From Myxococcota bacterium (lineage in GTDB: Bacteria; Myxococcota_A; SURF-8; G963663525): a DNA stretch of 64,000 bases. Below, in pieces: positions 1-64,000 of this stretch; position 1 is the stretch's first letter; every line of letters starts with the position of its first letter. The notes beneath the pieces were generated by a model that was not told the origin of the DNA, made no database searches, and saw only the letters and a list, made by a program, of their open reading frames with translations. Made by a program: the position numbers and the translations under genes. The stretch is from positions 128,001 through 192,000 of the forward strand of contig CAXXVK010000010.1 of the NCBI GenBank assembly GCA_963676915.2. Direction: 5' to 3'.

Positions 1-1231
1 TCTGGGATTGACACCGATTCTCGTGCTGGATCATGTGACCGAGAGCAATCTCGTTCCCGCCCTGTTTTTCCTTTTCGGAGGTCTGTATTTCTGGGAGCGT
101 CTGCCGAACGAAACGAATCGCCTGTCGTACCGTGTCGCCGGGTTGGCGTTTTTGCTGGCTGCAACGGTGATTCGTCCTTTGTTCGTCGTGCTGATTCCGT
201 TGATCTGGGTGATTCTAACGCTTGGACGACCGGATCGCCGCCCTGTTCCTTTGGATCGCAAGCCCTTGAAAATTCTTGTATTAATGGCTTTGGCCGGAGT
301 TCCCGTACTGCTGCACGTGCTTTGGTTGGCGGGACAGCTTGCCTATGCGGAGCGTTTTGAAACCTGGTCGGGACTTCAAGGCATTGCCTGGACGTTTCGT
401 GAGTTCATCGGTTCGCGCAGCTTGTTGTACAATCCCTGGATGTTTCCGGCGTCGATCAGTTTTCTGGCCCTGTGCTCGCCGTTCGGACTTCGAGGCCGGT
501 TGTCGGTCTGGCTGGGACTGGCGCTGGTATCGCTGATGTTTTTCGCAGCCTACATGGTGGATCTCCCCGCCGAGTCACTTACGCGACTTCAAGCCCCTTC
601 GTTGAGCTTTACCGCGCTGGCGGCGTCGTTGCTGGTTGCGTCGCTCGTGGAAAGATACGGCGAACATCTTCCCGTTAGAGTGCTTGTTATGCTTGGGATC
701 GTGGGGGCTTTATTCGGTGCGCAATCGTATGTAACAATTGGAAATCTTTGGGAAAACAACAACCAGAATCACGAAGAACGAGCCTTGAAGCGCGTGGCGT
801 TTTCCCTGCCGGATCGTCCCGTGGCGCTTGTCGTGATGCGCGGTGATACGCCACGGCCCCAAAGCGTCCCCATCGAATACCCCGACCTTCGCTTTCTGCC
901 ACCGAACCGTCAGACAACCTTGCTTTCCATCGATGATTTCACCCAAAGGTTCAGTGAAGGCGAGACGTTTGAGGAAGTCTATTTTTACCTTGGAATGCGT
1001 TGTTATACCTTCGCTTCGAAAGAGCCGCCCGCGTCGCTACAAAACTACATTCATCCGGCCTGTAGCGGGTTGTTGAACCGTTTCGATACGGAAAAACTAT
1101 GGAGCGAAGATGTCCGCAACCTTTCCACACCGGGAGGATACATCGGATATCCCGAGAAAGAATATTTGGAATTGGCGCTCTACCGCGTCAAAGGGTGGCG
1201 AAACGCTAACAACAATCTCGGTAATGAGTAG
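1..1231 (+). CDS. Polytopic membrane protein, GT-C (PMT/ArnT-like) glycosyltransferase-like; probably 5'-truncated by the window edge
   Basis: ORF 8..1231 has many TM segments plus a C-terminal soluble domain; 3 bp upstream of a GT39-like gene. Confidence 0.55.
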   Translation, partial: LGLTPILVLDHVTESNLVPALFFLFGGLYFWERLPNETNRLSYRVAGLAFLLAATVIRPLFVVLIPLIWVILTLGRPDRRPVPLDRKPLKILVLMALAGVPVLLHVLWLAGQLAYAERFETWSGLQGIAWTFREFIGSRSLLYNPWMFPASISFLALCSPFGLRGRLSVWLGLALVSLMFFAAYMVDLPAESLTRLQAPSLSFTALAASLLVASLVERYGEHLPVRVLVMLGIVGALFGAQSYVTIGNLWENNNQNHEERALKRVAFSLPDRPVALVVMRGDTPRPQSVPIEYPDLRFLPPNRQTTLLSIDDFTQRFSEGETFEEVYFYLGMRCYTFASKEPPASLQNYIHPACSGLLNRFDTEKLWSEDVRNLSTPGGYIGYPEKEYLELALYRVKGWRNANNNLGNE

Positions 1232-1234
1232 AGT

Positions 1235-2755
1235 ATGGAGAGATTGTTCTTGAAAAACAAGCGGTTGGTGGTTTTCCTGCTCGGTTTTGCCGTGTTGTTT
1301 GCAGGAGCGTGGCTGCGTCTGTACGATCTCGGGGAACGTCCGTTGGACAACAACGAGAGCGGCCTGATGCGCTCGAATATTGAAGAAGTGTTTTCGAGCC
1401 ACGAAATCCACCGGCATCCGCCTTTGTACCATGTACTGCACCTCGTTCCTTCGGCTCTGAGCCACGATCCAGCGGCGATTCGTTCGCTATCGGCTACGTT
1501 CGGGTTGTTGTCCGTGTTGCTGTTGATGGGGTATCTCACTCGTCGTTCCGGCTGGGTGGCGGGTCTGGCCGCCGGTACGTTTCTCGCTTTCCATCCCTTG
1601 GCGATTTTGTCCTCCCAAACCCATTCGACCTACTCGATGATGCTGTTTTTAAGTCTTGGTGCCTCCATTGTGTGGCTCGACCGAAACAAGCACCGTCGAA
1701 CAGGTTACACGTATATCGTGTGGCGTACGCTAAGTTTGTTGACCGAGTACCTGCTTGTTTTTCACTGGGCAGCGGATGCGGTGCAAGCTGCCGTCATGAA
1801 ACGGGAAAAACGGAACCGCCTGGATTTCATTCGACTTTTCGTGCCGATACTGCTGGTGGCTCCGTTGGCGCTTTGGGCGGTTTCACAAGGTGGTGGTGTG
1901 GCCGTCGAGGAATACCTGAACGGTCCCGTTCGGGAGTCGTTGAGCGATTCCCTGCACTTTTTGCTGTTGTTTTTCGGTGGATACGACTGGCCCGCCTGTC
2001 TCGTGCTTGCGGCTATCGTGATCTGGACAGCTTCCGAGTGGCTTAAAGATAGGATGTTCCGGTATTTACTGGTGCTTTTCGTATTTTCCGTACTCGGAGT
2101 ATTTTTGGCGGCATTGGTGCTTCAGGTGGATGAACGCCACGCCACGTTGTATCTCGGAGCGGGAGCCTGGATCGTTGGTCTAGTGGTTCAAATGGTCTGG
2201 CGAAAAGGGAAGGGTGGGAAAATTCTCGTGGCGGCGTATATGCTCCTTTTCGTGGTGTCCAGCCTGACCGGTGAGACGCTGCACGACCGGGACGACCGGT
2301 TGGTGGTCAATACCTGGCGCGAACGTCTCGACGACGTGGCTCGGACTCTTCCCGATGACCGGCCGATCCTCGCCTGGCCCGCGCTAAGTTTCAATCGCAT
2401 CCTGAATACCATCGAAAAGGGACGATTGCGCCCGGAAGGCGATACGAAAAACTGCCCGGATGCATCCGATGTCCACTGCCGCGTTCGGGGTGGGCAGATG
2501 CTGATTTTCATTCCCGGCGACCGCTCGCCCGAACCGGAACTTACGTGGCTTCAAGCGCGTGAAACCTTCGTATTCCTGGATCTTTACAGGGTTTTCGATC
2601 CAGGACAGAAGTTGGCGAAGTACCGCGAGCACCCGGACTGGCCGCTGGTCGATGCCATGGCCTGGGACTTTGATCTGTCTAGCGTGTTGACTCCTTTGGG
2701 TTGCCGGAAACGTCCCGACGGCGTCGTATGGGATTGTCCGAAACAGGATCAATGA
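1235..2755 (+). CDS. Glycosyltransferase family 39/83-like (PMT_2) membrane protein
   Basis: N-terminal TM then LRLYDLG...NE, HPPLY motif, RxLS, about 11-12 TM segments. Confidence 0.75.
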   Translation: MERLFLKNKRLVVFLLGFAVLFAGAWLRLYDLGERPLDNNESGLMRSNIEEVFSSHEIHRHPPLYHVLHLVPSALSHDPAAIRSLSATFGLLSVLLLMGYLTRRSGWVAGLAAGTFLAFHPLAILSSQTHSTYSMMLFLSLGASIVWLDRNKHRRTGYTYIVWRTLSLLTEYLLVFHWAADAVQAAVMKREKRNRLDFIRLFVPILLVAPLALWAVSQGGGVAVEEYLNGPVRESLSDSLHFLLLFFGGYDWPACLVLAAIVIWTASEWLKDRMFRYLLVLFVFSVLGVFLAALVLQVDERHATLYLGAGAWIVGLVVQMVWRKGKGGKILVAAYMLLFVVSSLTGETLHDRDDRLVVNTWRERLDDVARTLPDDRPILAWPALSFNRILNTIEKGRLRPEGDTKNCPDASDVHCRVRGGQMLIFIPGDRSPEPELTWLQARETFVFLDLYRVFDPGQKLAKYREHPDWPLVDAMAWDFDLSSVLTPLGCRKRPDGVVWDCPKQDQ

Positions 2756-2848
2756 CGTTGGTGTTGTTTCGATGTAAATGTATGCAGTGCTGCCTCGAAT
2801 GTCTCTGACTCAATGCTTTTGACTTAAGTGAAACGACTGTTTTCTTGT

Positions 2849-2943
2849 GGGTGGCACGGTCTTTGCCCGAAGGGCAATGGCCGTGAGATTCCAAGTACTT
2901 GCTGCACGGCCATCGATTCTTCGAATCGAAGACCGTGCCACCC
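2849..2943. repeat. Inverted doublet of GGGTGG-type REP-like hairpins
   Basis: gggtggcacggtct...tggccgtg / cacggcca...agaccgtgccaccc; second doublet at 52610-52701, single unit at 20607-20638. Confidence 0.75.
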
Positions 2944-3190
2944 TTCGTTTTCATGGATATCTATCGCTAAAACCAACGGGTACTTGTCATATTGCGAGCC
3001 ATCGAAGACCTCTCCATTTCTCCGTAAAATCGAAAGAAAATGCGAAAAATAGGGAATTATACTGCACGCATGGTAAGAAAACGGTACAATGCGTTTCCGA
3101 AAAGGGCTGTTTCCCCAATGTTTTTATAGTTTTGAATGAATTCGGCTATCGTTATTTTTTTCGGTGGCCACGATCTCAACGCAAGGAGGA

Positions 3191-4693
3191 ATGATGCAGG
3201 TTACGTTTAAAAAAGGAAACCCGATGACCGCCAAAGCGGACGTGCTGGTACTGCCGGTTTACGAAGAAACCTGGGAAAAAGATCCCCTACTGCTGGAAGC
3301 GGACAGCGCTTTGGATGGGCAATTGTTACCTGCACTGAAAACTCGTGAATTCAAGGGTACTGCGGATAGTCGGGCGGCCTTCGATACCTGGGGCAAGCTG
3401 GCTGCGGGGAAACTCGTGGTGGCAGGTGTCGGCAAGAGTGACGAACAGACCGCCGACAGCCTTTGGACGTTTGCCTCCAACGCCATTTCCAAACTGCATT
3501 CCAAAGGCATGAAAGCTGCCGTGCTGGCGTACACGTTTACGGAAGACGATCCGAAGAAAACCCTGGAATTGCTGGCCACCGGACTTTTAACGGGTAGCTA
3601 CAGTTTCACGAAGTATAAAAAAGACGATAAAAAATCAGGTTTTACGAAACTTTCCATCGTTGCACCGAAAGAAAATTTCAAGGGCAGCGGCAAAGAAGCG
3701 CTGGAAAAAGGATTGGCTCTGGGCGAAGCGATCAACTTCAGCCGGACGTTGGTCAATACTCCGACCGAGGATATGAACCCCAGTCATCTTGCCAAAGAAG
3801 CAAAAGGTCTGGTCGCCAAAGGCGAGAAGGATCTGAAAGTACAGGTACGTTCCGAGGCCGAGATTAAAAAGCTGAATATGAATCTCTACTTGGCCGTGGC
3901 TCGTACCGCTGCCAACCCGCCGAAGCTGATCACCCTGGAGTGGAAACCCAAAGGAACCGCTCGGCAGAAACCGCTCGTCGTGGTTGGAAAAGGTCTGATG
4001 TACGATACCGGCGGATTGTCGCTGAAACCTTCCACAAGCATGGATACGATGAAATGCGACATGGGTGGATCGGCGGCCGTGCTGGGATTGTTCCATTTTC
4101 TCGCCAAGGTGCGTCCGAATCGTCGGGTAGTCGGTGTGATTGCGGCTTGCGAAAACTCCATCGGTGGCAAAAGCTACCGTCCCGGCGATGTTTTCACCTC
4201 GCGGCGCGGAATCAGTGTGGAAGTCCTCAATACCGACGCCGAAGGTCGCCTGACCCTGGCCGATGCCCTCGATTTCGCGCAAACGCAATACAAACCGGCC
4301 CAGATGATCGACCTCGCCACCCTGACCGGCGCTTGTGTCGTGGCTTTGGGTGAAAGCACGGTCGGGTTGATGTCCAACGACAAGGAATTCTCCCGCAATA
4401 TTGAGGATATGGCTGAAAAAGCGGGGGAAGATTTCTGGCCGTTGCCGCTCAATCCCAAGTATGAAAAGCTGATCAAATCCGACTTTGCGGACATCAAGAA
4501 CATCGGTGGACGCTGGGGCGGTGCTTTAACGGCGGGATTGTTCCTGCAACGTTTCGTGGATGACGACCTGCCCTGGGCGCATCTCGATATTGCCGGTCCG
4601 GCCTATACGGGCGCGCCTGTCGGGCATTTAAGCAAGTATGCCACCGGTGTTGGTGTCGCGACGCTGGCCGAGTGGGTGTTGAATGGCAAATAA
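3191..4693 (+). CDS. pepA: Leucyl aminopeptidase (M17)
   Basis: VGKGLMYDTGG, MKCDMGG, NTDAEGRL, WAHLDIAG motifs; AGGAGG RBS before ATG 3191. Confidence 0.95.
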   Translation: MMQVTFKKGNPMTAKADVLVLPVYEETWEKDPLLLEADSALDGQLLPALKTREFKGTADSRAAFDTWGKLAAGKLVVAGVGKSDEQTADSLWTFASNAISKLHSKGMKAAVLAYTFTEDDPKKTLELLATGLLTGSYSFTKYKKDDKKSGFTKLSIVAPKENFKGSGKEALEKGLALGEAINFSRTLVNTPTEDMNPSHLAKEAKGLVAKGEKDLKVQVRSEAEIKKLNMNLYLAVARTAANPPKLITLEWKPKGTARQKPLVVVGKGLMYDTGGLSLKPSTSMDTMKCDMGGSAAVLGLFHFLAKVRPNRRVVGVIAACENSIGGKSYRPGDVFTSRRGISVEVLNTDAEGRLTLADALDFAQTQYKPAQMIDLATLTGACVVALGESTVGLMSNDKEFSRNIEDMAEKAGEDFWPLPLNPKYEKLIKSDFADIKNIGGRWGGALTAGLFLQRFVDDDLPWAHLDIAGPAYTGAPVGHLSKYATGVGVATLAEWVLNGK

Positions 4694-4737
4694 ACCGGTT
4701 CGATGTTGAAAATAGGTTGACTCGAAACCGTTGAGTC

Positions 4738-4780
4738 GACGCGGTTTCTCGGATTTTTCGGGAAACCGCGTCCTCCTTTT
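4738..4780 (+). terminator. GC-rich hairpin after pepA, possible terminator or RNA-stabilising stem
   Basis: gacgcggtttctcg-gattttt-cgggaaaccgcgtc followed by ctcctttt. Confidence 0.45.
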
Positions 4781-4800
4781 CCAGAGACTGAGGAAAAACG

Positions 4801-6024
4801 ATGCTTCCTCTGGCCTTGCATTCCGGCGCTTCCATCGGGCTGATCGCTCCTTCCGGTCCGTTTGACCGAAACGTTTTCGAACGCGGTCTGACGACTCTGG
4901 AATCCTGGGGATTCACCCCCGTATACGACGAAGGATTCTTCGAACGGGACGGTTACCTTGCCGGTGACGACGACCGCCGCCTGGACGAGTTGCATCGCCA
5001 GTTGGATAACGACACCTGTGCTCTGCTTGCCGTTCGGGGCGGCTACGGGGTACATCGGTTGCTGAGTCGCCTCGACCCGGAACGGGTGAAACGCTCCGAA
5101 AAACTGTTGATGGGTTTCTCCGATATCAGCGGTTTGCACCTGGCCTGGCGTCGTTTCGGAGGCCCGAGCAGTCTGCACGGTCCCAACCTTACCGGACTGG
5201 CGAACCTGAATGAAAACCTGGTGAAACGCTGGCTCGGGCTGGTGTCCGGCGTTCAGACGGCGGGCGACCTGCACGATTCGCCATTAATGGTATTGCGCGG
5301 AGGTCGTGCCGAGGGACCGTTGTTGCCGACGAATCTTTGCCTGTTGTCCACCTTGATGGGCACCGGTTTCCTGCCCGAATTCGATGGGGTGATTCTTGCC
5401 CTGGAGGATGTGGGAGAAGCCTTGTATCGTATCGATCGGATGCTGCACCAACTGGCTTTAGCCGGGGTGTTCTCTCGCGTGGCTGGGGTGATTCTGGGAC
5501 AGTTTACGCCTCCGGGAGAAGTCGACGTTGCCCAACGTGCCGACTTCGAACGAGCGGTGGCCGAGATCGTTCTCGATGTGACGAAAAACGCTCGCGTACC
5601 TGTTTTTGGAGGATTTCCGTTCGGACACGAAGCGAACAACCACCCTCTGCCGGTGGGTGTCCCCTGCGCGATAAACGATTCCACCTGCCGCCTGACCCTC
5701 TTGTCCCCCCCTGGTGCGGCGTTGAAAATCGGTGGGACAAAATTTCGGGAATCTGAAGGCGACGACAAAAAATCAAAAACTCGTTTCTTACGTGTTAACG
5801 GGGTGTTAGAGACCCCCAAAAAAACCGCGAAAAAAAGCGCCACAATAAAGTACAACAGCAAACCATTTTGCAATACGTCATTTGTTCCGTTTTCTGTCGA
5901 AATGCATTTTCTGCAACTGCCCGAAGTGCATCGCTTTTTAAGAAATCGTTATATAAGCTGGCGCGATGCGTTAATCTATTCACTATATATTTTGAATAGA
6001 TCTTTTTCCTTTTATACCCCATGA
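4801..6024 (+). CDS. LD-carboxypeptidase (peptidase S66); true stop probably near 5725
   Basis: IAPSG, RGGYG, GFSDIS nucleophile, LEDVGE, FGH; the last ~100 aa run into AT-rich intergenic-like DNA after a C7 run. Confidence 0.9.
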   Translation: MLPLALHSGASIGLIAPSGPFDRNVFERGLTTLESWGFTPVYDEGFFERDGYLAGDDDRRLDELHRQLDNDTCALLAVRGGYGVHRLLSRLDPERVKRSEKLLMGFSDISGLHLAWRRFGGPSSLHGPNLTGLANLNENLVKRWLGLVSGVQTAGDLHDSPLMVLRGGRAEGPLLPTNLCLLSTLMGTGFLPEFDGVILALEDVGEALYRIDRMLHQLALAGVFSRVAGVILGQFTPPGEVDVAQRADFERAVAEIVLDVTKNARVPVFGGFPFGHEANNHPLPVGVPCAINDSTCRLTLLSPPGAALKIGGTKFRESEGDDKKSKTRFLRVNGVLETPKKTAKKSATIKYNSKPFCNTSFVPFSVEMHFLQLPEVHRFLRNRYISWRDALIYSLYILNRSFSFYTP

Positions 6025-6260
6025 TGAACTCCCGAGAGTGATTTGGCGCGAGTTTGCAGGATTTGAAATCGATTTTCCCCTTATGGTGCAAGGACATCCG
6101 AGTTTTAACAAAAAAACACTTGTTTCGTTTTCCCACTATTGATACGGTCTCAAGCACTACGGGCTATTACTGGCACCTGATTGAAGATGCATCGGGGGCT
6201 GCGACGGCGAAAAGAAGTCAAGCGGCGCGTGGAGAGGCCGCTCGAATTTGAGGCACCGGT

Positions 6261-7595
6261 ATGTATAAAGAGTGGGAAAAAACACTAGACAGTTTACAGC
6301 AAAAGACGGACCCACAACATTTTGAAGTTTGGTTCAAGTCTTTGAAGGTGAAGTCGAGGGATCAATCGTCGGTGACGTTGTCTGTCCCGAACCGTTTCAT
6401 GAAAGACTGGTTGAGCAAGAATTATCTGGATATCCTTGAAGACGAGGTTTCCAAGCAGGCCGGAAAAACCATGCAAGTCAAGCTGGTTTCACGTCCCGCT
6501 GAAAAGAAAGAAACACAGACCCCGAAGGTTTTCCACAAAACCTTGCATCGTCAAGAGATCGAAGCCCCTTCTTCTCACCATTTCAATGCAAAATTCACTT
6601 TCGACGATTTCGTGGTCGGAAAAACCAACGAGTTTGCGCACGCCGCCTGCAAGGCTGTGGCCCGTGCTCCGGGCGACGCTTACAATCCGTTGACGCTTTA
6701 CGGCGGCACAGGCTTGGGAAAAACCCACCTGCTCCACGCCATCGGCCACGAGTTGAAAAAGAACTATCCGGGACTGAAGGTCGTGTACCTCAGCAGCGAA
6801 ACGTTCATGAATCAACTCATCGCTTCCATTGCCGGAAGCAAAATGGAGGATTTCCGTCGCCGCTACCGGGAACGATGCGATGTGTTGTTGGTGGACGACG
6901 TGCAGTTCATCGCCGGAAAGACCTCGACCCAGGAAGAATTTTTCCATACGTTTAATGCCCTGCACCAGTTAGGCAAGCAGGTTGTCGTGACCACCGATCA
7001 GTTTCCGCAGGAGTTGAAGAACCTCGACGAGCGCATCCGAAGCCGCCTGGTGTCCGGGCTGACTGCCGATATCAAGGAGCCGGACATGGAAACCCGAGCC
7101 GCGATTTTGAAGCGAAAGGCCGAATCCAGCGCAATCGACATTCCCGACGATGTGGTGGATTTTCTCGCCAAAAACGTACGCAACAACGTACGCGAACTCG
7201 AAGGTTGCCTGTTGCGGCTGAGAGCGAAGAGTTCGTTCAATCACTGTCCGATAACATTGGCGCTGGCCAAGGACACGCTGAAAAATTTCATGAACGTTTC
7301 TTCCGGCGTGATTACCCCCGAGCGCATTTTCACCATCGTCAGCCGCTACTACGAAATCAATCCTTCGCAGTTGAAATCCCGCAGCCGGGCACGCAATGTC
7401 GTGCTGCCTCGTCAGGTTGCCATGTACCTGATGAAAAAACACACCGACCTCGTGCTTTCCGGGATCGGCAAGGAATTCGGCGGCAAGGACCACACCACCG
7501 TGATGGCGTCGATTCGCAAAATCGAGAAATCGATCATGGAGGACAAAACCCTGCGAGACTCCATCGAAACGTTGGAAAAGCAACTGCTGGACTGA
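6261..7595 (+). CDS. dnaA: Chromosomal replication initiator DnaA (possibly a paralog)
   Basis: YNPLTLYGGTGLGKTHL Walker A, DDVQF Walker B, TQEEFFHTFN, RELEG, RQVAMYL...GGKDHTTV. Confidence 0.95.
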   Translation: MYKEWEKTLDSLQQKTDPQHFEVWFKSLKVKSRDQSSVTLSVPNRFMKDWLSKNYLDILEDEVSKQAGKTMQVKLVSRPAEKKETQTPKVFHKTLHRQEIEAPSSHHFNAKFTFDDFVVGKTNEFAHAACKAVARAPGDAYNPLTLYGGTGLGKTHLLHAIGHELKKNYPGLKVVYLSSETFMNQLIASIAGSKMEDFRRRYRERCDVLLVDDVQFIAGKTSTQEEFFHTFNALHQLGKQVVVTTDQFPQELKNLDERIRSRLVSGLTADIKEPDMETRAAILKRKAESSAIDIPDDVVDFLAKNVRNNVRELEGCLLRLRAKSSFNHCPITLALAKDTLKNFMNVSSGVITPERIFTIVSRYYEINPSQLKSRSRARNVVLPRQVAMYLMKKHTDLVLSGIGKEFGGKDHTTVMASIRKIEKSIMEDKTLRDSIETLEKQLLD

Positions 7596-7629
7596 GTTTT
7601 AAAACTTAGAAAAAACGGAACAAATAAAC

Positions 7630-7656
7630 AAAGGATGGGTCACCCCCCATCCTTTT
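7630..7656. terminator. Bidirectional intrinsic terminator between convergent dnaA and isochorismatase-family gene
   Basis: aaaggatggg-tcaccc-cccatcctttt. Confidence 0.75.
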
Positions 7657-7678
7657 GCTCGTTTTGAAGCGAAAGCGC

Positions 7679-8392
7679 TCAATTTGTACCTGTATAGATT
7701 TGCTTCACCGAGGATATCAGTTCTACGCCATCCATTTCTCGAAAAGAAGCGATTGCTTCTTTCAAATCGTCCGAATCGGAAGCTCCAAGCGCGTTTTCCA
7801 GAACTGAAACACGATAATTTCTATTTTTCGCTCCTTTGATGGTCCAGTAGACGCATTGATCGGCAAAGACACCCAGCACAATCAGGTGATTTATTTGTTG
7901 TTGCTGTAGGTACGTTTCGAAGGCTTTGTTTGTAAAGGCATCTGGAGCACTTTTCTGGAAAACCGGTGCATTCTCCGCTTTCAGGCGATTGTCGATTTTC
8001 GCCCCCGAAGTTCCGGAAATTGCCGCATCATTTCGAAACCAGTTGCCGATACTATCGGAAGGATCGAACGCGTTGGCGATAAGAATGATCGGCAGACCTT
8101 GGGTTCTCGCCTCAGCAATGGCATTGTTTGTCTTGTCAATCAGCGGAGTTATTTGTTTTGCGGCGATTGGCATGCGTCCATTCTTGTGGAGAAAATCCTG
8201 TTGCATATCCATTATGAGGAGCGCCGTTTGAGGGTTTTCATAGAAAGGAATCGGATCGCCCGAAGTGTCAAAACAACCAACAATCAACAGCAGAACACTG
8301 AGAATCGAGATTCGAAACCAAGCCTTGATATCAACGAGGCGAATTTTCTCATGTTTGAGTTTGCGACCGTAATAGTTGGCTTGTGGCTTCAT
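7679..8392 (-). CDS. Isochorismatase-family cysteine hydrolase, possibly a lipoprotein
   Basis: ALLIMDMQQDF, K..PDAF, GVFADQCV catalytic motifs; LLIVGC lipobox-like segment. Confidence 0.88.
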   Translation of the reverse strand: MKPQANYYGRKLKHEKIRLVDIKAWFRISILSVLLLIVGCFDTSGDPIPFYENPQTALLIMDMQQDFLHKNGRMPIAAKQITPLIDKTNNAIAEARTQGLPIILIANAFDPSDSIGNWFRNDAAISGTSGAKIDNRLKAENAPVFQKSAPDAFTNKAFETYLQQQQINHLIVLGVFADQCVYWTIKGAKNRNYRVSVLENALGASDSDDLKEAIASFREMDGVELISSVKQIYTGTN

Positions 8393-8430
8393 CGAATCCT
8401 CTTGTTTTTCGGGGTTGAAAGTCTTAAAAC

Positions 8431-8461
8431 AAAAAAAGGATGGGTTAAAAACCCATCCTTT
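8431..8461 (-). terminator. Intrinsic terminator of the RRM gene
   Basis: aaaggatgggtt-aaa-aacccatccttt with an A7 tract (U tract on minus strand). Confidence 0.75.
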
Positions 8462-8507
8462 CGTTCGCTTTGAAGCAAAAGCTACAACCGGAACGGTTGT
8501 GCTTTCG

Positions 8508-8780
8508 TTACCAGCGGCGGCCGCTGTCGCGACGAGGCTTATCGATAGCTTCGTTCACGCGAATCGGGCGTCCATCCAGGTCGCTTCCATCAAGCTCAAG
8601 AGCTTTCTGAGCGTCGTCGTCGTTGACGAACGTGACGAATCCGAATCCACGGCTACGGCCGGTGTCACGGTCCGTAATCACTTTGGCTTCGTCGACTTCA
8701 CCGAAAGCACCAAAGGCGTTTTCCAGTGCAGCATTATCCGTGGCCCAAGCCAAGTTCCCTACGTACAGCTTCTTCTGCAT
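8508..8780 (-). CDS. RRM-domain RNA-binding protein
   Basis: KLYVGNL (RNP2) and SRGFGFV (RNP1); start set at MQKK (8780). Confidence 0.93.
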   Translation of the reverse strand: MQKKLYVGNLAWATDNAALENAFGAFGEVDEAKVITDRDTGRSRGFGFVTFVNDDDAQKALELDGSDLDGRPIRVNEAIDKPRRDSGRRW

Positions 8781-9020
8781 ACCCAATATCCTTTCAAACA
8801 AGAAACAAGCACCGGGAAACACTCCCGGCAAGGTGTGTTGCAAAAACACGCCAATTCCGTCGATTTTGTCGATTCTGGTCAAGGCAACGTTTTCATTCCA
8901 CACCGGAAACTTGCAGCACTATGCACAAATTTCAAGGCGAAAGCAAGTGAAATCCCATGAAAAAATCCGGTACATCCTGAATGTACTTGATTTTTCGCTC
9001 ATTCAAATATCGCTATTTCC

Positions 9021-10181
9021 TCAGCGCAGGGCTTCATCTCCTGCACCGAAATCACGATCGATGGACCACAGCCGCAGGATCTCTTCGTCGTGCTCGGCGG
9101 TTTCTCCTGCGATCATGCGCGTAACCAGTTGTCCCACGCCCGGTCCCAGCATAAAGCCCTGTCCGCACATCCCTACCGCATGTACGACGCCTTCGGTGGA
9201 AGGATCGTGAGCGATGATGGGGATGCCGTCCGGTGTGTTCGGATACTGGCCCCGCCAGGTGCGCCGTACGCGGATCGACCCCAGGCGCGGCAGAAGGCCG
9301 ACCATGCGGGAAGCCACCATCGGCAGAAATTCGCTTGTCGCGCGGATATCCACCCCGTGAAGCGGCGGGTCCGGCGTGATGCAGAAGACGATCTGTCCTT
9401 CCGCGTTCTGGTAGAAATAGTAATTCTTCGATCCCGGAGCCTTGCGGATATCCACCACCATCGGTTCGAAAAAGCGCTCTACCGGCTCGGTGATGCCCGC
9501 CTCGTGATTATCGGGACGCAGCGGAATGGTCGTTCCCAGCATGGCGCCGATGCGGTCGGCTCCCGTTCCCGAGGCATTGACCAGCCACCGGGCGCGGTGC
9601 TCTCCATCCGTTGTCGTTACGGTTTTCGTTCCGTCATCCTCGATATGAAGAGCGGTGACACGCTGGCGATAGGCGAACTCGGCCCCATGTTGTCTTGCGA
9701 CACGCTCGAATTCGGTAGCGCATAGCAACGGACTGGCGGAACCGTCGCCGGGAGAGTAGGTCGAGCCTTCCAAACCGTCGGAGGCAATTCCCGGCACGAT
9801 TTCGGACAGCCGGTCGGGGGAAATCCACTCGATGTCCAATCCGGATTTTTGCTGTGTTTTCACGAGGTTCTGGAGCATTTCGGCGTGCTCTGGCGTATAG
9901 GCGGGAAACACGTATCCCCCCTGAATCCAAGAAATGTCTCCACCCTCGCGCTCGTTCCAATGGCGGAAAACCTCCAGCGAATCGCTGCACAGCCAGATTT
10001 TCCCCGGGTCCGAATGGGTGGCCCGAATGCCTCCGATGGCGGTTTTGTTCTGTCCCTGTCCGGCGGAAGCGGCGGCATCGAGCACCCTTACTCGATATCC
10101 GGCACGTGCGAGAAACAAGGCTGTCGGCGTTCCGATGGAACCCGCGCCGATCACGAGGACATCCACGTCGGTTTTCGTCAT
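9021..10181 (-). CDS. FAD-dependent oxidoreductase, sarcosine oxidase beta / dye-linked proline dehydrogenase type (DAO family)
   Basis: IGAGSIG, TPDGIPII, GMCGQGFMLGP. Confidence 0.88.
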   Translation of the reverse strand: MTKTDVDVLVIGAGSIGTPTALFLARAGYRVRVLDAAASAGQGQNKTAIGGIRATHSDPGKIWLCSDSLEVFRHWNEREGGDISWIQGGYVFPAYTPEHAEMLQNLVKTQQKSGLDIEWISPDRLSEIVPGIASDGLEGSTYSPGDGSASPLLCATEFERVARQHGAEFAYRQRVTALHIEDDGTKTVTTTDGEHRARWLVNASGTGADRIGAMLGTTIPLRPDNHEAGITEPVERFFEPMVVDIRKAPGSKNYYFYQNAEGQIVFCITPDPPLHGVDIRATSEFLPMVASRMVGLLPRLGSIRVRRTWRGQYPNTPDGIPIIAHDPSTEGVVHAVGMCGQGFMLGPGVGQLVTRMIAGETAEHDEEILRLWSIDRDFGAGDEALR

Positions 10182-12268
10182 GATTTCACCTCGTTTTTCT
10201 TGTCGTTTCCTGCGAATGCCTCCAAAGGAACCTCGAAAGCCAGAGGTCGTAACGTGCCGGGTTTCACGTCATCCGGGGCGACGCCTTCTTCCCGGAACAG
10301 GCGCATCACCAGCGATCCGCAGGTTTTTCCGCCACAGGACCCCATCCCGACACGGATGGACTTCAGCGCGTTGATGTCGCGTACGCCTTCGCGGATTTTC
10401 CGGCGGATTTCCCCTGCCGTGACCCGCTCGCACTGGCAGACGATCACGTCGTCCGGCGTGGTTTCGGGCAGGATCGGTGGTTTGATTTCATGAAGCACCA
10501 TCTCGGGATCTTGATAGCGAACTCCCGCGACTTTGTGAGCCAAATCCACGGGAACTTCGAGCACCAGAAGGCTACGGCGGTCCTGGAATTTTGCACGACG
10601 GATTTTCAGCAGAGGAAAGCGTCCGAGTGGATCGCCGTTGACATCGGTGGCAACGAGTTCATCAGCCGGTTCCACATCGAGATTCATCTCGTAAGGAACC
10701 ACGACCTTGGCGTAACCTTCGCGGGATTTCCGGCGATCCACCAGGGTGATGGCCAGTCCGGGACAGACTGCCGAGCATTTGCCGCAGGCGGTGCAGTCCA
10801 CATCCGAGTCGAACACCGGAAGATCCAGAATGTTGCCGTACTCCGTTTCCAGCTTCAAGCCCTGACGGTCGCAAACCGACGTACAGGGGTTGCAGGGTAT
10901 CGGTTGAGAGCAGTGCAGCACCGGAAAAACGGTTTTGTCGAGCGGAGGTTCGGGGCGACTTGTCGTTTTTCCCGGTTTCGAACGTAGAATTTCGGCGGTG
11001 CGGGCCAGGTCTTCGGGGATTTCCATGTCGAATCCCAGTTCTCGGAGCATGTTCAACCCGGCGATTTTCCCACCGAACATCGCGGCGCTGGCCTCGGCGA
11101 TGCGGTCGGCATCTCCCGCTTTGTGGACGTTGAACCCGAATTCCTCGGCCTGACGGGCGAACTCGTTGACCGGTTCCAGTCCCACCGCGACAAGCAATGT
11201 ATCGCAAGCGAAGGTTCGCCAGTTTCCCTCGACGGGGCGAAGATTTTCGTCTGCACGGGCTACCGTGACGGACTCGACGCGCTCGGCACCGTTGGCCGAA
11301 ACGATGGTTGTTCCATCGAATACCGGAACGCCCAGTCGTCGGATTTTGTCGGCATGCACCTTGTAGCCGGTGACGCTCGGCAGAGCCTCGCAGACGCCGA
11401 CCACCTCGATTCCCGCTTGCATGGCGTGGTAGGCGGCGATCAACCCGACATTTCCCCCTCCGACGATGAAAATCCGCCGGGAACTGGGTACCATATCTCG
11501 GTTGACCAGGGTCTGAAACGCACCCGCGCCGTAGACGCCCGGAAGATCGCAGCCGGGAAATGCCAGGGCGCGTTCCCGTGCTCCGGCGGCGACGAGCAGG
11601 CTTTCGCATGTTACGAGCGAGTACTGCTTTCCATCGCGCAATATCCCGATTTTCCCATCGGAAAATACGCCGACGGCCTGGGAATTCAGCCAGATTTTGA
11701 CGGTAGGAAACGCCTGAAGTTCGTCGGCCAGTCGTGTTGCGATGTCCACGCCTCGCGTTCCGGCGTAGCATTCGTCGATGGAGCCGAAAAAGTTGTGGGT
11801 CTGGAGGACGAGTTTGCCGCCGGGGCGGTCTTTGTCGTCCACAACCAGCGTTTCCACACCTCGTTTTCCCAACTCCAAGGCCGCTTTCAGGCCAGCCGGT
11901 CCCGCGCCGACGATCAACGCTCGAACCGCAATATTTTCCACTGCTTCGCTCCGGGGAGCGGCTTGGGGTGCCGGAGGCCGTCCGCGCAGGGATTCCACCA
12001 TCATTCCTTCCACAAGCGGCGTGATGCAGGACTTGACCGCCCGGCCGTCGATCACCACCGTGCAGCGCGAGCACTGCCCGTTGGCGCAGAAAAGTCCTTG
12101 CGGGGCGTTGTCTTTGGGATGATGGCCGAAGACGGTGATCCCGTTGGCGACAAGCGCCGAACTGACGGCTTCGCCTTCGATGCCTTCGAGCGTTTTTCCG
12201 TTGAATGTGAAGGGTACGGTCTTCCCGGTCGGGGGCGCGAGAATCGGATGCCTGTCGATGTGGCTCAT
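10178..12268 (-). CDS. Multidomain FAD/NAD oxidoreductase with 2Fe-2S, 4Fe-4S and BFD-like clusters (sarcosine oxidase alpha-like)
   Basis: FCANGQCSRC, GAGPAG, GGGNVG, CSQPIPCNPC, CTACGKCSAVCP, CQCE...GSCGGKTC; overlaps the beta gene by 4 bp. Confidence 0.88.
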   Translation of the reverse strand: MSHIDRHPILAPPTGKTVPFTFNGKTLEGIEGEAVSSALVANGITVFGHHPKDNAPQGLFCANGQCSRCTVVIDGRAVKSCITPLVEGMMVESLRGRPPAPQAAPRSEAVENIAVRALIVGAGPAGLKAALELGKRGVETLVVDDKDRPGGKLVLQTHNFFGSIDECYAGTRGVDIATRLADELQAFPTVKIWLNSQAVGVFSDGKIGILRDGKQYSLVTCESLLVAAGARERALAFPGCDLPGVYGAGAFQTLVNRDMVPSSRRIFIVGGGNVGLIAAYHAMQAGIEVVGVCEALPSVTGYKVHADKIRRLGVPVFDGTTIVSANGAERVESVTVARADENLRPVEGNWRTFACDTLLVAVGLEPVNEFARQAEEFGFNVHKAGDADRIAEASAAMFGGKIAGLNMLRELGFDMEIPEDLARTAEILRSKPGKTTSRPEPPLDKTVFPVLHCSQPIPCNPCTSVCDRQGLKLETEYGNILDLPVFDSDVDCTACGKCSAVCPGLAITLVDRRKSREGYAKVVVPYEMNLDVEPADELVATDVNGDPLGRFPLLKIRRAKFQDRRSLLVLEVPVDLAHKVAGVRYQDPEMVLHEIKPPILPETTPDDVIVCQCERVTAGEIRRKIREGVRDINALKSIRVGMGSCGGKTCGSLVMRLFREEGVAPDDVKPGTLRPLAFEVPLEAFAGNDKKNEVKS

Positions 12269-12695
12269 ATATACCTCGTTTCCGTAAGGTTCGACGGAAG
12301 AAGGAATCTCCACTTCTCCCTTCTTGCATACCATAAAGATATTATTAAAGAAACCCGTCATCCCCCTGTTTTAGGGTTAGCAGGCATGAATAATTTTTCG
12401 GCTCAAAGATCGTTTCGATCATAGGATTGATATATCGAGGAAAAAGGTGCGTACAGGTTGGTTGGCAGGGATTGAAGCCACAAGCCGGAAGAAAACAGGC
12501 ATAAAAACGTAGACCAATACCTTTATTTGCAGTTTCTTTCGTTACATAAGCGACGGATTCGCCTGTTTTTTCTTTCGATTGCTGTACTGCGTCATTTTCT
12601 CTTGACTTCGTCCCTGAGCGGCTGTAATCAACATTTGTATTGAGAAAGCGTAAGCGATCCATGCAAAATCACGAGCTTTTTTCATTTCGGGCGAC

Positions 12696-12713
12696 TGAAT
12701 GAAGGCTCATTCA
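12696..12713. promoter_or_regulatory. Palindromic operator TGAATGA-N4-TCATTCA (TetR-type FadR-box-like)
   Basis: Perfect 7-bp inverted repeat about 130 bp upstream of an acyl-CoA dehydrogenase. Confidence 0.6.
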
Positions 12714-12844
12714 AAAACTGTTGGAAAAAAACGGGCGATTGCATTATGATCGCCCGCGAGATTGTTTTGACTCGATCCGTGGCAGGGCGTAATCCGGCCT
12801 CGGACTGATTCTTTTGTTCACTCCATTTGCCGAAGGAGAACCCC

Positions 12845-14686
12845 ATGTTCCGTATTGAAGACCGCGACATTATGTTCAACCTTTATGAGTATCTGAACGC
12901 CGAAGAACTGCTGTCTCTTCCGGCATACGAGGATTTGGACAAAGAAACGTTCGACATTTTGCTGGACAGCGCATTCAAAATCGCCAAGGAAGTCCTTGCT
13001 CCCATCAACGTCACCGGCGACCGCGAAGGATGCAGCCTCGACAAAGACAGCAACGTGCACATTCCCGAAGGTTTCAAAGAAGCCTGGGACGAGTACGTTG
13101 AAGGCGGCTGGATCGGCCTGACCGCCGACCCCGAATTCGGTGGCACCGGCGCTCCGCAATTGGTGGGTATGGCGGCCAACGAAGCCTTCAGCAGCGCCAA
13201 CATGGCGTTCAGCATGTATCCCGGACTGACCCACGCCAACGTGGCCATGATCCTCGACGAAGGCAGCGACGAGCAGAAAGCCGTCTACGCCGAAAACATG
13301 CTGACCGGTAAATGGGGCGGCACGATGTGCTTGACCGAAGCCGGTGCCGGTTCCGCCGTGGGCGACAACAAAGCCACCGCCGTGAAAATCCGCGAAGGCA
13401 TTTACAAAATCGTCGGCCAGAAGATTTTCATCTCCTCCGGTGATCATCCCCTTACCGAGAACAACATCCACGCCGTTTTGGCTCGCACCCCCGACGCCCC
13501 GGCGGGCATCAAGGGTCTGTCCCTGTTCCTCGTTCCGAAATACCGCGTGAACGAAGACGGCAGCCTGGGCGAGTTCAACGACGTGACCTGCGTCGGCATC
13601 GAGCACAAAATGGGCATCAAAGGTTCCGCCACCTGCACGTTGGCTTTCGGTGAAAGCGACAACTGCGAAGGTTGGATCGTCGGCAACGAAGGCGACGGCA
13701 TCAAGATCATGTTCCATATCATGAACGAAGCCCGGCTGGGTGTTGGCCTGCAAAGCCTGTCCATCGCCGCCGCCGCCTACAACGAAGCGCTGGATTACTG
13801 CCGCGAGCGCATCCAGGGCGTCGATATGGCCAATTTCAAAGATCCCAACGCTCCCCGCGTTCCGATCATCAACCATCCCGATGTCCGCCGCATGCTGTTG
13901 ACCCAGCGCGCTTACGTCCACGGACTGCGTGCCCTGATGTACAAAACGGCCAAATGGGGCGATTACGCACTGAAGGGCGAAGGCGATGCGCAGAAGAAAG
14001 CCCACGCTTTCATCGAACTGCTGACCCCGATCTGCAAAGCCTACGGTTCCGACATGGCCTTTGAAGTGACCCGCTTGGCCGTCCAGTCCATGGGTGGTTA
14101 CGGGTACATCTCCGAATACCCGGTCGAACAATACATGCGCGACTGCAAAATCTGCTCGATCTACGAAGGAACCAACGGCATTCAGGCCATGGACCTCGTA
14201 GGCCGCAAGATGGGGATGAAGGGCGGCATGGTTTTCATGCAGTTCGTCGGCGAAGTCAGCGAGTTCATCGCCAAAGCCAAAGAATGCGAAGCGACCAAGG
14301 GTTACATCGGCGAGTTGGAGAAATCCCTCGAAGATATCCAGGCCGTCGCCATGACCTTCATGGGCAAAAACATGTCCGGCGAGACCCTGTACGTGCTGCA
14401 GCAGGCCACTCCGTTCCTGCGCTTCATGGGTAACCTCGTCATCGGTTGGTTGCTCGCCGAGCAGGCCATGATCGCCGACGAGAAACTGCAAGCCATCTTC
14501 AAGGACAAAGGCGCCGAGGATGACGCCGCGAAGAAGGCCGTAGTCGACGACAGCTCCGAGGCCGCCTTCTACGACGCCAAAGTCAAAACCGCGAAGTTCT
14601 TCATGATGAACCTGCTTCCGGAAAACCGCTCGCTGGCCCAAGGCATGCTGAGCGAAGACACCTCCATCCTGGACGTGGTGCTGTAA
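12845..14686 (+). CDS. Acyl-CoA dehydrogenase (long, ~600 aa type)
   Basis: GTMCLTEAGAGS, GQKIFISSG, EHKMGIKGSAT, GGYGY, IYEGTNGIQAMDL; AAGGAG RBS. Confidence 0.95.
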   Translation: MFRIEDRDIMFNLYEYLNAEELLSLPAYEDLDKETFDILLDSAFKIAKEVLAPINVTGDREGCSLDKDSNVHIPEGFKEAWDEYVEGGWIGLTADPEFGGTGAPQLVGMAANEAFSSANMAFSMYPGLTHANVAMILDEGSDEQKAVYAENMLTGKWGGTMCLTEAGAGSAVGDNKATAVKIREGIYKIVGQKIFISSGDHPLTENNIHAVLARTPDAPAGIKGLSLFLVPKYRVNEDGSLGEFNDVTCVGIEHKMGIKGSATCTLAFGESDNCEGWIVGNEGDGIKIMFHIMNEARLGVGLQSLSIAAAAYNEALDYCRERIQGVDMANFKDPNAPRVPIINHPDVRRMLLTQRAYVHGLRALMYKTAKWGDYALKGEGDAQKKAHAFIELLTPICKAYGSDMAFEVTRLAVQSMGGYGYISEYPVEQYMRDCKICSIYEGTNGIQAMDLVGRKMGMKGGMVFMQFVGEVSEFIAKAKECEATKGYIGELEKSLEDIQAVAMTFMGKNMSGETLYVLQQATPFLRFMGNLVIGWLLAEQAMIADEKLQAIFKDKGAEDDAAKKAVVDDSSEAAFYDAKVKTAKFFMMNLLPENRSLAQGMLSEDTSILDVVL

Positions 14687-14740
14687 ATCGATCTTTCGTT
14701 TCGTACAACGGCAGGTGGAAACGCCTGCCGCTAGAAACTC

Positions 14741-14768
14741 AAAACCCCGCGATGTCGCGGGGTTTTTT
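14741..14768 (+). terminator. Intrinsic terminator
   Basis: aaaaccccgcga-tg-tcgcggggtttttt. Confidence 0.85.
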
Positions 14769-14790
14769 CGTCGATGTTCTTTTATGCGGG

Positions 14791-14972
14791 TTAGCCCGGA
14801 TTATTCATGAGGATCGTAGCGAGACGTAGAAAAACGATGATATTTCATGAAGTTGGAACGATTTTCACCTGCAGGCATACTGAACAGTCTGTCGAGGATG
14901 AAAATCGAGAAACGAATGAAATATCAAGAATTTTCAAGTCGTAGTAGATTCTTCTTGAATCATCCGGGTTAG
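14791..14972. mobile_element. MITE-like element with TTAG flanking duplication
   Basis: Terminal IRs cccggattattcatga / tcttgaatcatccggg (14 of 16 match), TTAG on both sides, no ORF. Confidence 0.65.
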
Positions 14973-15976
14973 AGATCGCGGCGACCCTGGATGAAGTCCT
15001 CCAGCATTTTCACGTCGTAGGTGGAGCCGATGTACAAAGGAACCCTCTGGTGCAGCGATTCGGGTTTGATATCGAGAATCGGAATCTCACCGTTGGAAGC
15101 ATAGCCTCCCGCCTGCTCGACGATAAAGGCCAGCGGGCTGGCTTCGTACAGCAGACGCAATTTGCCGTTGGGGGATTTTTCGGTTGGCGGATACATGAAC
15201 ACGCCGCCGTACAGCAGATTGCGGTGGATGTCGGCGACCATCGATCCGATGTAACGTGCCGACATGGGCAGTTTTTCCTTTTTGTTGGGCGTTTTTACGT
15301 ATTGGATGTACTTTTTCACGCCTTCCGGGAAGGCATCGGAATGTCCCTCGTTGGTGCTGTAGATTTTCGCCCGTTCCGGCGTGCGGATATCCGGGTGACT
15401 CAGCAGGAAATCCCCGATAGCCGGGTGCAGCGTGAAACCGTGGACGCCGTGGCCGGTGGAGTAGACGAAAATCGAAGACGACCCGTAGATCACATATCCG
15501 GCAGCGACGAGGTGCCGACCCGGTTGCAGCAGTTCGCCTTCGGCGGGTTGTCCCAGACGTCGGCGATGAATGGCGAAAATCGTGCCGATGGACACGTTGG
15601 CATCGATGTTGGATGACCCATCGAGCGGATCGAAGCTGATCACGTACCGCCCATAGGTGTTCTCGCTAGGTACGAGAATCGCCTTTTCCTCTTCCTCCGA
15701 ACTCATTGCGGCAATCAACCCGCTGCGGGACAGAACGTTTTTCATCAACTCATTGGCCCAGACATCGAGCTTCTGTTGTTCCTCGCCCTGGACGTTTTCA
15801 TGGTTGGCTTTGCCCAGAATATCGGCCAGACCGGCCTTGTTGGTATCCTTGTTGATGACTTTGCAGCAAAAAGCGATATCCATCAGGATTTTGGACAACT
15901 CGCCGGTGGCTTGCGGGTTGTACATCCGTTGCGATTCGACGATATGGCGTTCAATGGTCATCCACGGTTGTGGCAT
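14969..15976 (-). CDS. fbp: Class 1 fructose-1,6-bisphosphatase
   Basis: GEEQQKLDV, FDPLDGSSNID, RYIGSMVAD, GKLRLLYEA. Confidence 0.96.
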   Translation of the reverse strand: MPQPWMTIERHIVESQRMYNPQATGELSKILMDIAFCCKVINKDTNKAGLADILGKANHENVQGEEQQKLDVWANELMKNVLSRSGLIAAMSSEEEEKAILVPSENTYGRYVISFDPLDGSSNIDANVSIGTIFAIHRRRLGQPAEGELLQPGRHLVAAGYVIYGSSSIFVYSTGHGVHGFTLHPAIGDFLLSHPDIRTPERAKIYSTNEGHSDAFPEGVKKYIQYVKTPNKKEKLPMSARYIGSMVADIHRNLLYGGVFMYPPTEKSPNGKLRLLYEASPLAFIVEQAGGYASNGEIPILDIKPESLHQRVPLYIGSTYDVKMLEDFIQGRRDL

Positions 15977-16092
15977 GGAATGTCTCCTTTTCAAAAAAAA
16001 ACACGGGCTATCCACCCGTGCGTATACGTAGAAAATCCCCCAGGGTCTCGTGACACAAAATTGTTTTCATGTTCTCTTTTTCCGCTGAAAAA

Positions 16093-16122
16093 ATTGTAAA
16101 TAACGTACCAAAGGATTGTCAA
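16093..16122 (-). promoter_or_regulatory. Sigma70-like promoter for fbp
   Basis: Minus strand TTGACA-18 nt-TACAAT. Confidence 0.6.
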
Positions 16123-16202
16123 CTGTTTTGACGAGGTTTTTTTTTGGTCTTAACCGTAGGCAGTGGTATCGTGGCCCGACCAAAAAGGCATCCGGAGGAA
16201 AC

Positions 16203-17123
16203 GTGACCGAACGGAAGACCACTCGAACCCAGCGATTTTTCGCTTTTTTCGTAGCGATAGCGCTTCTAGCGCTGATGGCGTGGTCCGTATCGTTTTATTC
16301 TGGTTTATGGTCTTCCGAAATCCACCCGGACGACTGGAAACACGCCGCCGAGCGCATCGCCAAAGACTTTCAACCGGGTGATATCGTAGTGGTTTCCCCA
16401 AGCTGGCTCAGTTTCGGCGAACGGGAACTGGTGCTTCGCGGGTTGGAGTACCGTCAAGCCGATCACCCGGAAATCGAGGAGTTTCCGCGAGCGAAACGGC
16501 TGTGGGTCATGTCCGCTTACGGACGCTGCGATTTCGACGCCATGGAGCGCAAAACCGGCGCACCTTTGGTGAAGGAAAAAATCGGAGCCTTTACCGTAGC
16601 GCTGTTCGACGCCGGAGGTTTCGCGACGGGTCGGTACATTCTCGTGGATCACGTTCCCGAGGCCGAGGTGTATGTCAAACTCCCGAACGAACGACATTTT
16701 TGTCCCTGGAAGCCCGATAAAAACATGCACCTGTGCGACGAAAACCAGGACTGGCACAGTGTTTACACCCGCACGCATGTACGACGCGGAATGGTGCGAA
16801 AATCCATTTGGGCGCATCCGGTGCAAAACGGCCAGAAAACCCTTGTGTTTCACGACGTAAAACTGGGTTCCCGAATCGTTGTCGGATACGGCATGACCGA
16901 ATGGGCCGCCGCGTTGGATGGTGGCGGAACGGTCTATCTGGAATTCCGCACCGAAACCGACCTGCTGGCGAAATACACCATGGAAAACCGTTCCGGCTGG
17001 TTTCGTGGAAGCATCGACACAGCCGGTCTGAAAGGTAGCATTCACGATTTGCACGTCGTTCTGACGACCAACAACCAGGGACGTCGCCATCTCTTTTTCG
17101 AAGCGTTTGTGACCGATGATTGA
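16203..17123 (+). CDS. Hypothetical membrane-anchored periplasmic protein resembling GT-C C-terminal domains
   Basis: GTG 16203 with GGAGG RBS; single N-terminal TM; overlaps the downstream GT gene. Confidence 0.7.
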   Translation: MTERKTTRTQRFFAFFVAIALLALMAWSVSFYSGLWSSEIHPDDWKHAAERIAKDFQPGDIVVVSPSWLSFGERELVLRGLEYRQADHPEIEEFPRAKRLWVMSAYGRCDFDAMERKTGAPLVKEKIGAFTVALFDAGGFATGRYILVDHVPEAEVYVKLPNERHFCPWKPDKNMHLCDENQDWHSVYTRTHVRRGMVRKSIWAHPVQNGQKTLVFHDVKLGSRIVVGYGMTEWAAALDGGGTVYLEFRTETDLLAKYTMENRSGWFRGSIDTAGLKGSIHDLHVVLTTNNQGRRHLFFEAFVTDD

Positions 17124-19107
17124 ACCGAACGAAAACCGAAGCTTTTTTGCACGTACCGGGCTGGGGCTTGTCCTGGCGCTGGCGTACGTCGTGACCATCG
17201 GCCTGACCTGGGACGGCGTCGGTTATGCCAAAGATGAGGGATATTATTTCAGCGCGGCCAAGTCGAATTTCGGCTGGTACACTTCGCTGTTTGAAAATCT
17301 TTTCGACGGTCATCCCGAACGTTCATTCACGGAAAAGGACATCGAGCGTCACTGGAAAAACAACGCCGAGCATCCGCCGTTGCTCAAAGTGCTGATGGGG
17401 TTGTCCAACCATCTGACGAACCGCTGGATTCCTTTGTTGAATTACGGCAACAGCCATCGGGCGTATTCGCTGCTGTTTTCGTTTTTACTGATTCTTTTCC
17501 TGTATCGTTTCACCGCCGAACGCTGGGGACCACCGGTGGCCGTCGGTGCGGTGGCGCTGTATAGCGTGATGCCGCATCCGTTCTTCCACGCGCACCTCAA
17601 TGCTTTCGATACGCCCGCCGTGACGCTGTGGCTGCTGGGGCTGCTGATTTTCCGCCGAGCGATGGTTTCCCGGCGCTGGGCCTGGGGGGCCGGTCTGTAT
17701 TGGGGAACCGCCATCGCATCGCGCAACCTGATGTATTTCTTGCCGTTTCTCTTTCTGGTGCTGTACATGGTTTCTCCGTATCGACGCCGATTCTTCGCGT
17801 TTTTCCCGGCGATTCCGCAGCGCATCCAACAGACACCGAAATGGAAATTCGCCCTTGTCGGCGCGTGTTTCGTGCTACCGTTTCCCCTATGGGCTTTTGG
17901 GGTGGAATGGCTGAACCTCGGGATCGTCGTGTCGCTCGTGGTGTTGTGCACCTGGCTGAGTATCGCTCTGCTGCGCAAAAACTCGACCTTCCCGCTGCAC
18001 TGGGCTACGGCGTTGAGCACCTTGCTGTTTGCTCCGTTGTTGCAGGTCGTGTACTGGCCGTGGATATGGTTCGACACCTGGAGTCGGCTGGGCGTGTTTT
18101 TCAAGCGACATCTCAATCCTCCGGCCTGGGAGACGTATTACCTGGGGGATATGCAGTACAATCCGCCGCCGTTTCCCTGGCATTATCCTTTCGTGATGTC
18201 TTCTTACACGATTCCGGTGACGATCCTGTTTCTTCTGCTGGTCGGGTTGGTGGTGCTGGGTTGGCGAATGAAAAAAATTGCGCCAAAGGAAAACGAAACG
18301 CTCCAAACCGCACCAAAGGCCGAAACGTTTTCGACAACCTGGGAGTCCGAGCACGTTCTGTGTACCTCCGATGACGAGAAAACGCCGGTGGTCACTCCCC
18401 GTTGGGATACGCTGCTTGTACTGTTGGGAGCCGTGACACCGTTGTTGATTATCGCCAACCCGAAAACCCCCGTGTATGGCGGCACCAAGCATTTTATGGC
18501 CGCACTGCCGTTTTTTGCCATTGGCGGGGCGTTGGTGTTGAAACAGACCGCTACGATCCTGGCCGGGGTGCTGCGTTCCCCAAAAGCGGTTGCGCCGGTG
18601 TTTTCGGTGTTGTTGGCCATCGCTCTCGTGCCTGGAGTTTTAGGGATCGTAAACGCGCATCCACAGTGTCTAAGCTATTACAACGAATTGATGGGCGGAA
18701 CCAACGCTGCCGAGGAAGTCGGTATGCAACGCACGTTCTGGGCGGTTTCCACGCGTGGCGTGCTGGACGAACTCAACCGGATTGCACCGGAACGGGCGAA
18801 AGTCTATTACAACAACACGCCGTGGGATTCGCTCAACGCCTATCGTCAGGACGGCCTGTTGCGCAAGGATCTGCGCCGCACGGACAAAATGGACGAAGCG
18901 GACTTTTTCGTGCTGAACAACTGGAGGGTGCATTACGATTGGATCTATGAAATGCGCGAGAGTCTGGGAACCCCTTATGCCCTCGATGCGGTGACGGTCA
19001 ACGGCCTGCCGCTGTGCGAACTTTACAGCAACGCGAAAAAGCATCCCGATCTCACTCCCAAAGCGGCGACGGCCAAATCTTTTTCCAAAAAATCAGAGAA
19101 CAAATAG
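17116..19107 (+). CDS. GT-C (GT39/PMT-like) glycosyltransferase
   Basis: DE motif after TM1 (KDEG), EHPPL, multiple TMs, C-terminal periplasmic domain (LSYYNELMGG). Confidence 0.8.
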   Translation: MIEPNENRSFFARTGLGLVLALAYVVTIGLTWDGVGYAKDEGYYFSAAKSNFGWYTSLFENLFDGHPERSFTEKDIERHWKNNAEHPPLLKVLMGLSNHLTNRWIPLLNYGNSHRAYSLLFSFLLILFLYRFTAERWGPPVAVGAVALYSVMPHPFFHAHLNAFDTPAVTLWLLGLLIFRRAMVSRRWAWGAGLYWGTAIASRNLMYFLPFLFLVLYMVSPYRRRFFAFFPAIPQRIQQTPKWKFALVGACFVLPFPLWAFGVEWLNLGIVVSLVVLCTWLSIALLRKNSTFPLHWATALSTLLFAPLLQVVYWPWIWFDTWSRLGVFFKRHLNPPAWETYYLGDMQYNPPPFPWHYPFVMSSYTIPVTILFLLLVGLVVLGWRMKKIAPKENETLQTAPKAETFSTTWESEHVLCTSDDEKTPVVTPRWDTLLVLLGAVTPLLIIANPKTPVYGGTKHFMAALPFFAIGGALVLKQTATILAGVLRSPKAVAPVFSVLLAIALVPGVLGIVNAHPQCLSYYNELMGGTNAAEEVGMQRTFWAVSTRGVLDELNRIAPERAKVYYNNTPWDSLNAYRQDGLLRKDLRRTDKMDEADFFVLNNWRVHYDWIYEMRESLGTPYALDAVTVNGLPLCELYSNAKKHPDLTPKAATAKSFSKKSENK

Positions 19108-19369
19108 TTATTGATTCTTTTTTTCGTAAAAACTTCCGAAAACAGACCTTCGTTTGTGGGATTACGCGAATATTGCGGCCTAACAATGACTTTGCGGGAA
19201 TTGTAACTCTATTGAATGGATTATAACCAGGCAGTCACTGTCGACTTTTAATCAAACATTGGATAACAAATTGGAATAATTGGAAAAATTTCTTTGCGCC
19301 GAAACGTTTTTCGAGATACTTTGCTTGACAGGAAGGGGGAAATACGTTAGCGATTATCGTTACGATCTT

Positions 19370-19445
19370 GCCCCCATAGCTCAGCTGGATAGAGCTGGGG
19401 ATTCCTAATCCCTGTAAGCCGGAGGTTCGAATCCTCCTGGGGGCA
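19370..19445 (+). tRNA. tRNA-Arg(CCT), CCA not encoded
   Basis: Acceptor GCCCCCA/TGGGGGC, D arm GCTC/GAGC, anticodon loop TT-CCT-AA, T arm GGAGG-TTCGAAT-CCTCC. Confidence 0.93.
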
Positions 19446-19519
19446 ATACTTGACGCAAGACTTCAAACTGCTTGTTTTTACATAAACTATTTCTTTCTCT
19501 TGCCAAGGGGGCTGTATCG

Positions 19520-19801
19520 ATGAATAAATCTGAATTGATTGAAAAACTCGCCGAAAGGGTCAATGTCACGAAGAAAAAATCGGAATCCGTCGTCAACCTG
19601 ATTTTCGATAGCATGAGCGATGCGCTGGTCAGTGGTGACCGTATCGAAATTCGCGGGTTCGGTTCTCTCGTGAACAAGGAATATAAATCCTATTCGGGAC
19701 GCAATCCTCGTACCGGCGAAGTGATTCCCGTTCCCGGCAAGCGACTGCCGTTTTTCAAGGTTGGCAAAGAGTTGCGCGAGCGTGTAAACGACCGGAAATA
19801 A
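19520..19801 (+). CDS. ihfB: Integration host factor beta / HU family DNA-binding protein
   Basis: MNKSELI, RIEIRGFGS, GRNPRTGE, PFFKVGKELRERV. Confidence 0.88.
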   Translation: MNKSELIEKLAERVNVTKKKSESVVNLIFDSMSDALVSGDRIEIRGFGSLVNKEYKSYSGRNPRTGEVIPVPGKRLPFFKVGKELRERVNDRK

Positions 19802-19803
19802 TC

Positions 19804-20496
19804 GTGTTACCCATGCACGGTCGACATTTTTTTATGGCAACCTTCGGGTTGCCGTCTTTTTTGGTCAAACCGGTTTTTGCGGTTTGCGTGTGTTGTTTTG
19901 TGCTCTTTTCGGTCGGATGCGATGACTTCTGGTCGTCCAAGTCCTCCTCTTCTTCGGTACCCCAGGCGGCGGTTTTTCTCGAACAGGTTTCCCAGCGCTT
20001 GAAAAAACTGGATCGCGCCCATGCCGAAAGTATGCACCGCGATATCCGCGAGCATCTGGCCCGGTACGCCAAATCCGATGCCGATGAGAAATATCGGGAA
20101 CAATTGCGCTGGTTGGCAGAGATTATCCTGCAACAGAGGCATCATTACGAGCGAGAAATCGCCGAGTTGGAATACCTGCTCGAAGTAGCTCCTCTGGTAC
20201 GTCCGGCACTGGCGAAGCTGCGACGGCAGGATCTCCAGCGGTACCGGCGGTTGTCGGAAACCCTGCGAAAGGTGGAATTCGCCGATTTCGATCGGGAGTC
20301 ACGCTACTACATCGAGAGAGATAATGCGCGAATCACATTTTGGCGCAACCAGTTGAAATTATGGATAAAAAGCACGGAATCGGGAACCTATGACTGGAGC
20401 GTGCCGGTCGATGACCGGGGCCGGTATCGTTATCCGCCGCTTCCCGAGAAACCCAAGCCTGAACCTTTTCCGGGCAACAAGCCAACTCAAGAATAA
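19804..20496 (+). CDS. Hypothetical protein, probable lipoprotein
   Basis: Hydrophobic stretch ending FSVGC; helical body; start uncertain. Confidence 0.6.
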   Translation: MLPMHGRHFFMATFGLPSFLVKPVFAVCVCCFVLFSVGCDDFWSSKSSSSSVPQAAVFLEQVSQRLKKLDRAHAESMHRDIREHLARYAKSDADEKYREQLRWLAEIILQQRHHYEREIAELEYLLEVAPLVRPALAKLRRQDLQRYRRLSETLRKVEFADFDRESRYYIERDNARITFWRNQLKLWIKSTESGTYDWSVPVDDRGRYRYPPLPEKPKPEPFPGNKPTQE

Positions 20497-20515
20497 TCTC
20501 TAGTGAATCTTGCGC

Positions 20516-20729
20516 CGGGCAAATTTTTTGCCCGACTGTCTTTGTACACAGGCTATTTATTGCAGTTATTATTTGGTGCTAGCGCTCCCTATCCTTTTCA
20601 TAAGAGGGGTGGCATGGGCTAACCGCAGGTTGCCCATGGTGATCTACAGATAGAGCAGGATTGCATCCTGTTCCTAGCGTTTTGTTTTAAAGAGAATCAT
20701 ATGCGAACGGGGATACAATCCCCGTCCAT
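20516..20729. repeat. Cluster of REP-like palindromes from three families
   Basis: 20516-20536 cgggcaaattttttgcccgac; 20607-20638 gggtgg unit; 20649-20674 and 20705-20729 GGAT(T/A)..ATCC units. Confidence 0.7.
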
Positions 20730-20777
20730 CGGACAGGTTTTCAAGTCATATGTGGGGTTCTTCAGGAATGATTCGGG

Positions 20778-21749
20778 TTAGAATTCCGCACCGATGTTGA
20801 AGCTCATGGCGTAGGCTTCGACGGACGACACCTGCACTTCCGGGGCGATGTGGAACGTCGCCACGATCAGTTTCAAACCACCGTACCAACGATGGATGAT
20901 TTCGTCCCGGTCGGGCAGTTTCAGCAATGGGCTGTCCAACAGGGCATCGAAACTCGGATTGAGCACGCCGGGCCGCAGGAAACTCACGAGAAAGGCGTAT
21001 CCGGTGTAGGGCGTGACTTCGACCACCCCCGCTGCGGGGAAGGATTTGGAAATCACGAGATCCCAGCCGAACTGGCGCATGTCGAGGTCGGTGGACCCGA
21101 AAAGCTGCCCGTAGTTCAGGCGAAGAGCCACGTCCGGGGAATATTCGTGGAAATCCTCCAGCACGGCGTATTTCAGGTTCATGCCGAAATAGAACATTTT
21201 GGAATGCAGAAAATACGAAGCATCGAAGCCGATGTCGAAAGAGTAGGGCAATCCTTTTCGTACGGCAAACTGGAAGGTGGACATCATGCTATCGGCGGTA
21301 CGGCTTTTGTCGCCGTAAGGGTCGAGGTCGGCGAAGCGCTCGACGCCTTCGAGCGCGTCGTTCCAGTGATCGCCCTTGCTGACCGCCGTCATCGTGTAAT
21401 CGAATCCCAGGTTGAAACCACTCATGCCCAGCGTATCGGCGGCAGAGTGGTATTTGGGAGCGAACAACATCGAGAATTGTTGCGCAAACTTGCGCCATTT
21501 CCCTTTATCCACCATGGCACGGGTTTCCTGTCCCGCAACCTGGCCGGTTTCCAGCATACAGAGGTTCGTGGCCGTGGTGTCGGTATTGCGGACGCACATC
21601 CGCCACAGCGTCAGATCTTTCGGTGCAGCCTGAACGGACAAACCGAAGGCGAAACACGCCACGGCGAAACTACAGGCAATCCAGCGAAAAGCCATCGTGC
21701 GGAGGCGTTTCGCAGCGACATACGAGGTTGGCGAATCGACTTTCCCCAT
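20778..21749 (-). CDS. Putative outer-membrane beta-barrel protein
   Basis: Signal peptide (clearest from alternative ATG 21695), alternating beta strands, C-terminal Phe (FNIGAEF). Confidence 0.65.
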   Translation of the reverse strand: MGKVDSPTSYVAAKRLRTMAFRWIACSFAVACFAFGLSVQAAPKDLTLWRMCVRNTDTTATNLCMLETGQVAGQETRAMVDKGKWRKFAQQFSMLFAPKYHSAADTLGMSGFNLGFDYTMTAVSKGDHWNDALEGVERFADLDPYGDKSRTADSMMSTFQFAVRKGLPYSFDIGFDASYFLHSKMFYFGMNLKYAVLEDFHEYSPDVALRLNYGQLFGSTDLDMRQFGWDLVISKSFPAAGVVEVTPYTGYAFLVSFLRPGVLNPSFDALLDSPLLKLPDRDEIIHRWYGGLKLIVATFHIAPEVQVSSVEAYAMSFNIGAEF

Positions 21750-21750
21750 C

Positions 21751-23688
<1,938 letters not shown>

Positions 23689-23788
23689 TCAAACCGCCCC
23701 ATCATGGCACGAGCATGGGCGGTTTACAAGAAATTACTGGTTGTAAGACGTTTCCGACGGCAAAAACATCGATTTGCGTCGAATTCTT

Positions 23789-24319
23789 TCACCATCGGTC
23801 CCGTTTGAAAATTTCGTCGAACGTTTTCCGTTTCTTTTCGCGGGGTTTGTAGTCCGGTAAAGGTCGTCCCAGCGGCGTCATCGCCACCACTTTGACTTCT
23901 CTCGGAATACCCAATTCCCGCTGTACGGTCTCTTCGTCGTATACGCCCAACCAACAGGTGCCGTAGCCCATTTCCCAGGCTTTCAGCGTCAGGTGGTCGA
24001 AGGCGATGGCCACATCCACGTATCGGTAATCGATTCCGTTGTAAACACCGGATTCTCCCGGCACCGCACAGGCGACAAGCAGCATCGGCGCGTATTTCGC
24101 CCAGCGATTGACGGCTTTTTCCATCCAGGGAATCTGCACCAGGGCTTCGATCTTCGCAGGATCGGTAACGGCGATAAACCGCCAGGTCTGCGTGTTTTTC
24201 CAACTCGGCGCCCGTCCGGCCGTCTCGATGATCTCCCGAAGGTCTTCTTCCGGGATGGGGTCGGGCAGAAATTTACGGATCGAGCATCGGTTTTTCGCAA
24301 GTTCGGAAAAATCCATCAC
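23789..24319 (-). CDS. Nitroreductase family protein
   Basis: RCSIRKF, APSWKNTQTW, GYGTCWLG. Confidence 0.9.
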   Translation of the reverse strand: MMDFSELAKNRCSIRKFLPDPIPEEDLREIIETAGRAPSWKNTQTWRFIAVTDPAKIEALVQIPWMEKAVNRWAKYAPMLLVACAVPGESGVYNGIDYRYVDVAIAFDHLTLKAWEMGYGTCWLGVYDEETVQRELGIPREVKVVAMTPLGRPLPDYKPREKKRKTFDEIFKRDRW

Positions 24320-24624
24320 TACCTACCTTTTGCTGCAAAAAAACGAAAAGACTTGGAATTGTTTATTAATACAAATTTTTACGGCTGTAAACCCGAAAGG
24401 GATGCGAATCGAACTCTTGGGAGGAATATGATGGATTTATGACGGATAGAATGCACGTTTTTCTCAACTGTGAAAGCTCATTGCTTGCACGACGTTCGTT
24501 CTGTAAAATGTGTTCAAATCATTTGGGAAAAAGAAAAACTCTTTGCCGACAACGTTTTTCGGTACGGTTTTCTATTTTACTTGCGTTTCATGCACAACGA
24601 CAATGGCTCATTCTGGAGGATGGA

Positions 24625-25671
24625 ATGCCGCGTTTTTCCTTAAACGAAGTTTTGACCGTCGTTATTTGGATTCTTCTTGTCGGTTGTTCAGCGGATGACT
24701 CCTCTTCGTTGCAAGCCGATGAGGATGTGGAATCCGAACAGTCGGAGCTTTTCGAAGATGGAGATGCCGTTCCCGATGTTTCGCAAAACGGATCTTTCGC
24801 TTTTTCACAATCACGTGAGGTCTTGGAGGTCGAAAACGGCAGCGAAACGCTGGCGCTGGAGTTTCTTTTGTTACTTCCCGAAGGAGACGGGCCGTTTCCT
24901 CTGGTGGTTTTCACCCACGGATTCTCACTCAGCCCTGAGATGTATACCACGTATGGAGAGCGTCTCGCTTCCTGGGGATTGGTTGCAATATTGCCACAAA
25001 TGCCGGGAAGTTTGACCGAGCCGGAAACCCATCGGGAACTCGCGGACCATCTTGCTGCCCTGATCGATTGGGCCACCGATCCGGCGACGGAAAAACTCGC
25101 GGGAAAACTGAAGGAACAGAGCATCGGCCTGGCGGGTCATTCGATGGGAGGCAAAATTTCCTTTCTGCTGGCGAGCAGGGATTCGCGAATTCAAGCGGTT
25201 TTCGGGGTGGACCCGGTGGATTCCGCACCGCCCATCGAATACGACGCCGAGGATTATCCTTCCGTAACTCCCGAACGTATGGCGGATATCTCCGTGCCAT
25301 TCGTCGCGCTGGGAGAAACGACAAACGGAGGAGACAGTTCTGCGGCTTGTGCACCTTCCGCTGAGAATTTCGAGCAAATTTATGCATTTGCCGAAAGTCC
25401 GGCCTTTCGAATCGAAATGCTTGGAGCCAACCACATGTCGTTTCTGGATGATCCCGACTGCGGCATCCTCTGTGCCGTCTGTCCGACAGGTACGGATGAT
25501 CCGGCGATGACGCGGGCTTTGACCCAAAAATATATGACGGCGTTTTTTCTGGCGGTTCTTGAAAACCGTTCCGAATGCTTCGACTACCTGACCGGGGATC
25601 GCATGGAGGAGGACATCGAAGCCGGATGGGTCGATGTCGAAACGAAAAACGGTTTCGGAACGGGCCTTTAG
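24625..25671 (+). CDS. Alpha/beta hydrolase lipoprotein (chlorophyllase/cutinase-like)
   Basis: LLVGC lipobox, VFTHGF, GHSMGG nucleophile, DPVD, ANHMSFLD. Confidence 0.85.
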   Translation: MPRFSLNEVLTVVIWILLVGCSADDSSSLQADEDVESEQSELFEDGDAVPDVSQNGSFAFSQSREVLEVENGSETLALEFLLLLPEGDGPFPLVVFTHGFSLSPEMYTTYGERLASWGLVAILPQMPGSLTEPETHRELADHLAALIDWATDPATEKLAGKLKEQSIGLAGHSMGGKISFLLASRDSRIQAVFGVDPVDSAPPIEYDAEDYPSVTPERMADISVPFVALGETTNGGDSSAACAPSAENFEQIYAFAESPAFRIEMLGANHMSFLDDPDCGILCAVCPTGTDDPAMTRALTQKYMTAFFLAVLENRSECFDYLTGDRMEEDIEAGWVDVETKNGFGTGL

Positions 25672-25832
25672 AAGCCATCCTAAAATTAGCGACCGAGGAT
25701 TTTGAGGCGATTTCGAGACGGATTCGTCGTTGTAGAGACGCGGAATACCGGGAGTCTTTCAAGTCGAGATCAGCGGCGAAGTCGTCCAAAAGCGTCCGAA
25801 AGGCGACAGGAAGTATATTTAGGATGGCTTCT
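25670..25832. mobile_element. MITE-like element
   Basis: Perfect 15-bp terminal IR agaagccatcctaaa / tttaggatggcttct around a 163-bp segment. Confidence 0.65.
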
Positions 25833-26057
25833 TGTTCAAAGTGGCACCCCTTCCCGCAACGGAACTTGACAGAAGGGCCAGAAACGTTTACTAGAATCCT
25901 TCGCGATCCGAAACGGTCGTGGGAAATTATTGTATTGGGTCGGCGGGAGGAGGCAGACGCGCAAAAAAGCGCCAAACGAAGAAAAATCGCCTCGTCTTTT
26001 GCATCTTCGGTAAATCGTGTATAGTCGAACCCAAGTGAAACAGGTAAAGGTAGACCA

Positions 26058-26342
26058 ATGGCCATCGAAAAAGTCAGCGCCCCCATCCTTTTCGACGTAC
26101 GATGCTCCAAACGGAACATGGACAAGGGGTTGTTGGATTCCGCAGAATACCAAAAGTACCTCGACTCTCTGCCGGACAGCAGTGACAAGGCCGCAGAACT
26201 CGAAGTGGATCAAAACGCCGAAATCGCCGAAAAAGAAGCCCGACGCGAAGAGTTGGGTATCGTGACGAAATCGGAAAGCGATTCGGCGAAAACGGTGGAG
26301 GAACCCAAGGAAGAAGCCGCCTATTTCGAGGAGGAAGAGTGA
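26058..26342 (+). CDS. Small acidic hypothetical protein
   Basis: AAGG RBS-like; overlaps the TPR gene start by 4 bp. Confidence 0.65.
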   Translation: MAIEKVSAPILFDVRCSKRNMDKGLLDSAEYQKYLDSLPDSSDKAAELEVDQNAEIAEKEARREELGIVTKSESDSAKTVEEPKEEAAYFEEEE

Positions 26343-28162
26343 CCTTATCTCTTCGTCTTTCGTTTCGGCCTCTTTGGAGCCTGCTGGTGCTGCTCATCGG
26401 CGGGCTCGCCGTGTCGAGCTGTTCTTTCGGAAAAAACACCCCCTCTCCTCGAACGGTGACCTTGCTCGTCGAGCAGGAAGACGGCTCCGTCTCCGAAAAA
26501 CACGTGCGTGCCGGTTCCCCTTCGGCCTACAGCTATTATCTTCACGCCAAACAACTCGAACATCTGCGCCGTTATTCGGAAGCCGCACAGGCTTACGAAA
26601 AAGCTTTGCAGTTCGAAAAAGGTTCGGCCGTCATTCGCTCGGACTACAGCCAGGTGCTGTTGTTGCTCGACCGGGTGGACGACGCTCTGCAACAGGCGGC
26701 GTACGCCACACGGCTGGAGCCGAACTGGGCTAGAGGATACTATCAACTCGGACGCATACAGTTTTCGATCGACCGCTTCGAAAACGCGATTGCCTCCTTC
26801 GACAAGGCGATTGTCTGCAACCCGGATTTCATCGAAGCTTACCGACGCAAGGGAGAAGTTCTCTATATTACCGGAAAGTTGGAAGAACTCGCCGAAATGT
26901 ACCTGGACTGGACCCGGCGTCGCCCGGACGACCGTATGGCCTGGTACTACCTCGTACGACTTTATCGTTTCGAGCGAAATTTGCCCGCATTGGAAAACGC
27001 CCTGCTCAAGCTTCTGGAATTCGAGCCGGATAACACCGAAGCACTGCACGAACTGGTGGTTTGGTACGAACGCACGCGACGCTATGAAGACGCCGCACGG
27101 CAACTGGAACGGCTCGACAAGCGCCACCCCGACAACCCCGCCATTCTGATCCAAATCGGTGCGAATTACGCCAAAGCGGGAAAGATCGATAAGGCGCAGG
27201 AACTGTTCGAGCGCGCCCGCCGACTCGATGGCTTTTCGGGAAAACTTCACTTGCAGATTTCGTTAGCCTGGTATGAAGCCAAGCAATACGATCGCACCGA
27301 AAAAAGCCTGATGGAACATTATCGCCTGGGTGATCGGGCGCTTGCCGCTTTTATGATGGGCACAATCTCCCAGGATCGAAAACAGTTCGATGCAGCGTTG
27401 AAATGGTACGAGGACGTAACAACCATCGAACCCGACACCGAACGCGGCCTGGAAGCTCTCCTGGCGATGGCGAGGATTCACCACCAACAGGGTCGGGATG
27501 ACCTTGCCCTTAGAAAGTTGCGCACGGCGGAGCGACTGTTCCGCGACTCACCGAGATACTGGATCGGCGCAAGCGACTGGCATCGTGAAGCAGGCCAACC
27601 CGAGCAGGCCATTACCGAGTTGGAACGCGGCATGGATATCGTGCAAGACCCGCTGATGCTCGAATATACCAAAGCAGCTCTTTTGGAACGACTGGGACAG
27701 GTGGACCGCTCCCTTGAAATGATGGAAGACATCATCGCCCGGCATCCCGATCATGCCAACGCGCTCAATTTCGTAGGATACGTCCTGGCCAACTCGAACC
27801 GCAACCTCGACAAGGCCGAGCGCTACATTCGCAAAGCCATTCGTCTGGCTCCCGACGAGGGATACATCATCGATTCTCTGGGATGGGTGCTCTATCGCAA
27901 GGGACAGACGGACAAAGCGCTGAAGTGGTTGTCACTGGCCCGGCTGCTGTATCCCGAGGAAGCGGAAATCCTGTATCATTACGCCGTAGTGCTCAAAGAC
28001 ACCGGTAAAATGGACGACGCTCGTGCGGTGCTGGATCAACTCTCCGGGATGACCCTGGAACCGCCTCAACTGCGCGAAGGCTTGGAGAAGAATTTTCCCG
28101 ACGACTGGCCCCGACCCAACGCCTCGCCCACGCCGGAACCCTCGACTCCGCAAACGAAGTAG
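26339..28162 (+). CDS. Tetratricopeptide-repeat lipoprotein
   Basis: AVSSC lipobox; many TPRs including ALNFVGY...YIIDSLGWVLY. Confidence 0.9.
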   Translation: MTLSLRLSFRPLWSLLVLLIGGLAVSSCSFGKNTPSPRTVTLLVEQEDGSVSEKHVRAGSPSAYSYYLHAKQLEHLRRYSEAAQAYEKALQFEKGSAVIRSDYSQVLLLLDRVDDALQQAAYATRLEPNWARGYYQLGRIQFSIDRFENAIASFDKAIVCNPDFIEAYRRKGEVLYITGKLEELAEMYLDWTRRRPDDRMAWYYLVRLYRFERNLPALENALLKLLEFEPDNTEALHELVVWYERTRRYEDAARQLERLDKRHPDNPAILIQIGANYAKAGKIDKAQELFERARRLDGFSGKLHLQISLAWYEAKQYDRTEKSLMEHYRLGDRALAAFMMGTISQDRKQFDAALKWYEDVTTIEPDTERGLEALLAMARIHHQQGRDDLALRKLRTAERLFRDSPRYWIGASDWHREAGQPEQAITELERGMDIVQDPLMLEYTKAALLERLGQVDRSLEMMEDIIARHPDHANALNFVGYVLANSNRNLDKAERYIRKAIRLAPDEGYIIDSLGWVLYRKGQTDKALKWLSLARLLYPEEAEILYHYAVVLKDTGKMDDARAVLDQLSGMTLEPPQLREGLEKNFPDDWPRPNASPTPEPSTPQTK

Positions 28163-28168
28163 CGCGAC

Positions 28169-28948
28169 ATGACACGTTTTTCACTCCTTTTTCGGCTTTT
28201 GTTCGTGGTTATCCTCGGGGTAGGAACGCTTTCCGGCTGCCGCAGTACATCCACGCCCGATCCGCAGGTGCAAAACCTCCCCAAACCCGATGTCGCCGAC
28301 CTGCTCGATTCCCTGCGCCAGCGGGACAAGGAAATCCGCAACATCAACGTGGTGTTCGATGCCGAAATTCTGGAAAACAGCCGCGAGCAGCGGGTGCAGA
28401 TTATCGCGATTGCCGAGAAACCCGATAAACTGTATCTGGAAATCGCGGGACCGCTGGGGATGCTCGGAATGTTCAGTTGCGACGGTCAGGAAATCCGGCT
28501 GTTCAACGGTGAAACGCGACAAATGGAAATTGGACCAGCGGACAAGGCCGTGCTGTCCTCGCTGATTCCCATAGAAATGGACCCGGCACAGCTCGTTTCG
28601 GTCTTGAGCGTTGCGCCCACACCCATCGAGCACGATGCCCACAATCTTTCCTACGACGCCAAGGCCGGTTTGTGGGTGTTGACCTTTGCCCATCGCCCGA
28701 GCCACACGATGCAACGCTTTCGCTTCGCACCGTCCACGATGGATTTGCACTCGGTGGCCTATCTGGAAAACGGAACTCTCGTGGCCCGTGCCACCTATCT
28801 GCGATGGAAAAAGACACCCAAAGGACGCCTGCCGGAGTTATGGAAGATCGATATTCCCGCCCGCAACGTGACCCTCAACCTTGACCGCAACGGCGAGGCC
28901 ATCCTCAACCGGGACTACCCGGAACAGACGTTTCGGATTTCTCCCTGA
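28169..28948 (+). CDS. LolB/DUF4292-like lipoprotein
   Basis: LSGC lipobox, LEIAGPLG motif, position directly after the TPR gene. Confidence 0.65.
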   Translation: MTRFSLLFRLLFVVILGVGTLSGCRSTSTPDPQVQNLPKPDVADLLDSLRQRDKEIRNINVVFDAEILENSREQRVQIIAIAEKPDKLYLEIAGPLGMLGMFSCDGQEIRLFNGETRQMEIGPADKAVLSSLIPIEMDPAQLVSVLSVAPTPIEHDAHNLSYDAKAGLWVLTFAHRPSHTMQRFRFAPSTMDLHSVAYLENGTLVARATYLRWKKTPKGRLPELWKIDIPARNVTLNLDRNGEAILNRDYPEQTFRISP

Positions 28949-29006
28949 AGGCGGAGAGATCGTTGGGCGTGCATCACAAAATACAGCGACTTTCAAGCTG
29001 CCAAGC

Positions 29007-29033
29007 GATGGACGGGGATTGCATCGCCGTCCA
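29007..29033. repeat. REP-like palindrome (GATGGACGGGGATTGCATC family)
   Basis: Related copies at 20649, 20705, 35925, 41404, 46565. Confidence 0.7.
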
Positions 29034-29072
29034 GTTTCTTCTCGATGGAAAATGTGGGGAACGGGAAGTAAT

Positions 29073-29747
29073 CTATTGGTTGGAAGATGAGGTGTAAGTT
29101 GCCTTTTCTATTTCCTTGTTCAACTCCTCGACTAATCTGTACACGGTGGTAGATGGATTGGGATACGGTTCATTTTTGTAATTGGCAATAAGTTTTTTGG
29201 CGTAACGTATCCCGTTCTCTTGTTTGTCCAGCAACTTATCATATATTCCAGGATCATTCTTTACATATTTATATCCGAGCTTTTCATCTAATTTTCTACA
29301 TAGTTGTTTACGGCCATAACCGGTAATTGTGTAATCAAAGTGCAGTAAATACCACAATTCAAAAGCTTCATTGGAGAAGGCTATTCGGTAGACTTTCTTG
29401 TTGCCGAATATCTTATTCAGGTTTCTTACCTTTTGAAAAGCCTGATTGATTTGTTCGGAGCTGAAGCCATCATGGTCAAACACGCACCATACATGATCGA
29501 AAGGTCCGTTTTGATCTACAAGTTTTTCAGCGTAAGTAACCAATGAAATCGTATTTCGACCAGTTCCTTTAATGGTGACCTGGACGGAATTTCTCCTCAA
29601 TTTCTGGCGAAAGGATTCAAAATACTGTGGCTCTGTTTTTTCGCCTTCACAGACGATAAGAATCGTTTTGAACGGTTCACGGTTTTTGTAGGGTCTCTTC
29701 GGTCGTTGTCTTCTAACACGTCCCGTTTTTTTCGCACCTCTACCCAT
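29073..29747 (-). CDS. RloB family protein (TOPRIM-like)
   Basis: IVCEGEKTEPQYF, WCVFDHD, SNEAFELWYLLHF, NPSTTV; AT-rich. Confidence 0.88.
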   Translation of the reverse strand: MGRGAKKTGRVRRQRPKRPYKNREPFKTILIVCEGEKTEPQYFESFRQKLRRNSVQVTIKGTGRNTISLVTYAEKLVDQNGPFDHVWCVFDHDGFSSEQINQAFQKVRNLNKIFGNKKVYRIAFSNEAFELWYLLHFDYTITGYGRKQLCRKLDEKLGYKYVKNDPGIYDKLLDKQENGIRYAKKLIANYKNEPYPNPSTTVYRLVEELNKEIEKATYTSSSNQ

Positions 29748-31032
29748 CGCATGAATCTCCGTCTGCAAAGCCACCCAAGAACGGGATTGCTCCGTATTTG
29801 CCTCGAAGATAATTCAAGTCCAAAGCCTCATCGTTTCTTGGACTAAATTCAGCAAGGCTATACAAATCACTGGATTGATCCTGCCGTTTCTCTGTAAACA
29901 TGATCTGGTCACGTCTGAAGAGATTTGTGCGCCGATTAAGAAGATTGGAGTCGTGAGTGGTTACGATAAGCTGCGCGTTGTTTTTATTCATTTTATCCGT
30001 GCGGAATAAACGCAACAACTCCATAGTCATCAGTGGATGCAAACGGGCGTCGACCTCATCAATCACCAGCACTCGTCCCTCTGCCAGAGTTTCAAGAAAA
30101 GGTCCAGCCAGTGCATAAAGCTTCTGGGTACCATGTGATTCGTGTTTTTCCAGATTAAAATGAACCGGTTTTTGGCCTTCGATTTCATGAATGGTGTTTA
30201 TCGACGTTATGCCTTTTTTTCCAGTTATCTCATTATACGAAAACTCAAAATTACCAGTCTCCTTCATATTTCTCATGAAAATTTTCTCAAACTGGTCTTC
30301 ATCTATTTCCGTATTGTTGCAATCGACGCCTTTAATCCCAACATCAAGCTTACATAAAAACTTGTTTATTTCTTCCGAAAACTTTCCTTCTCTATGAAGG
30401 GAAAGAGTATGTGCTTTAAAGGATCTAGGTTCAAACCCGTCAATGATGATCAATTTTAGGAAATATTTAACAATATCACCTGCAATCTTCCCGTCCATTT
30501 GGGCAACGAGAGACAAGAAAAGGGCATTTTTTCGTAACCGTTTTGTTAAATCGAGACCTTCTTTGAAAGTTGCTTTATTGATGTAGTAAACACCGTCTGT
30601 GTTTCGCTCGAAGAGACGAATTTGTCGCTTTTTACGCCTGTACAACCATTCTTCTATTATCGCTTCTTTTGTCACTTTGAATCCGTAGGTATACTCACTG
30701 TCTCCAATAAAGAAAATTAATTCGAATAGCGAAGGTTCTTGTGACGATTTAGGATCAAGCAAAAACGGTTCTGACTCTATGGGTTCACCTTTTTGGGTAT
30801 CCTTTGATGAGTGCAGAACCATACTTTTCATGTACCGAAGTGCCTTGACCAGATTTGATTTTCCACTGGCGTTAGCACCGTATATGGCAGCAGTATTTAG
30901 CAATTTTTCACCGTCTGGAGCCGTAATTAAATTTGTGCTTTCCATTCCTTTTAGCTTTTTTTCAGCTTCCATGAACAAGGTTACCTGTTCTTTGAATGAG
31001 CGAAAGTTTTCTACACTAAACTGTCTTAACAT
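29740..31032 (-). CDS. AAA_21 ATPase (RloA-like)
   Basis: NFRSFKE, YGANASGKSN, ESHGTQK, IDEVDARLHP, QLIVTTH, RRDQI, YLRGKYGAIP. Confidence 0.9.
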   Translation of the reverse strand: MLRQFSVENFRSFKEQVTLFMEAEKKLKGMESTNLITAPDGEKLLNTAAIYGANASGKSNLVKALRYMKSMVLHSSKDTQKGEPIESEPFLLDPKSSQEPSLFELIFFIGDSEYTYGFKVTKEAIIEEWLYRRKKRQIRLFERNTDGVYYINKATFKEGLDLTKRLRKNALFLSLVAQMDGKIAGDIVKYFLKLIIIDGFEPRSFKAHTLSLHREGKFSEEINKFLCKLDVGIKGVDCNNTEIDEDQFEKIFMRNMKETGNFEFSYNEITGKKGITSINTIHEIEGQKPVHFNLEKHESHGTQKLYALAGPFLETLAEGRVLVIDEVDARLHPLMTMELLRLFRTDKMNKNNAQLIVTTHDSNLLNRRTNLFRRDQIMFTEKRQDQSSDLYSLAEFSPRNDEALDLNYLRGKYGAIPFLGGFADGDSCDG

Positions 31033-31414
31033 TTATTTTACCTTTTAGTTATCTTTAAGTTTTGTGTGTTTTCCGTATAAAACATAAATAACATGACCGT
31101 TCGATAAAGTCAACGCTTTTAGATAATTTCAGAGTTTTCTGATTGATCTCCAGCTTTGGGAAAACCAACGTGACTGATGAAGTGTTGTCAATAAAGCGTG
31201 AACCTGTGTCGGAACGATTACCACGAATCACATTCCAATCAAATACAATCCGTTTGATTGACTCCCGTAATTCTTTGGATACCTTGAGACTATGCTCTTT
31301 TCATTCTTTATCCTCCCTCTCCCCCCAGCCCACAAAAAATCCTGTATTTCCGCACTATTCATGGTATAGGAGACGGGACTGCGGAATTACTTCTTCGATG
31401 CTTTTGGAGATGCC

Positions 31415-32788
31415 ATGAAGACGATTATCGAGCCGTTTCGTATCAAAATGGTGGAGCCGCTGCAATTCACGACGGTGGAGCAACGGCGCAAGACGCTGGC
31501 CGAGGCGCATTACAACGTGTTTCTGGTGCGTGCTCGGGACATTCTGATCGACCTGCTCACCGACTCCGGCACCTCTGCCATGAGCGCTCAGCAGTGGGCG
31601 GCGATGATGATCGGCGACGAGTCTTATGCCGGGTCCGACAGTTTCTATCGGTTCAAAGAAACCGTGGACGATATCTTTGGCTTCAAGCACGTTATTCCGA
31701 CCCACCAGGGACGAGCCGCCGAGCGGATTTTGTTCTCGGTGATGGGCGGCGAAGGGAAAACCATCCCCAACAATACCCACTTCGATACGACCCGCGCCAA
31801 CATCGAGTACTCCGGCTCGGACGCGGTGGATCTCGTCATCGAAGAAGGTCGCCAACCCCAGAGTCGGCACCCCTTCAAGGGCAACATCGACACTGCCAAG
31901 CTGACCGCGTTGATCGAGGAACGCGGGGTCGAGAACATCCCTTGCGGCATGATCACCGTGACCAACAACTCGGGTGGCGGACAACCGGTGAGCATGGCGA
32001 ACATCCGGGAAGTCTCGGAAATTCTTCACAAATACGGTATTCCTTTCATTATCGACGCCTGTCGTTTCGCCGAGAACGCCTATTTCATTAAGTTGCGCGA
32101 AGAAGGCTACACCGATACGCCGGTCAAGAAAATCGTTCAGGAGATGTTCTCGTATGCCGATGGCGTTACGATGTCGGCCAAAAAAGACGCTATCGTCAAC
32201 ATCGGCGGCTTTTTGCTGCTAAACGACGATGCCGTGGCCGAGCAATGCCGCAACCTGCTGATTCTGACCGAAGGATTTCCCACCTACGGCGGACTGGCGG
32301 GCCGCGACCTGGATGCTATGGCCACGGGCTTGAAAGAAGTGCTGGACGAAAACTACCTGCAATATCGCCTCGCCTGTACCGAGTATTTCGGCAAAGCCTT
32401 GCGAAAAATCGGCGTCAAAATCGTCGAGCCGCCGGGAGGCCATGCCATTTACATCGACGCTCGGGATTTCCTGTCGCACCTGCCGCTGGATCAGTTCCCG
32501 GCCTGGGCGCTGGCCAACGAACTGTATATTGCCGGGGGTATCCGGGGGGTGGAAATCGGTTCGGTGATGTTCGGCCGCAAGGACGAACAAGGCAACGAAC
32601 TTCCCGCGCCGATGGACCTCGTACGGCTCTGTCTGCCGCGCCGGGTCTACACCCAAAGTCATGTGGATTACCTCGTCGAGGTGATCGAAGAACTGTATCA
32701 CCACCGGAAAGAGGTCAAGGGCGTGCGGATCGTCAAAGAACCGCCGTTCCTGCGTCACTTCACCTCGTGGTTCGAACCGGTGGATTAA
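31415..32788 (+). CDS. tnaA: Tryptophanase (PLP beta-eliminating lyase)
   Basis: EPFRIK, LLTDSGT, SAKKD PLP lysine and LRHFT favour tryptophanase over tyrosine phenol-lyase (SGKKD/LRFFT). Confidence 0.88.
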   Translation: MKTIIEPFRIKMVEPLQFTTVEQRRKTLAEAHYNVFLVRARDILIDLLTDSGTSAMSAQQWAAMMIGDESYAGSDSFYRFKETVDDIFGFKHVIPTHQGRAAERILFSVMGGEGKTIPNNTHFDTTRANIEYSGSDAVDLVIEEGRQPQSRHPFKGNIDTAKLTALIEERGVENIPCGMITVTNNSGGGQPVSMANIREVSEILHKYGIPFIIDACRFAENAYFIKLREEGYTDTPVKKIVQEMFSYADGVTMSAKKDAIVNIGGFLLLNDDAVAEQCRNLLILTEGFPTYGGLAGRDLDAMATGLKEVLDENYLQYRLACTEYFGKALRKIGVKIVEPPGGHAIYIDARDFLSHLPLDQFPAWALANELYIAGGIRGVEIGSVMFGRKDEQGNELPAPMDLVRLCLPRRVYTQSHVDYLVEVIEELYHHRKEVKGVRIVKEPPFLRHFTSWFEPVD

Positions 32789-32830
32789 CCGAACCGTTCC
32801 CGGCACGACACGCCGGAAACAGGAAAGATC

Positions 32831-33658
32831 ATGGACCTTAAACAAGATTTCTCCAGTTTTTCCGAAGGGTTGTCGATTCCATTGCAGGCGGCGAAAGCCA
32901 TCAAAGGCAACTTGTCGCTGGCGCTGTATTCGTTGTTGCCGCTGCTGGTCAACCTGATCGTCTTCGGCTTTGGGCTGTACGGAATGATCATCTACCGGGT
33001 CGAACTGATCGAGTTGATCTGGGCTTTTCCGGCGGACGGCATCGACTACGCCTGGTTCTGGCAAGGCTTGTGGTATGTACTCGGAGTGGTGATTTTCCTG
33101 TTGATTTTCCTCGTGATTTTCTTCCTCTTCACTCCTCTCGGTTGCCTGATCGCCGCGCCGTTCAACGACGCATTATCCGAATCCACCGAGCGGGTGCTCG
33201 ATCCAACGCGCCCCGAGTTGCCGTTCAGTGTCAAACGGATGCTCGGCGAGTTGGTGATGTCGCTGAAGTCCGAGTTGCAGAAGTTGTTGTTTTGGTTGAT
33301 GATTTTCGTTCCGGCGTTATTGCTCAACCTGCTACCGGGCATCGGATCGGCGCTGTATTTCGCGCTTGTTGGCACGGCGGGCGTGTTTTTAATGGCCTAC
33401 CAGTTTTCAGACTATCCTCTGGCGCGTAAACGCTTGAGTTTCAAGCAGAAACGAGCATTTCTCGATCTCGATTTCCCATTGTCGATGGGTTTTGGGGCGG
33501 GCTGCTCGCTGCTACTGCTGATTCCCTTTCTCAACCTCGCATTGATTCCGGTTTGCGTGGTCGGCGGCACGATGCTGTTCGACCGTCTGCGTACCCGGCA
33601 GGGAGCCGAAGCGCTCCTCGAACGCCAAGCTCCCGAGGTGGTTTCCGAGGAAAACTGA
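32831..33658 (+). CDS. EI24/CysZ-family membrane protein
   Basis: LIAAPFNDALSE, DYPLAR, IPFLNL...VVGGT. Confidence 0.85.
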   Translation: MDLKQDFSSFSEGLSIPLQAAKAIKGNLSLALYSLLPLLVNLIVFGFGLYGMIIYRVELIELIWAFPADGIDYAWFWQGLWYVLGVVIFLLIFLVIFFLFTPLGCLIAAPFNDALSESTERVLDPTRPELPFSVKRMLGELVMSLKSELQKLLFWLMIFVPALLLNLLPGIGSALYFALVGTAGVFLMAYQFSDYPLARKRLSFKQKRAFLDLDFPLSMGFGAGCSLLLLIPFLNLALIPVCVVGGTMLFDRLRTRQGAEALLERQAPEVVSEEN

Positions 33659-33926
33659 GACCACACCGTTTCGCTTCAAACAACGTATTTTCGAGCAAAT
33701 TCACGTCGATTCGGAGGAGATTACGCAAATTCGTCCGGCAGACGCCCGTCTGCGAAAAGCCCGAAAAAGGCCGTTTTTCTGTCATATATCACAGAATCTA
33801 TCAAATATGGCAGCACAATGTGCGGCACAAAGGGCGGGATTCGAGTGGGAAATGACACGATATCTCCTGGTTTGACCCGCACGGAAGCGACGCACAGCGA
33901 GATAGCGCAGGTTTGCGTCAAACGTA

Positions 33927-33943
33927 GCGATTCGGCATAGGGG
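33927..33943. repeat. 17-bp direct repeat, left copy
   Basis: gcgattcggcatagggg, identical to 35957-35973. Confidence 0.8.
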
Positions 33944-33952
33944 GAAGAAGTT

Positions 33953-35647
33953 CTAATGAATTTCGTTATTCTCCTGCTTGTCCAGAATTCCGATCAGATC
34001 TCCTCTTCGAAATGTTGCGGCAAGTTGTTGCAACGAAATGCTCGAATCGCCATATAATTCTTCAAGAGCTTTCTCAATATCCGACAAGGCTGTTTGGAAG
34101 AAACGTTCTTTGTTTTTTTCGAAAATAGTCATCGCATCTTTAAAGGTTTGATGGTTGACTCCCGAAACGTTGAGGTTCATCTCCTTCAGTAGATATTTTC
34201 CCATTTGCATGCTGATGAAGCAAGAAGCATATCGTAAAAACGTAGGGGCATCTTGTGGAGGACGCTTCCTTTTGTTTTCCGAATACCGATGAATTATCGT
34301 GGCAAGAATGGTTTGCGATCCATTCAAGTTTTTCGAAAAAATGATGTCATACAGTTTCCCGAAATGTTCCCTAGAAAAATACTTGGCTTGGTGGGGTCTT
34401 CGTCGCCAAACGGACAAAATGGATTCTGCTGCGACTCCCGAAGTGATTTCCGTCGATCTTAAAGATGAGTCACTTCTTTTTCGTTTGTAAGAATAGCCAA
34501 GTTGCGCAATATCCGTCTCTAGTTGAATCTGTTTTTCATGATTCGATTTCAAATCTCGCAAGTCAACGGGGTTTTGACTGTTTGTCGCGAAAGTGATTTG
34601 ATGAACAAGATTTTCGTCGTTGCTGGGAAGTTGGTAAAGTCGAATCAAGACGTATGCTTCTGATGAGGCTAATAAACTTGGATTTTCAAGAGCTTCGTAA
34701 ATGGTCATGCAGGTTTGACCGCCATTGATGATCTGGAGGTTCTCGACATTCACAATATAATCACCAGATTGCAGAGCATTATAGCTGAATTTATCGCAAG
34801 TAAGAGTTATACCGTTGTTGTAAAAATAGAAGTTCGCTCTATGGGAACTTTTTAACGTCTCGTAAATTTCTTTATTGACTCTGTTGGTTTGAAGACCGAG
34901 ATATCGTCGAATGTTGCGATCCAGAAGACGCTCACCATGGCGTTTCATGAGGGCATGAATTTCTTCAACGGCGATTCGACCGATGAGAACACGGCTGAAG
35001 TTCATATCCTCAACAACGGCTTTTCCGCTTAACTGCAACTTATCATCGACTTTCTTCGTTCCCTGTAATACCTGTACGATGTTGTCATGATTTACATGAC
35101 ACCAGGCAACTTGATCTTTGAAGCCTTCTTCATTGGCACGATCGATCTCATCTTGAGCGGATGAGTTCCATTGCAATCCGTTGTTGCAAGCCAAAACTTT
35201 GATTTGTGGGATGTGTCCATCACTGATAAGGGAACGAGCCTCTTCGACTTTTGTTCTCAGTCGTTCGTTGATGTTTTCTAGGATGGCATTTGGATTGAAA
35301 ATGTATTTAATCGCATTAACAAGCTTGACGATACCGTTTTCGGGAAAATGTGAATCTCCTTTAAGGTTTCGTTTGTATTTACCTTGAAAAAGACTAATGG
35401 TCAGTTCGCCTCTGTATTCATTCGAAATATGGATGGCATCGACACCAAAGTCCTGCCCTCCTTCCACCAGGCAATCGAATGCTTCCACATCATCAAGATC
35501 GAGTGCTGTCTTTACACACAGAAACACAAATGCCAAAGACTTCAGCATGTCATCATTGCGAATGTTCAACTCATTTGCCGCACGTTCCCTGATGGTTTCC
35601 ATTACTTTGGTTATTTGCTGGTCTACTATTGCGGCATTGATATTCAT
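33953..35647 (-). CDS. AIPR (abortive infection phage resistance) family protein
   Basis: D.GVDAI, NIRRYLG, FYFYNNGIT, QIINGGQT, ATNSQN; AT-rich. Confidence 0.9.
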   Translation of the reverse strand: MNINAAIVDQQITKVMETIRERAANELNIRNDDMLKSLAFVFLCVKTALDLDDVEAFDCLVEGGQDFGVDAIHISNEYRGELTISLFQGKYKRNLKGDSHFPENGIVKLVNAIKYIFNPNAILENINERLRTKVEEARSLISDGHIPQIKVLACNNGLQWNSSAQDEIDRANEEGFKDQVAWCHVNHDNIVQVLQGTKKVDDKLQLSGKAVVEDMNFSRVLIGRIAVEEIHALMKRHGERLLDRNIRRYLGLQTNRVNKEIYETLKSSHRANFYFYNNGITLTCDKFSYNALQSGDYIVNVENLQIINGGQTCMTIYEALENPSLLASSEAYVLIRLYQLPSNDENLVHQITFATNSQNPVDLRDLKSNHEKQIQLETDIAQLGYSYKRKRSDSSLRSTEITSGVAAESILSVWRRRPHQAKYFSREHFGKLYDIIFSKNLNGSQTILATIIHRYSENKRKRPPQDAPTFLRYASCFISMQMGKYLLKEMNLNVSGVNHQTFKDAMTIFEKNKERFFQTALSDIEKALEELYGDSSISLQQLAATFRRGDLIGILDKQENNEIH

Positions 35648-35924
35648 TGAACTTTCTCCAAAAATGCACACAAAATCCTATTGTATGCCATTTTGCGTTT
35701 GTTTTCTGAAATCATCATACGGAACTCATTGCATCATTGTTGATGCAAGTTAGATTTCGGAAAAAAGCAAAAATACTCTTTCAGAATTTACCACGCCAAG
35801 CAGTGAATAGGCAAACGTACAGATCAACGAAAAGCAAAGATGGGTGTGAATTAAAATGTGGGGAAATGGAACTTCTCGCACAAAATCCGTTAATTCCGGT
35901 TTTCAACCTGAACCGAAACGTTTG

Positions 35925-35950
35925 GGAGCAGGATACAATCCTGCTCCATC
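35925..35950. repeat. REP-like palindrome
   Basis: ggagcaggatacaatcctgctccatc; near reverse complement of 20649-20674. Confidence 0.7.
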
Positions 35951-35956
35951 AGCTTG

Positions 35957-35973
35957 GCGATTCGGCATAGGGG
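35957..35973. repeat. 17-bp direct repeat, right copy
   Basis: gcgattcggcatagggg. Confidence 0.8.
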
Positions 35974-35993
35974 CCGAAGAAACCCCCCCCCCT

Positions 35994-37031
35994 CTACCGG
36001 GTTTTCGTGACCTTCGACAAAAACTTCGGTTTGTCGGGGTTGATGCCTTTGAGGTCCGCTAGATACATAGCGAAGAACTGGGCCGGGATGATGTAGGGGA
36101 TCGGCGTGGCGATTTCGGCCACGGATCGCGGCATGATGAAATGGGTCGTGGCGTAACGCTTCGTTTCGTTCGTGTTGGAAAACACCACCGTTTCGGATTT
36201 CTTCTCGTGCAGATCCTTCAGAATGTTCAGCATCGGACGTTCCATTTTCCCTCGTGCGACGAACAGGAAGGTGGGGAAGCCGTCGTTGATCATCGCGATG
36301 GGTCCGTGCATGAAATCGGCCATGGAAAACGCCTGCACCGGCAGGTAGCTGGTTTCCATCAGTTTCAGGCTGAATTCCTTGGCGGTGGCGTAATGGTAGC
36401 CACGGCCGATCGTCACGGCGCGGTCCATGTAGCGATAACGGCTGACTTTGGCTTTGACATCCTCTTCGATCTCGATGATCCGGTCCGTGATCTCGGGAAG
36501 TTTCACGATCTGGTCCAGCGCTACCTTGTGCTTGGCCCAACAGGCCACCAACGCCAGAAGGGCGTAGCATTCGGATACGTAGGTTTTGGTCGCGGCGACC
36601 GATTCTTCCCGACCCGCGTGCAGCGGAATGACGAAATCCGCCGTCTGGGCCAGAGGAGAACGCACATGGTTGGTGATGGCCAGCGTCGGCGCACCGCTCG
36701 CCACGGCGTCGGCGGTGTATTCGTTGATGTCGGTGCCTTCGCCCGACTGGCTTACGGCAATCACCAACGTATTGGACAACGAAAGATGGCTTTTGTACAC
36801 GGTCAGAATCGACGGAGCCGCCAGATGCGCCGGAATGTTCAGCAGCGATTCGACGATGTATTTGCCATACAGACAAGCATTGTCCGACGACCCGCGAGCC
36901 ACGAAGGTGACCTGCCGAATATCCTGATCTGCCAGGAATTTCGCATACTTCTCTATCCGAGGAAACTCGGATTCATAGAGTTTGGTCAACACGGTGGGGG
37001 TCTGTCGCAGTTCGCGTCGCATTTTCTTCAT
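35994..37031 (-). CDS. Double-SIS sugar-phosphate isomerase/deaminase (GlmS C-terminal-like)
   Basis: ARGSSDNA, SQSGEG, ESVAATKTY, LKLMET, HGP, NPDKP..LSKVT. Confidence 0.9.
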   Translation of the reverse strand: MKKMRRELRQTPTVLTKLYESEFPRIEKYAKFLADQDIRQVTFVARGSSDNACLYGKYIVESLLNIPAHLAAPSILTVYKSHLSLSNTLVIAVSQSGEGTDINEYTADAVASGAPTLAITNHVRSPLAQTADFVIPLHAGREESVAATKTYVSECYALLALVACWAKHKVALDQIVKLPEITDRIIEIEEDVKAKVSRYRYMDRAVTIGRGYHYATAKEFSLKLMETSYLPVQAFSMADFMHGPIAMINDGFPTFLFVARGKMERPMLNILKDLHEKKSETVVFSNTNETKRYATTHFIMPRSVAEIATPIPYIIPAQFFAMYLADLKGINPDKPKFLSKVTKTR

Positions 37032-37279
37032 GGCTCGTTCCTTTATCGCCAGTTTCGCTGTTTAGGGTTGGCACCCAAGGGATCGGGAATGGGAGACAAA
37101 CGAAAGCCTCCGTTTTCCGACTGCGGCCTTCGATACTCCAAGAATAGCCGATTCGCAAGGGATTTTCCAGCGTTTTGACGGGAAAGCGTACGTTGAAAGC
37201 GACGAACGAACCCCGGATGGTTGCATCCGGAAAAAATCTGTCGATAATGGGGGCGAAACCATCGAAGGGAGAACGTAGC

Positions 37280-38290
37280 ATGGCGGCGAAAATTCTGGTA
37301 AGCGGCGGGGCGGGATACATCGGGTCGATCACGGCGCATTATCTTATGGAAAAAGGTCTGGACGTTCACGTGCTGGACAACCTTTCCAAAGGCTATGCTC
37401 GTTTCGTGTCCGATTTGCCGTTGCATCGCATCGAGTTGGCCGACACCGACGCCGTACGCCGCTTGTTCGTCCAAGAAAATTTCGAGGCCGTGCTGCATTT
37501 CGCGGCCTTTATCGAGGTGGGAGAATCGGTACACGATCCGTTGCGCTACTACCGCAACAATGTCGCCGGAACGCTTTCGCTTTTGGAAGCCATGCAGGCG
37601 GCGGGAACGAAAACGCTGGTGTTTTCTTCGACGGCGGCGGTCTATGGCGAACCGCAGGTCATGCCGATTCCCGAAAGCCATCCCAAGGCTCCGATCAACG
37701 CCTATGGACGATCGAAGCTGACCGTCGAACGAATCCTTGCCGACTGCGCCCGAGCCTGGGGACTGAACTGGGCGGCGCTGCGGTATTTCAATGCTGCCGG
37801 AGCCGATCCGAAAGGGCGAAGCGGAGAATGGCACGACCCCGAAACCCATCTGATTCCGCTGGCTTTGCGAGCCGCCGTGCGTGGACGGTCCAACGCAGCC
37901 GAAAAGGGCTTGACCGTTTTCGGCTCGGATTATCCCACCCCGGACGGCACCTGTCTGCGGGATTACGTGCATGTTTGGGATCTGGCGCAAGCCCATAATT
38001 TGGCGCTGGAATACCTGCTGGATGGCGGTGCGAGTCGGGCTTTCAACCTGGGTTCTCAGGAGGGCTTTTCGGTGCTGGAGGTGATTCAGGCCGCCGAGCG
38101 CGCCACGAAGCTTTCGGTACCGCATCGAATGGGAGAACGTCGCCCCGGAGATCCTGCCCGACTGATCGCATCCAGTGAAGACGCCCGAAGCATTCTGGGG
38201 TGGTTGCCCGAATGCAGCGACCTCGACCGCATTCTTGCCGACGCCTGGAAATGGCATGAAACCAACGGTTTTTGCGGCGGGCGGGAGTAG
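37280..38290 (+). CDS. galE: UDP-glucose 4-epimerase
   Basis: GGAGYIGS, FSSTAAVYG, YGRSK, LRYFNAAG, DGTCLRDYVHV. Confidence 0.95.
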   Translation: MAAKILVSGGAGYIGSITAHYLMEKGLDVHVLDNLSKGYARFVSDLPLHRIELADTDAVRRLFVQENFEAVLHFAAFIEVGESVHDPLRYYRNNVAGTLSLLEAMQAAGTKTLVFSSTAAVYGEPQVMPIPESHPKAPINAYGRSKLTVERILADCARAWGLNWAALRYFNAAGADPKGRSGEWHDPETHLIPLALRAAVRGRSNAAEKGLTVFGSDYPTPDGTCLRDYVHVWDLAQAHNLALEYLLDGGASRAFNLGSQEGFSVLEVIQAAERATKLSVPHRMGERRPGDPARLIASSEDARSILGWLPECSDLDRILADAWKWHETNGFCGGRE

Positions 38291-38307
38291 GATTTTATCG
38301 ATGAGAC

Positions 38308-38601
38308 TCAGGATTTTTTAAACAGTGCATCCAGGGCCGATTTGGCTTTTTCGGTTTCGCTGATACCATCCGCAGCCTCTCCGTCGCCGCCTTCGAAGGA
38401 AAACCAGTCGCAAAAATTGGCGTTTTCCTTGTCGGACACCGGCTCGGACACCGGTTCAGCGCAATCGTTGTGACGTCCGGGAGAATAAAACCGGCACTGA
38501 ACACAGCTATGCAGGTCGGCTCCGCAATGAGGGCATTCGTCCCGACGCATCACCCGTTCTTCGATTTCGATCTCTTTTCCGCATTTTGCACAGCTTGGCA
38601 T
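38308..38601 (-). CDS. Small Cys-rich zinc-ribbon hypothetical protein
   Basis: CAKC, CPHC, CVQC, NFCDWF; GGAG RBS. Confidence 0.75.
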   Translation of the reverse strand: MPSCAKCGKEIEIEERVMRRDECPHCGADLHSCVQCRFYSPGRHNDCAEPVSEPVSDKENANFCDWFSFEGGDGEAADGISETEKAKSALDALFKKS

Positions 38602-38680
38602 GGAGATGTCTCCCTTCGTCAAGAAACGTCCCGGTAGATCCTATTTCGTATTTACCATAGCTTTTTCAAAGACAGAACGA

Positions 38681-38711
38681 AAAAGACCCTCCCGGGAAAA
38701 CGAGGGAGGGT
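38681..38711 (-). terminator. Probable intrinsic terminator
   Basis: accctccc...gggagggt hairpin with an adjacent A tract. Confidence 0.55.
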
Positions 38712-38813
38712 AGAGGGAGAAAGGCGGGAAATTGGGGAGGGAGATGAGGCGGGAGATGCGATGCCCGGTTTTCAGGACAGGTTGCCGGGTTGCACGCCGA
38801 ACCTCGCGGAAGA

Positions 38814-39878
38814 TCAGTTCTCGTTAAGGACTTTCCAGAAGGCGTCGGTCAACAGCAGCATCCGGATTTTTTTCTCGTGGAAACGACCTCGGGCAAAGCG
38901 GGGAGCGGCATCGAATTCTTCGTCTTCCGGCGGCGGAGGATCGTCCAGGGTGTCCGCGCCACCGAAGCCGGCTCCCGGACCCATACCTTGACCCATACCG
39001 CCGCTACCCATTCCCGGACCCATGCCTTGGCCCATACCTTGTCCCATTCCACCGCGTCCCATACCCGGACCCATGCCTCTTCGACCTTTTCCACGGCCCA
39101 TCATGGCTTTTCCTTGTCGGGCACCGAATCCGCCGCCGTTACTCAGACGTTGCACCATGCGATCGGGAAGCTGGGCGGCGAGTTCGTCGCGTCGCTGGAG
39201 GTAATCGGCTTCGGACATGTCACGTACCTGCTCGAGCATGTCGCAGACCCGACCGGCCTGTTGTCCACCCCTGCGACCCCGTTTCTGCATACGCTGCTTG
39301 TGCATGGCCCACACGTCATCGGAAAGAGTGCGAATGCGGTCGAGAATTTCGGCGGCGTTTTGTGGCGGATCATCGGCGAACGGCGAACCCATACCGAGAC
39401 TGCCTTGTGGATTGAAACGTTGCAGGCGATCTTTCTGCTCCGGGGTCAGGATATCGATCATGGCTTTGAGATAGCCTTCCATTTTCGAGCGATAGGGTTC
39501 CAGTTGGTTGCGTTCCTCCATCATCTCTTTCATGGTGGCCGCTTGTTGATCCTGATCGGGCTTTTCGCCTTTTTTCAGGGTTTTATTCAGGGATTTCATA
39601 TGGTTTTTCATTTTATCGCGGTGTTCGGTAAGTCCTTCTTCCAGTTCTTTTTTGAGTTTGCGAAGCTGTTTTTGTTCTTTGATCCACTGCGCTTTCTGGT
39701 CTTTGGTCAATTCCAGGGTCTGCAACAGCAGTCGCGCTCCGACTTCGTGTTTCAACTCCAGAAACTCTTCATCGGCTTTGGCGCTCCAAGGTTGGGCCGA
39801 AGCGGTCGTCGCCATGAAAAAGAGCATCAGGAACGGTATGGCGGCTCCAAGGATTGATTTTCGTGTTGAAATCTGCAT
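38814..39878 (-). CDS. Exported helical Spy/CpxP-like protein with Gly/Met-rich repeats
   Basis: Signal peptide (ASA-Q), LTKDQK and LTPEQK motifs, (GMGx)n tract. Confidence 0.7.
   Translation of the reverse strand: MQISTRKSILGAAIPFLMLFFMATTASAQPWSAKADEEFLELKHEVGARLLLQTLELTKDQKAQWIKEQKQLRKLKKELEEGLTEHRDKMKNHMKSLNKTLKKGEKPDQDQQAATMKEMMEERNQLEPYRSKMEGYLKAMIDILTPEQKDRLQRFNPQGSLGMGSPFADDPPQNAAEILDRIRTLSDDVWAMHKQRMQKRGRRGGQQAGRVCDMLEQVRDMSEADYLQRRDELAAQLPDRMVQRLSNGGGFGARQGKAMMGRGKGRRGMGPGMGRGGMGQGMGQGMGPGMGSGGMGQGMGPGAGFGGADTLDDPPPPEDEEFDAAPRFARGRFHEKKIRMLLLTDAFWKVLNEN
38978..39075 (-). repeat. Degenerate ~12-nt tandem repeat encoding GMG(P/Q/R/S)
   Basis: Repeated cccat(a/g/t)cc units. Confidence 0.7.
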
Positions 39879-40032
39879 AGTGTCACCTCCAGTAGGATGA
39901 TGTTTGTGTTCTTCTCTTTTCACCCAGAGAGACGAACCACCGTCCGGTTTGTTACAACAATCCCGATTTTTTTCGAGTCCTCTTCGTTTTTTTATCGAAG
40001 TGGGTTATTTTTCGAAGCAAGGAGCGGTTTCC

Positions 40033-41376
40033 ATGAAAATTACCGTGATCGGCGGCGGCGGCATCCGCGCCCCTCAACTTGTTCAGGCTTTGTGCGCGAA
40101 CGCCGAAGCCACCGGATTGAACCAACTGGCTCTGTACGACATCGACCGGCGCAAAGCCGCCGTAACCTTCCGGCTTTCGCAATCTGTCGCACAAAAGGAA
40201 AACCCGGCGGTGGCATTGCAACCGACCTTCGATCTGGACGACGCCTTGGACGGTGCGGACGCCATTATCACCACGATTCGTCCCGGCTTTGAAGCGGGAC
40301 GCGCCAAAGACGAGCGTATCGCCCTGAATCGCGGGGTTCTGGGTCAGGAAACCACCGGTCCGGCAGGTTTCGCTTTCGCGTGCCGTTCCGCTCCCGAGGT
40401 CGTGCGATACGCCCAACAAACGCTGGATAAAAACCCGGACGCCTGGATTGTCAACTTCACCAATCCGGCAAGTCTGGTCACCGAAGCCCTGCAACGTTCG
40501 GGCTTCGAGCGTTCGGCGGGTATTTGCGACTCATCGGACTCGGGACTGAAGAAAGTGGCCAATCATGCTGGCGTGAATTGGCGAGAATTGGAAAGCTGGA
40601 CCTTCGGTCTGAATCATCTGTCCTGGGTTGGTCCGGCTCTGCACAACGGGAAAAACATCCTGGAGGACGTGCTGTTCGACAAGGACTATCAGGCAGCGCA
40701 TATTCCGTGGATGCCTCTCGATCTGCTCGAAACCCTGCGCCTGCTGCCCAACGAATACCTGTATTATTTCTACCGTGCGAAGTCTTCTTTGCAAGCCCTG
40801 CTGGATGCCGACGAATGCCGTGGCGAGGAAATTTTGCGCATCAACGGCGCGATTCTCGACACGCTGGAGAAAAACGCGGCGGCGGGAAGTTCCGACGAGG
40901 AACTTCATGCCACGTACAAAAACTATCTCCAACGCCGGGAAGCTACCTACATGATCAGTTCCCGCAAAGGCAAGGAACGCAAAAGCAAAGCCGAGCCGGA
41001 AGGATACGCGGGTGTGGCGCTGGATCTGTTGCAGAACCTGAGAAAAGACGATCCCGTGCGGATGGTGCTCAATGTACCCAACCAGGGAGCTTTGGATTTC
41101 CTGGAACCAAACGATATCGTTGAAATCACCTGCGAAGTCGGTCGTGGAGCCTGGAAGCCCGTTGCACCTCCGCAAGTGCCCGAAAAATGTAAGGAACTTT
41201 CGCTGGCCGTCAAAAAATACGAACGACTGGCCGTGGAAGCCATTCTCGAAAAGCGCGTGGAAGCCGCTGTGGAAGGTCTCCGGCTGCATCCGCTCGTACA
41301 GGACGAAGAATGCGCCTACGGCCTGTTCAAAGATTATCGTGACGCCTGGCCGGAGGTGTTCCAAGGTTGGAAATAG
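40033..41376 (+). CDS. Family 4 glycoside hydrolase (6-phospho-beta-glucosidase-like)
   Basis: KITVIGGGG, GQETTGPAG, NFTNP, GICD, GLNHL. Confidence 0.9.
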   Translation: MKITVIGGGGIRAPQLVQALCANAEATGLNQLALYDIDRRKAAVTFRLSQSVAQKENPAVALQPTFDLDDALDGADAIITTIRPGFEAGRAKDERIALNRGVLGQETTGPAGFAFACRSAPEVVRYAQQTLDKNPDAWIVNFTNPASLVTEALQRSGFERSAGICDSSDSGLKKVANHAGVNWRELESWTFGLNHLSWVGPALHNGKNILEDVLFDKDYQAAHIPWMPLDLLETLRLLPNEYLYYFYRAKSSLQALLDADECRGEEILRINGAILDTLEKNAAAGSSDEELHATYKNYLQRREATYMISSRKGKERKSKAEPEGYAGVALDLLQNLRKDDPVRMVLNVPNQGALDFLEPNDIVEITCEVGRGAWKPVAPPQVPEKCKELSLAVKKYERLAVEAILEKRVEAAVEGLRLHPLVQDEECAYGLFKDYRDAWPEVFQGWK

Positions 41377-41403
41377 CCAACGTTTTGTTTCGAGAAAACA
41401 TGT

Positions 41404-41429
41404 GGACGGGGATGCAATCCCCGTCCATT
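41404..41429. repeat. REP-like palindrome
   Basis: ggacggggatgcaatccccgtccatt. Confidence 0.72.
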
Positions 41430-41473
41430 GATAGGCTATCAATCTTCCGTATTGACGACTACCAAAGGAGCCG

Positions 41474-42682
41474 ATGATGTTTTCAACGATGCACGCGGGC
41501 GCGGCTGTCGTGGAAATCACGCCTCCGAACCCCAGGGGGCACTATCTGTCGGGGTTTGGATTCAACCGGATCTCCGAATCCGTTCGCGATCCATTGTACG
41601 CTCGTGCCGTGGCGCTTCGGAATGGAGAAACCACCCTCGTGCTCGTAGCGCTCGACCTTACAGGACTGATGCGAGATGACGTGCTGCGCATCCGCGAAAA
41701 AGCCGGGATGGGAGAAGACGTAACGATACTCGTGGCCAGCACCCATAGCCATGCCGCACCGGATACCATGGGATACTGGGGACCGTCCATTGTCGGTCTG
41801 TTTCCTTACAAAACGGGAAAAGATCCGCACTATATGAACTTTCTGCACGAACAAGCCGCCGAGTCGGTTCGTCAAGCCGTGGAAAATCTGACACCGGCAA
41901 AGGGCAAATGGTTCACCTTGGAGATTCCTCCGGTGGGTTACCATGAAAACATCCATCCGGGGGCGGCGCTGGATTCGAAAATGCGGGTATTAGCGCTTCG
42001 AGATGAAGAAAACCGCCCACTGGCGACCGTCGCCGACTGGGCTTGTCACCCGGAGATGCTTTGGGAGCGAAACAAGCGGATCAGTTCCGATTTCGCGGGT
42101 CGATTTTGCACCGAACTGGAAACGCTCGTCGGTGGAACGGCGGTGTTTTTCAACGGTGCGCTGGGAGGAATGGTTTCGGGCGATCTGGCCATGGACCTTC
42201 CCGATGAGGAACGAGGGCCGTTTATCGACTGGTTGGGGCGCAGATTGGCCGAGAGAGTTTATGAAGCACTGCCGGAAGCAAGCACGTTCGAGTCGTACGA
42301 TGTGCGCCACGCAGAAACGACTTTCGAAATGACCGTAACCAATCGGCGCTTTTTGCTGGGACGCAAACTTGGGATTTTCAAACGGGAAAATTTCACAGAC
42401 AGCAGCCTCACCACCGAATGTCACCTCGTGCGTATCGGTCCAGGAGCCTTGTTGACGATCCCCGGCGAAGCCCTGCCGGAGTTGTCCGAGAAGCTACTTG
42501 GGGAAATCGATTCGGAAATTTCCGCCGTGGTTTCGCTAGGTTGCGACGAGTTGGGCTACCTGCTTCCGGAAGCGCTGTTTTCCACGAAAGAATATCGATA
42601 CGAAGCGTCGATGTCGCCAAGCGCAAAAGCCGAGGGCGAACTCGTCACGCAAGCCGGGAAACTTCAGGAAATGCTTCCCTGA
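41474..42682 (+). CDS. Neutral/alkaline ceramidase-like amidohydrolase
   Basis: DPLYARA, ASTHSHAAP, ACHP, SSDF, NGALG, IPGE. Confidence 0.78.
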   Translation: MMFSTMHAGAAVVEITPPNPRGHYLSGFGFNRISESVRDPLYARAVALRNGETTLVLVALDLTGLMRDDVLRIREKAGMGEDVTILVASTHSHAAPDTMGYWGPSIVGLFPYKTGKDPHYMNFLHEQAAESVRQAVENLTPAKGKWFTLEIPPVGYHENIHPGAALDSKMRVLALRDEENRPLATVADWACHPEMLWERNKRISSDFAGRFCTELETLVGGTAVFFNGALGGMVSGDLAMDLPDEERGPFIDWLGRRLAERVYEALPEASTFESYDVRHAETTFEMTVTNRRFLLGRKLGIFKRENFTDSSLTTECHLVRIGPGALLTIPGEALPELSEKLLGEIDSEISAVVSLGCDELGYLLPEALFSTKEYRYEASMSPSAKAEGELVTQAGKLQEMLP

Positions 42683-42770
42683 TTTTCTTTTCAGATGGTG
42701 ACGGCCGGTTGTCGTTTCGCGAGAAATATGCTAGGGATGGTGCCAAAAATCCCTGGGGAAGTGAGACGAA

Positions 42771-44636
42771 ATGACGCGACGACCGGAAGACATCAAGGTG
42801 ATTATCGCCACAGACTGCGGCAGCACCACCACCAAGGCCATATTGTTCGAAAAAGTCGGCGACGAATACCGCCAGACGTATCGCGGCGAGGCTCCCACGA
42901 CGGTGGAAGCTCCGTTCGAAGATGTTACGCGGGGAGTGCTTAACGCCATCCAGGAAGTCGAGGAACTTTCCGGACGGCCGATGCTCGACGAGGATGGAAA
43001 ATTCATCAAACCCGCCCGGATGGAAGACGGCAGGCCCGTAGGTGTGGATATCTACATTTCGACCTCTTCGGCAGGTGGCGGACTGCAAATGCTCGTCAGC
43101 GGCGTGGTGCGGAAAATGACGGCGGAAAGCGCCGAGCGTGCCTCGTTGTCGGCGGGAGCGATCGTGATGGACACGATCAGCGTCAACGACAAACGCATGC
43201 CCCACGAACAGATCGAGCGCATCCGCCAGCTTCGCCCCGACATGATTCTGCTGGCCGGTCTGACCGACGATTCCCAGCGCATCGACCACGTCGTGTCGCT
43301 GGCCGAACTGATTCGAGCCGCCAACCCTCGTCCCCGTCTCGGACAAAGTTACAATCTGCCGGTGATTTACTCCGGTACGCAAAACGCCCGTGAGGAAATT
43401 ACCGAAATCCTTGGGGAAAAGACCGATCTGACCATTACCGAAAATCTCCGGCCTTCGCTGGAACGCGAAAACCTCGACCCGGCTCGCGACGCCATCCACG
43501 ATCTGTTCATGGAACACGTCATGCAGCAGGCTCCGGGATACAAAAAACTGATGAGCTGGACCGATACGCCCATTGTTCCCACGCCCGGTGCGGTGGGGAC
43601 GATCATCGAGCGTATTTCGCAGATCGAGTCGGTTAACGTGGTGGGGGTGGACATCGGCGGGGCGACTACTGACGTGTTCAGCGTGTTCCCCATCGTCGAA
43701 AACGGCAAAAAACGGCCCAAATTCAACCGAACCGTATCGGCGAATCTCGGCATGAGCTACTCCATCGCCAACGTACTGGCCTCGGCGGGACTGGATAAAA
43801 TCATGCGCTGGGTACCGTTCGATACCGACGAACGAGCCTTGCGCAACGCCATTAAAAACAAGATGATCCGTCCGACGACGGTTCCTCAGACCTTGCAGGA
43901 TCTCGTCATCGAACAAGCCGTGGCCAAAGAAGCGTTACGGCTGGCGTTTCTCCAGCACAAAGAATTCGCGACCAGTCTCAAGGGCGTTCAGACAGCCCGG
44001 ACGATTTCCGACGCCTTCGATCAATCCGAAGGTGGGCTGACCATCGTCAATATGATGGCGCTGAATCTGCTGGTAGGGTCCGGCGGGGTGCTTTCTCACG
44101 CTCCACGGCGGGTACAGACCGCCATGATGCTGCTCGACGCCTTCCTACCCGAAGGGATCACCATGCTGGCGGTAGACTCGATTTTCATGATGCCTCATCT
44201 GGGGGTGTTGTCCGAGCTGCATCCGCAGGCGGCTGCCGAGATTTTCGAAAAAGACTGCATGATCCACCTGGGTGACAGCATCGCCCCGCGTGGTCGAGGA
44301 AAACCGGGCAAACCTGCCATGAAAATCACGCTGGATCTTCCCGACGGACAGATAAAGGAAACGTTGTCTTTCGGGGATTTGCGCTTGGTCCCGTTGGGGG
44401 ATGGCGAACAGGCCCGTCTTGTCGCGGAGCCGATTCGAGGTGTCGATGTCGGCGCGGGAGCCGGAAAACCACTCGAAACCACGGTTCACGGCGGGGTTGT
44501 CGGCTTGCTGTTCGACCTGAGAGGCCGCCCCTTGGAATTGCCGGAAAACGACGCCAAACGTCAATCGCTGTTGACAGGCTGGTTCTCGTCTCTCGAACTC
44601 TATCCCCCCGAATTCCTTGGCAAAGGAGGCGAATGA
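42771..44636 (+). CDS. GlmL-like (glutamate mutase accessory protein-like) ASKHA ATPase
   Basis: DCGSTTTKA, SSAGGGL, PTPGAV, VDIGGATTDVFS, RTVSANLGM, GSGGVLSHA. Confidence 0.85.
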   Translation: MTRRPEDIKVIIATDCGSTTTKAILFEKVGDEYRQTYRGEAPTTVEAPFEDVTRGVLNAIQEVEELSGRPMLDEDGKFIKPARMEDGRPVGVDIYISTSSAGGGLQMLVSGVVRKMTAESAERASLSAGAIVMDTISVNDKRMPHEQIERIRQLRPDMILLAGLTDDSQRIDHVVSLAELIRAANPRPRLGQSYNLPVIYSGTQNAREEITEILGEKTDLTITENLRPSLERENLDPARDAIHDLFMEHVMQQAPGYKKLMSWTDTPIVPTPGAVGTIIERISQIESVNVVGVDIGGATTDVFSVFPIVENGKKRPKFNRTVSANLGMSYSIANVLASAGLDKIMRWVPFDTDERALRNAIKNKMIRPTTVPQTLQDLVIEQAVAKEALRLAFLQHKEFATSLKGVQTARTISDAFDQSEGGLTIVNMMALNLLVGSGGVLSHAPRRVQTAMMLLDAFLPEGITMLAVDSIFMMPHLGVLSELHPQAAAEIFEKDCMIHLGDSIAPRGRGKPGKPAMKITLDLPDGQIKETLSFGDLRLVPLGDGEQARLVAEPIRGVDVGAGAGKPLETTVHGGVVGLLFDLRGRPLELPENDAKRQSLLTGWFSSLELYPPEFLGKGGE

Positions 44637-45757
44637 TGGGCCACGCCTATACACCGGGATTGAAAGTCACCGAACGCACCACCATTCGCAAACGACGCCG
44701 GTTGCCCATCCGGGGCGAGGTCGTCGTGAAACAAGGGGCGATGGTTCAGCCGGGTGACGTAGTAGCCCGTACGGAATTGCCGGGCGACGTGTTTCCGGTC
44801 AACGTAGCCAACCAACTCGGATTGGAACCACGCGAGATCGGCATGGCGATGCTCAAGGAAAAGGGCGATGTCATTGCCGCAGGAGAGAAAATCGCCGAAT
44901 CCAAAAGTTTTTTCGGCCTGTTTCGTTCGGAAGTAACCGCTCCCATCGAAGGAACGGTGGAAAACGTCTCGAACGTTACCGGTCAAGTCATTCTGCGCGG
45001 TCGTCCGCTGCCGGTAGAGGTCAACGCCTACATTCCGGGGCAGATTGTCGAAGTGGAGGAAGGCGAAGGCGTAACCGTCGAAGCTTCCGTGGGGTTTATT
45101 CAGGGGATTTTCGGCGTTGGTGGTGAAACCGACGGTGAACTGGCATTGGCGGTCAAAGGTCCGAACGACGTGCTCGACGAAGCGGGCATTGTCGAGGAAT
45201 TTCGGGGAAAAGTGATCGTTGCCGGACGGATGACTACCGCTGGAGCCGTGCGTCGTGCCGTGGAACTCGGGGTGGCGGGGATCGTCACCGGTGGCCTGGA
45301 TGATCGCGACCTGCGCGATTTCCTGGGCTACGATCTCGGGGTAGCCATCACCGGACAGGAAAACCTCGGCATCACATTGCTGGTAACGGAGGGTTTTGGG
45401 GATATCGCCATGGCGATGGCTACCTGGAACCTGCTTAGCAAACATCAAGGACGCTCCGTGTCGATCAACGGAGCCACGCAGATTCGCGCCGGGGTGATCC
45501 GTCCCGAGGTGATCATCCCGCTGGATGTGGAAGAGCGCGAGGAACACCGCAAAGACGAGGGCGCGATTCTGGAAATCGGAATGCCGGTTCGCTGCATCCG
45601 CACGCCCTATTTCGGGCGCATCGGGAACGTCCGCGCCCTTCCTGCCGATCTGGCCACTCTGGAAAGCGAAACCAAGGTTCGTGTGCTGGAAGTGGCGTTC
45701 GATAATGGTGAAAACGCCATTGTCCCCCGAGCCAACGTGGAAGTTATCGAAGGGTGA
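44633..45757 (+). CDS. Uncharacterised protein coupled to the GlmL-like gene
   Basis: 4-bp overlap; two VxxGDVVA/GEKIA barrel-sandwich-like motifs; C-terminal KOW/SH3-like segment. Confidence 0.8.
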   Translation: MMGHAYTPGLKVTERTTIRKRRRLPIRGEVVVKQGAMVQPGDVVARTELPGDVFPVNVANQLGLEPREIGMAMLKEKGDVIAAGEKIAESKSFFGLFRSEVTAPIEGTVENVSNVTGQVILRGRPLPVEVNAYIPGQIVEVEEGEGVTVEASVGFIQGIFGVGGETDGELALAVKGPNDVLDEAGIVEEFRGKVIVAGRMTTAGAVRRAVELGVAGIVTGGLDDRDLRDFLGYDLGVAITGQENLGITLLVTEGFGDIAMAMATWNLLSKHQGRSVSINGATQIRAGVIRPEVIIPLDVEEREEHRKDEGAILEIGMPVRCIRTPYFGRIGNVRALPADLATLESETKVRVLEVAFDNGENAIVPRANVEVIEG

Positions 45758-45827
45758 TAGGAGAACTAACGAAATTTCCTGTCCCTTTCCGTCAGGAATT
45801 TTATAGTTGTAGAAGAAATCAAGACAG

Positions 45828-46484
45828 ATGACCTATAGAAAAGAACTAAAAAATTTGCTTTCCACTGAAGCTTTAGGGCCTCCGTGCTTTAATGGCGAAA
45901 GAAAATATCTCGAAAGAATTAGCCAATATCTCTGTGAACAATTATTTCTTGGATACAACCAACGCAGGCTACATTTACACAGAGTAATTTGTGAACTTGA
46001 TTACTTAGAAGGATTGATTTTACGAACATCAACGGTTAAACCCAAGATGTTCAAAAACCCGAGCAGTCCATTGTTAGGCTTTTGGAAGAAGCATTTTTTT
46101 CAACCTGAGAATATCTTAGGCAACATGAGTGCTCATTGGGGATTAGATTATTATAAGGGAGACCATTGTAAAGAAAATCGAAAGCTTAATGATTTGGTCG
46201 AAAGAGAACTTGAATCAAGTTATGGAGAAGATTTAAGTCAAGAAAAGATAGGAAAGTTGGCTTACAAAATGGTCTTGGGTGGCTTTAACTCAAGACAAGA
46301 AAAGAAGAAACTTACTGGAGATTGGATTGTATATAAGCCAGACAATGGAATGAATTACTATCTCGGTCTTTTTCCCCACAAAAAGCAAGATGAAAATCAC
46401 TACGATCAGCAAGTGTATGAATTTGTTGAGAAAATTTGCAAAAATGAATATCCTTTTTTATTTTCAGGTCGTCACCCATCCTAA
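45828..46484 (+). CDS. AT-rich hypothetical protein, possible RelE/YafQ-like nuclease fold
   Basis: 218-aa ORF, AT-rich; LLGFWKKH and LTGDWIVY...YYLGLFPH. Confidence 0.65.
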   Translation: MTYRKELKNLLSTEALGPPCFNGERKYLERISQYLCEQLFLGYNQRRLHLHRVICELDYLEGLILRTSTVKPKMFKNPSSPLLGFWKKHFFQPENILGNMSAHWGLDYYKGDHCKENRKLNDLVERELESSYGEDLSQEKIGKLAYKMVLGGFNSRQEKKKLTGDWIVYKPDNGMNYYLGLFPHKKQDENHYDQQVYEFVEKICKNEYPFLFSGRHPS

Positions 46485-46564
46485 AAGGTTTCATGTACAG
46501 CGACTAGCAAACTCCGGCACTTTGATTAGTAATCTCCGCACGTTTTGCTCTAAGAAAAACATGT

Positions 46565-46667
46565 GGACGGGGATACAATCCCCATCCATCGATAAGTCTT
46601 TTTGCTTGCGACAAATAGTTTTCGAAAACACCTTGGCAATGTCGGGCAAAAAATTTGCCCGACCTAC
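46565..46667. repeat. Two REP-like palindromes
   Basis: 46565-46589 ggacggggatacaatcccatccatc; 46641-46667 gtcgggcaaaaaatttgcccgacctac (GTAG-type on minus strand). Confidence 0.72.
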
Positions 46668-46674
46668 TGAAATT

Positions 46675-49600
46675 TTACTTTTTCCAGGCGTAGGGACCGT
46701 CGGGTAGGGGATTGGTCTTTATCGAGGGTTTCTGGATGTCGTGCCTTGCGGAGCGGTCGTAGATCTGGCTTATGATATCTTCGCCGGTTTTTTCCTGCCA
46801 GAGCAGGGTCTGACCGTAGGTCTGTTCGAAAATCAGGCTTTTGGGATTCTCGGGCTGCCCGGTTTTGGAAAACACCGCCAGCACCCAGTCTCCATCTCCG
46901 AACGTTGCCGGTTGGAGATCGTTACGAAGCTTGCCCGACCATTGCAACAAACGAAAAACCTGGCTCAGACGGTTGGCGTCGGGTGTGAGCTCGATGCGGA
47001 TCTTGTCCGGTGCGTTCCGATTGAGCCAATCCACGGTTCCCAGTGGGATCGTGCACTCGACCCCAAGCGGCCAGTTTTTCCCTCCCGCTCCGAGAATCAG
47101 TGAATGCACGGAGTGGGTCGAGGAAAGATGAGGATAGGCGGACGACAAAAAGGCGATCTGTAACAGCACCACGAGCGCTCCGATACCCGGAGCCACCGCC
47201 TTGGCGAGTTTGCCGCTATCCGCTGGTAGCAGGTTTGGAATGATGGTTTCCAAGGCTGCGTATCCGTAAGCCGCCAAAACGACGACGAAAGGCAGAGGCA
47301 GGAAAAACAAGCCTTCGTTCCCCGGACCGTCGAAAGCCAGACCGAGCAGAATCAGGCCGATGACAAGCACTCCGGCGTGAATGAAATCGGCCTGGTGAGG
47401 TCGGGTGTCGAGTTTGTATCCGGCTGCCGCATCGGACCACAGGAAATGGAGCAACGCTACAATACCTGTTACAGCCAGCAAGAGCATCAGGCCGGTTATC
47501 GACGCAAAAGCCATGGCAAAGCGTGTCGAAGCCGGAAGCAGCAGACCCGAAGCCATCGAAGCGACCGAATTCTGGTACACGTTCATGCTTGGTCCACGGG
47601 AGAGATACAGCCGAATCTGCTCGAAATCCGCCAGCCAGAAGCTTGGCCAGCAAAGCATTAGAATTACAGGAGAAAGCAGCAGCACTAACAGAGTCAACCA
47701 TGCAGCACGGCGGCCTGTATCCATATCGAGATCGGGGTAAGCGTCGTCGTTGCCCAGGTGTGCCAGATGTTTGATCGGTGTCCAGGCGAACAGTGGTGCC
47801 GTAAGCAGAAGGGGAGGCCACATTCCCGTTGCCAGACCGAAAGACAGCCCGAAAAGCGGAATATACAGGAGGTTGTGTTCGGATTGTTTTGAAAAATAAT
47901 ACGCTGTAAACAGCGCCGAGGTGATCGCGACAACAGGAAGTGCACGGTGAGAAAACTCGAAGAAAAACGGGGAGGTAGCCAATATCATCGGGGCGAGGAT
48001 ACCCGCAGCCAGCCCCAGACGGTCATTGGTAAAACGAAACACCATGAACAACAGCCAGGCGGCGAGTAGTGCGAAGGAGAAGCGACCGGCGTCCAGTTCT
48101 CCCATGGTTTTTGTAAGATAACTCAGTCCTAACGTGCCCAGCGAGGTTACGATGGCGCTTCCATCCGGACCCTTGGCGATGTGGTCCGCTTTCGTTTCCG
48201 TGGCGTCGTAAAATGCCCCGATGGCTTTGTCCGCTGTTTCGATTCCCAACCCGTTGGCGAGTTTGTAGGCGAACGAGGAGGAATGCAGCACGGTTTCCAC
48301 TTCCCGATAACTAAGCCCCGAATGGTCGATCGTCCCCCACATCACGTAAGCGAAGACCACCGCCAGCAATACTCCTACGATTCGTCGTTTCTTGGAGAAC
48401 AGGGTTTCGGAAAACGTGTCTTCCTTGAGTTCCGAAATGGAGGAAATCGTTGCCGTGGCCGTTCGTCGAAGTTCATCCTCCGAGGACGCCTCTTCCCTGG
48501 TACGGATCGGCAGGGTATCCTCCGATTCGCTGGAACGAGGGCGTTGGGTTGTCGAACGTCGAACCGGCACTTCTCGAACGGCTTCCGTTTCGTGGGTGAT
48601 GCGGGAGTGTCCGTTGCTTGTTTCGACCCGGTATGGATCACTCACCTCCCGGCGGGTAGCCGGTTTTTCGGGGAGAGGTCGCGCATCGACGACGGTAGAA
48701 ACCTCCGATGGCGGCGTCATCTCCAATTCGACCGATTCTCTAGCCATTTCAACATCATAGACCGGTTGCAAGCTGTCCATGGTTGCGGCTAGCGGCTCGA
48801 GTTCGATTGTGGTATCGGGTGTCGTTTTCGTTGTAGTAGGTTGTTCCTTGAGGGGTTTCGTCGGAACATGCAGCGGTTCGGCATCAAGGGGTTCGAGTTC
48901 GGGGATCGCATTTTCCGAACTGGGTGTTACGGTGGTTTCTTCCAGTATCCAAGCCGATTCTGTGGCACCGGTTTTTTCGTGATCTTCCGGGATGTCCATC
49001 GGAAGTTCCGACAAGTCCCCGGAATCGATGGCGGTTCGTCGCACGGAACGTCCGGGATCTTTCGAAAGGCCGTTTTCTCCGGTATCCCAATGGGGCAATG
49101 GGGCAAATGGCAAAGTTTCGGATAGGGCTTCGAGGGCGTCGGCGAATTCGTGGGCCGACTGGTATCGTTCGTCCGGTTCGCGACAGACGGCGCGGGCGAT
49201 GACTCGTTCCAGATCCTTCGGCACCATCCTGTATTGACGGATGGAAGGAAGAGATTCCTTGTGGGCGCGCATCAACGCTTGAATCTGCTCGACCAGTTCC
49301 GCTTTTTGCGGAACATCGAAGGGCAATTCTCCCGAGAGGGAAACGAAAAGCACCAACCCAAGCGCGTAAATATCGCGCAAACGAGACATTTTCAGCCAAG
49401 TGTCTTCATCGACATCCTTCGCACCTTGTCCCGTCTTGCTGTAAAACGTCTCTGGAGGTAGATATTCCAGCGTTCCTACGTGCAGGCCGGAACTGGTTAC
49501 TCCGGCATCCGCAAAACGGCGCGCCAGACCGAAATCCAGCAGTTTGACAGTACCGTCCTCTTCGATAAACAAGTTGCTGGGTTTGATATCCCGATGGCTG

Positions 49601-50004
49601 ATGCCGTGATCGTGGGTATGAGCCAGTGCTCGAGCCGCTTGTAACGCAAACGATACGGCCTGACCGGGAGTCAACATGTCCAATCGCCGAATCCACGTCG
49701 CCAAAGACGACCCTCTGAGCAGTTCCATCACGACGAAAAGCTGTCCATCGCACTCGAATGGGGGTTCTGCACTTGGAAGATTGGGGTGTTTTAACGACAA
49801 CATCAACGCGGATTCGCGCAAGAAGCGGGTGACGTTCTTTTCTTCAGACATCAGGCGGGAGTGAATGATCTTGATCGCACGATATTGGTCCGGGACCAAG
49901 GCATGTTTCGCTTTATAGACGACCCCCATGCCTCCGCGACCGATTTCATCGAGGAAAATCCACTCGCGAATGTGCTTACCGATCATCGATTCCTCGGCCA
50001 CCAA
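46675..50004 (-). CDS. Hanks-type Ser/Thr kinase fused through a disordered linker to a GT-C-like polytopic membrane domain
   Basis: GRGGMG, AIK, HRDIKPSN, DFG, GTLEYLPPE; C-terminal ~560 aa align by eye with the 17116-19107 protein; alternative start ATG 49986. Confidence 0.88.
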   Translation of the reverse strand: MVAEESMIGKHIREWIFLDEIGRGGMGVVYKAKHALVPDQYRAIKIIHSRLMSEEKNVTRFLRESALMLSLKHPNLPSAEPPFECDGQLFVVMELLRGSSLATWIRRLDMLTPGQAVSFALQAARALAHTHDHGISHRDIKPSNLFIEEDGTVKLLDFGLARRFADAGVTSSGLHVGTLEYLPPETFYSKTGQGAKDVDEDTWLKMSRLRDIYALGLVLFVSLSGELPFDVPQKAELVEQIQALMRAHKESLPSIRQYRMVPKDLERVIARAVCREPDERYQSAHEFADALEALSETLPFAPLPHWDTGENGLSKDPGRSVRRTAIDSGDLSELPMDIPEDHEKTGATESAWILEETTVTPSSENAIPELEPLDAEPLHVPTKPLKEQPTTTKTTPDTTIELEPLAATMDSLQPVYDVEMARESVELEMTPPSEVSTVVDARPLPEKPATRREVSDPYRVETSNGHSRITHETEAVREVPVRRSTTQRPRSSESEDTLPIRTREEASSEDELRRTATATISSISELKEDTFSETLFSKKRRIVGVLLAVVFAYVMWGTIDHSGLSYREVETVLHSSSFAYKLANGLGIETADKAIGAFYDATETKADHIAKGPDGSAIVTSLGTLGLSYLTKTMGELDAGRFSFALLAAWLLFMVFRFTNDRLGLAAGILAPMILATSPFFFEFSHRALPVVAITSALFTAYYFSKQSEHNLLYIPLFGLSFGLATGMWPPLLLTAPLFAWTPIKHLAHLGNDDAYPDLDMDTGRRAAWLTLLVLLLSPVILMLCWPSFWLADFEQIRLYLSRGPSMNVYQNSVASMASGLLLPASTRFAMAFASITGLMLLLAVTGIVALLHFLWSDAAAGYKLDTRPHQADFIHAGVLVIGLILLGLAFDGPGNEGLFFLPLPFVVVLAAYGYAALETIIPNLLPADSGKLAKAVAPGIGALVVLLQIAFLSSAYPHLSSTHSVHSLILGAGGKNWPLGVECTIPLGTVDWLNRNAPDKIRIELTPDANRLSQVFRLLQWSGKLRNDLQPATFGDGDWVLAVFSKTGQPENPKSLIFEQTYGQTLLWQEKTGEDIISQIYDRSARHDIQKPSIKTNPLPDGPYAWKK

Positions 50005-50273
50005 AAAATATATTCAAAATCGTGCGAAAAAATTATGTAACACACCGCCTGTTTAACTCCAAACAGTTTACACTAAACCGTGACCAATTTATTAACAAAT
50101 TTCTGTGTTTTTTCAGGATTTTAGGCAAAAGGATGCGTTTTTCGACACTATCTGTCGAAAAAACACAGGATTAAAAACGATACTGAAAAGAAAACGGGTG
50201 TGAGGACAAACCTAGTCGAACCACGACCGTAACGAGTCGGAACCGGAAAAAACGGGTATTGTCGAGGGGTTGA

Positions 50274-50486
50274 TCAATCCTCGGCGTTGATTTTCAGCGG
50301 AGCTTTGGTGACTTTGCCGGAACGGATGCAGCTCGTACACACGGTTTTGCGCGTGACGGTTCCGTCTTCGAACACCCGAATCTTCTGCACGTTGGGGCGG
50401 AAGACACGGCGGGAGGAATTGTTCGCGTGGCTGCGATTGTTACCGGTCATCGGACCTTTGCCGCAAATTTCGCATTTCCTGGACAT
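50274..50486 (-). CDS. rpmB: 50S ribosomal protein L28
   Basis: [10 protein letters not shown]...GNNRSHANN...F.PNVQ...VCTSCIR. Confidence 0.96.
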
Positions 50487-50707
50487 CGTGGTTCTCCTTC
50501 TAGCAGGGTCCGTTCATGAACCTCTTGAGGCGTGAATCCTTATCTCAACCGAGCGAAAAAGGCAAGAATATTTCCGTTTTTCGGAAATTGAGTGTCGTAA
50601 TTGTCTCCAAACCGAGGGTGGTTTTGCATCAAAAAGTCCAATCCCAGAGCAGAGAATCGAATTGTTCATGGAAAACATAACAATTGCTGCGTAAAAAGCC
50701 CATTTTA

Positions 50708-50737
50708 TTGACAATTTGTTCTTGGATAGGATAGCAT
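50708..50737 (+). promoter_or_regulatory. Possible sigma70 promoter
   Basis: TTGACA-18 nt-TAGCAT upstream of ATG 50811. Confidence 0.45.
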
Positions 50738-50810
50738 ACGACCATCGAAAATCAGCATTTTTATAGCTTGATATTTGGAATATTTAGTGTATCCAAAGGA
50801 ATGCGTCGCC

Positions 50811-51677
50811 ATGCCCGCCAAGAAAAAAACGGAAACGAAACCTCGAAAAGCCACGAAAACCCAGGCAAAAGAAGCGAAAAAAACGACGGTAAAATCGAAA
50901 ACCAAGGCGTCGAAAAAGGCGAAAACATCGAAACCTGCCAAAGAAGCCAAAGAAAAGAAAAAAGCCGAAACGACCGAAGTAGTGAAAAAGACTGCGAAAA
51001 AGGCTACGAAAAAGAAAGCGACCCCGAAGGTGGAAAAAAAGGCGGCACCCAAGAAGACATCTACAAAGAAAGCAACAACCACCGCTAAAAAGAAACCGGC
51101 GACGAAAAAGAGTACGGCGAAGTCTGCACCGAAGAAAACGACCAAGGCGGCCACGAAAAAGAAAAAAGCGGCTCCCGAGACGGACAGCTATGTTACCGAA
51201 TCCGGTTTGAAGCAGAAAAGCAAAGCGCCGCTGTTTACGCTTCCCGCCTCTACCGGGATGAAAATAAGCCTCAAGGAGATCAAAGGCGAGCGCGTGGTGG
51301 TATTGTTTTTCTATCCCAAAGACGACACCCCCGGCTCCGCGTTGCAAGCCAAGGATTTTCAGAAATTCAAAGACGAATTCGCCACCAACGGAGCGATTTT
51401 GTGCGGAATCAGCGGCGACACGATGGAGAGCCACGAGGAATTCGCCGAGCAAAACGGTCTGACCTTCCCGCTTTTGGTGGACAAAGATTTCAGGGTGGCG
51501 AAAAAATACGGAATCTACGGTGAAAAAACGCTGTTCGGACAAAGCTTTTTCGGTATTACCCGCACCACCTTCGTGATTGGTAAAAATGGACGAATTCTGA
51601 AGATTTTCCCCAATGTCAAAATCAAGGGACATGTTGCGAAAGTCGTGGAATACATTAAGGATTTAAATTCCAAATGA
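50811..51677 (+). CDS. BCP/PrxQ-like protein with N-terminal Lys/Ala/Thr-rich histone-H1-like extension; peroxidatic Cys replaced by Ser
   Basis: ~120-aa K/A/T-rich tract, then APLFTL, FFYPKDDTPGS, GISGD, RTTFVI. Confidence 0.88.
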   Translation: MPAKKKTETKPRKATKTQAKEAKKTTVKSKTKASKKAKTSKPAKEAKEKKKAETTEVVKKTAKKATKKKATPKVEKKAAPKKTSTKKATTTAKKKPATKKSTAKSAPKKTTKAATKKKKAAPETDSYVTESGLKQKSKAPLFTLPASTGMKISLKEIKGERVVVLFFYPKDDTPGSALQAKDFQKFKDEFATNGAILCGISGDTMESHEEFAEQNGLTFPLLVDKDFRVAKKYGIYGEKTLFGQSFFGITRTTFVIGKNGRILKIFPNVKIKGHVAKVVEYIKDLNSK

Positions 51678-52414
51678 CCCATAATGCCGCCGGAAACTAC
51701 CCCGGACCGCTGTTGATCGTCGGATCGGGAAAAAACATCGGGTTTCATCTGGCGCGGCGGCTTTTGGATCGAGGCGCAACGCTATACCTTACCTATCGTA
51801 GTGATGCCCAGGCCGTGGACGATCTGCGGGCGCAGTATCCCGAACAAGTCCTCGAAACCTTTGTTTTCGATGGCAGCGACTCATCGAGTATTTCCGAAAT
51901 GTTTCGGGCGATTCGAGAGCGAGAAGAAGGTTTGTATGGTGTTATCGACACCGTAGGACCGTTTACGAGAAAACCGCTCGAACAGACCGACCCCGATGTC
52001 TTCGGCGATCTGGTGCAAGGCAATCTGGTACAGGCTTATCATGTGGCACATCACGCTTATCCGCTGCTGAAGAAGCGCGGGGGCGGGCGGCTTGTGTTTT
52101 TTACCTTCGCCGGTGTCGAAAAACTGGCCGCCTACAGCCGTATCGGAGCCTATGCCGCTGCGAAAACCGCGTTGCTCGCCCTTGTACGCTCCATGGCGGT
52201 GGAATGGGCGGACGATGGCGTCAGCGTCAACACCCTCGCACCGGGACTGATTCGTGGAACGGATGAAGATCAGTTTCCCGCCTCCATGAGGGATCGGAAC
52301 GACCGCAAAACCGGACTGGCCGACATCGCCCGAGCCGTGGAGTTTTTACTTGACCCGGAAAACCGCAAAGTTACGGGGGTGAATCTCACCGTATCCGGCG
52401 GTTTTGGCTGGTGA
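51674..52414 (+). CDS. Short-chain dehydrogenase/reductase
   Basis: GSGKNIG, YAAAK, VNTLAPG, VTG..L.VSGG. Confidence 0.9.
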   Translation: MTHNAAGNYPGPLLIVGSGKNIGFHLARRLLDRGATLYLTYRSDAQAVDDLRAQYPEQVLETFVFDGSDSSSISEMFRAIREREEGLYGVIDTVGPFTRKPLEQTDPDVFGDLVQGNLVQAYHVAHHAYPLLKKRGGGRLVFFTFAGVEKLAAYSRIGAYAAAKTALLALVRSMAVEWADDGVSVNTLAPGLIRGTDEDQFPASMRDRNDRKTGLADIARAVEFLLDPENRKVTGVNLTVSGGFGW

Positions 52415-52609
52415 TTTAAAAAAGGGTTACATAGACAATCCAGAATGATCGAGAAAAATTGGCCTGACCTTGTGACTTACTGTGTTCCAAATGCGAATTT
52501 CGGATTGTTGTTGGACAGGTGTATGTACCTGCTGTAAACAACGATTTCACCTACTCTTCCAAATTCCCCAGGATGTTTCAATTCTTGAACGATTTGCCCT
52601 GTTCGGGGG

Positions 52610-52701
52610 GGGTGGCACGGTCTTTCACCGTAGGTGAATGGCCGTGAAAACACAAACCATCCGGGCCATCGATCCGTTGCGGATCGAAGACCCGGCCACC
52701 C
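52610..52701. repeat. Inverted doublet of GGGTGG-type REP-like hairpins
   Basis: Same architecture as 2849-2943 with compensatory stem changes. Confidence 0.75.
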
Positions 52702-52915
52702 ATTCCTAGATTTACCGAGTTCGATTTGTGCAGGATCAAGAATTGAATCACTCTTTCAAATTCTCGCCCAAGATTGACCCTTTGGGGAAAATCCTGTAGC
52801 TTTTGAGTCGAACATGTGCAAGATTCCGTAAAAAACACCCGGCGTTTCAATCATTGGAAGTGATCTGCACGATAGGAGACGCCGAAACATTCTCATCTTG
52901 GATCGAAGGAATGCC

Positions 52916-54862
52916 ATGAATTTGTATCGACAAGGCTTATTTACCATTTGTTTTTTGATGTTGTGCTGGAGTAGTTTTGCTTGCTCGGACGATTCCGGTT
53001 CTTCTGTTGTCAATGATGGGGACACTGATAGCGATTTCACAGAAAACGAATCGTCGGAAGACGAAACACTCGATTGCGCTCCGTACGTCGAGCCTCAATA
53101 CGAGATCGACACCGAACAGAAGAAATTCGCCGTCAACCTGCTGCACTTCAATCTGCAATATGTGGCCGGAGGACTGGAAGGCTACGACGATACCCAGCCG
53201 GATGTTTTCAATCTCGACGAGAAGGCAACCGAAGATCTGATTATTCGCGAAAGCTTCGTTCCCGTCGTCGATTTCTACGACGAACACCCCGACTGGCACG
53301 TTACCCTCGAATTGCAGGGGTACATGGTCGAAGTTCTGCGCGACCGTTTCCCGGATACGTTGGTTAAGCTGAGGAAACTCGTGGAAGAGGGACGGGCCGA
53401 AGTCGTAAGCTGGCATTATTCCGACCAGCTTTTCCTCGCCTATCCGAAACGCGCCATGGAGTGGTCCATTGCCCGTAACAACAAAGCTCTGCGGGAATCC
53501 TGCCTGCCCCGGCACGGCTCGGTATTCACTCAGGAAGGCCAGTTCGGTGAGGGCATGGTGCCGTTGATGAAGGAAAACGACTACCGTACCGGTCTATATG
53601 CCATGAATCTGCTTTCGTTTTTCACGGAGCCTTTCGATGGCAAGCCGTGGTTCGACCTGAACGGCATCGATATCGTGATCTGTGAAAAAGAAGTGCACGA
53701 CACGGACACGGGCATCGATCTGGTGTGGACGTTTTTCGACGATGGCGAACTGCTGGCCACCGGGATGCTCAACCCCTACATGTTGCCGTATTTCCAGTAC
53801 AATCCCGATGCGATGGACACGTATGCAAACGAACTTACCGACCTGGAAAACGAAGGCTACAAGCACGTCACGATTTCCGAGTACGTCGCGCATCTCGAAG
53901 CTCAGAACATCGCCAAACCCGCTCTGCCCACCGTGCTGGACGGTACCTGGCACCCCAAGAAAACGGATGACTTTTTCCTGTGGATGGGAGGCAAAGAAGG
54001 CGCGGGAGACGAGGAGGACAACAATGTGCTGACCTCCAACGTCCAAGCCTATCATAAGGTAATGGCCGCCGAAACCGCACTGGCGGCGTATCCCGACGAC
54101 AGCCTTCAAGCGGACATGAACGAAGCGATCGACGAATTGCTGTTCGCCCACTGCTCCGATTCGACGGGATGGCGTCCCTGGCGCAAAGAAGTCGATTACA
54201 GCCTCACTCATGCCGAAGCGGCGAAAGAAGCCGCAGGGCGAGTGCTCGAAGGTATACGCGACGCCCAGGGATGGGATCACATCCGGGTGGACAACAACAC
54301 GGCGGAAGTCAGCGGAGACATGATTCTACCCGAGCAGCCCGACACCACTGACCCTCTGTTCGAAATCGTCACCGAAAGCGAACGAGAGATGGAGGTAACC
54401 TGGTACAAGATCGGCGACGCGATTCGTGAAGTTCGTGTGGAAATCTCCGCCGTGGATGCCCCGACTAGCGACGAGACCGACCGTGTCTCGGCGATGCTTA
54501 CGATGCCGTATTCGGCAGACGACATCATCTATTCGCCCGGTCTGATCGATGATGAAACGGTGCATTATGCACGAACGGATTTCTGGTTCGAAGGCTATGG
54601 ATACACCCATTTGCCGTTGCATAACGGTTTGCTGGGATTGGGTGGGGATCGCTGGTTGATTCTCGATACCTCGGTCTGCCACCTTGCGCCGAGAATTCCG
54701 AACAAGGACGACACCGTAGCGCCGGACAGCATTCGGATCATGGATAATTCGTTGCGCTACGACCGAAACAGTTCCTGGTCCTTCTATATTTTGACGGGTA
54801 CCGAGCAGGAAGCCATCGATTTCGCCGTGCAGACCAATGTGAAACGCACCTGGCAGGAATAA
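52916..54862 (+). CDS. GH57-like glycoside hydrolase lipoprotein
   Basis: SFAC lipobox, acidic linker, HFNLQY, TQEG (nucleophile region), DDGE (acid/base region), AHCSD. Confidence 0.72.
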   Translation: MNLYRQGLFTICFLMLCWSSFACSDDSGSSVVNDGDTDSDFTENESSEDETLDCAPYVEPQYEIDTEQKKFAVNLLHFNLQYVAGGLEGYDDTQPDVFNLDEKATEDLIIRESFVPVVDFYDEHPDWHVTLELQGYMVEVLRDRFPDTLVKLRKLVEEGRAEVVSWHYSDQLFLAYPKRAMEWSIARNNKALRESCLPRHGSVFTQEGQFGEGMVPLMKENDYRTGLYAMNLLSFFTEPFDGKPWFDLNGIDIVICEKEVHDTDTGIDLVWTFFDDGELLATGMLNPYMLPYFQYNPDAMDTYANELTDLENEGYKHVTISEYVAHLEAQNIAKPALPTVLDGTWHPKKTDDFFLWMGGKEGAGDEEDNNVLTSNVQAYHKVMAAETALAAYPDDSLQADMNEAIDELLFAHCSDSTGWRPWRKEVDYSLTHAEAAKEAAGRVLEGIRDAQGWDHIRVDNNTAEVSGDMILPEQPDTTDPLFEIVTESEREMEVTWYKIGDAIREVRVEISAVDAPTSDETDRVSAMLTMPYSADDIIYSPGLIDDETVHYARTDFWFEGYGYTHLPLHNGLLGLGGDRWLILDTSVCHLAPRIPNKDDTVAPDSIRIMDNSLRYDRNSSWSFYILTGTEQEAIDFAVQTNVKRTWQE

Positions 54863-54900
54863 ACGCGAACCGGGGGACGGTTCGGGAAAGGCGGGGGAGC

Positions 54901-55749
54901 ATGAAGACCATGAAATTCGTAGTTTTTTTCGGAATGCTGGTCTTGGGACTTGCTGTGGTGGGCTGCGATTTCTACCCGAAAGAAACCAAACGCGGAAAAC
55001 CTCTGCGACTTCTGAAAGATTCTCCCGAGAAAACCTCCGTCGATGAAAAAGCCAAGGCGGCCATTTTGAAAAAACGTGAAGAACAGCAAAAAGGTCAAAA
55101 CGTGGCGGGAATCGAAATGGATTGCACGGTACAGGATACTCAGCGACCCATTCGGCTGCTCAACCGGTCTTTCAAGGGGTTTGCTTTGATGGCATCCTGC
55201 GACGGTTCCGAAGACGGAAAAACCTCGACGAAAAGAATTTACGTACTGGAAGACGAGTTCGAGGATCTGTATTCCATCGGCAAAGGCACGAGAATTACGG
55301 TTACCCAGGAAATGCAAGCCGGAGAACGTTATTTCCGATATACCGGGATTACCTCCGGGGCGGTCCAGCAACGTATGCTTCCCGGCGGCGTGGATGACTT
55401 CAATGAAGTGATGCTCGGTATGCCCGGAGGCGAAGGGTCGGAATACACCTGTTTGGCGTCCGATCGCATGAAGAAAATGAGTATCGGAAAAGACCGGATG
55501 CTTCGAACCCATGTGGGCGACGATGTACACGACACCTATTGGTACGTGGAATGCGCGGGAAGAACCTGGCCGGCGGAAGGTGTGCTCGTGTTCTATAGCT
55601 CTTCAGAAGAGGTTGTGGCCACCCAAGCCCAACCGCTCCTTTGTTATCGAAATTACCGGATATTACGGAACCGAATCCTATCTTACGGGTCGGGCTGTCT
55701 TGTAAACAACAACGTACGGCATTTTGGGAAAGTGTGGACCGTACCTTGA
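54901..55749 (+). CDS. Hypothetical lipoprotein
   Basis: LAVVGC lipobox, GGAG RBS. Confidence 0.7.
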   Translation: MKTMKFVVFFGMLVLGLAVVGCDFYPKETKRGKPLRLLKDSPEKTSVDEKAKAAILKKREEQQKGQNVAGIEMDCTVQDTQRPIRLLNRSFKGFALMASCDGSEDGKTSTKRIYVLEDEFEDLYSIGKGTRITVTQEMQAGERYFRYTGITSGAVQQRMLPGGVDDFNEVMLGMPGGEGSEYTCLASDRMKKMSIGKDRMLRTHVGDDVHDTYWYVECAGRTWPAEGVLVFYSSSEEVVATQAQPLLCYRNYRILRNRILSYGSGCLVNNNVRHFGKVWTVP

Positions 55750-55799
55750 GATAGGTGATTGGTAAGCAATCTTCAAACGAAAGAGGATAGTCACTGACG

Positions 55800-56894
55800 A
55801 TGCGGTCCGAATCCCTGCCCGAACATTCCGGGGTTTCACGAAATGCCCGTTTCGATAACCTGAAACTGATACTGATCGTTCTCGTGGTTCTCGGTCATGC
55901 TCTCGAACTGGCCTGGGGCGGGCGTCCCTTGTTGCGTGCTGTCTGGCAGTGGATCTATCTGTTTCATATGCCGCTTTTCGCCTTTGTTTCCGGCTACTTC
56001 ACGCGGGGTGATCTCGATTCGAAACGCATGTTTTCTGCGTTTTGTCGTTTGATCGTGCCGTATTTCCTCTTCATGATTTTGTATCGTTTGTTTTTGTATT
56101 TCATGCAAAACGGCAACGTTTTAACGTTGAATTTGTTTCATTCGTACGACTTGATGTGGTTTTTACCGGCTCTGTTTTTCTGGCGGATGTCCGTGCCGAT
56201 CTTCATGAAGGTGCGTTATCCCTTCTTGCTTGCAGTGGCTTTGGGGCTGTTGATCGGCTTCAATCCGTTCATTTCCGGCACTATGGGTTGGACGCAAACC
56301 TTTGCTTTTTCACCCTTTTTCGTGCTGGGACTTCTTGCACAAAACAAAAATCTTCAACCGCTGTTCGATCGCAGATCCCGGATACTTTCCGCCATTGTGT
56401 TGGTGACTCTGTTTGGCTTGTTGCTGGCCTACGGTTCCGAATTCGACACAAAATGGCTCCGTCACGCAATGTATAAAGATATCGGTCGTCACGACTGGTG
56501 GGCTGCTTTGAATCGGCTCGCGGTCTATGGCGGTTCTTTGATATCCGGCATTGCGTTTCTATCGCTTGTCCCAGGACGGGAAATGAAATGGAGCGCTCTG
56601 GGAAAAGTTACGATCTTCCCCTATCTTTTGCACTATTTCGTGCTGAAAACGATTTATTTCACCGGTTGGCACAAAGCCATACCTTCCGAAATGCCGCAAA
56701 TCGGCTGGGTACTGTCGTTCTTGTTTTTATCGGTGCTTTTGGTGTTGCTTTTCAGCCATCGGTGGACGGTCCGCCTGCTGGAACCTGTCGTGCAGCCATC
56801 TCCCGACTTTATTCGGCGCTATGGAGTATTTTTACTCCTCGCCGGGTGGGCGGCGCTCGTAGCCTTCAACGGTATTGCTGCTGCCTTTCGTTAA
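55800..56894 (+). CDS. Acyltransferase-3 family membrane O-acyltransferase
   Basis: RFDNLK...LVVLGH, IYLFHMPLFAFVSGYF, WFL, YLLH. Confidence 0.92.
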   Translation: MRSESLPEHSGVSRNARFDNLKLILIVLVVLGHALELAWGGRPLLRAVWQWIYLFHMPLFAFVSGYFTRGDLDSKRMFSAFCRLIVPYFLFMILYRLFLYFMQNGNVLTLNLFHSYDLMWFLPALFFWRMSVPIFMKVRYPFLLAVALGLLIGFNPFISGTMGWTQTFAFSPFFVLGLLAQNKNLQPLFDRRSRILSAIVLVTLFGLLLAYGSEFDTKWLRHAMYKDIGRHDWWAALNRLAVYGGSLISGIAFLSLVPGREMKWSALGKVTIFPYLLHYFVLKTIYFTGWHKAIPSEMPQIGWVLSFLFLSVLLVLLFSHRWTVRLLEPVVQPSPDFIRRYGVFLLLAGWAALVAFNGIAAAFR

Positions 56895-56948
56895 CCCACA
56901 TCGTCGCAAGATAAAGAAAACCGAAGATATTTCAAGAGGTTGGGGTGA

Positions 56949-59276
56949 CTACAACTGGCCGCCACGGGCCAGCCGTTGCCAGTTCGAAGCTTCCAGGTGG
57001 CGCAGTTTCCAGTTGGAAAAATCGAGGGAGAGTTCCCGCACCTTTTCCGGCAGACGATCGCGGAGGTTGCGCTTTTCACCCGGATCGACCCGCAGGTTGT
57101 AGAGTTCGAACAGGTTTTCATCGGTACGGTAGATCAGTTTCCAAGGCCAGTCCTGGTAGCTTTGCAAGGTATAGGAGAACGAGGGAGAGAAGATTTTTTC
57201 GCAGAAAATCGGGACGGGACGCGGGTCTTCGCCTCCGACGATGGATGCCGCAAGACTGCGTCCCTGATGTCGGGGATCGGCAGGCAATCCCACCAGATCG
57301 AAAACTGTCGGTGCGAGATCCACCAGCGATACGGGCGTTTTTACACGGCGGGGGGAAACACCGGGCATTCGTATCACCAACGGAACGTGAACCGATTCTT
57401 CGTAAATCGCCGAACCATGGTAATGGCCGCCGTGCTCTTCGAACTCTTCGCCATGATCGGCCGTCAACACCACGATGGTTTTCCGTGCCATCTCGGTTTT
57501 TTCGAAGGCTTCGAGGAATCGGGCGACTTCCTGGTCCGAAAAGCGGATTTCGTGGTCATACAGATCCATCTGGCTATCGCCGTAGCGCTTTACACCGGGA
57601 TGTTTGATGTAGAGGAAATGAGGATCGAAATAGTGTAAGTACATGAAAACGCCACGGGTTTTCGCCTCACTCTCCCAGTTGGGCAATTGGGCGATAGCTT
57701 TGTTGGTAATCAAATGACTTGTGGCGTTGGCTTCGGCGTGGCCGTTTTCACGAAATGCGGTGGTGTCCCAAAGGTCGGCGCCACGTTCGAGATTGCGGTG
57801 GTTGAAATACCAGTAAGAAAAAATGCCGTTGACCTGGTAGCCCAAATCACCTTTCAACCGCTCGTACATCGGCTGGGTGCGGTCGTCGATTTTGGGGAAG
57901 TTGTGGTAATTGCTCCAGTCGATTTGGGAAGGATACCGACCGGTCAGCAATGCCGGGATGGCTTGCGGCGTGTTCGGCGCTGTCGTATATGCCCGTTCGA
58001 ACACCACCGACTGCCTGGCCCATTGGTCCAGTTTCGGCGATACGTCACGAGGATAGCCGTACATCCCAAGGTGGTCGGCCCGGAGTGCATCGATGACGAT
58101 CAGCAGGATGTTGTATTCGTCCCGGAACATCTCGACGATACGCGAGGCACCGCCTTTTTCTTCTTCCGTTTCCTCCACTTGAGCAACAACGGGGGCAGCA
58201 TCGCCACCGAGACAGTCGTTATCGAGTCCGTCGCCGGGGATTTCCTGCGCCAGAGGGTTGATGGTCGGGTCGGAATCGTTGCAATCCGCCCCTCCCAATA
58301 CGGCGGAGAAACCATCGCCGTCGCGGTCGGTGACACGATGCAACAGAGCGAGCACCGGTTTGCCCAGTCCTGCATGATGGCGAACCATGCTTCCTGCATA
58401 GGAGAACCTGGGCCAGCTATCGATAAGCAGCATCCAGGCTCCGACGAGCAATGGTATCAGAAGCAGTCCCAGAATTTTCGCACCGATACGGAACCCTTGT
58501 GCAAACGGAACCAGCCCGGTGAGCAGGTACACCAGCATTTGGGTGGAGAAGAAAATACCCAGCAAAATGAACGGTGCCGGGTCGATCATGGTAAACAGGC
58601 TGCGGTTGATCCAGGCCAGCGTGACGATCGAAGTTCCCAACACGGCGGAAAGAAACAGGATTTGGATCTGTAAAAAGCGTCCCGGCAACCAGCGTTCGAA
58701 AATCGACCTACGTTGCGACCCAATGCCAGTAACAGCACCAGGAGCACCGGAGCCAGCACGGCAAGTCCCAAGGCTACCAGCGTAAAGACAAAAGCCGCCA
58801 GCGGTTTGTTGTTGTAGGCTGTACTGAAGTGAAGTTGAAGCAGAAACAGGCTGGGGACCGTCAGTGTCACCACCCCCGATTCCCGCAAAAAGATACGCCC
58901 CGAACCGCTGGTCTTCACCGGCCAGCCAGCGACTGATCTGGTACATCCAGTACACACGGCCGGAGAGGTCGAAACGTTTTTCCAGATACGACCACAACGA
59001 GCCGCCGATCAGTCCGTACAACAGAGCGGGAGGAGCGAGCAGACAAACAGCCGCGAGAAAGTACCAGGCCAACTCGTTCCAGCTATGGAAAAACGCCTCG
59101 TTGGATGGCAGGGCCATCAACGCCACTTCGGAGAAAATCGTCGTCGGCACGGCGATCAATGCACCCAGGAAAAAGCGCGTACCGATGACGCTTTCCGCCG
59201 TCTGCGTCACTCGTATCTCACGAGAACGGGCGGTTTCTCTTGTATCGGCAGCCTGTTCCGTTTTCGTCTCGCTCAT
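56949..59276 (-). CDS. Membrane-anchored sulfatase/alkaline-phosphatase superfamily protein with a Cys/Asp-rich metal-binding motif; probable compensating frameshifts at ~58875 and ~58700
   Basis: IDALRADHL, TAPNT, HYFDPH, TADHGE, HG; DRDGDG...DCNDSDP..NP...DG.DNDC. Confidence 0.85.
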   Translation of the reverse strand: MSETKTEQAADTRETARSREIRVTQTAESVIGTRFFLGALIAVPTTIFSEVALMALPSNEAFFHSWNELAWYFLAAVCLLAPPALLYGLIGGSLWSYLEKRFDLSGRVYWMYQISRWLAGEDQRFGAYLFAGIGGGDTDGPQPVSASTSLQYSLQQQTAGGFCLYAGSLGTCRAGSGAPGAVTGIGSQRRSIFERWLPGRFLQIQILFLSAVLGTSIVTLAWINRSLFTMIDPAPFILLGIFFSTQMLVYLLTGLVPFAQGFRIGAKILGLLLIPLLVGAWMLLIDSWPRFSYAGSMVRHHAGLGKPVLALLHRVTDRDGDGFSAVLGGADCNDSDPTINPLAQEIPGDGLDNDCLGGDAAPVVAQVEETEEEKGGASRIVEMFRDEYNILLIVIDALRADHLGMYGYPRDVSPKLDQWARQSVVFERAYTTAPNTPQAIPALLTGRYPSQIDWSNYHNFPKIDDRTQPMYERLKGDLGYQVNGIFSYWYFNHRNLERGADLWDTTAFRENGHAEANATSHLITNKAIAQLPNWESEAKTRGVFMYLHYFDPHFLYIKHPGVKRYGDSQMDLYDHEIRFSDQEVARFLEAFEKTEMARKTIVVLTADHGEEFEEHGGHYHGSAIYEESVHVPLVIRMPGVSPRRVKTPVSLVDLAPTVFDLVGLPADPRHQGRSLAASIVGGEDPRPVPIFCEKIFSPSFSYTLQSYQDWPWKLIYRTDENLFELYNLRVDPGEKRNLRDRLPEKVRELSLDFSNWKLRHLEASNWQRLARGGQL

Positions 59277-59658
59277 GCTTCTATTCTATAAACTTGCTGG
59301 AATTTCGGCAAGTTGCCGCACGAATATCCGTACTGCGTTTCGGTACAAAACCTGACCGCCCCGCACTCGGATAAATATATTTAGTATCTTACCTCAAGAC
59401 GTTCTTTTTGGCTAGGAAAAGACGGAAAAAGAGCGTCCAATATAAAATGGTAAAAGAAACCGTTCGAGGAATTTCATTCGAACGGCGGTTTTTCCTGCAA
59501 AAACAATCAAGCTCCAAAGAGAATGAAAATGAGTAAATTCTCGGAGAAACGTTCGATTTGTCGTAAGATTTGGCGATGATGTGACCGAATGCGTATCTTT
59601 TTGCATAGAAAACCTGTAACGTTTCGTACCATGAAACGGTGTAGTGCGTGACGTTTTG

Positions 59659-62600
59659 ATGGAAGGGAACCTTTTGAAGGTGTTGGCGACATTTCCCGGT
59701 GCTTTTCAGGTGTTTGCGCTGGTTTGTCTGGTGATGGCCGGCTGTTCGGATTCGCCTGTACCGAGGAGTCCCGTTCGTTGGTCGCGACAAGAGAAACCCT
59801 GGAAGACAACGGGTTTCATACTCTGGAAGAAGCCGACGCGGACGAAGCCTTACCCGAACCGACGGATTGGCAAAACCCGGACGAAGATTTCGAGACAAAC
59901 GACCTGGAAGACAACGACACCTCTACGGAAGAGATTGAAGAGGATTCGGATGAGCCGGTGGTTCGGGTCATCAGCCTGCGCGTGGAAGGAAACGGCGGCA
60001 ATGTGCAGGTATCCTACGAAATCGAAGGCGAAGCGCCCTCTTCGAGCCATCTGATTCCCGGATACAAGGAACAGGACGGCGAATGGGAACAAGCCCACAC
60101 CACGCCGTCCACACTATCAACCGAAGCGGGAAGGCATTCATTGACCTGGCACAGCCATGTGGATCTTCCGTTTACCCAAACCGAAAACCCCACCTTCGGT
60201 CTCTCCTGGGATACTCCGGGAGGCGAGAATCGAACGGTTCAGGTCGAAGCGCTCGACAATCGCTACGTGGTTTCTCCACGCCGGATCGATACTCCGAGAA
60301 ATGTTCCGGCTTATGGACGAGAACCGCAGCTTTTACAAGCACGCGACAACACATTGTACATGCTCTGGAAACAGGAGTCCGGAGAGGACAGAAGCGTCTG
60401 GTTCAACCGTGCCGGGGATGGACGGAAATGGGACGAAAGCGTCGTTGAAGTACCCTTCGGTACGCAAGCTATCGATGATTCGTCGTCGGAGTCGGAAGAG
60501 CAGTTTTTCATGTGCGCGGACGGCAAAGGGGATGTGGCTATCGTACGAACCGTTATTCAGGGAACGGTGAAACGGATCGACTTGCAGGTCTCGGAGAATT
60601 ACGGGCAGCAATGGTTTTCGGCTCCTCGAACGATTTCAGAGGATTTTTACGATCATCACGCGAATCGCAACGTTCAGTGTTTGCTGTTCGATCGGCAATT
60701 GCTGATATCCTGGGTGCAAGAAGACGAAATCAGCACGTCCATAATGTTGCTGGATACTCATCTTTCCTTGTTGCATGACGCGCAGCCCATTGTTTTCGAA
60801 TCTGCTGAGCAAAGCTATCGATTGCTCCAGAACCCTCGTTTCGTGGTTCATGGGAATGTATTTCGCCTGTTCTGGTTGGATTTCGATGGTTCATCTTCAA
60901 GCTGTCAGTTGATATTTCGCCAACGGATCAGCGCTTATACCGATTGGTCGGAGCAACAGGAAGTCGAAATCGATACGGGAGAAAGCACGATCGTGGATTT
61001 CTTCGTCCGGTCGATGGATCACCTGCTGGTTCTGCAAGCGACGATGATGGAATCGACGACAATGCAAATAGGACTTTATCTGTCCGAGGATGGCGGGCAG
61101 CAGTTTTCCGAGAATCTCAGCCCTGGTATTGCTGCCGGTTCCACTGGCTACTTGTGGGCCAACGAGCCTCCGGCCTTGCTGTTGGATGGGGATCACATGG
61201 TGATGGCCTGGCAGGAGGTCGTTTCGTCCTATACCATGTTGAAGGTAGCGTATTCCGCCACGGCGGGGCAGTTCTGGTCGGACCCGGTTGCGTTGTACCA
61301 GTATGAAGATTATGCCAATGTCCACTTGTTGCCTCCTCAACTGGCCTTGGGTGAGGGTTCAAGGGTGGTTTTGACCCACTTTGCCGGGATCGAAGACGAT
61401 GGGGAAGAAGAGGTCGATTTGAGGGTTTTCGAAAGTTCCAACCACGGGGCTTCGTGGTCCTCATCGTACCCCGTCGCGGATGGATTGGTCGTCGAGGACG
61501 AAGACCGCGTGCTTCAAGTGATGAATCTAGGTGGTGGCGTCGTCGGATTGATGACCTTGGGAACGTTTTATCAGCGTATGGAACCGCGCTGGTACGAGTC
61601 GGTCGAAGCCTATCAGTGGAAAGCGGTCGATCCCCGGCCAGGGCATTACGGAAATCGATCCAATTCCTACAACTTTCAGCTATGGAGTCAAGACGATACC
61701 CTATACGGGATCTACATCGACGACCGAGACGACACGCCGTTTCCCTATTTTTCCGTCAGCACGGATGCGGGAGAAAGCTGGCAGCCGGATCAGGCCGTGA
61801 TGCCTCTGGAGGAAAAAGAAGACGCCGCGTATTTCAGTATGGATTTCACGGTGTCCGATCCCCCTGCCGTGCTTTTGCAGACTCGTACGGACATTGAAAG
61901 CCAGTACCATTACGGAAGAGGTATGGATGACAGTTTCTCGCCACCTGCTCCCCAAGGTGGGTTTTCCGGTGAGCACGATGGTCGAATCCTGGATTTGGTC
62001 CATACCGCCAACGGGCCTGTTGCCTTTGTCTATGCCGAGCCTGATACACGGCATCTGATTCGTGTACGGACTTCCACCGACGGTGGAGAAACCTGGTCGT
62101 TCGTCGCCGACGATCTCGAAATGAAACCCGGCTTCGATCGGGGACCGTATCTTGCCATCGAAACCGAACCCTTCGGAGCGCTTGCCGCGTGGTATGCGGT
62201 GCGTTCTTCGGATGATGGCGTGGTTTACGATGTGACGATGGCGCATTTCGATGGTACGGACTGGCAGACGATCCAGAATTCCTGGCTATCCGGGGACGAT
62301 GACAAGCGCGATATCCGGCCCGTTTCCTTGAAGAATGGACGATGGGGGTTGTTGCGCACCACGGCAGAACCTCCATATGGCCTCATCGAACTGTATACGG
62401 CTTTCGACGGAGCACGAGGAACCTGGGCGAAGCAGGAAGGGCTGATTTTCTCCCCATACGATCCGTTGATTCTGAAACATTGGATCGATAACGAAGGGAC
62501 GCTGCACCTGTTGTTCGGAGAAGCCGAATCCGTGGGGACGATGCTTACCTATTGCCGTTTCGATGGCACGAATCTGTACTGGAGCGGGAGGACGACGGTG

Positions 62601-62909
62601 CAGCCGGTGGTTCCCGATGCGAATTCAGTACGATTTACGGGCTTCGGTACGCGAACCTTGTGGACCACCTGGACCGAAACATTCACTCGTTCGCGGGTGT
62701 TGTTTGGCGTGTTCAGTCACGATGGCGGCCAGTACTGGCACGCACCCGTGATTCTCTCGCCGGATCAGGACTATCTCTCCGGGTATGATTTAATCGTCGC
62801 GGACGATGCTACGACACACATTGGTTATTCCGTATACGAAGGGGAGGACCTCAACGTATACGGGATTCGTTGGCCTGCCCTCGTGGAGGATCTCGAAACT
62901 TCTCGTTGA
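59659..62909 (+). CDS. Large acidic lipoprotein with BNR/Asp-box repeats (sialidase-like propellers); probable frameshift near 59795
   Basis: Repeated SxDxGxxW motifs (SEDGGQQF, STDAGESW, STDGGETW, SHDGGQYW); lipobox VMAGC sits in another frame from ATG 59659. Confidence 0.75.
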
Positions 62910-62974
62910 TCCGATCGATCTCAGAAAAAAGTTGAACAAAAGCGGGAAACCGGGTTTAGTGGTCGAAAAAGATC

Positions 62975-63004
62975 TTGCATTGTTTACTGTAATTTTGTAC
63001 AGTA
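62975..63004 (+). promoter_or_regulatory. recA promoter overlapped by a CTGT-N8-ACAG SOS-box-like palindrome
   Basis: TTGCAT-17 nt-TACAGT; TACTGTaattttgtACAGTA at 62985-63004. Confidence 0.7.
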
Positions 63005-63046
63005 TGTCTGTTTTCAAGATGATTTGTCTCGAAAGGGGAGAATTCC

Positions 63047-64000
63047 ATGCCGGCCTCAGCGGATAAACAGGATAAACAAAAGGTTCTCGGCGAAGCGATC
63101 AAGCAAATCGAAAAGCAGTTCGGTAAAGGCTCGATCATGCGTCTTGGCGAGGAAGGCTCTATCGCCGATGTGGAAGTGATCCCCACCGGTGGGGTCGGGT
63201 TGGATGTCGCCTTGGGTATCGGCGGTATCCCCCGAGGGCGTGTCACCGAAATCTACGGACCGGAGTCTTCCGGTAAAACCACCCTGGCGCTCGAAGTTAT
63301 CGCCCAGGCGCAGAAACGTGGCGGTATCGCTGCATTTATCGATGCCGAGCACGCTCTCGACCTCAAGTACGCCCGTGCTTTGGGTGTCGATACGGATGAA
63401 TTGCTCATTTCCCAGCCCGATTACGGTGAACAAGCGCTGGAAATCATGGAAATGCTGGTGCGTTCCAACGCGATCGACGTCATTGCCGTCGACTCGGTGG
63501 CAGCGCTCGTTCCCCGCGCCGAGATCAATGGCGAAATGGGAGATTCTCACGTCGGCCTGCAAGCCCGCCTGATGAGCCAGGCCATGCGCAAAGCCACGGG
63601 CTTGATCAGTAAATCCAATACCGCCGTGATTTTCCTGAACCAGATCCGCATGAAAATCGGCGTCACCTACGGCAGCCCGGAAACCACCACAGGCGGCAAC
63701 GCGCTGAAATTCTATTCCTCGGTACGCATCGATATCCGCCGCATTGCTGCCATCAAGGATTCCGATAGCATCCTTGGGAATCGCACGCGGGCGAAAATCG
63801 TGAAAAACAAGCTTGCTCCGCCCCACCGACAGATCGAATTCGACATCATGTTCGGTACCGGCATCAGCCATGAAGGCATGGCGCTGGATATGGGAAGCGA
63901 TCTGGATCTTGTCGAAAAGGCCGGTTCGTGGTACAGCTATAAAGGAGAAAGGCTGGGACAAGGCCGGGAAAACGCAAAACGGTTTTTAAGAGAGAATACC
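63047..64000 (+). CDS. recA: Recombinase A, truncated by the window end
   Basis: Translated by hand from ATG 63047: [54 protein letters not shown]. Confidence 0.97.

Follow-up and report, generated by a model that had tools for sequence, protein, structure and literature searches.

The soluble sensor domains known to be combined with Ser/Thr kinases in bacteria are many, and a number of membrane proteins are known to have given up their original job and to act now as signalling receptors, for instance UhpC and the yeast Snf3 and Rgt2, which are paralogs of working membrane proteins. These receptors, however, are derived from transporters and signal via separate proteins, whereas the protein described here has its membrane part derived from an enzyme and covalently joined to a kinase. 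The PASTA-Hanks kinases, such as PknB of Mycobacterium tuberculosis and StkP of Streptococcus pneumoniae, share with it an N-terminal cytoplasmic kinase, a juxtamembrane linker and an extracytoplasmic input. PknB and StkP cross the membrane with a single helix and carry PASTA repeats as a soluble input, while in the fusion it is an enzyme-derived module of ~11 helices, preceded by a ~240-aa linker. The outer domain of PknB has been reported to bind lipid II (PMC6428115).

The membrane half of the fusion resembles the GT-C class A glycosyltransferases of the PMT_2/ArnT/PMT type (PF13231, PF02366) in homology over the whole module, in its hydropathy pattern and in the predicted succession of the first transmembrane helix (TM1), loop helices and a C-terminal domain, but it has lost the Asp residues that these enzymes carry in loop 1 and in TLD, their EHPP..K motif and the Lys of TK, and it carries a fused kinase. 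Another polytopic protein of envelope biogenesis combined with a kinase-fold domain is MviN, a MurJ-type flippase of M. tuberculosis, in which phosphorylation and FHA docking are reported to control cell-wall synthesis (PMC12599244). As described there, MviN is the mirror image of the fusion: its membrane part works and its C-terminal kinase fold is dead, whereas the fusion has a live-looking N-terminal kinase and a dead-looking membrane enzyme. Finally, the PIGU subunit of the GPI transamidase is described as exhibiting a GT-C-like structure, is placed outside the family and is linked to glycolipid handling (10.1101/2024.09.17.613550); unlike the fusion, PIGU is a eukaryotic transamidase subunit with no kinase.

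A single gene for a kinase and a membrane module

The fusion is encoded on the reverse strand of a 64,000-nucleotide stretch (hereafter the window) of contig CAXXVK010000010.1 from an uncultured member of Myxococcota. Its open reading frame (46675..50004, 1109 aa) is free of stops and in its longest form opens at a TTG at 50004. The likely translation start, judged from the sequence context, is the ATG at 49986, which is preceded at 5-6 nt by GAGGAA and agrees with the start of both the database gene call (P0001) and the ortholog from a second species (P0002). The whole gene, as defined by the open reading frame list, the start assignment, the gene call and the ortholog, thus covers 46675..49986 (-) and encodes 1103 aa followed by a stop. 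Directly 3' of it lies a repeat-rich stretch. Inspection of the neighbourhood revealed no glycosylation, FHA or phosphatase genes adjoining the fusion gene, and a search of the whole window against Rfam at gathering thresholds returned nothing but one tRNA.

The initial annotation had read the frame as one gene, and the continuity across the linker is borne out by a contig from a public run, a separate assembly that covers positions 46638-50300 with 0 differences. The same fusion is present, free of stops, in the 4-contig genome of the second species (G001; 69% identity between the orthologs), and a strain variant (P0017) also carries it unbroken. A single intact gene joining the kinase and the GT-C-like module is hereby confirmed in three assemblies, i.e. 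the host genome (G000), G001 and that of the strain variant. The host genome comprises 74 contigs and is 90.8% complete, which, together with the repeats just 3' of the gene, might suggest an assembly chimera, or a product of a recent frameshift that is heading for loss; this explanation is hardly credible in view of the recurrence of the stop-free architecture in the second species and in a further strain, of the identical public-run contig spanning the whole gene, and of dN/dS values far below 1 in every structured part.

The N-terminal part is a cytoplasmic Hanks-type Ser/Thr kinase domain (49156..49953 (-)), delineated by Pfam Pkinase, catalytic motifs and sequence matches in the PDB. The Pkinase model (PF00069) matches residues 18-283 with an E-value of 2.3e-43 and 148.9 bits, well above the cut-off of 31.7. 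The kinase motifs are intact, as originally noted: GRGGMG at residue 16, AIK at 37, HRD at 131, DFG at 151 and PPE at 177, in the numbering of the 1103-aa protein. The closest solved relatives by sequence are StkP (E 4e-36), with which the motifs are aligned, and PknB (E 3e-31). The domain shows 87.6% identity to the ortholog and dN/dS of 0.038, and it apparently represents an active kinase.

The kinase is followed by a cytoplasmic linker (48391..49104 (-)), rich in Glu, Thr, Ser and Pro and mostly variable, as judged from its composition and from the alignment with the ortholog. The ~240 acidic residues mentioned in the initial annotation are recovered as 245 aa with 34 Glu, 31 Thr, 25 Ser and 24 Pro and a net charge of -20. 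Pfam gives no match in this region, and identity to the ortholog is 54% overall, dropping to only 17-23% in one stretch. Pairwise alignment with the ortholog reveals two conserved islands, one at 48949..49029 (-) (IDSGDLSELPMDIPEDHEK.GATESAW) and the other at 48694..48807 (-) (IELEPLAATMD.LQPVYDVEMARESVELE.TPPSEVST), the latter with ~90% identity in 30-residue windows; for linker residues 385-430 the dN/dS is 0.10. As to its origin, P0004-type enzymes have an acidic tail at the N-terminus from which the linker might have been inherited, but we rejected this, the similarity being insignificant (best E 0.37).

Homology and topology of the membrane module

The C-terminal ~570 residues comprise a degenerate GT-C module of the PMT_2/ArnT-like type with ~11 helices (47128..48390 (-), from hhalign, HMMER relatives and a structural model) and a C-terminal alpha/beta domain (46678..47127 (-), from the family alignment and the model), which is periplasmic by homology. 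TM1 (48325..48381 (-)) has been identified by hydropathy and corresponds to helix 2-19 of the model, with pLDDT of 93; the KKRR sequence before it, on the cytoplasmic side, fits a cytoplasmic N-terminus.

The window also encodes an active-looking paralog, a type B GT-C protein of 663 aa (17116..19107 (+)), recognised by PMT_2 and its motifs and not physically linked to the fusion. It matches Pfam PMT_2 with an E-value of 4.9e-11 and 43.5 bits, retains the GYAKDE, EHPPLLK and LNAFD motifs, and has an ortholog in G001. The colinearity of the two proteins, proposed at first on the basis of five motif pairs, stands up to profile-profile comparison: hhalign aligned them over 521 columns (probability 99.9%, E 1.5e-34), with all five pairs mutually aligned. 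BLASTP between the two window proteins alone gave marginal hits in colinear pieces (best E 0.026 and 0.029), and when the C-terminal 571 aa were searched against the genome that carries the window, the fusion gene itself was the sole match. A 601-aa GT-C protein from the sister species provides a transitive link, as it matches both window proteins (E 1.5e-25 and 3.8e-13). In addition, smoothed hydropathy along the alignment correlates with r = 0.858, compared with at most 0.257 in 64 circular shifts. Together these comparisons support the C-terminal half as a true homolog of the paralogous GT-C over the whole module.

Against PMT_2 (PF13231) the module itself reaches 17.8 bits, short of the cut-off of 26.1, and is matched over residues 638-726 only, while 9 of the 10 nearest HMMER hits scanned score above the cut-off. 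The nearest relatives are standalone PMT_2 proteins of 532-804 aa; the GT-C parts are not represented by any NCBIfam model. An AlphaFold2 model of the module (pTM 0.81) places TM1, the loop helices and the C-terminal alpha/beta domain in the expected order, the strands and helices at 450-549 corresponding to the latter, and pLDDT falls below 50 in five loops of 8 to 22 residues, one 3-residue stretch and the last 6 residues. The WLNRNAP and GKLRNDL motifs place the C-terminal domain opposite that of the family. The stem branch of the module in the family tree is very long, at 3.97 changes per site; this length is compatible with a functional shift and obscures whether the module belongs to clade A or to clade B.

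Catalytic positions of the module

Where the family invariably carries D-[DE] in periplasmic loop 1, the fusion has R-E (48301..48306 (-)). Both hhalign and MAFFT set D40/E41 of the paralog opposite R/E at 48306-48301, in accord with the substitution of DE by RE reported initially, and the ortholog has H/E. The loop-1 Asp is invariant in all 14 active members, whereas the window protein has R and the ortholog H, so that the position appears unconstrained; in the model it is the second residue of the helix starting at 28, the first after TM1. Loss of HPPL, the other change that had been pointed out, is evident from the alignment of AEHPPLLK of the paralog with IAKGPDGS. The columns in which the family has the His and Lys of EHPP..K, the Asp of TLD and the Lys of TK show G, A, V/A and a gap in the module. 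The positions matching ArnT D55, K85, D158 and K203 are occupied by R/H, G, V/A and a gap, respectively, in a mapping of ArnT and Pmt2 residues made at 18-22% identity and with weak structure links (Pmt2 E 2.2e-4, ArnT E 0.6). Among 48 columns, each conserved in at least 12 of the 14 active members, the fusion retains 21; these include 13 of 20 Gly/Pro columns and only one of nine D/E/K/R/H columns.

In a study of Pmt from Streptomyces coelicolor, Ala mutants of D113, H159, D233 and K302 were non-functional, and D113, H159 and K302 were equated with D55, K85 and K203 of ArnT (PMC8698208); D233 was mapped to ArnT D158 from the ArnT/Pmt2 alignments made here. The positions lost in the module correspond, by motif, to these four Pmt residues. 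The same study also reports that Pmt D113N is active and that DE mutants of M. tuberculosis Pmt retain some activity (PMC8698208). The module still has the Glu beside the lost Asp, the Asp in TIDHSG further upstream and the Arg with which loop 1 ends. Given the retained Glu and Asp and the active D113N, loss of the Asp alone is no proof of inactivity.

Selection on the module was estimated from two sequences, i.e. the window protein and its ortholog, with dN/dS of 0.17 for the membrane core and 0.106 for the C-terminal domain; dN is 0.23, as against 0.95 in the variable linker. Within the module, the C-terminal domain has changed least (75.8% identity to the ortholog), and a 146-aa fragment (P0003) is 35% identical to it. 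Loss of conserved polar residues combined with purifying selection is the signature of a pseudoenzyme, and a pseudo-GT-C fused to an apparently active kinase is, at the level of sequence, well supported.

Purifying selection would also be expected of a divergent but still active GT-C that uses other residues, such as the Glu of R-E/H-E or the TIDHSG Asp, and that regulates or is regulated by the kinase. The three retained residues and the reported partial tolerance of Pmt enzymes to DE mutations lend this possibility some weight. We nevertheless regard it as quite improbable, as eight of the nine conserved charged or His columns are gone, among them the equivalents of four residues whose mutation abolishes function in Pmt or ArnT, the former Asp position differs between the two species (R or H), the PMT_2 score lies below the cut-off and the stem branch is very long. 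We therefore infer that the pseudo-GT-C module no longer transfers sugar.

Proposed function and distribution

We consider it slightly better than an even prospect that the protein is a membrane-bound Hanks kinase with a GT-C-derived pseudoenzyme as its input module, activated by clustering. The kinase and the flexible acidic linker would reside in the cytoplasm, and the C-terminal ~570 aa would keep the GT-C helix topology and the periplasmic domain. The module, for which we infer a sensing role, would bind a target on the periplasmic side of the membrane, which is more likely to be a partner GT-C, or an envelope glycan or protein resembling an acceptor, than a lipid-phosphate sugar in the canonical site. 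The sensing of polyprenyl-phosphate sugar in the canonical mode, which had been among the initial suggestions, appears weakened, because the His/Lys residues presumed to orient the phosphate in Pmt and ArnT (PMC8698208) are replaced by Gly and a gap. Binding would set the position and the local density of the kinase, and clustering with trans-autophosphorylation would activate it with no rigid transmission along the linker; rigid allosteric coupling is unlikely because the ~240 residues of the linker are largely disordered. Phosphorylation and docking are likely to take place in the linker, given its richness in Thr and Ser and the two islands conserved in it.

The same linker bears on a simpler explanation, namely that the module is an inert anchor, which does no more than tether the kinase to the membrane, perhaps close to the envelope machinery, with all regulation coming from the cytoplasm. 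A long flexible and disordered linker decouples the two halves and is a poor conduit for a signal, the former active site has lost most of its polar residues, and the gene neighbourhood offers no hint of a ligand. For anchoring, however, one helix would do in place of ~570 residues, and it is the periplasmic C-terminal domain that has been best conserved between the species and that is recognisable even in the distant fragment, while loop segments such as SPFFFEFSHRALP and FAWTPIKHLAHLGNDDAYPDLDM show no difference between the two species. We thus regard an inert anchor as unlikely. The pseudoenzyme input module proposed above could, on a still tentative and rather doubtful interpretation, define a new class of receptor kinases, in which a non-catalytic glycosyltransferase reads the glycosylation state of the envelope, for instance through retention of an unmodified acceptor or association with the cell's active GT-C enzymes, and reports it via Ser/Thr phosphorylation.

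Neither 401 genomes from the phylum nor the protein databases searched yielded another fused form. Searches for longer proteins retrieved only P0016 (1465 aa, without a kinase domain) with one alignment as query, and only P0001 and P0002 with another; queries with the C-terminal 571 aa against genome contigs, and with the latter alignment against genome and metagenome contigs, gave pattern matches and no relative. Seven frames longer than 900 aa among the 150 active-family matches listed lack any kinase motif and resemble run-through frames of GC-rich DNA. The carriers of the module found are two uncultured species and the 146-aa fragment, which limits the general importance of the finding, and the fused form is, in the searches made so far, confined to one little-known genus. 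The initial annotation knew of no described kinase with such an architecture, and we found none in the searchable literature; nor does the literature searched hold a case of a whole polytopic enzyme made non-catalytic and joined to an active kinase. The fusion appears to represent a rare and novel kind of membrane receptor, or else of membrane anchor, of a kinase. Should the module turn out to bind a glycan of the envelope, an acceptor protein or a transferase as its partner, it would illustrate in concrete form how bacteria keep watch on their surface glycosylation, and it would be a naturally occurring GT-C scaffold retained for binding alone. If a glycosylation-reading receptor is indeed what it represents, the state of surface glycosylation would feed back directly on the physiology of the cell.

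Gene structure of the kinase fusion

The open frame of the fusion runs on the minus strand from 50004 to 46675 and comprises 1109 codons if counted from TTG. GAGGAA lies ahead of an ATG at 49986, the protein initiated there has 1103 aa, identical to the public gene call (P0001), and the ortholog in the sister species of the same genus (P0002, genome G001) starts at the same place; therefore, we set the gene limits to 46675-49986. The N-terminal part is a protein kinase domain (residues 18-283, Pfam E 2.3e-43), which belongs to the Hanks kinases, has StkP (E 4e-36), PknE and PknB as its top solved relatives by sequence, and contains the motifs GRGGMG, AIK, HRD, DFG, PPE and DIYALG, in agreement with the initial annotation of the kinase as intact. 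It is followed by a linker of about 240 residues, rich in Glu, Thr, Ser and Pro and with a net charge of -20, and by a C-terminal half with about 11 hydrophobic helices, the first of which is immediately preceded by KKRR.

The possibility that the fusion is an artefact is contradicted by the presence of the same fusion in three assemblies. Both G001, assembled in 4 contigs (1113 aa, open frame of 1117), and a strain variant, P0017 (1105 of 1113 residues identical), carry the architecture intact, while a public-run contig spans 46638-50300 with no difference, in a run that may be the genome's own sample; the frame is thus that of one gene without a break across the linker, as initially proposed. 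All 8 differences between P0017 and P0002, which represent two strains of the sister species, fall in the GT-C-like part and none in the kinase or linker, numbers too small for interpretation.

The gene is divergent from genes for a peroxiredoxin and a short-chain dehydrogenase, and this side is syntenic in G001. Synteny is absent on the opposite side, where an ORF of 218 aa that matches no family is found together with short interspersed repeats of two kinds. Genes for glycosylation, FHA proteins or phosphatases do not adjoin the fusion; elsewhere, the genome has 14 matches to the kinase domain and 17 to FHA. The peroxiredoxin (50775-51677; AhpC/TSA, E 2.7e-33) has a Lys/Ala/Thr-rich, histone H1-like N-terminal tail of about 145 residues; the protein is kept in G001 with 61% identity. 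The repeats directly 3' of the fusion (46531-46670) comprise a unit of about 60 bases (46534-46594) and a palindrome of about 40 bases (46628-46670), which also resembles the terminator hairpin of the fusion gene; together, the two kinds have 57 matches across the genome, and public-run contigs end at this stretch (depth 116 vs 3.9).

Relationship of the membrane module to PMT_2-type glycosyltransferases

The initial annotation aligned the C-terminal half by hand with the active-looking GT-C paralog encoded at 17116-19107 (plus strand, 663 aa; hereafter the 17116 protein). This alignment was at the limit of pairwise methods, since BLASTP of the two proteins alone returned only colinear pieces (E 0.026 and 0.029) and the C-terminal 571 aa, used as query against the window's own genome, retrieved solely the gene itself. 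The Pfam PMT_2 match is also weak (residues 638-726, 17.8 bits vs a cut-off of 26.1). The colinearity is settled by other evidence. An exhaustive HMMER search of 1.84 billion representatives with the module (E <= 0.001) returned 14 matches: the fusion itself, a fragment of 146 aa and 12 proteins 532-804 aa long, for which the PMT_2 cut-off was passed by nine of the ten scanned (P0014 and P0015 were left out). A 601-aa GT-C of G001, searched against the window's genome, provides a transitive link, matching both the 17116 protein in three pieces (E 1.5e-25, 1.1e-17 and 1.1e-16) and the fusion (E 3.8e-13). Profile-profile comparison, with the two fused modules on one side and 14 active-looking members on the other (first row, the 17116 protein), yields an alignment of 521 columns from TM1 to the C-terminal domain (probability 99.9%, E 1.5e-34), in which all motif pairs cited initially are matched. 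Smoothed hydropathy over 522 shared columns is correlated with r = 0.858, vs a maximum of 0.257 over 64 circular shifts. By its sequence, then, the module is a descendant of the PMT_2-type GT-C family, and homology and topology point to a GT-C fold; an AlphaFold2 model (16 sequences, pTM 0.81, mean pLDDT 73.5) orders it as TM1, first-loop helices, a helical bundle and a C-terminal alpha/beta domain.

In a 30-row tree (P0003, P0004, P0016 and P0017 left out, the G004 enzyme included as G004_A), the active family forms two clades, A and B (SH-aLRT 99 each), and the 17116 protein and its G001 ortholog fall in clade B. The stem leading to the fused pair measures 3.97 changes per site, and the placement of the pair is unsure; from one species to the other, the path length is 0.46 for the fused module vs 0.22 for type B.

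Several neighbors of these enzymes were also recorded. A membrane-anchored 335-aa ORF without a family match (16116-17123) overlaps the 17116 gene by 8 bases, and the same ORF precedes an 808-aa GT-C in another genome, G007 (locus L014, 663-1718; BLASTP E 2e-24), so that the two genes probably form a conserved unit. A tRNA gene (19370-19445; Rfam, 59.8 bits) lies just downstream of the paralog, ahead of an HU-like ORF. The 601-aa enzyme is the third GT-C of G001 (type A; locus L013, 2854-4659), retains GLTDDDD and EHPAVAK, and lies beside genes for a methyltransferase and a membrane protein resembling spermidine synthase; a search for a counterpart in the window's genome (90.8% complete) found none.

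Loss of catalytic residues

When the two fused modules are aligned with 14 active-looking members, 48 columns show conservation in at least 12 of these 14. The fusion retains 21 of them, including 13 of 20 Gly/Pro positions but only one of nine D/E/K/R/H positions, an Arg located where loop 1 ends. In 17116 numbering, D40 (GLT-D-DDD / GYAK-D-E) is replaced by R in the window and H in G001, H86 and K91 (EHPP..K) by G and A, R154 and H158 (PRxFFH) by F and F, D165 (TLD) by V or A and H335 by M, while K203 (TK) is opposite a gap. The previously noted change of the catalytic-loop DE to RE and the loss of HPPL are thus both borne out. For the suggested alignment with ArnT/PMT, the motifs line up, but solved chains are matched weakly at the profile level (yeast Pmt2 6p25_B, E 2.2e-4; ArnT 5ezm_A, E 0.6); these matches pair EHPP with ArnT EKPP, TLD with TLD and TK with TK.

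In Streptomyces coelicolor Pmt, D113A, H159A, D233A and K302A are reported not to complement; in the same work, D113, H159 and K302 are taken as the equivalents of ArnT D55, K85 and K203, mutation of which abolishes function, and His159, Lys302 and Arg510 are described as positioned for orienting the donor phosphate (PMC8698208). We assigned these residues to alignment columns by motif reading at about 20% identity. In PimE, ALG6, ArnT and PglB, the first juxtamembrane helix is described as bearing the catalytic Asp at its tip (10.1101/2024.09.17.613550); in the AlphaFold2 model, the first helix to follow TM1 begins at position 28, and the R replacing this Asp is its second residue. D52A in the GT-C domain of TMEM260 is reported inactive (10.64898/2026.03.17.711096).

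The alternative that the module is a still-active enzyme is weakened by the loss of eight of the nine conserved charged/His residues and by the occurrence of R in one species and H in the other at the former Asp position. However, the adjoining Glu is retained, Pmt D113N is reported active and Mycobacterium tuberculosis DE mutants only reduced (PMC8698208), which, together with the mapping at about 20% identity, makes catalytic death, as initially claimed, less than certain. By its residues, the module lacks the defining catalytic features of the PMT_2-type family, and its interpretation as a pseudoenzyme is well supported at the sequence level.

Distribution, constraint and putative receptor function

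The fusion is rare. Among 401 genomes sampled across the phylum, the module query matched in 34 (E <= 0.001) and the active GT-C family is common (263), but the fused frame occurs only in the window's genome and G001. The collection includes only 10 genomes of the class: both members of the genus have the fused C-terminal domain, which was not found in the remaining eight (79-95% complete), except for one weak match to a type A enzyme, and word-based searches of 5.8 billion proteins returned nothing besides P0001 and P0002. The 146-aa fragment P0003, from an 893-base public contig, shows 35% identity to the C-terminal domain of the fusion and also contains NWPLG, LQWSGKLR and TYGQT..W.EK, motifs private to this domain, a hint that the degenerate module exists in a more distant lineage as well. 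A 1150-codon frame in G219, a genome from another family of the phylum, was considered as a fusion and rejected: it encodes another PMT_2 protein (1148 aa) with a poly-acidic N-terminal tail of about 230 aa, directly followed by a separate gene for a Ser/Thr kinase with a transmembrane helix and a PEGA domain (locus L019, 2747-6193 and 6429-8267), a single case of adjacency that may be due to chance.

In the encoded protein, an active-looking kinase is covalently joined to a membrane module that derives from a GT-C, is conserved and non-canonical, and includes a periplasmic domain. Relative to the G001 ortholog, identity and Nei-Gojobori dN/dS (rough ratios, as dS is close to saturation) are 87.6% and 0.038 for the kinase, 54% and 0.29 for the linker (two islands near 90%, one stretch of 17-23%), 66.2% and 0.17 for the membrane core, and 75.8% and 0.106 for the C-terminal domain, the best-kept part of the module, which as a whole, from TM1 to the end, is 68.8% identical; dN is 0.23 in the membrane core vs 0.95 in the variable linker. 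That the module is an inert anchor is made less probable by its size and conservation.

A receptor reading of the fusion is plausible as a hypothesis. The module would not transfer sugar and would be kept for binding, a view also shaped by the C-terminal domain being its best-kept part; as the presumed donor-phosphate residues are lost, an acceptor-like molecule or a partner protein would be a likelier ligand than a lipid-phosphate sugar occupying the former site. Since PMT enzymes are described as obligate dimers (PMC7759382, PMC12705809), it is a reasonable guess that the module pairs with itself or with an active paralog. Given the long flexible linker, control may be exerted via clustering or placement, followed by trans-autophosphorylation, with the Thr-rich conserved linker islands as candidate phospho-docking sites.

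Searches of the open literature, including PF13231 together with PF00069, found no kinase-GT-C fusion, consistent with the initial statement that no such receptor kinase is known to have been described. PIGU is described as a GT-C-like protein without transferase function (10.1101/2024.09.17.613550), and mycobacterial MviN, a working flippase reported to bear a dead kinase fold (PMC12599244), is a mirror image of the fusion. The PASTA-Hanks receptor kinases would be the most similar in working, but the input part of the fusion is of another origin: within the open literature searched, an enzyme-derived input module on a membrane Ser/Thr kinase is unprecedented.

What the first reader, a model, noticed from the sequence alone, without database searches (positions are those of the whole stretch)
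50811..51677. Histone-H1-like tail fused to a BCP peroxiredoxin lacking its peroxidatic cysteine
About 120 aa of PAKK/KKAT-type repeats precede a BCP domain whose PxxxTxxC motif reads PKDDTPGS (TCC at 51336-51338, not TGC or TGA). The following residues (ALQAK vs the usual TxEAC) also diverge and the resolving Cys is absent, arguing against a single-base error. The only Cys is in AILCGIS. Inference: a non-peroxidatic Prx fold reused as a nucleic-acid-binding scaffold or chaperone. It is divergent from rpmB and coupled to an SDR.
Basis: partly seen in the sequence, partly recalled or inferred. Interest (0 to 1): 0.7.

Follow-up and report, generated by a model that had tools for sequence, protein, structure and literature searches.

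The report
Lysine-tailed peroxiredoxin lacking its catalytic cysteine
Two species of one bacterial genus keep, under selection, an antioxidant-type enzyme whose catalytic cysteine has become serine and which carries a long positively charged tail, so it is probably a natural dead enzyme reused to bind DNA or similar polymers.

Summary
ORF 50811-51677 encodes a 129-aa disordered, basic tail (37% Lys, net +40) on a well-folded BCP/PrxQ domain with Ser at the peroxidatic position. It is not a sequencing error: the syntenic orthologue in the second genome of the genus also has Ser, by another codon (TCG vs TCC). The domain is under purifying selection after the loss (pN/pS 0.16), a sigma-70-like promoter is conserved, and both genomes keep an intact second BCP.

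Of 145 tailed BCP rows collected, 142 keep Cys; the 3 with Ser are all from this lineage. Among 401 phylum genomes the Ser motif occurs in 2, the Cys motif in 254. The SDR and rpmB neighbours are genus-level synteny only.

Best reading: a lysine-tailed BCP paralogue, probably polyanion-tethered like PfnPrx or Dot5, lost thiol chemistry once and persists as a non-catalytic DNA/polyanion-binding protein. Loss of peroxidase activity is well supported but unassayed; the new role is inferred. Similar tails also sit on a hydrolase and an acyltransferase of this genome, which weakens the DNA reading. Verdict: new variant of a known kind, narrow in range.

The parts
50708..50737 (+). sigma-70-like promoter (TTGACA, 18 nt, TAGCAT)
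   Evidence: 10 of 12 consensus match (4 sites found, 2.5 expected, so not significant alone). The same two hexamers, 17 nt apart, stand upstream of the orthologue in G001 although the rest of the intergenic DNA has diverged. Function inferred.
50811..51677 (+). gene for the lysine-tailed, Cys-to-Ser BCP/PrxQ-fold protein (288 aa, P0001)
   Evidence: orthologue P0002 in G001 starts at an equivalent ATG
50811..51197 (+). basic low-complexity tail, residues 1-129 (Lys 37%, Thr 19%, Ala 18%, net +40), predicted disordered
   Evidence: AF2 gives no secondary structure and pLDDT about 50 over residues 1-110; no Pfam family at E<=1
51198..51677 (+). BCP/PrxQ-fold domain, residues 130-288
   Evidence: Pfam AhpC-TSA, NCBIfam PRK09437 128.7 bits, under the cut-off of 140, AF2 and Foldseek
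51315..51338 (+). PxxxTxx[C>S] motif: Pro169 and Thr173 kept, peroxidatic Cys replaced by Ser176 (TCC, 51336-51338)
   Evidence: the G001 orthologue has TCG
51339..51353 (+). first turn after the site (ALQAK): T>A (98% conserved column) and E>Q (91%); no helix-2 resolving Cys
51402..51404 (+). Cys198, the only Cys; on a central beta strand at a column that is hydrophobic (L/I/V/F/Y) in 370 of 378 rows; found only in the three Ser rows
   Evidence: burial is inferred, no coordinates were available
51444..51446 (+). Ala212, the helix-3 resolving-Cys position of the closest relatives
51561..51563 (+). Arg251, the conserved catalytic Arg, kept
   Evidence: 377 of 378 rows have Arg
50274..50486 (-). 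rpmB (ribosomal protein L28), divergent neighbour; synteny only within the genus
51674..52414 (+). short-chain dehydrogenase overlapping the stop codon; adjacent only within the genus

Best explanation
A natural pseudo-peroxiredoxin that works as a non-catalytic polyanion-binding protein, most likely nucleoid-associated. Shown: the class carries a BCP paralogue that usually bears a lysine-rich tail, beside an ordinary untailed BCP. In the ancestor of this genus the tailed copy lost its peroxidatic and resolving cysteines, changed fast, and has since been held by purifying selection. From established Prx chemistry: without the peroxidatic Cys it cannot run the thiol-peroxidase cycle, and the intact BCP, AhpC-type, Prx6-type and Gpx-type genes of the genome can cover that job. 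Inferred: the disordered +40 tail binds DNA (or RNA or polyphosphate) without sequence specificity, coating, bridging or shielding it. The basic folded domain (net +7) serves as a stable head and second binding or partner surface, its Pro-Thr-Arg pocket perhaps still holding an anion.
For: Ser in two species by different codons, with nearby synonymous sites diverged, and in a third sequence, P0121. Domain pN/pS 0.16 (95% bootstrap 0.10-0.23) against 0.10 (0.04-0.18) for the intact paralogue. Domain identity 82%, against a median of 79% for 95 orthologue-like pairs from 166 G001 ORFs, 36 of which score as high or higher. Tree: the Ser pair nests in the class clade of mostly tailed BCPs on a stem of 0.64 with tips of 0.07 and 0.11; the intact paralogue's stem is 0.15 (quick tree). 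Intact second BCP in G000 and G001. Promoter-like site conserved. Tail length and charge kept (+40, +34) at 47% identity. Analogues: PfnPrx, a chromatin-bound Prx with a lysine-rich H1-like C-terminus (PMC3064226); yeast Dot5 binds nucleosomes and free DNA (PMC13347269); the H1-like domain of DdbA binds and condenses DNA (PMC3643593). Cys-to-Ser at this site abolishes PrxQ peroxidase activity (PMC6590489).
Against: No binding, localisation or expression data. Lysine-rich stretches also sit on an alpha/beta hydrolase, an acyltransferase, an AsmA-family and a GYF-domain protein of this genome, so the tail may be a lineage habit. The tail has no Pfam H1/HC2 match. Only two species, so one event and no independent repeat among the tailed BCPs. 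The rate increase is significant in only 3 of 6 non-independent relative-rate tests, and tailed relatives that keep Cys also have long branches (G005 0.55, G003 1.04). Keeping Pro, Thr and Arg of the pocket is not needed for plain DNA coating. Synonymous sites are near saturation (pS 0.63).
Confidence: 0.55

Rival explanations
1. Vestigial enzyme on a generic tail. The tail is a lineage habit, and the dead domain is conserved only because it must stay folded and soluble; no new function evolved.
For: 14 lysine-rich hits in the genome, on proteins of unrelated function. Redundant intact BCP. Other tailed members of the class also deviate next to the Cys (C-K in G005, C-E in G003) or lack a resolving Cys (G004).
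Against: A useless gene would be expected to decay or be lost over a divergence that nearly saturates synonymous sites. Constraint is close to that of the active paralogue, the promoter-like site is kept, and residues 150-160 and 163-177 are identical in the two species.
Confidence: 0.15
2. Holdase chaperone or protein-interaction module. The Prx fold binds unfolded proteins or a partner such as thioredoxin, and the tail positions it on ribosomes, RNA or the nucleoid.
For: PrxQ DR0846 is a monomeric holdase, and its single Cys mutants keep that activity (PMC6590489). The chaperone activity of Anabaena Alr4641 does not need its cysteines (PMC4349727). The gene is next to rpmB in both species.
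Against: The DR0846 double mutant, the closer model for a protein lacking both cysteines, almost lost holdase activity. Alr4641 is an oligomeric 2-Cys Prx of another subfamily. The rpmB link is not kept outside the genus.
Confidence: 0.13
3. The pocket still works. It binds peroxide, a lipid hydroperoxide or an oxyanion as a sensor or sink, or does changed chemistry through Ser176 or the newly gained Cys198.
For: Pro169, Thr173 and Arg251 are kept in all three Ser rows. Cys198 appears only in those rows, out of 378. The top sequence hits in the PDB are the engineered Cys-to-Ser PrxQ structures (3ixr, 3gkm, 5io2).
Against: Cys198 lies on a central strand at a hydrophobic column, not at any of the five known resolving positions (PMC4749874). 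The column after the site (T>A) and the conserved Glu (E>Q) also changed, which looks like decay of the catalytic geometry. Pocket residues may be kept for structure.
Confidence: 0.15
4. Artefact: a sequencing or assembly error, or a recoded codon that is read as Cys or Sec.
For: TGC to TCC is one base; the only covering contig has depth 3.9 and may be the source; the genome has tRNA-Sec and SelA.
Against: G001 has TCG, two changes from either Cys codon. tRNA-Sec has the ordinary UCA anticodon, and a normal 90-nt tRNA-Ser(GGA) is present. The two downstream sequences fold differently.
Confidence: 0.02

Closest known systems
BCP/PrxQ peroxiredoxins (Pfam PF00578; NCBIfam PRK09437; Xanthomonas and Xylella PrxQ, helix-3 resolving-Cys type)
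   Same: Fold (TM about 0.9), Pro, Thr and Arg of the active site; descends from a clade with peroxidatic Cys and helix-3 resolving Cys.
   Different: Ser for the peroxidatic Cys, no resolving Cys, T>A and E>Q after the site, and a 129-aa basic tail. It resembles the engineered inactive mutants (3ixr, 3gkm), but occurs naturally and is conserved.
Plasmodium falciparum nuclear peroxiredoxin PfnPrx/MCP1 (PMC3064226; abstract, outline and passages seen)
   Same: Prx domain joined to a lysine-rich, H1-like extension; proposed tether to chromatin.
   Different: PfnPrx is an active peroxidase, eukaryotic, with a C-terminal tail and an acidic middle region; this protein is bacterial, N-tailed and lacks the catalytic Cys.
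Saccharomyces cerevisiae Dot5/nTPx (PMC13347269; abstract and passages seen; PDB 2a4v)
   Same: BCP-fold protein with an N-terminal basic extension; binds nucleosomes and free DNA, with the folded part proposed as a second DNA contact.
   Different: Dot5 is reported as a thiol peroxidase and uses a short Arg-rich HMGN-like motif for the histone acidic patch, which a bacterium does not have (own knowledge).
Bacterial proteins with H1-like domains: Streptomyces DdbA (PMC3643593) and Pseudomonas AlgP (PMC9239181); abstracts and outlines seen
   Same: Long Lys/Ala-rich region fused to a globular domain; binds DNA (DdbA, AlgP) or associates with polyphosphate granules (AlgP).
   Different: Partner domains are unrelated (DksA-like in DdbA). 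AlgP has true KPAA repeats; this tail is Thr-rich and not a repeat array.
Lysine-tailed bacterial BCPs that keep Cys (found here; annotated only as 'peroxiredoxin Q/BCP' by their sources)
   Same: Same two-part build; 142 rows, scattered over the tree, with source labels including Myxococcales, Eisenbacteria and Phycisphaerales.
   Different: They keep the peroxidatic Cys and mostly a resolving Cys (105 of 142).

Membership tests
Peroxiredoxin (functional), BCP/PrxQ subfamily | Thioredoxin-like Prx fold of BCP type | tested here: met
   Pfam AhpC-TSA 115 bits, cut-off 26; AF2 pLDDT 96; Foldseek TM 0.88-0.94 to the top BCP/PrxQ entries
Peroxiredoxin (functional), BCP/PrxQ subfamily | Peroxidatic Cys in Pxxx(T/S)xxC (called essential in PMC4749874) | tested here: not met
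   Ser176, TCC; TCG in the orthologue
Peroxiredoxin (functional), BCP/PrxQ subfamily | Conserved Pro, Thr/Ser and Arg of the active site | tested here: met
   Pro169, Thr173, Arg251
Peroxiredoxin (functional), BCP/PrxQ subfamily | Resolving Cys in helix 2 or 3 (optional; about two thirds of PrxQ have one, PMC4749874) | tested here: not met
   Lys181 and Ala212
Peroxiredoxin (functional), BCP/PrxQ subfamily | NCBIfam PRK09437 equivalog cut-off (140 bits) | tested here: inconclusive
   128.7 bits, but the intact paralogue also misses at 135 and P0003 passes at 145.9
Peroxiredoxin (functional), BCP/PrxQ subfamily | Thioredoxin-dependent peroxide reduction | not testable with these tools
   needs an assay
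Selenocysteine peroxiredoxin (TxxU) | In-frame UGA at the site, read by tRNA-Sec | tested here: not met
   codon is TCC/TCG; tRNA-Sec has anticodon UCA
Histone H1-like bacterial proteins (Hc2, AlgP, DdbA type) | Long Lys/Ala/Pro-rich, highly basic, disordered region | tested here: met
   37% Lys, net +40; disordered in AF2
Histone H1-like bacterial proteins (Hc2, AlgP, DdbA type) | Match to Pfam HC2 (PF07382) or a true repeat array | tested here: not met
   no family at E<=1; tails of 3 of 4 relatives match HC2 weakly, under cut-off; three weak TRF arrays
Histone H1-like bacterial proteins (Hc2, AlgP, DdbA type) | Sequence-independent DNA binding and condensation | not testable with these tools
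   needs EMSA and microscopy
Chromatin-tethered peroxiredoxins (PfnPrx, Dot5) | Prx domain plus basic extension | tested here: met
Chromatin-tethered peroxiredoxins (PfnPrx, Dot5) | Intact catalytic Cys | tested here: not met

The most novel reading that the evidence does not exclude
Many bacteria carry an undescribed class of nucleoid- or polyanion-tethered BCP peroxidases, the counterpart of PfnPrx and Dot5, and this genus shows its end point: a peroxiredoxin turned into a purely architectural nucleoid protein, in which the former peroxide pocket (Pro-Thr-Ser-Arg) now grips phosphate of DNA, RNA or polyphosphate. The class would then hold a natural series (no tail; tail with 2 Cys; tail with 1 Cys; tail with no catalytic Cys) for testing how an enzyme becomes a chromatin protein.
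Probability: 0.25. Interest if true: 0.75.

Novelty: new variant of a known kind. Interest (0 to 1): 0.5.

Why it matters
The peroxidatic Cys is treated as the defining residue of peroxiredoxins, and their non-catalytic roles are usually studied with engineered Cys-to-Ser mutants. Here nature made that mutant and kept it, which argues that the BCP fold has a selectable role without thiol chemistry. Tailed relatives with two, one or no catalytic cysteines allow a direct comparison in vitro. The search also exposed a broad set of lysine-tailed bacterial BCPs that my paper searches did not find described. The limits: one event, one genus known from genome sequences, and no measured function.

Tried and rejected
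Reads: three runs of one study, all contigs; no RNA holder listed. X1 matches but may be the source; X2 leaves the codon uncovered; X3 holds only a 43-base piece of the SDR. Not used as evidence.

Homodimer prediction of the domain: no answer, score 0.00, mark 0.42; no evidence either way.

The search for related loci in genome contigs returned 80 distant BCPs (39-46% identity) and no close relative. My motif parser could not read some loci (printed 'none'); these were not counted.

Recoding as Cys or Sec rejected. A 74-nt 'tRNA-Ser(CGA)' call has a poor cloverleaf and does not bear on TCC.

Tail-and-Ser co-occurrence rejected. Functional coupling to the SDR not supported. Loss because of a strictly anaerobic life not supported: both Ser genomes encode heme-copper oxidases (4 of 10 class genomes do).

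The careful tree did not finish; the quick tree (SH-aLRT only) was used, no clade test was run, and the G004 second BCP was left out because my parser missed it. The distance from Cys198 to the pocket could not be measured.

ESM Atlas: only generic AhpC/TSA clusters of 215-244 aa. Earlier findings by sequence and by words: nothing on this protein. Two papers I wanted (a Prx active-site survey and a PrxQ structure paper) are not held. PMC3514251 (passages) gave nothing on a Cys-to-Ser BCP. My recollection that Anabaena Alr4642 lacks the peroxidatic Cys was not confirmed.

Full report
OBSERVATION. The ORF at 50811-51677 (+) gives 288 aa. Residues 1-129 are 37% Lys, 19% Thr and 18% Ala, net +40, and AF2 models them without secondary structure at pLDDT about 50. 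They are low-complexity, not a repeat array (PAKK once, KKAT three times; three weak arrays), and match no Pfam family at E<=1. Residues 130-288 are a BCP/PrxQ domain: Pfam AhpC-TSA E 2.5e-33, best NCBIfam match PRK09437, AF2 pLDDT 96, Foldseek TM about 0.9 to solved BCPs. The motif reads PKDDTPGS, with TCC at 51336-51338. The best PDB sequence hits are engineered Cys-to-Ser PrxQ structures.

IS THE SERINE REAL? Reads were uninformative: the one covering contig may be the source, and the second run has a gap at the codon. Comparative evidence is decisive. The other genome of the genus (G001) has a syntenic orthologue (kinase, rpmB, BCP, SDR) reading PKDDTPGSAEQARDF, with TCG at the site and different synonymous codons around it. 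A third sequence, P0121, differs from it at 4 tail positions and also has Ser. Recoding is rejected: tRNA-Sec has the usual anticodon and a normal tRNA-Ser(GGA) is present.

IS THE GENE MAINTAINED? Between the two Ser-bearing species the domain is 82% identical, dN 0.108 and dS 1.39. Because dS is near saturation I rely on pN/pS: 0.16 (0.10-0.23), against 0.10 (0.04-0.18) for the intact BCP paralogue. Of 166 G001 ORFs from 13 regions, 95 had an orthologue-like hit; the median identity is 79%, and 36 of 95 reach 82.4% or more. The tail is 47% identical but keeps its length and charge. A TTGACA/TAGCAT site at 50708-50737 recurs upstream of the orthologue in otherwise diverged DNA. This looks like a normal working gene.

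WHAT CHANGED. I aligned all 376 proteins then held from three searches and one cluster look-up (378 rows; one protein gave three rows; near-duplicates not removed; tailed forms enriched because two searches used the tail). At columns conserved in at least 80% of Cys-bearing rows, P0001 differs at seven: G136K, Y166F, C176S, T177A, E179Q, K214Q, L279V. Pro169, Thr173 and Arg251 are kept. Three of the seven changes lie in the four residues from the catalytic position on. The helix-3 resolving Cys of the closest relatives is Ala. The only Cys (198) is unique to the three Ser rows, at a column that is hydrophobic in 370 of 378 rows, on a central strand; I infer that it is buried.

DOES THE TAIL GO WITH THE LOSS? 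No. With a tail defined as at least 35 residues, 10 Lys and net +12: N-tail with Cys 133 rows, C-tail with Cys 9, N-tail with Ser 3, no tail with Cys 228, other 5 (a fragment, three rows of one degenerate multi-domain protein, one Trp). Tailed and untailed rows are intermixed on a quick tree of 90 rows, which suggests repeated gain or loss of tails. In 401 genomes of the phylum, the pattern ending in TCN occurs in 2 (G000, G001), in AGY in 0, and in TGY in 254. A metagenome scan for the TCN form gave 25 loci; 2 encode a full-length Ser BCP, the same untailed domain, 36% identical. So Ser BCPs are rare, arise independently at least once elsewhere, and are not tied to tails.

HISTORY IN THE CLASS. 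The class holds 10 genomes; its closest named relative, P0004, is labelled Myxococcales by its source, and earlier notes call the lineage Myxococcota (unchecked). Seven genomes carry a member of one BCP clade: G003 (N-tail, C-E), G004 (N-tail, no resolving Cys), G005 (C-tail, C-K, two Cys), G007 (no tail, two Cys), G009 (N-tail, two Cys) and the Ser pair (SH-aLRT 82-88 for the enclosing forks, 100 for the pair). Six of the seven also have a separate untailed BCP with Cys; none was found in G009 with this query. The Ser pair sits on a stem of 0.64 with tips of 0.07 and 0.11; the paralogue's stem is 0.15. Relative-rate tests exceed chi-square 3.84 in 3 of 6 comparisons for the Ser protein and 0 of 6 for the paralogue (not independent). 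The pattern, fast change and then constraint beside a redundant active copy, fits a change of role, though the tests are only partly significant. G000 also has AhpC-type, Prx6-type and Gpx-type genes (names from recalled motifs) and heme-copper oxidases.

NEIGHBOURS. rpmB and the SDR flank the gene in both Ser genomes only. SDR orthologues in G003, G004, G005 and G007 lie on other contigs or far from the tailed BCP, and G006 has the SDR without a hit for this BCP. They give no clue.

MECHANISM. Shown: conserved loss of both redox cysteines, intact fold, constraint, redundancy. From the literature: Pxxx(T/S)xxC with Arg is essential (PMC4749874, passages), and Cys-to-Ser abolishes PrxQ peroxidase activity (PMC6590489, passages). 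I put loss of thiol-peroxidase activity at about 0.9. Inferred: the tail binds a polyanion. Basic extensions go with chromatin binding in PfnPrx (proposed, not shown in vitro; PMC3064226) and Dot5 (PMC13347269); H1-like regions bind DNA in DdbA and are needed for polyphosphate granule spacing in AlgP. Against over-reading: a genome scan found 14 lysine-rich hits. Of 12 scanned, four are nucleic-acid proteins (two HU, UvrA, a sigma-70 factor), six have other domains (zinc ribbon, hydrolase, acyltransferase, AsmA, GYF, and a Pro-rich TonB that is not a true tail) and two have no family. The tail therefore points to DNA only moderately. I commit to a non-catalytic, nucleoid- or polyanion-binding protein at 0.55, with pocket-based sensing or chemistry 0.15, vestige 0.15, holdase or partner module 0.13, artefact 0.02.

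COMPARISON AND NOVELTY. It is a BCP/PrxQ by fold and descent but fails the defining Cys, so it should not be filed as a functional peroxiredoxin. It is built like PfnPrx and Dot5 but is bacterial and lacks the catalytic Cys. Ten full-text searches listed no paper on a natural Cys-to-Ser BCP or on lysine-tailed bacterial BCPs. I saw most hits as listings only, the library lacks most subscription papers, and I opened no supplements. Verdict: new variant of a known kind; interest 0.5, held down by the narrow range and the unmeasured function.

Noticed in passing
protein ids (for example P0004, P0050, P0148, P0232, P0234): Lysine-tailed BCPs that keep the catalytic Cys are common: 142 rows, N- or C-tailed, scattered over the BCP tree. 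They may be bacterial nucleoid-tethered peroxidases; not found described in my searches.
   Followed up: partly
L139, L142, L144, L146, L155 (metagenome contigs): A truncated BCP start ending in TPGS-stop, the stop followed by TGC, then a conserved spacer and a small ORF. In 4 of the 5 loci a second BCP gene begins about 450-550 nt downstream (whole in 2, cut by the contig end in 2). Unexplained.
   Followed up: no
L150:1289-1759 and L153:125-595 (oriented as): An independent, untailed full-length BCP with Ser at the peroxidatic position (PRDGTPGSTLEA) and several other cysteines; the same domain in two contigs.
   Followed up: no
G000:C65:21979-22344 (L008): AhpC/TSA-family gene with an in-frame TGA at the redox site; the genome has tRNA-Sec and SelA, so probably a selenoprotein.
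   Followed up: partly
G000 contigs C2, C10, C11, C22, C24, C27, C32, C51, C52, C53, C60 (L186-L196): Lysine-rich tails on many unrelated proteins of this genome, including two HU proteins, UvrA, a sigma-70 factor, a hydrolase and an acyltransferase.
   Followed up: partly
P0245: A 663-aa protein with three tandem degenerate BCP-like domains, none with Cys at the aligned peroxidatic column.
   Followed up: no
P0315: BCP with Trp at the peroxidatic column, possibly a UGA selenocysteine codon translated as Trp by the gene caller.
   Followed up: no
G000:C67:141512-141585 (-): ARAGORN calls a 74-nt tRNA-Ser(CGA) with a poor cloverleaf and no long variable arm; probably a false or antisense call.
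   Followed up: partly
window 46675-50004 (-): 1109-aa Ser/Thr kinase with a hydrophobic, probably membrane-spanning C-terminal half, downstream of rpmB; syntenic in G001 (69% identical).
   Followed up: no
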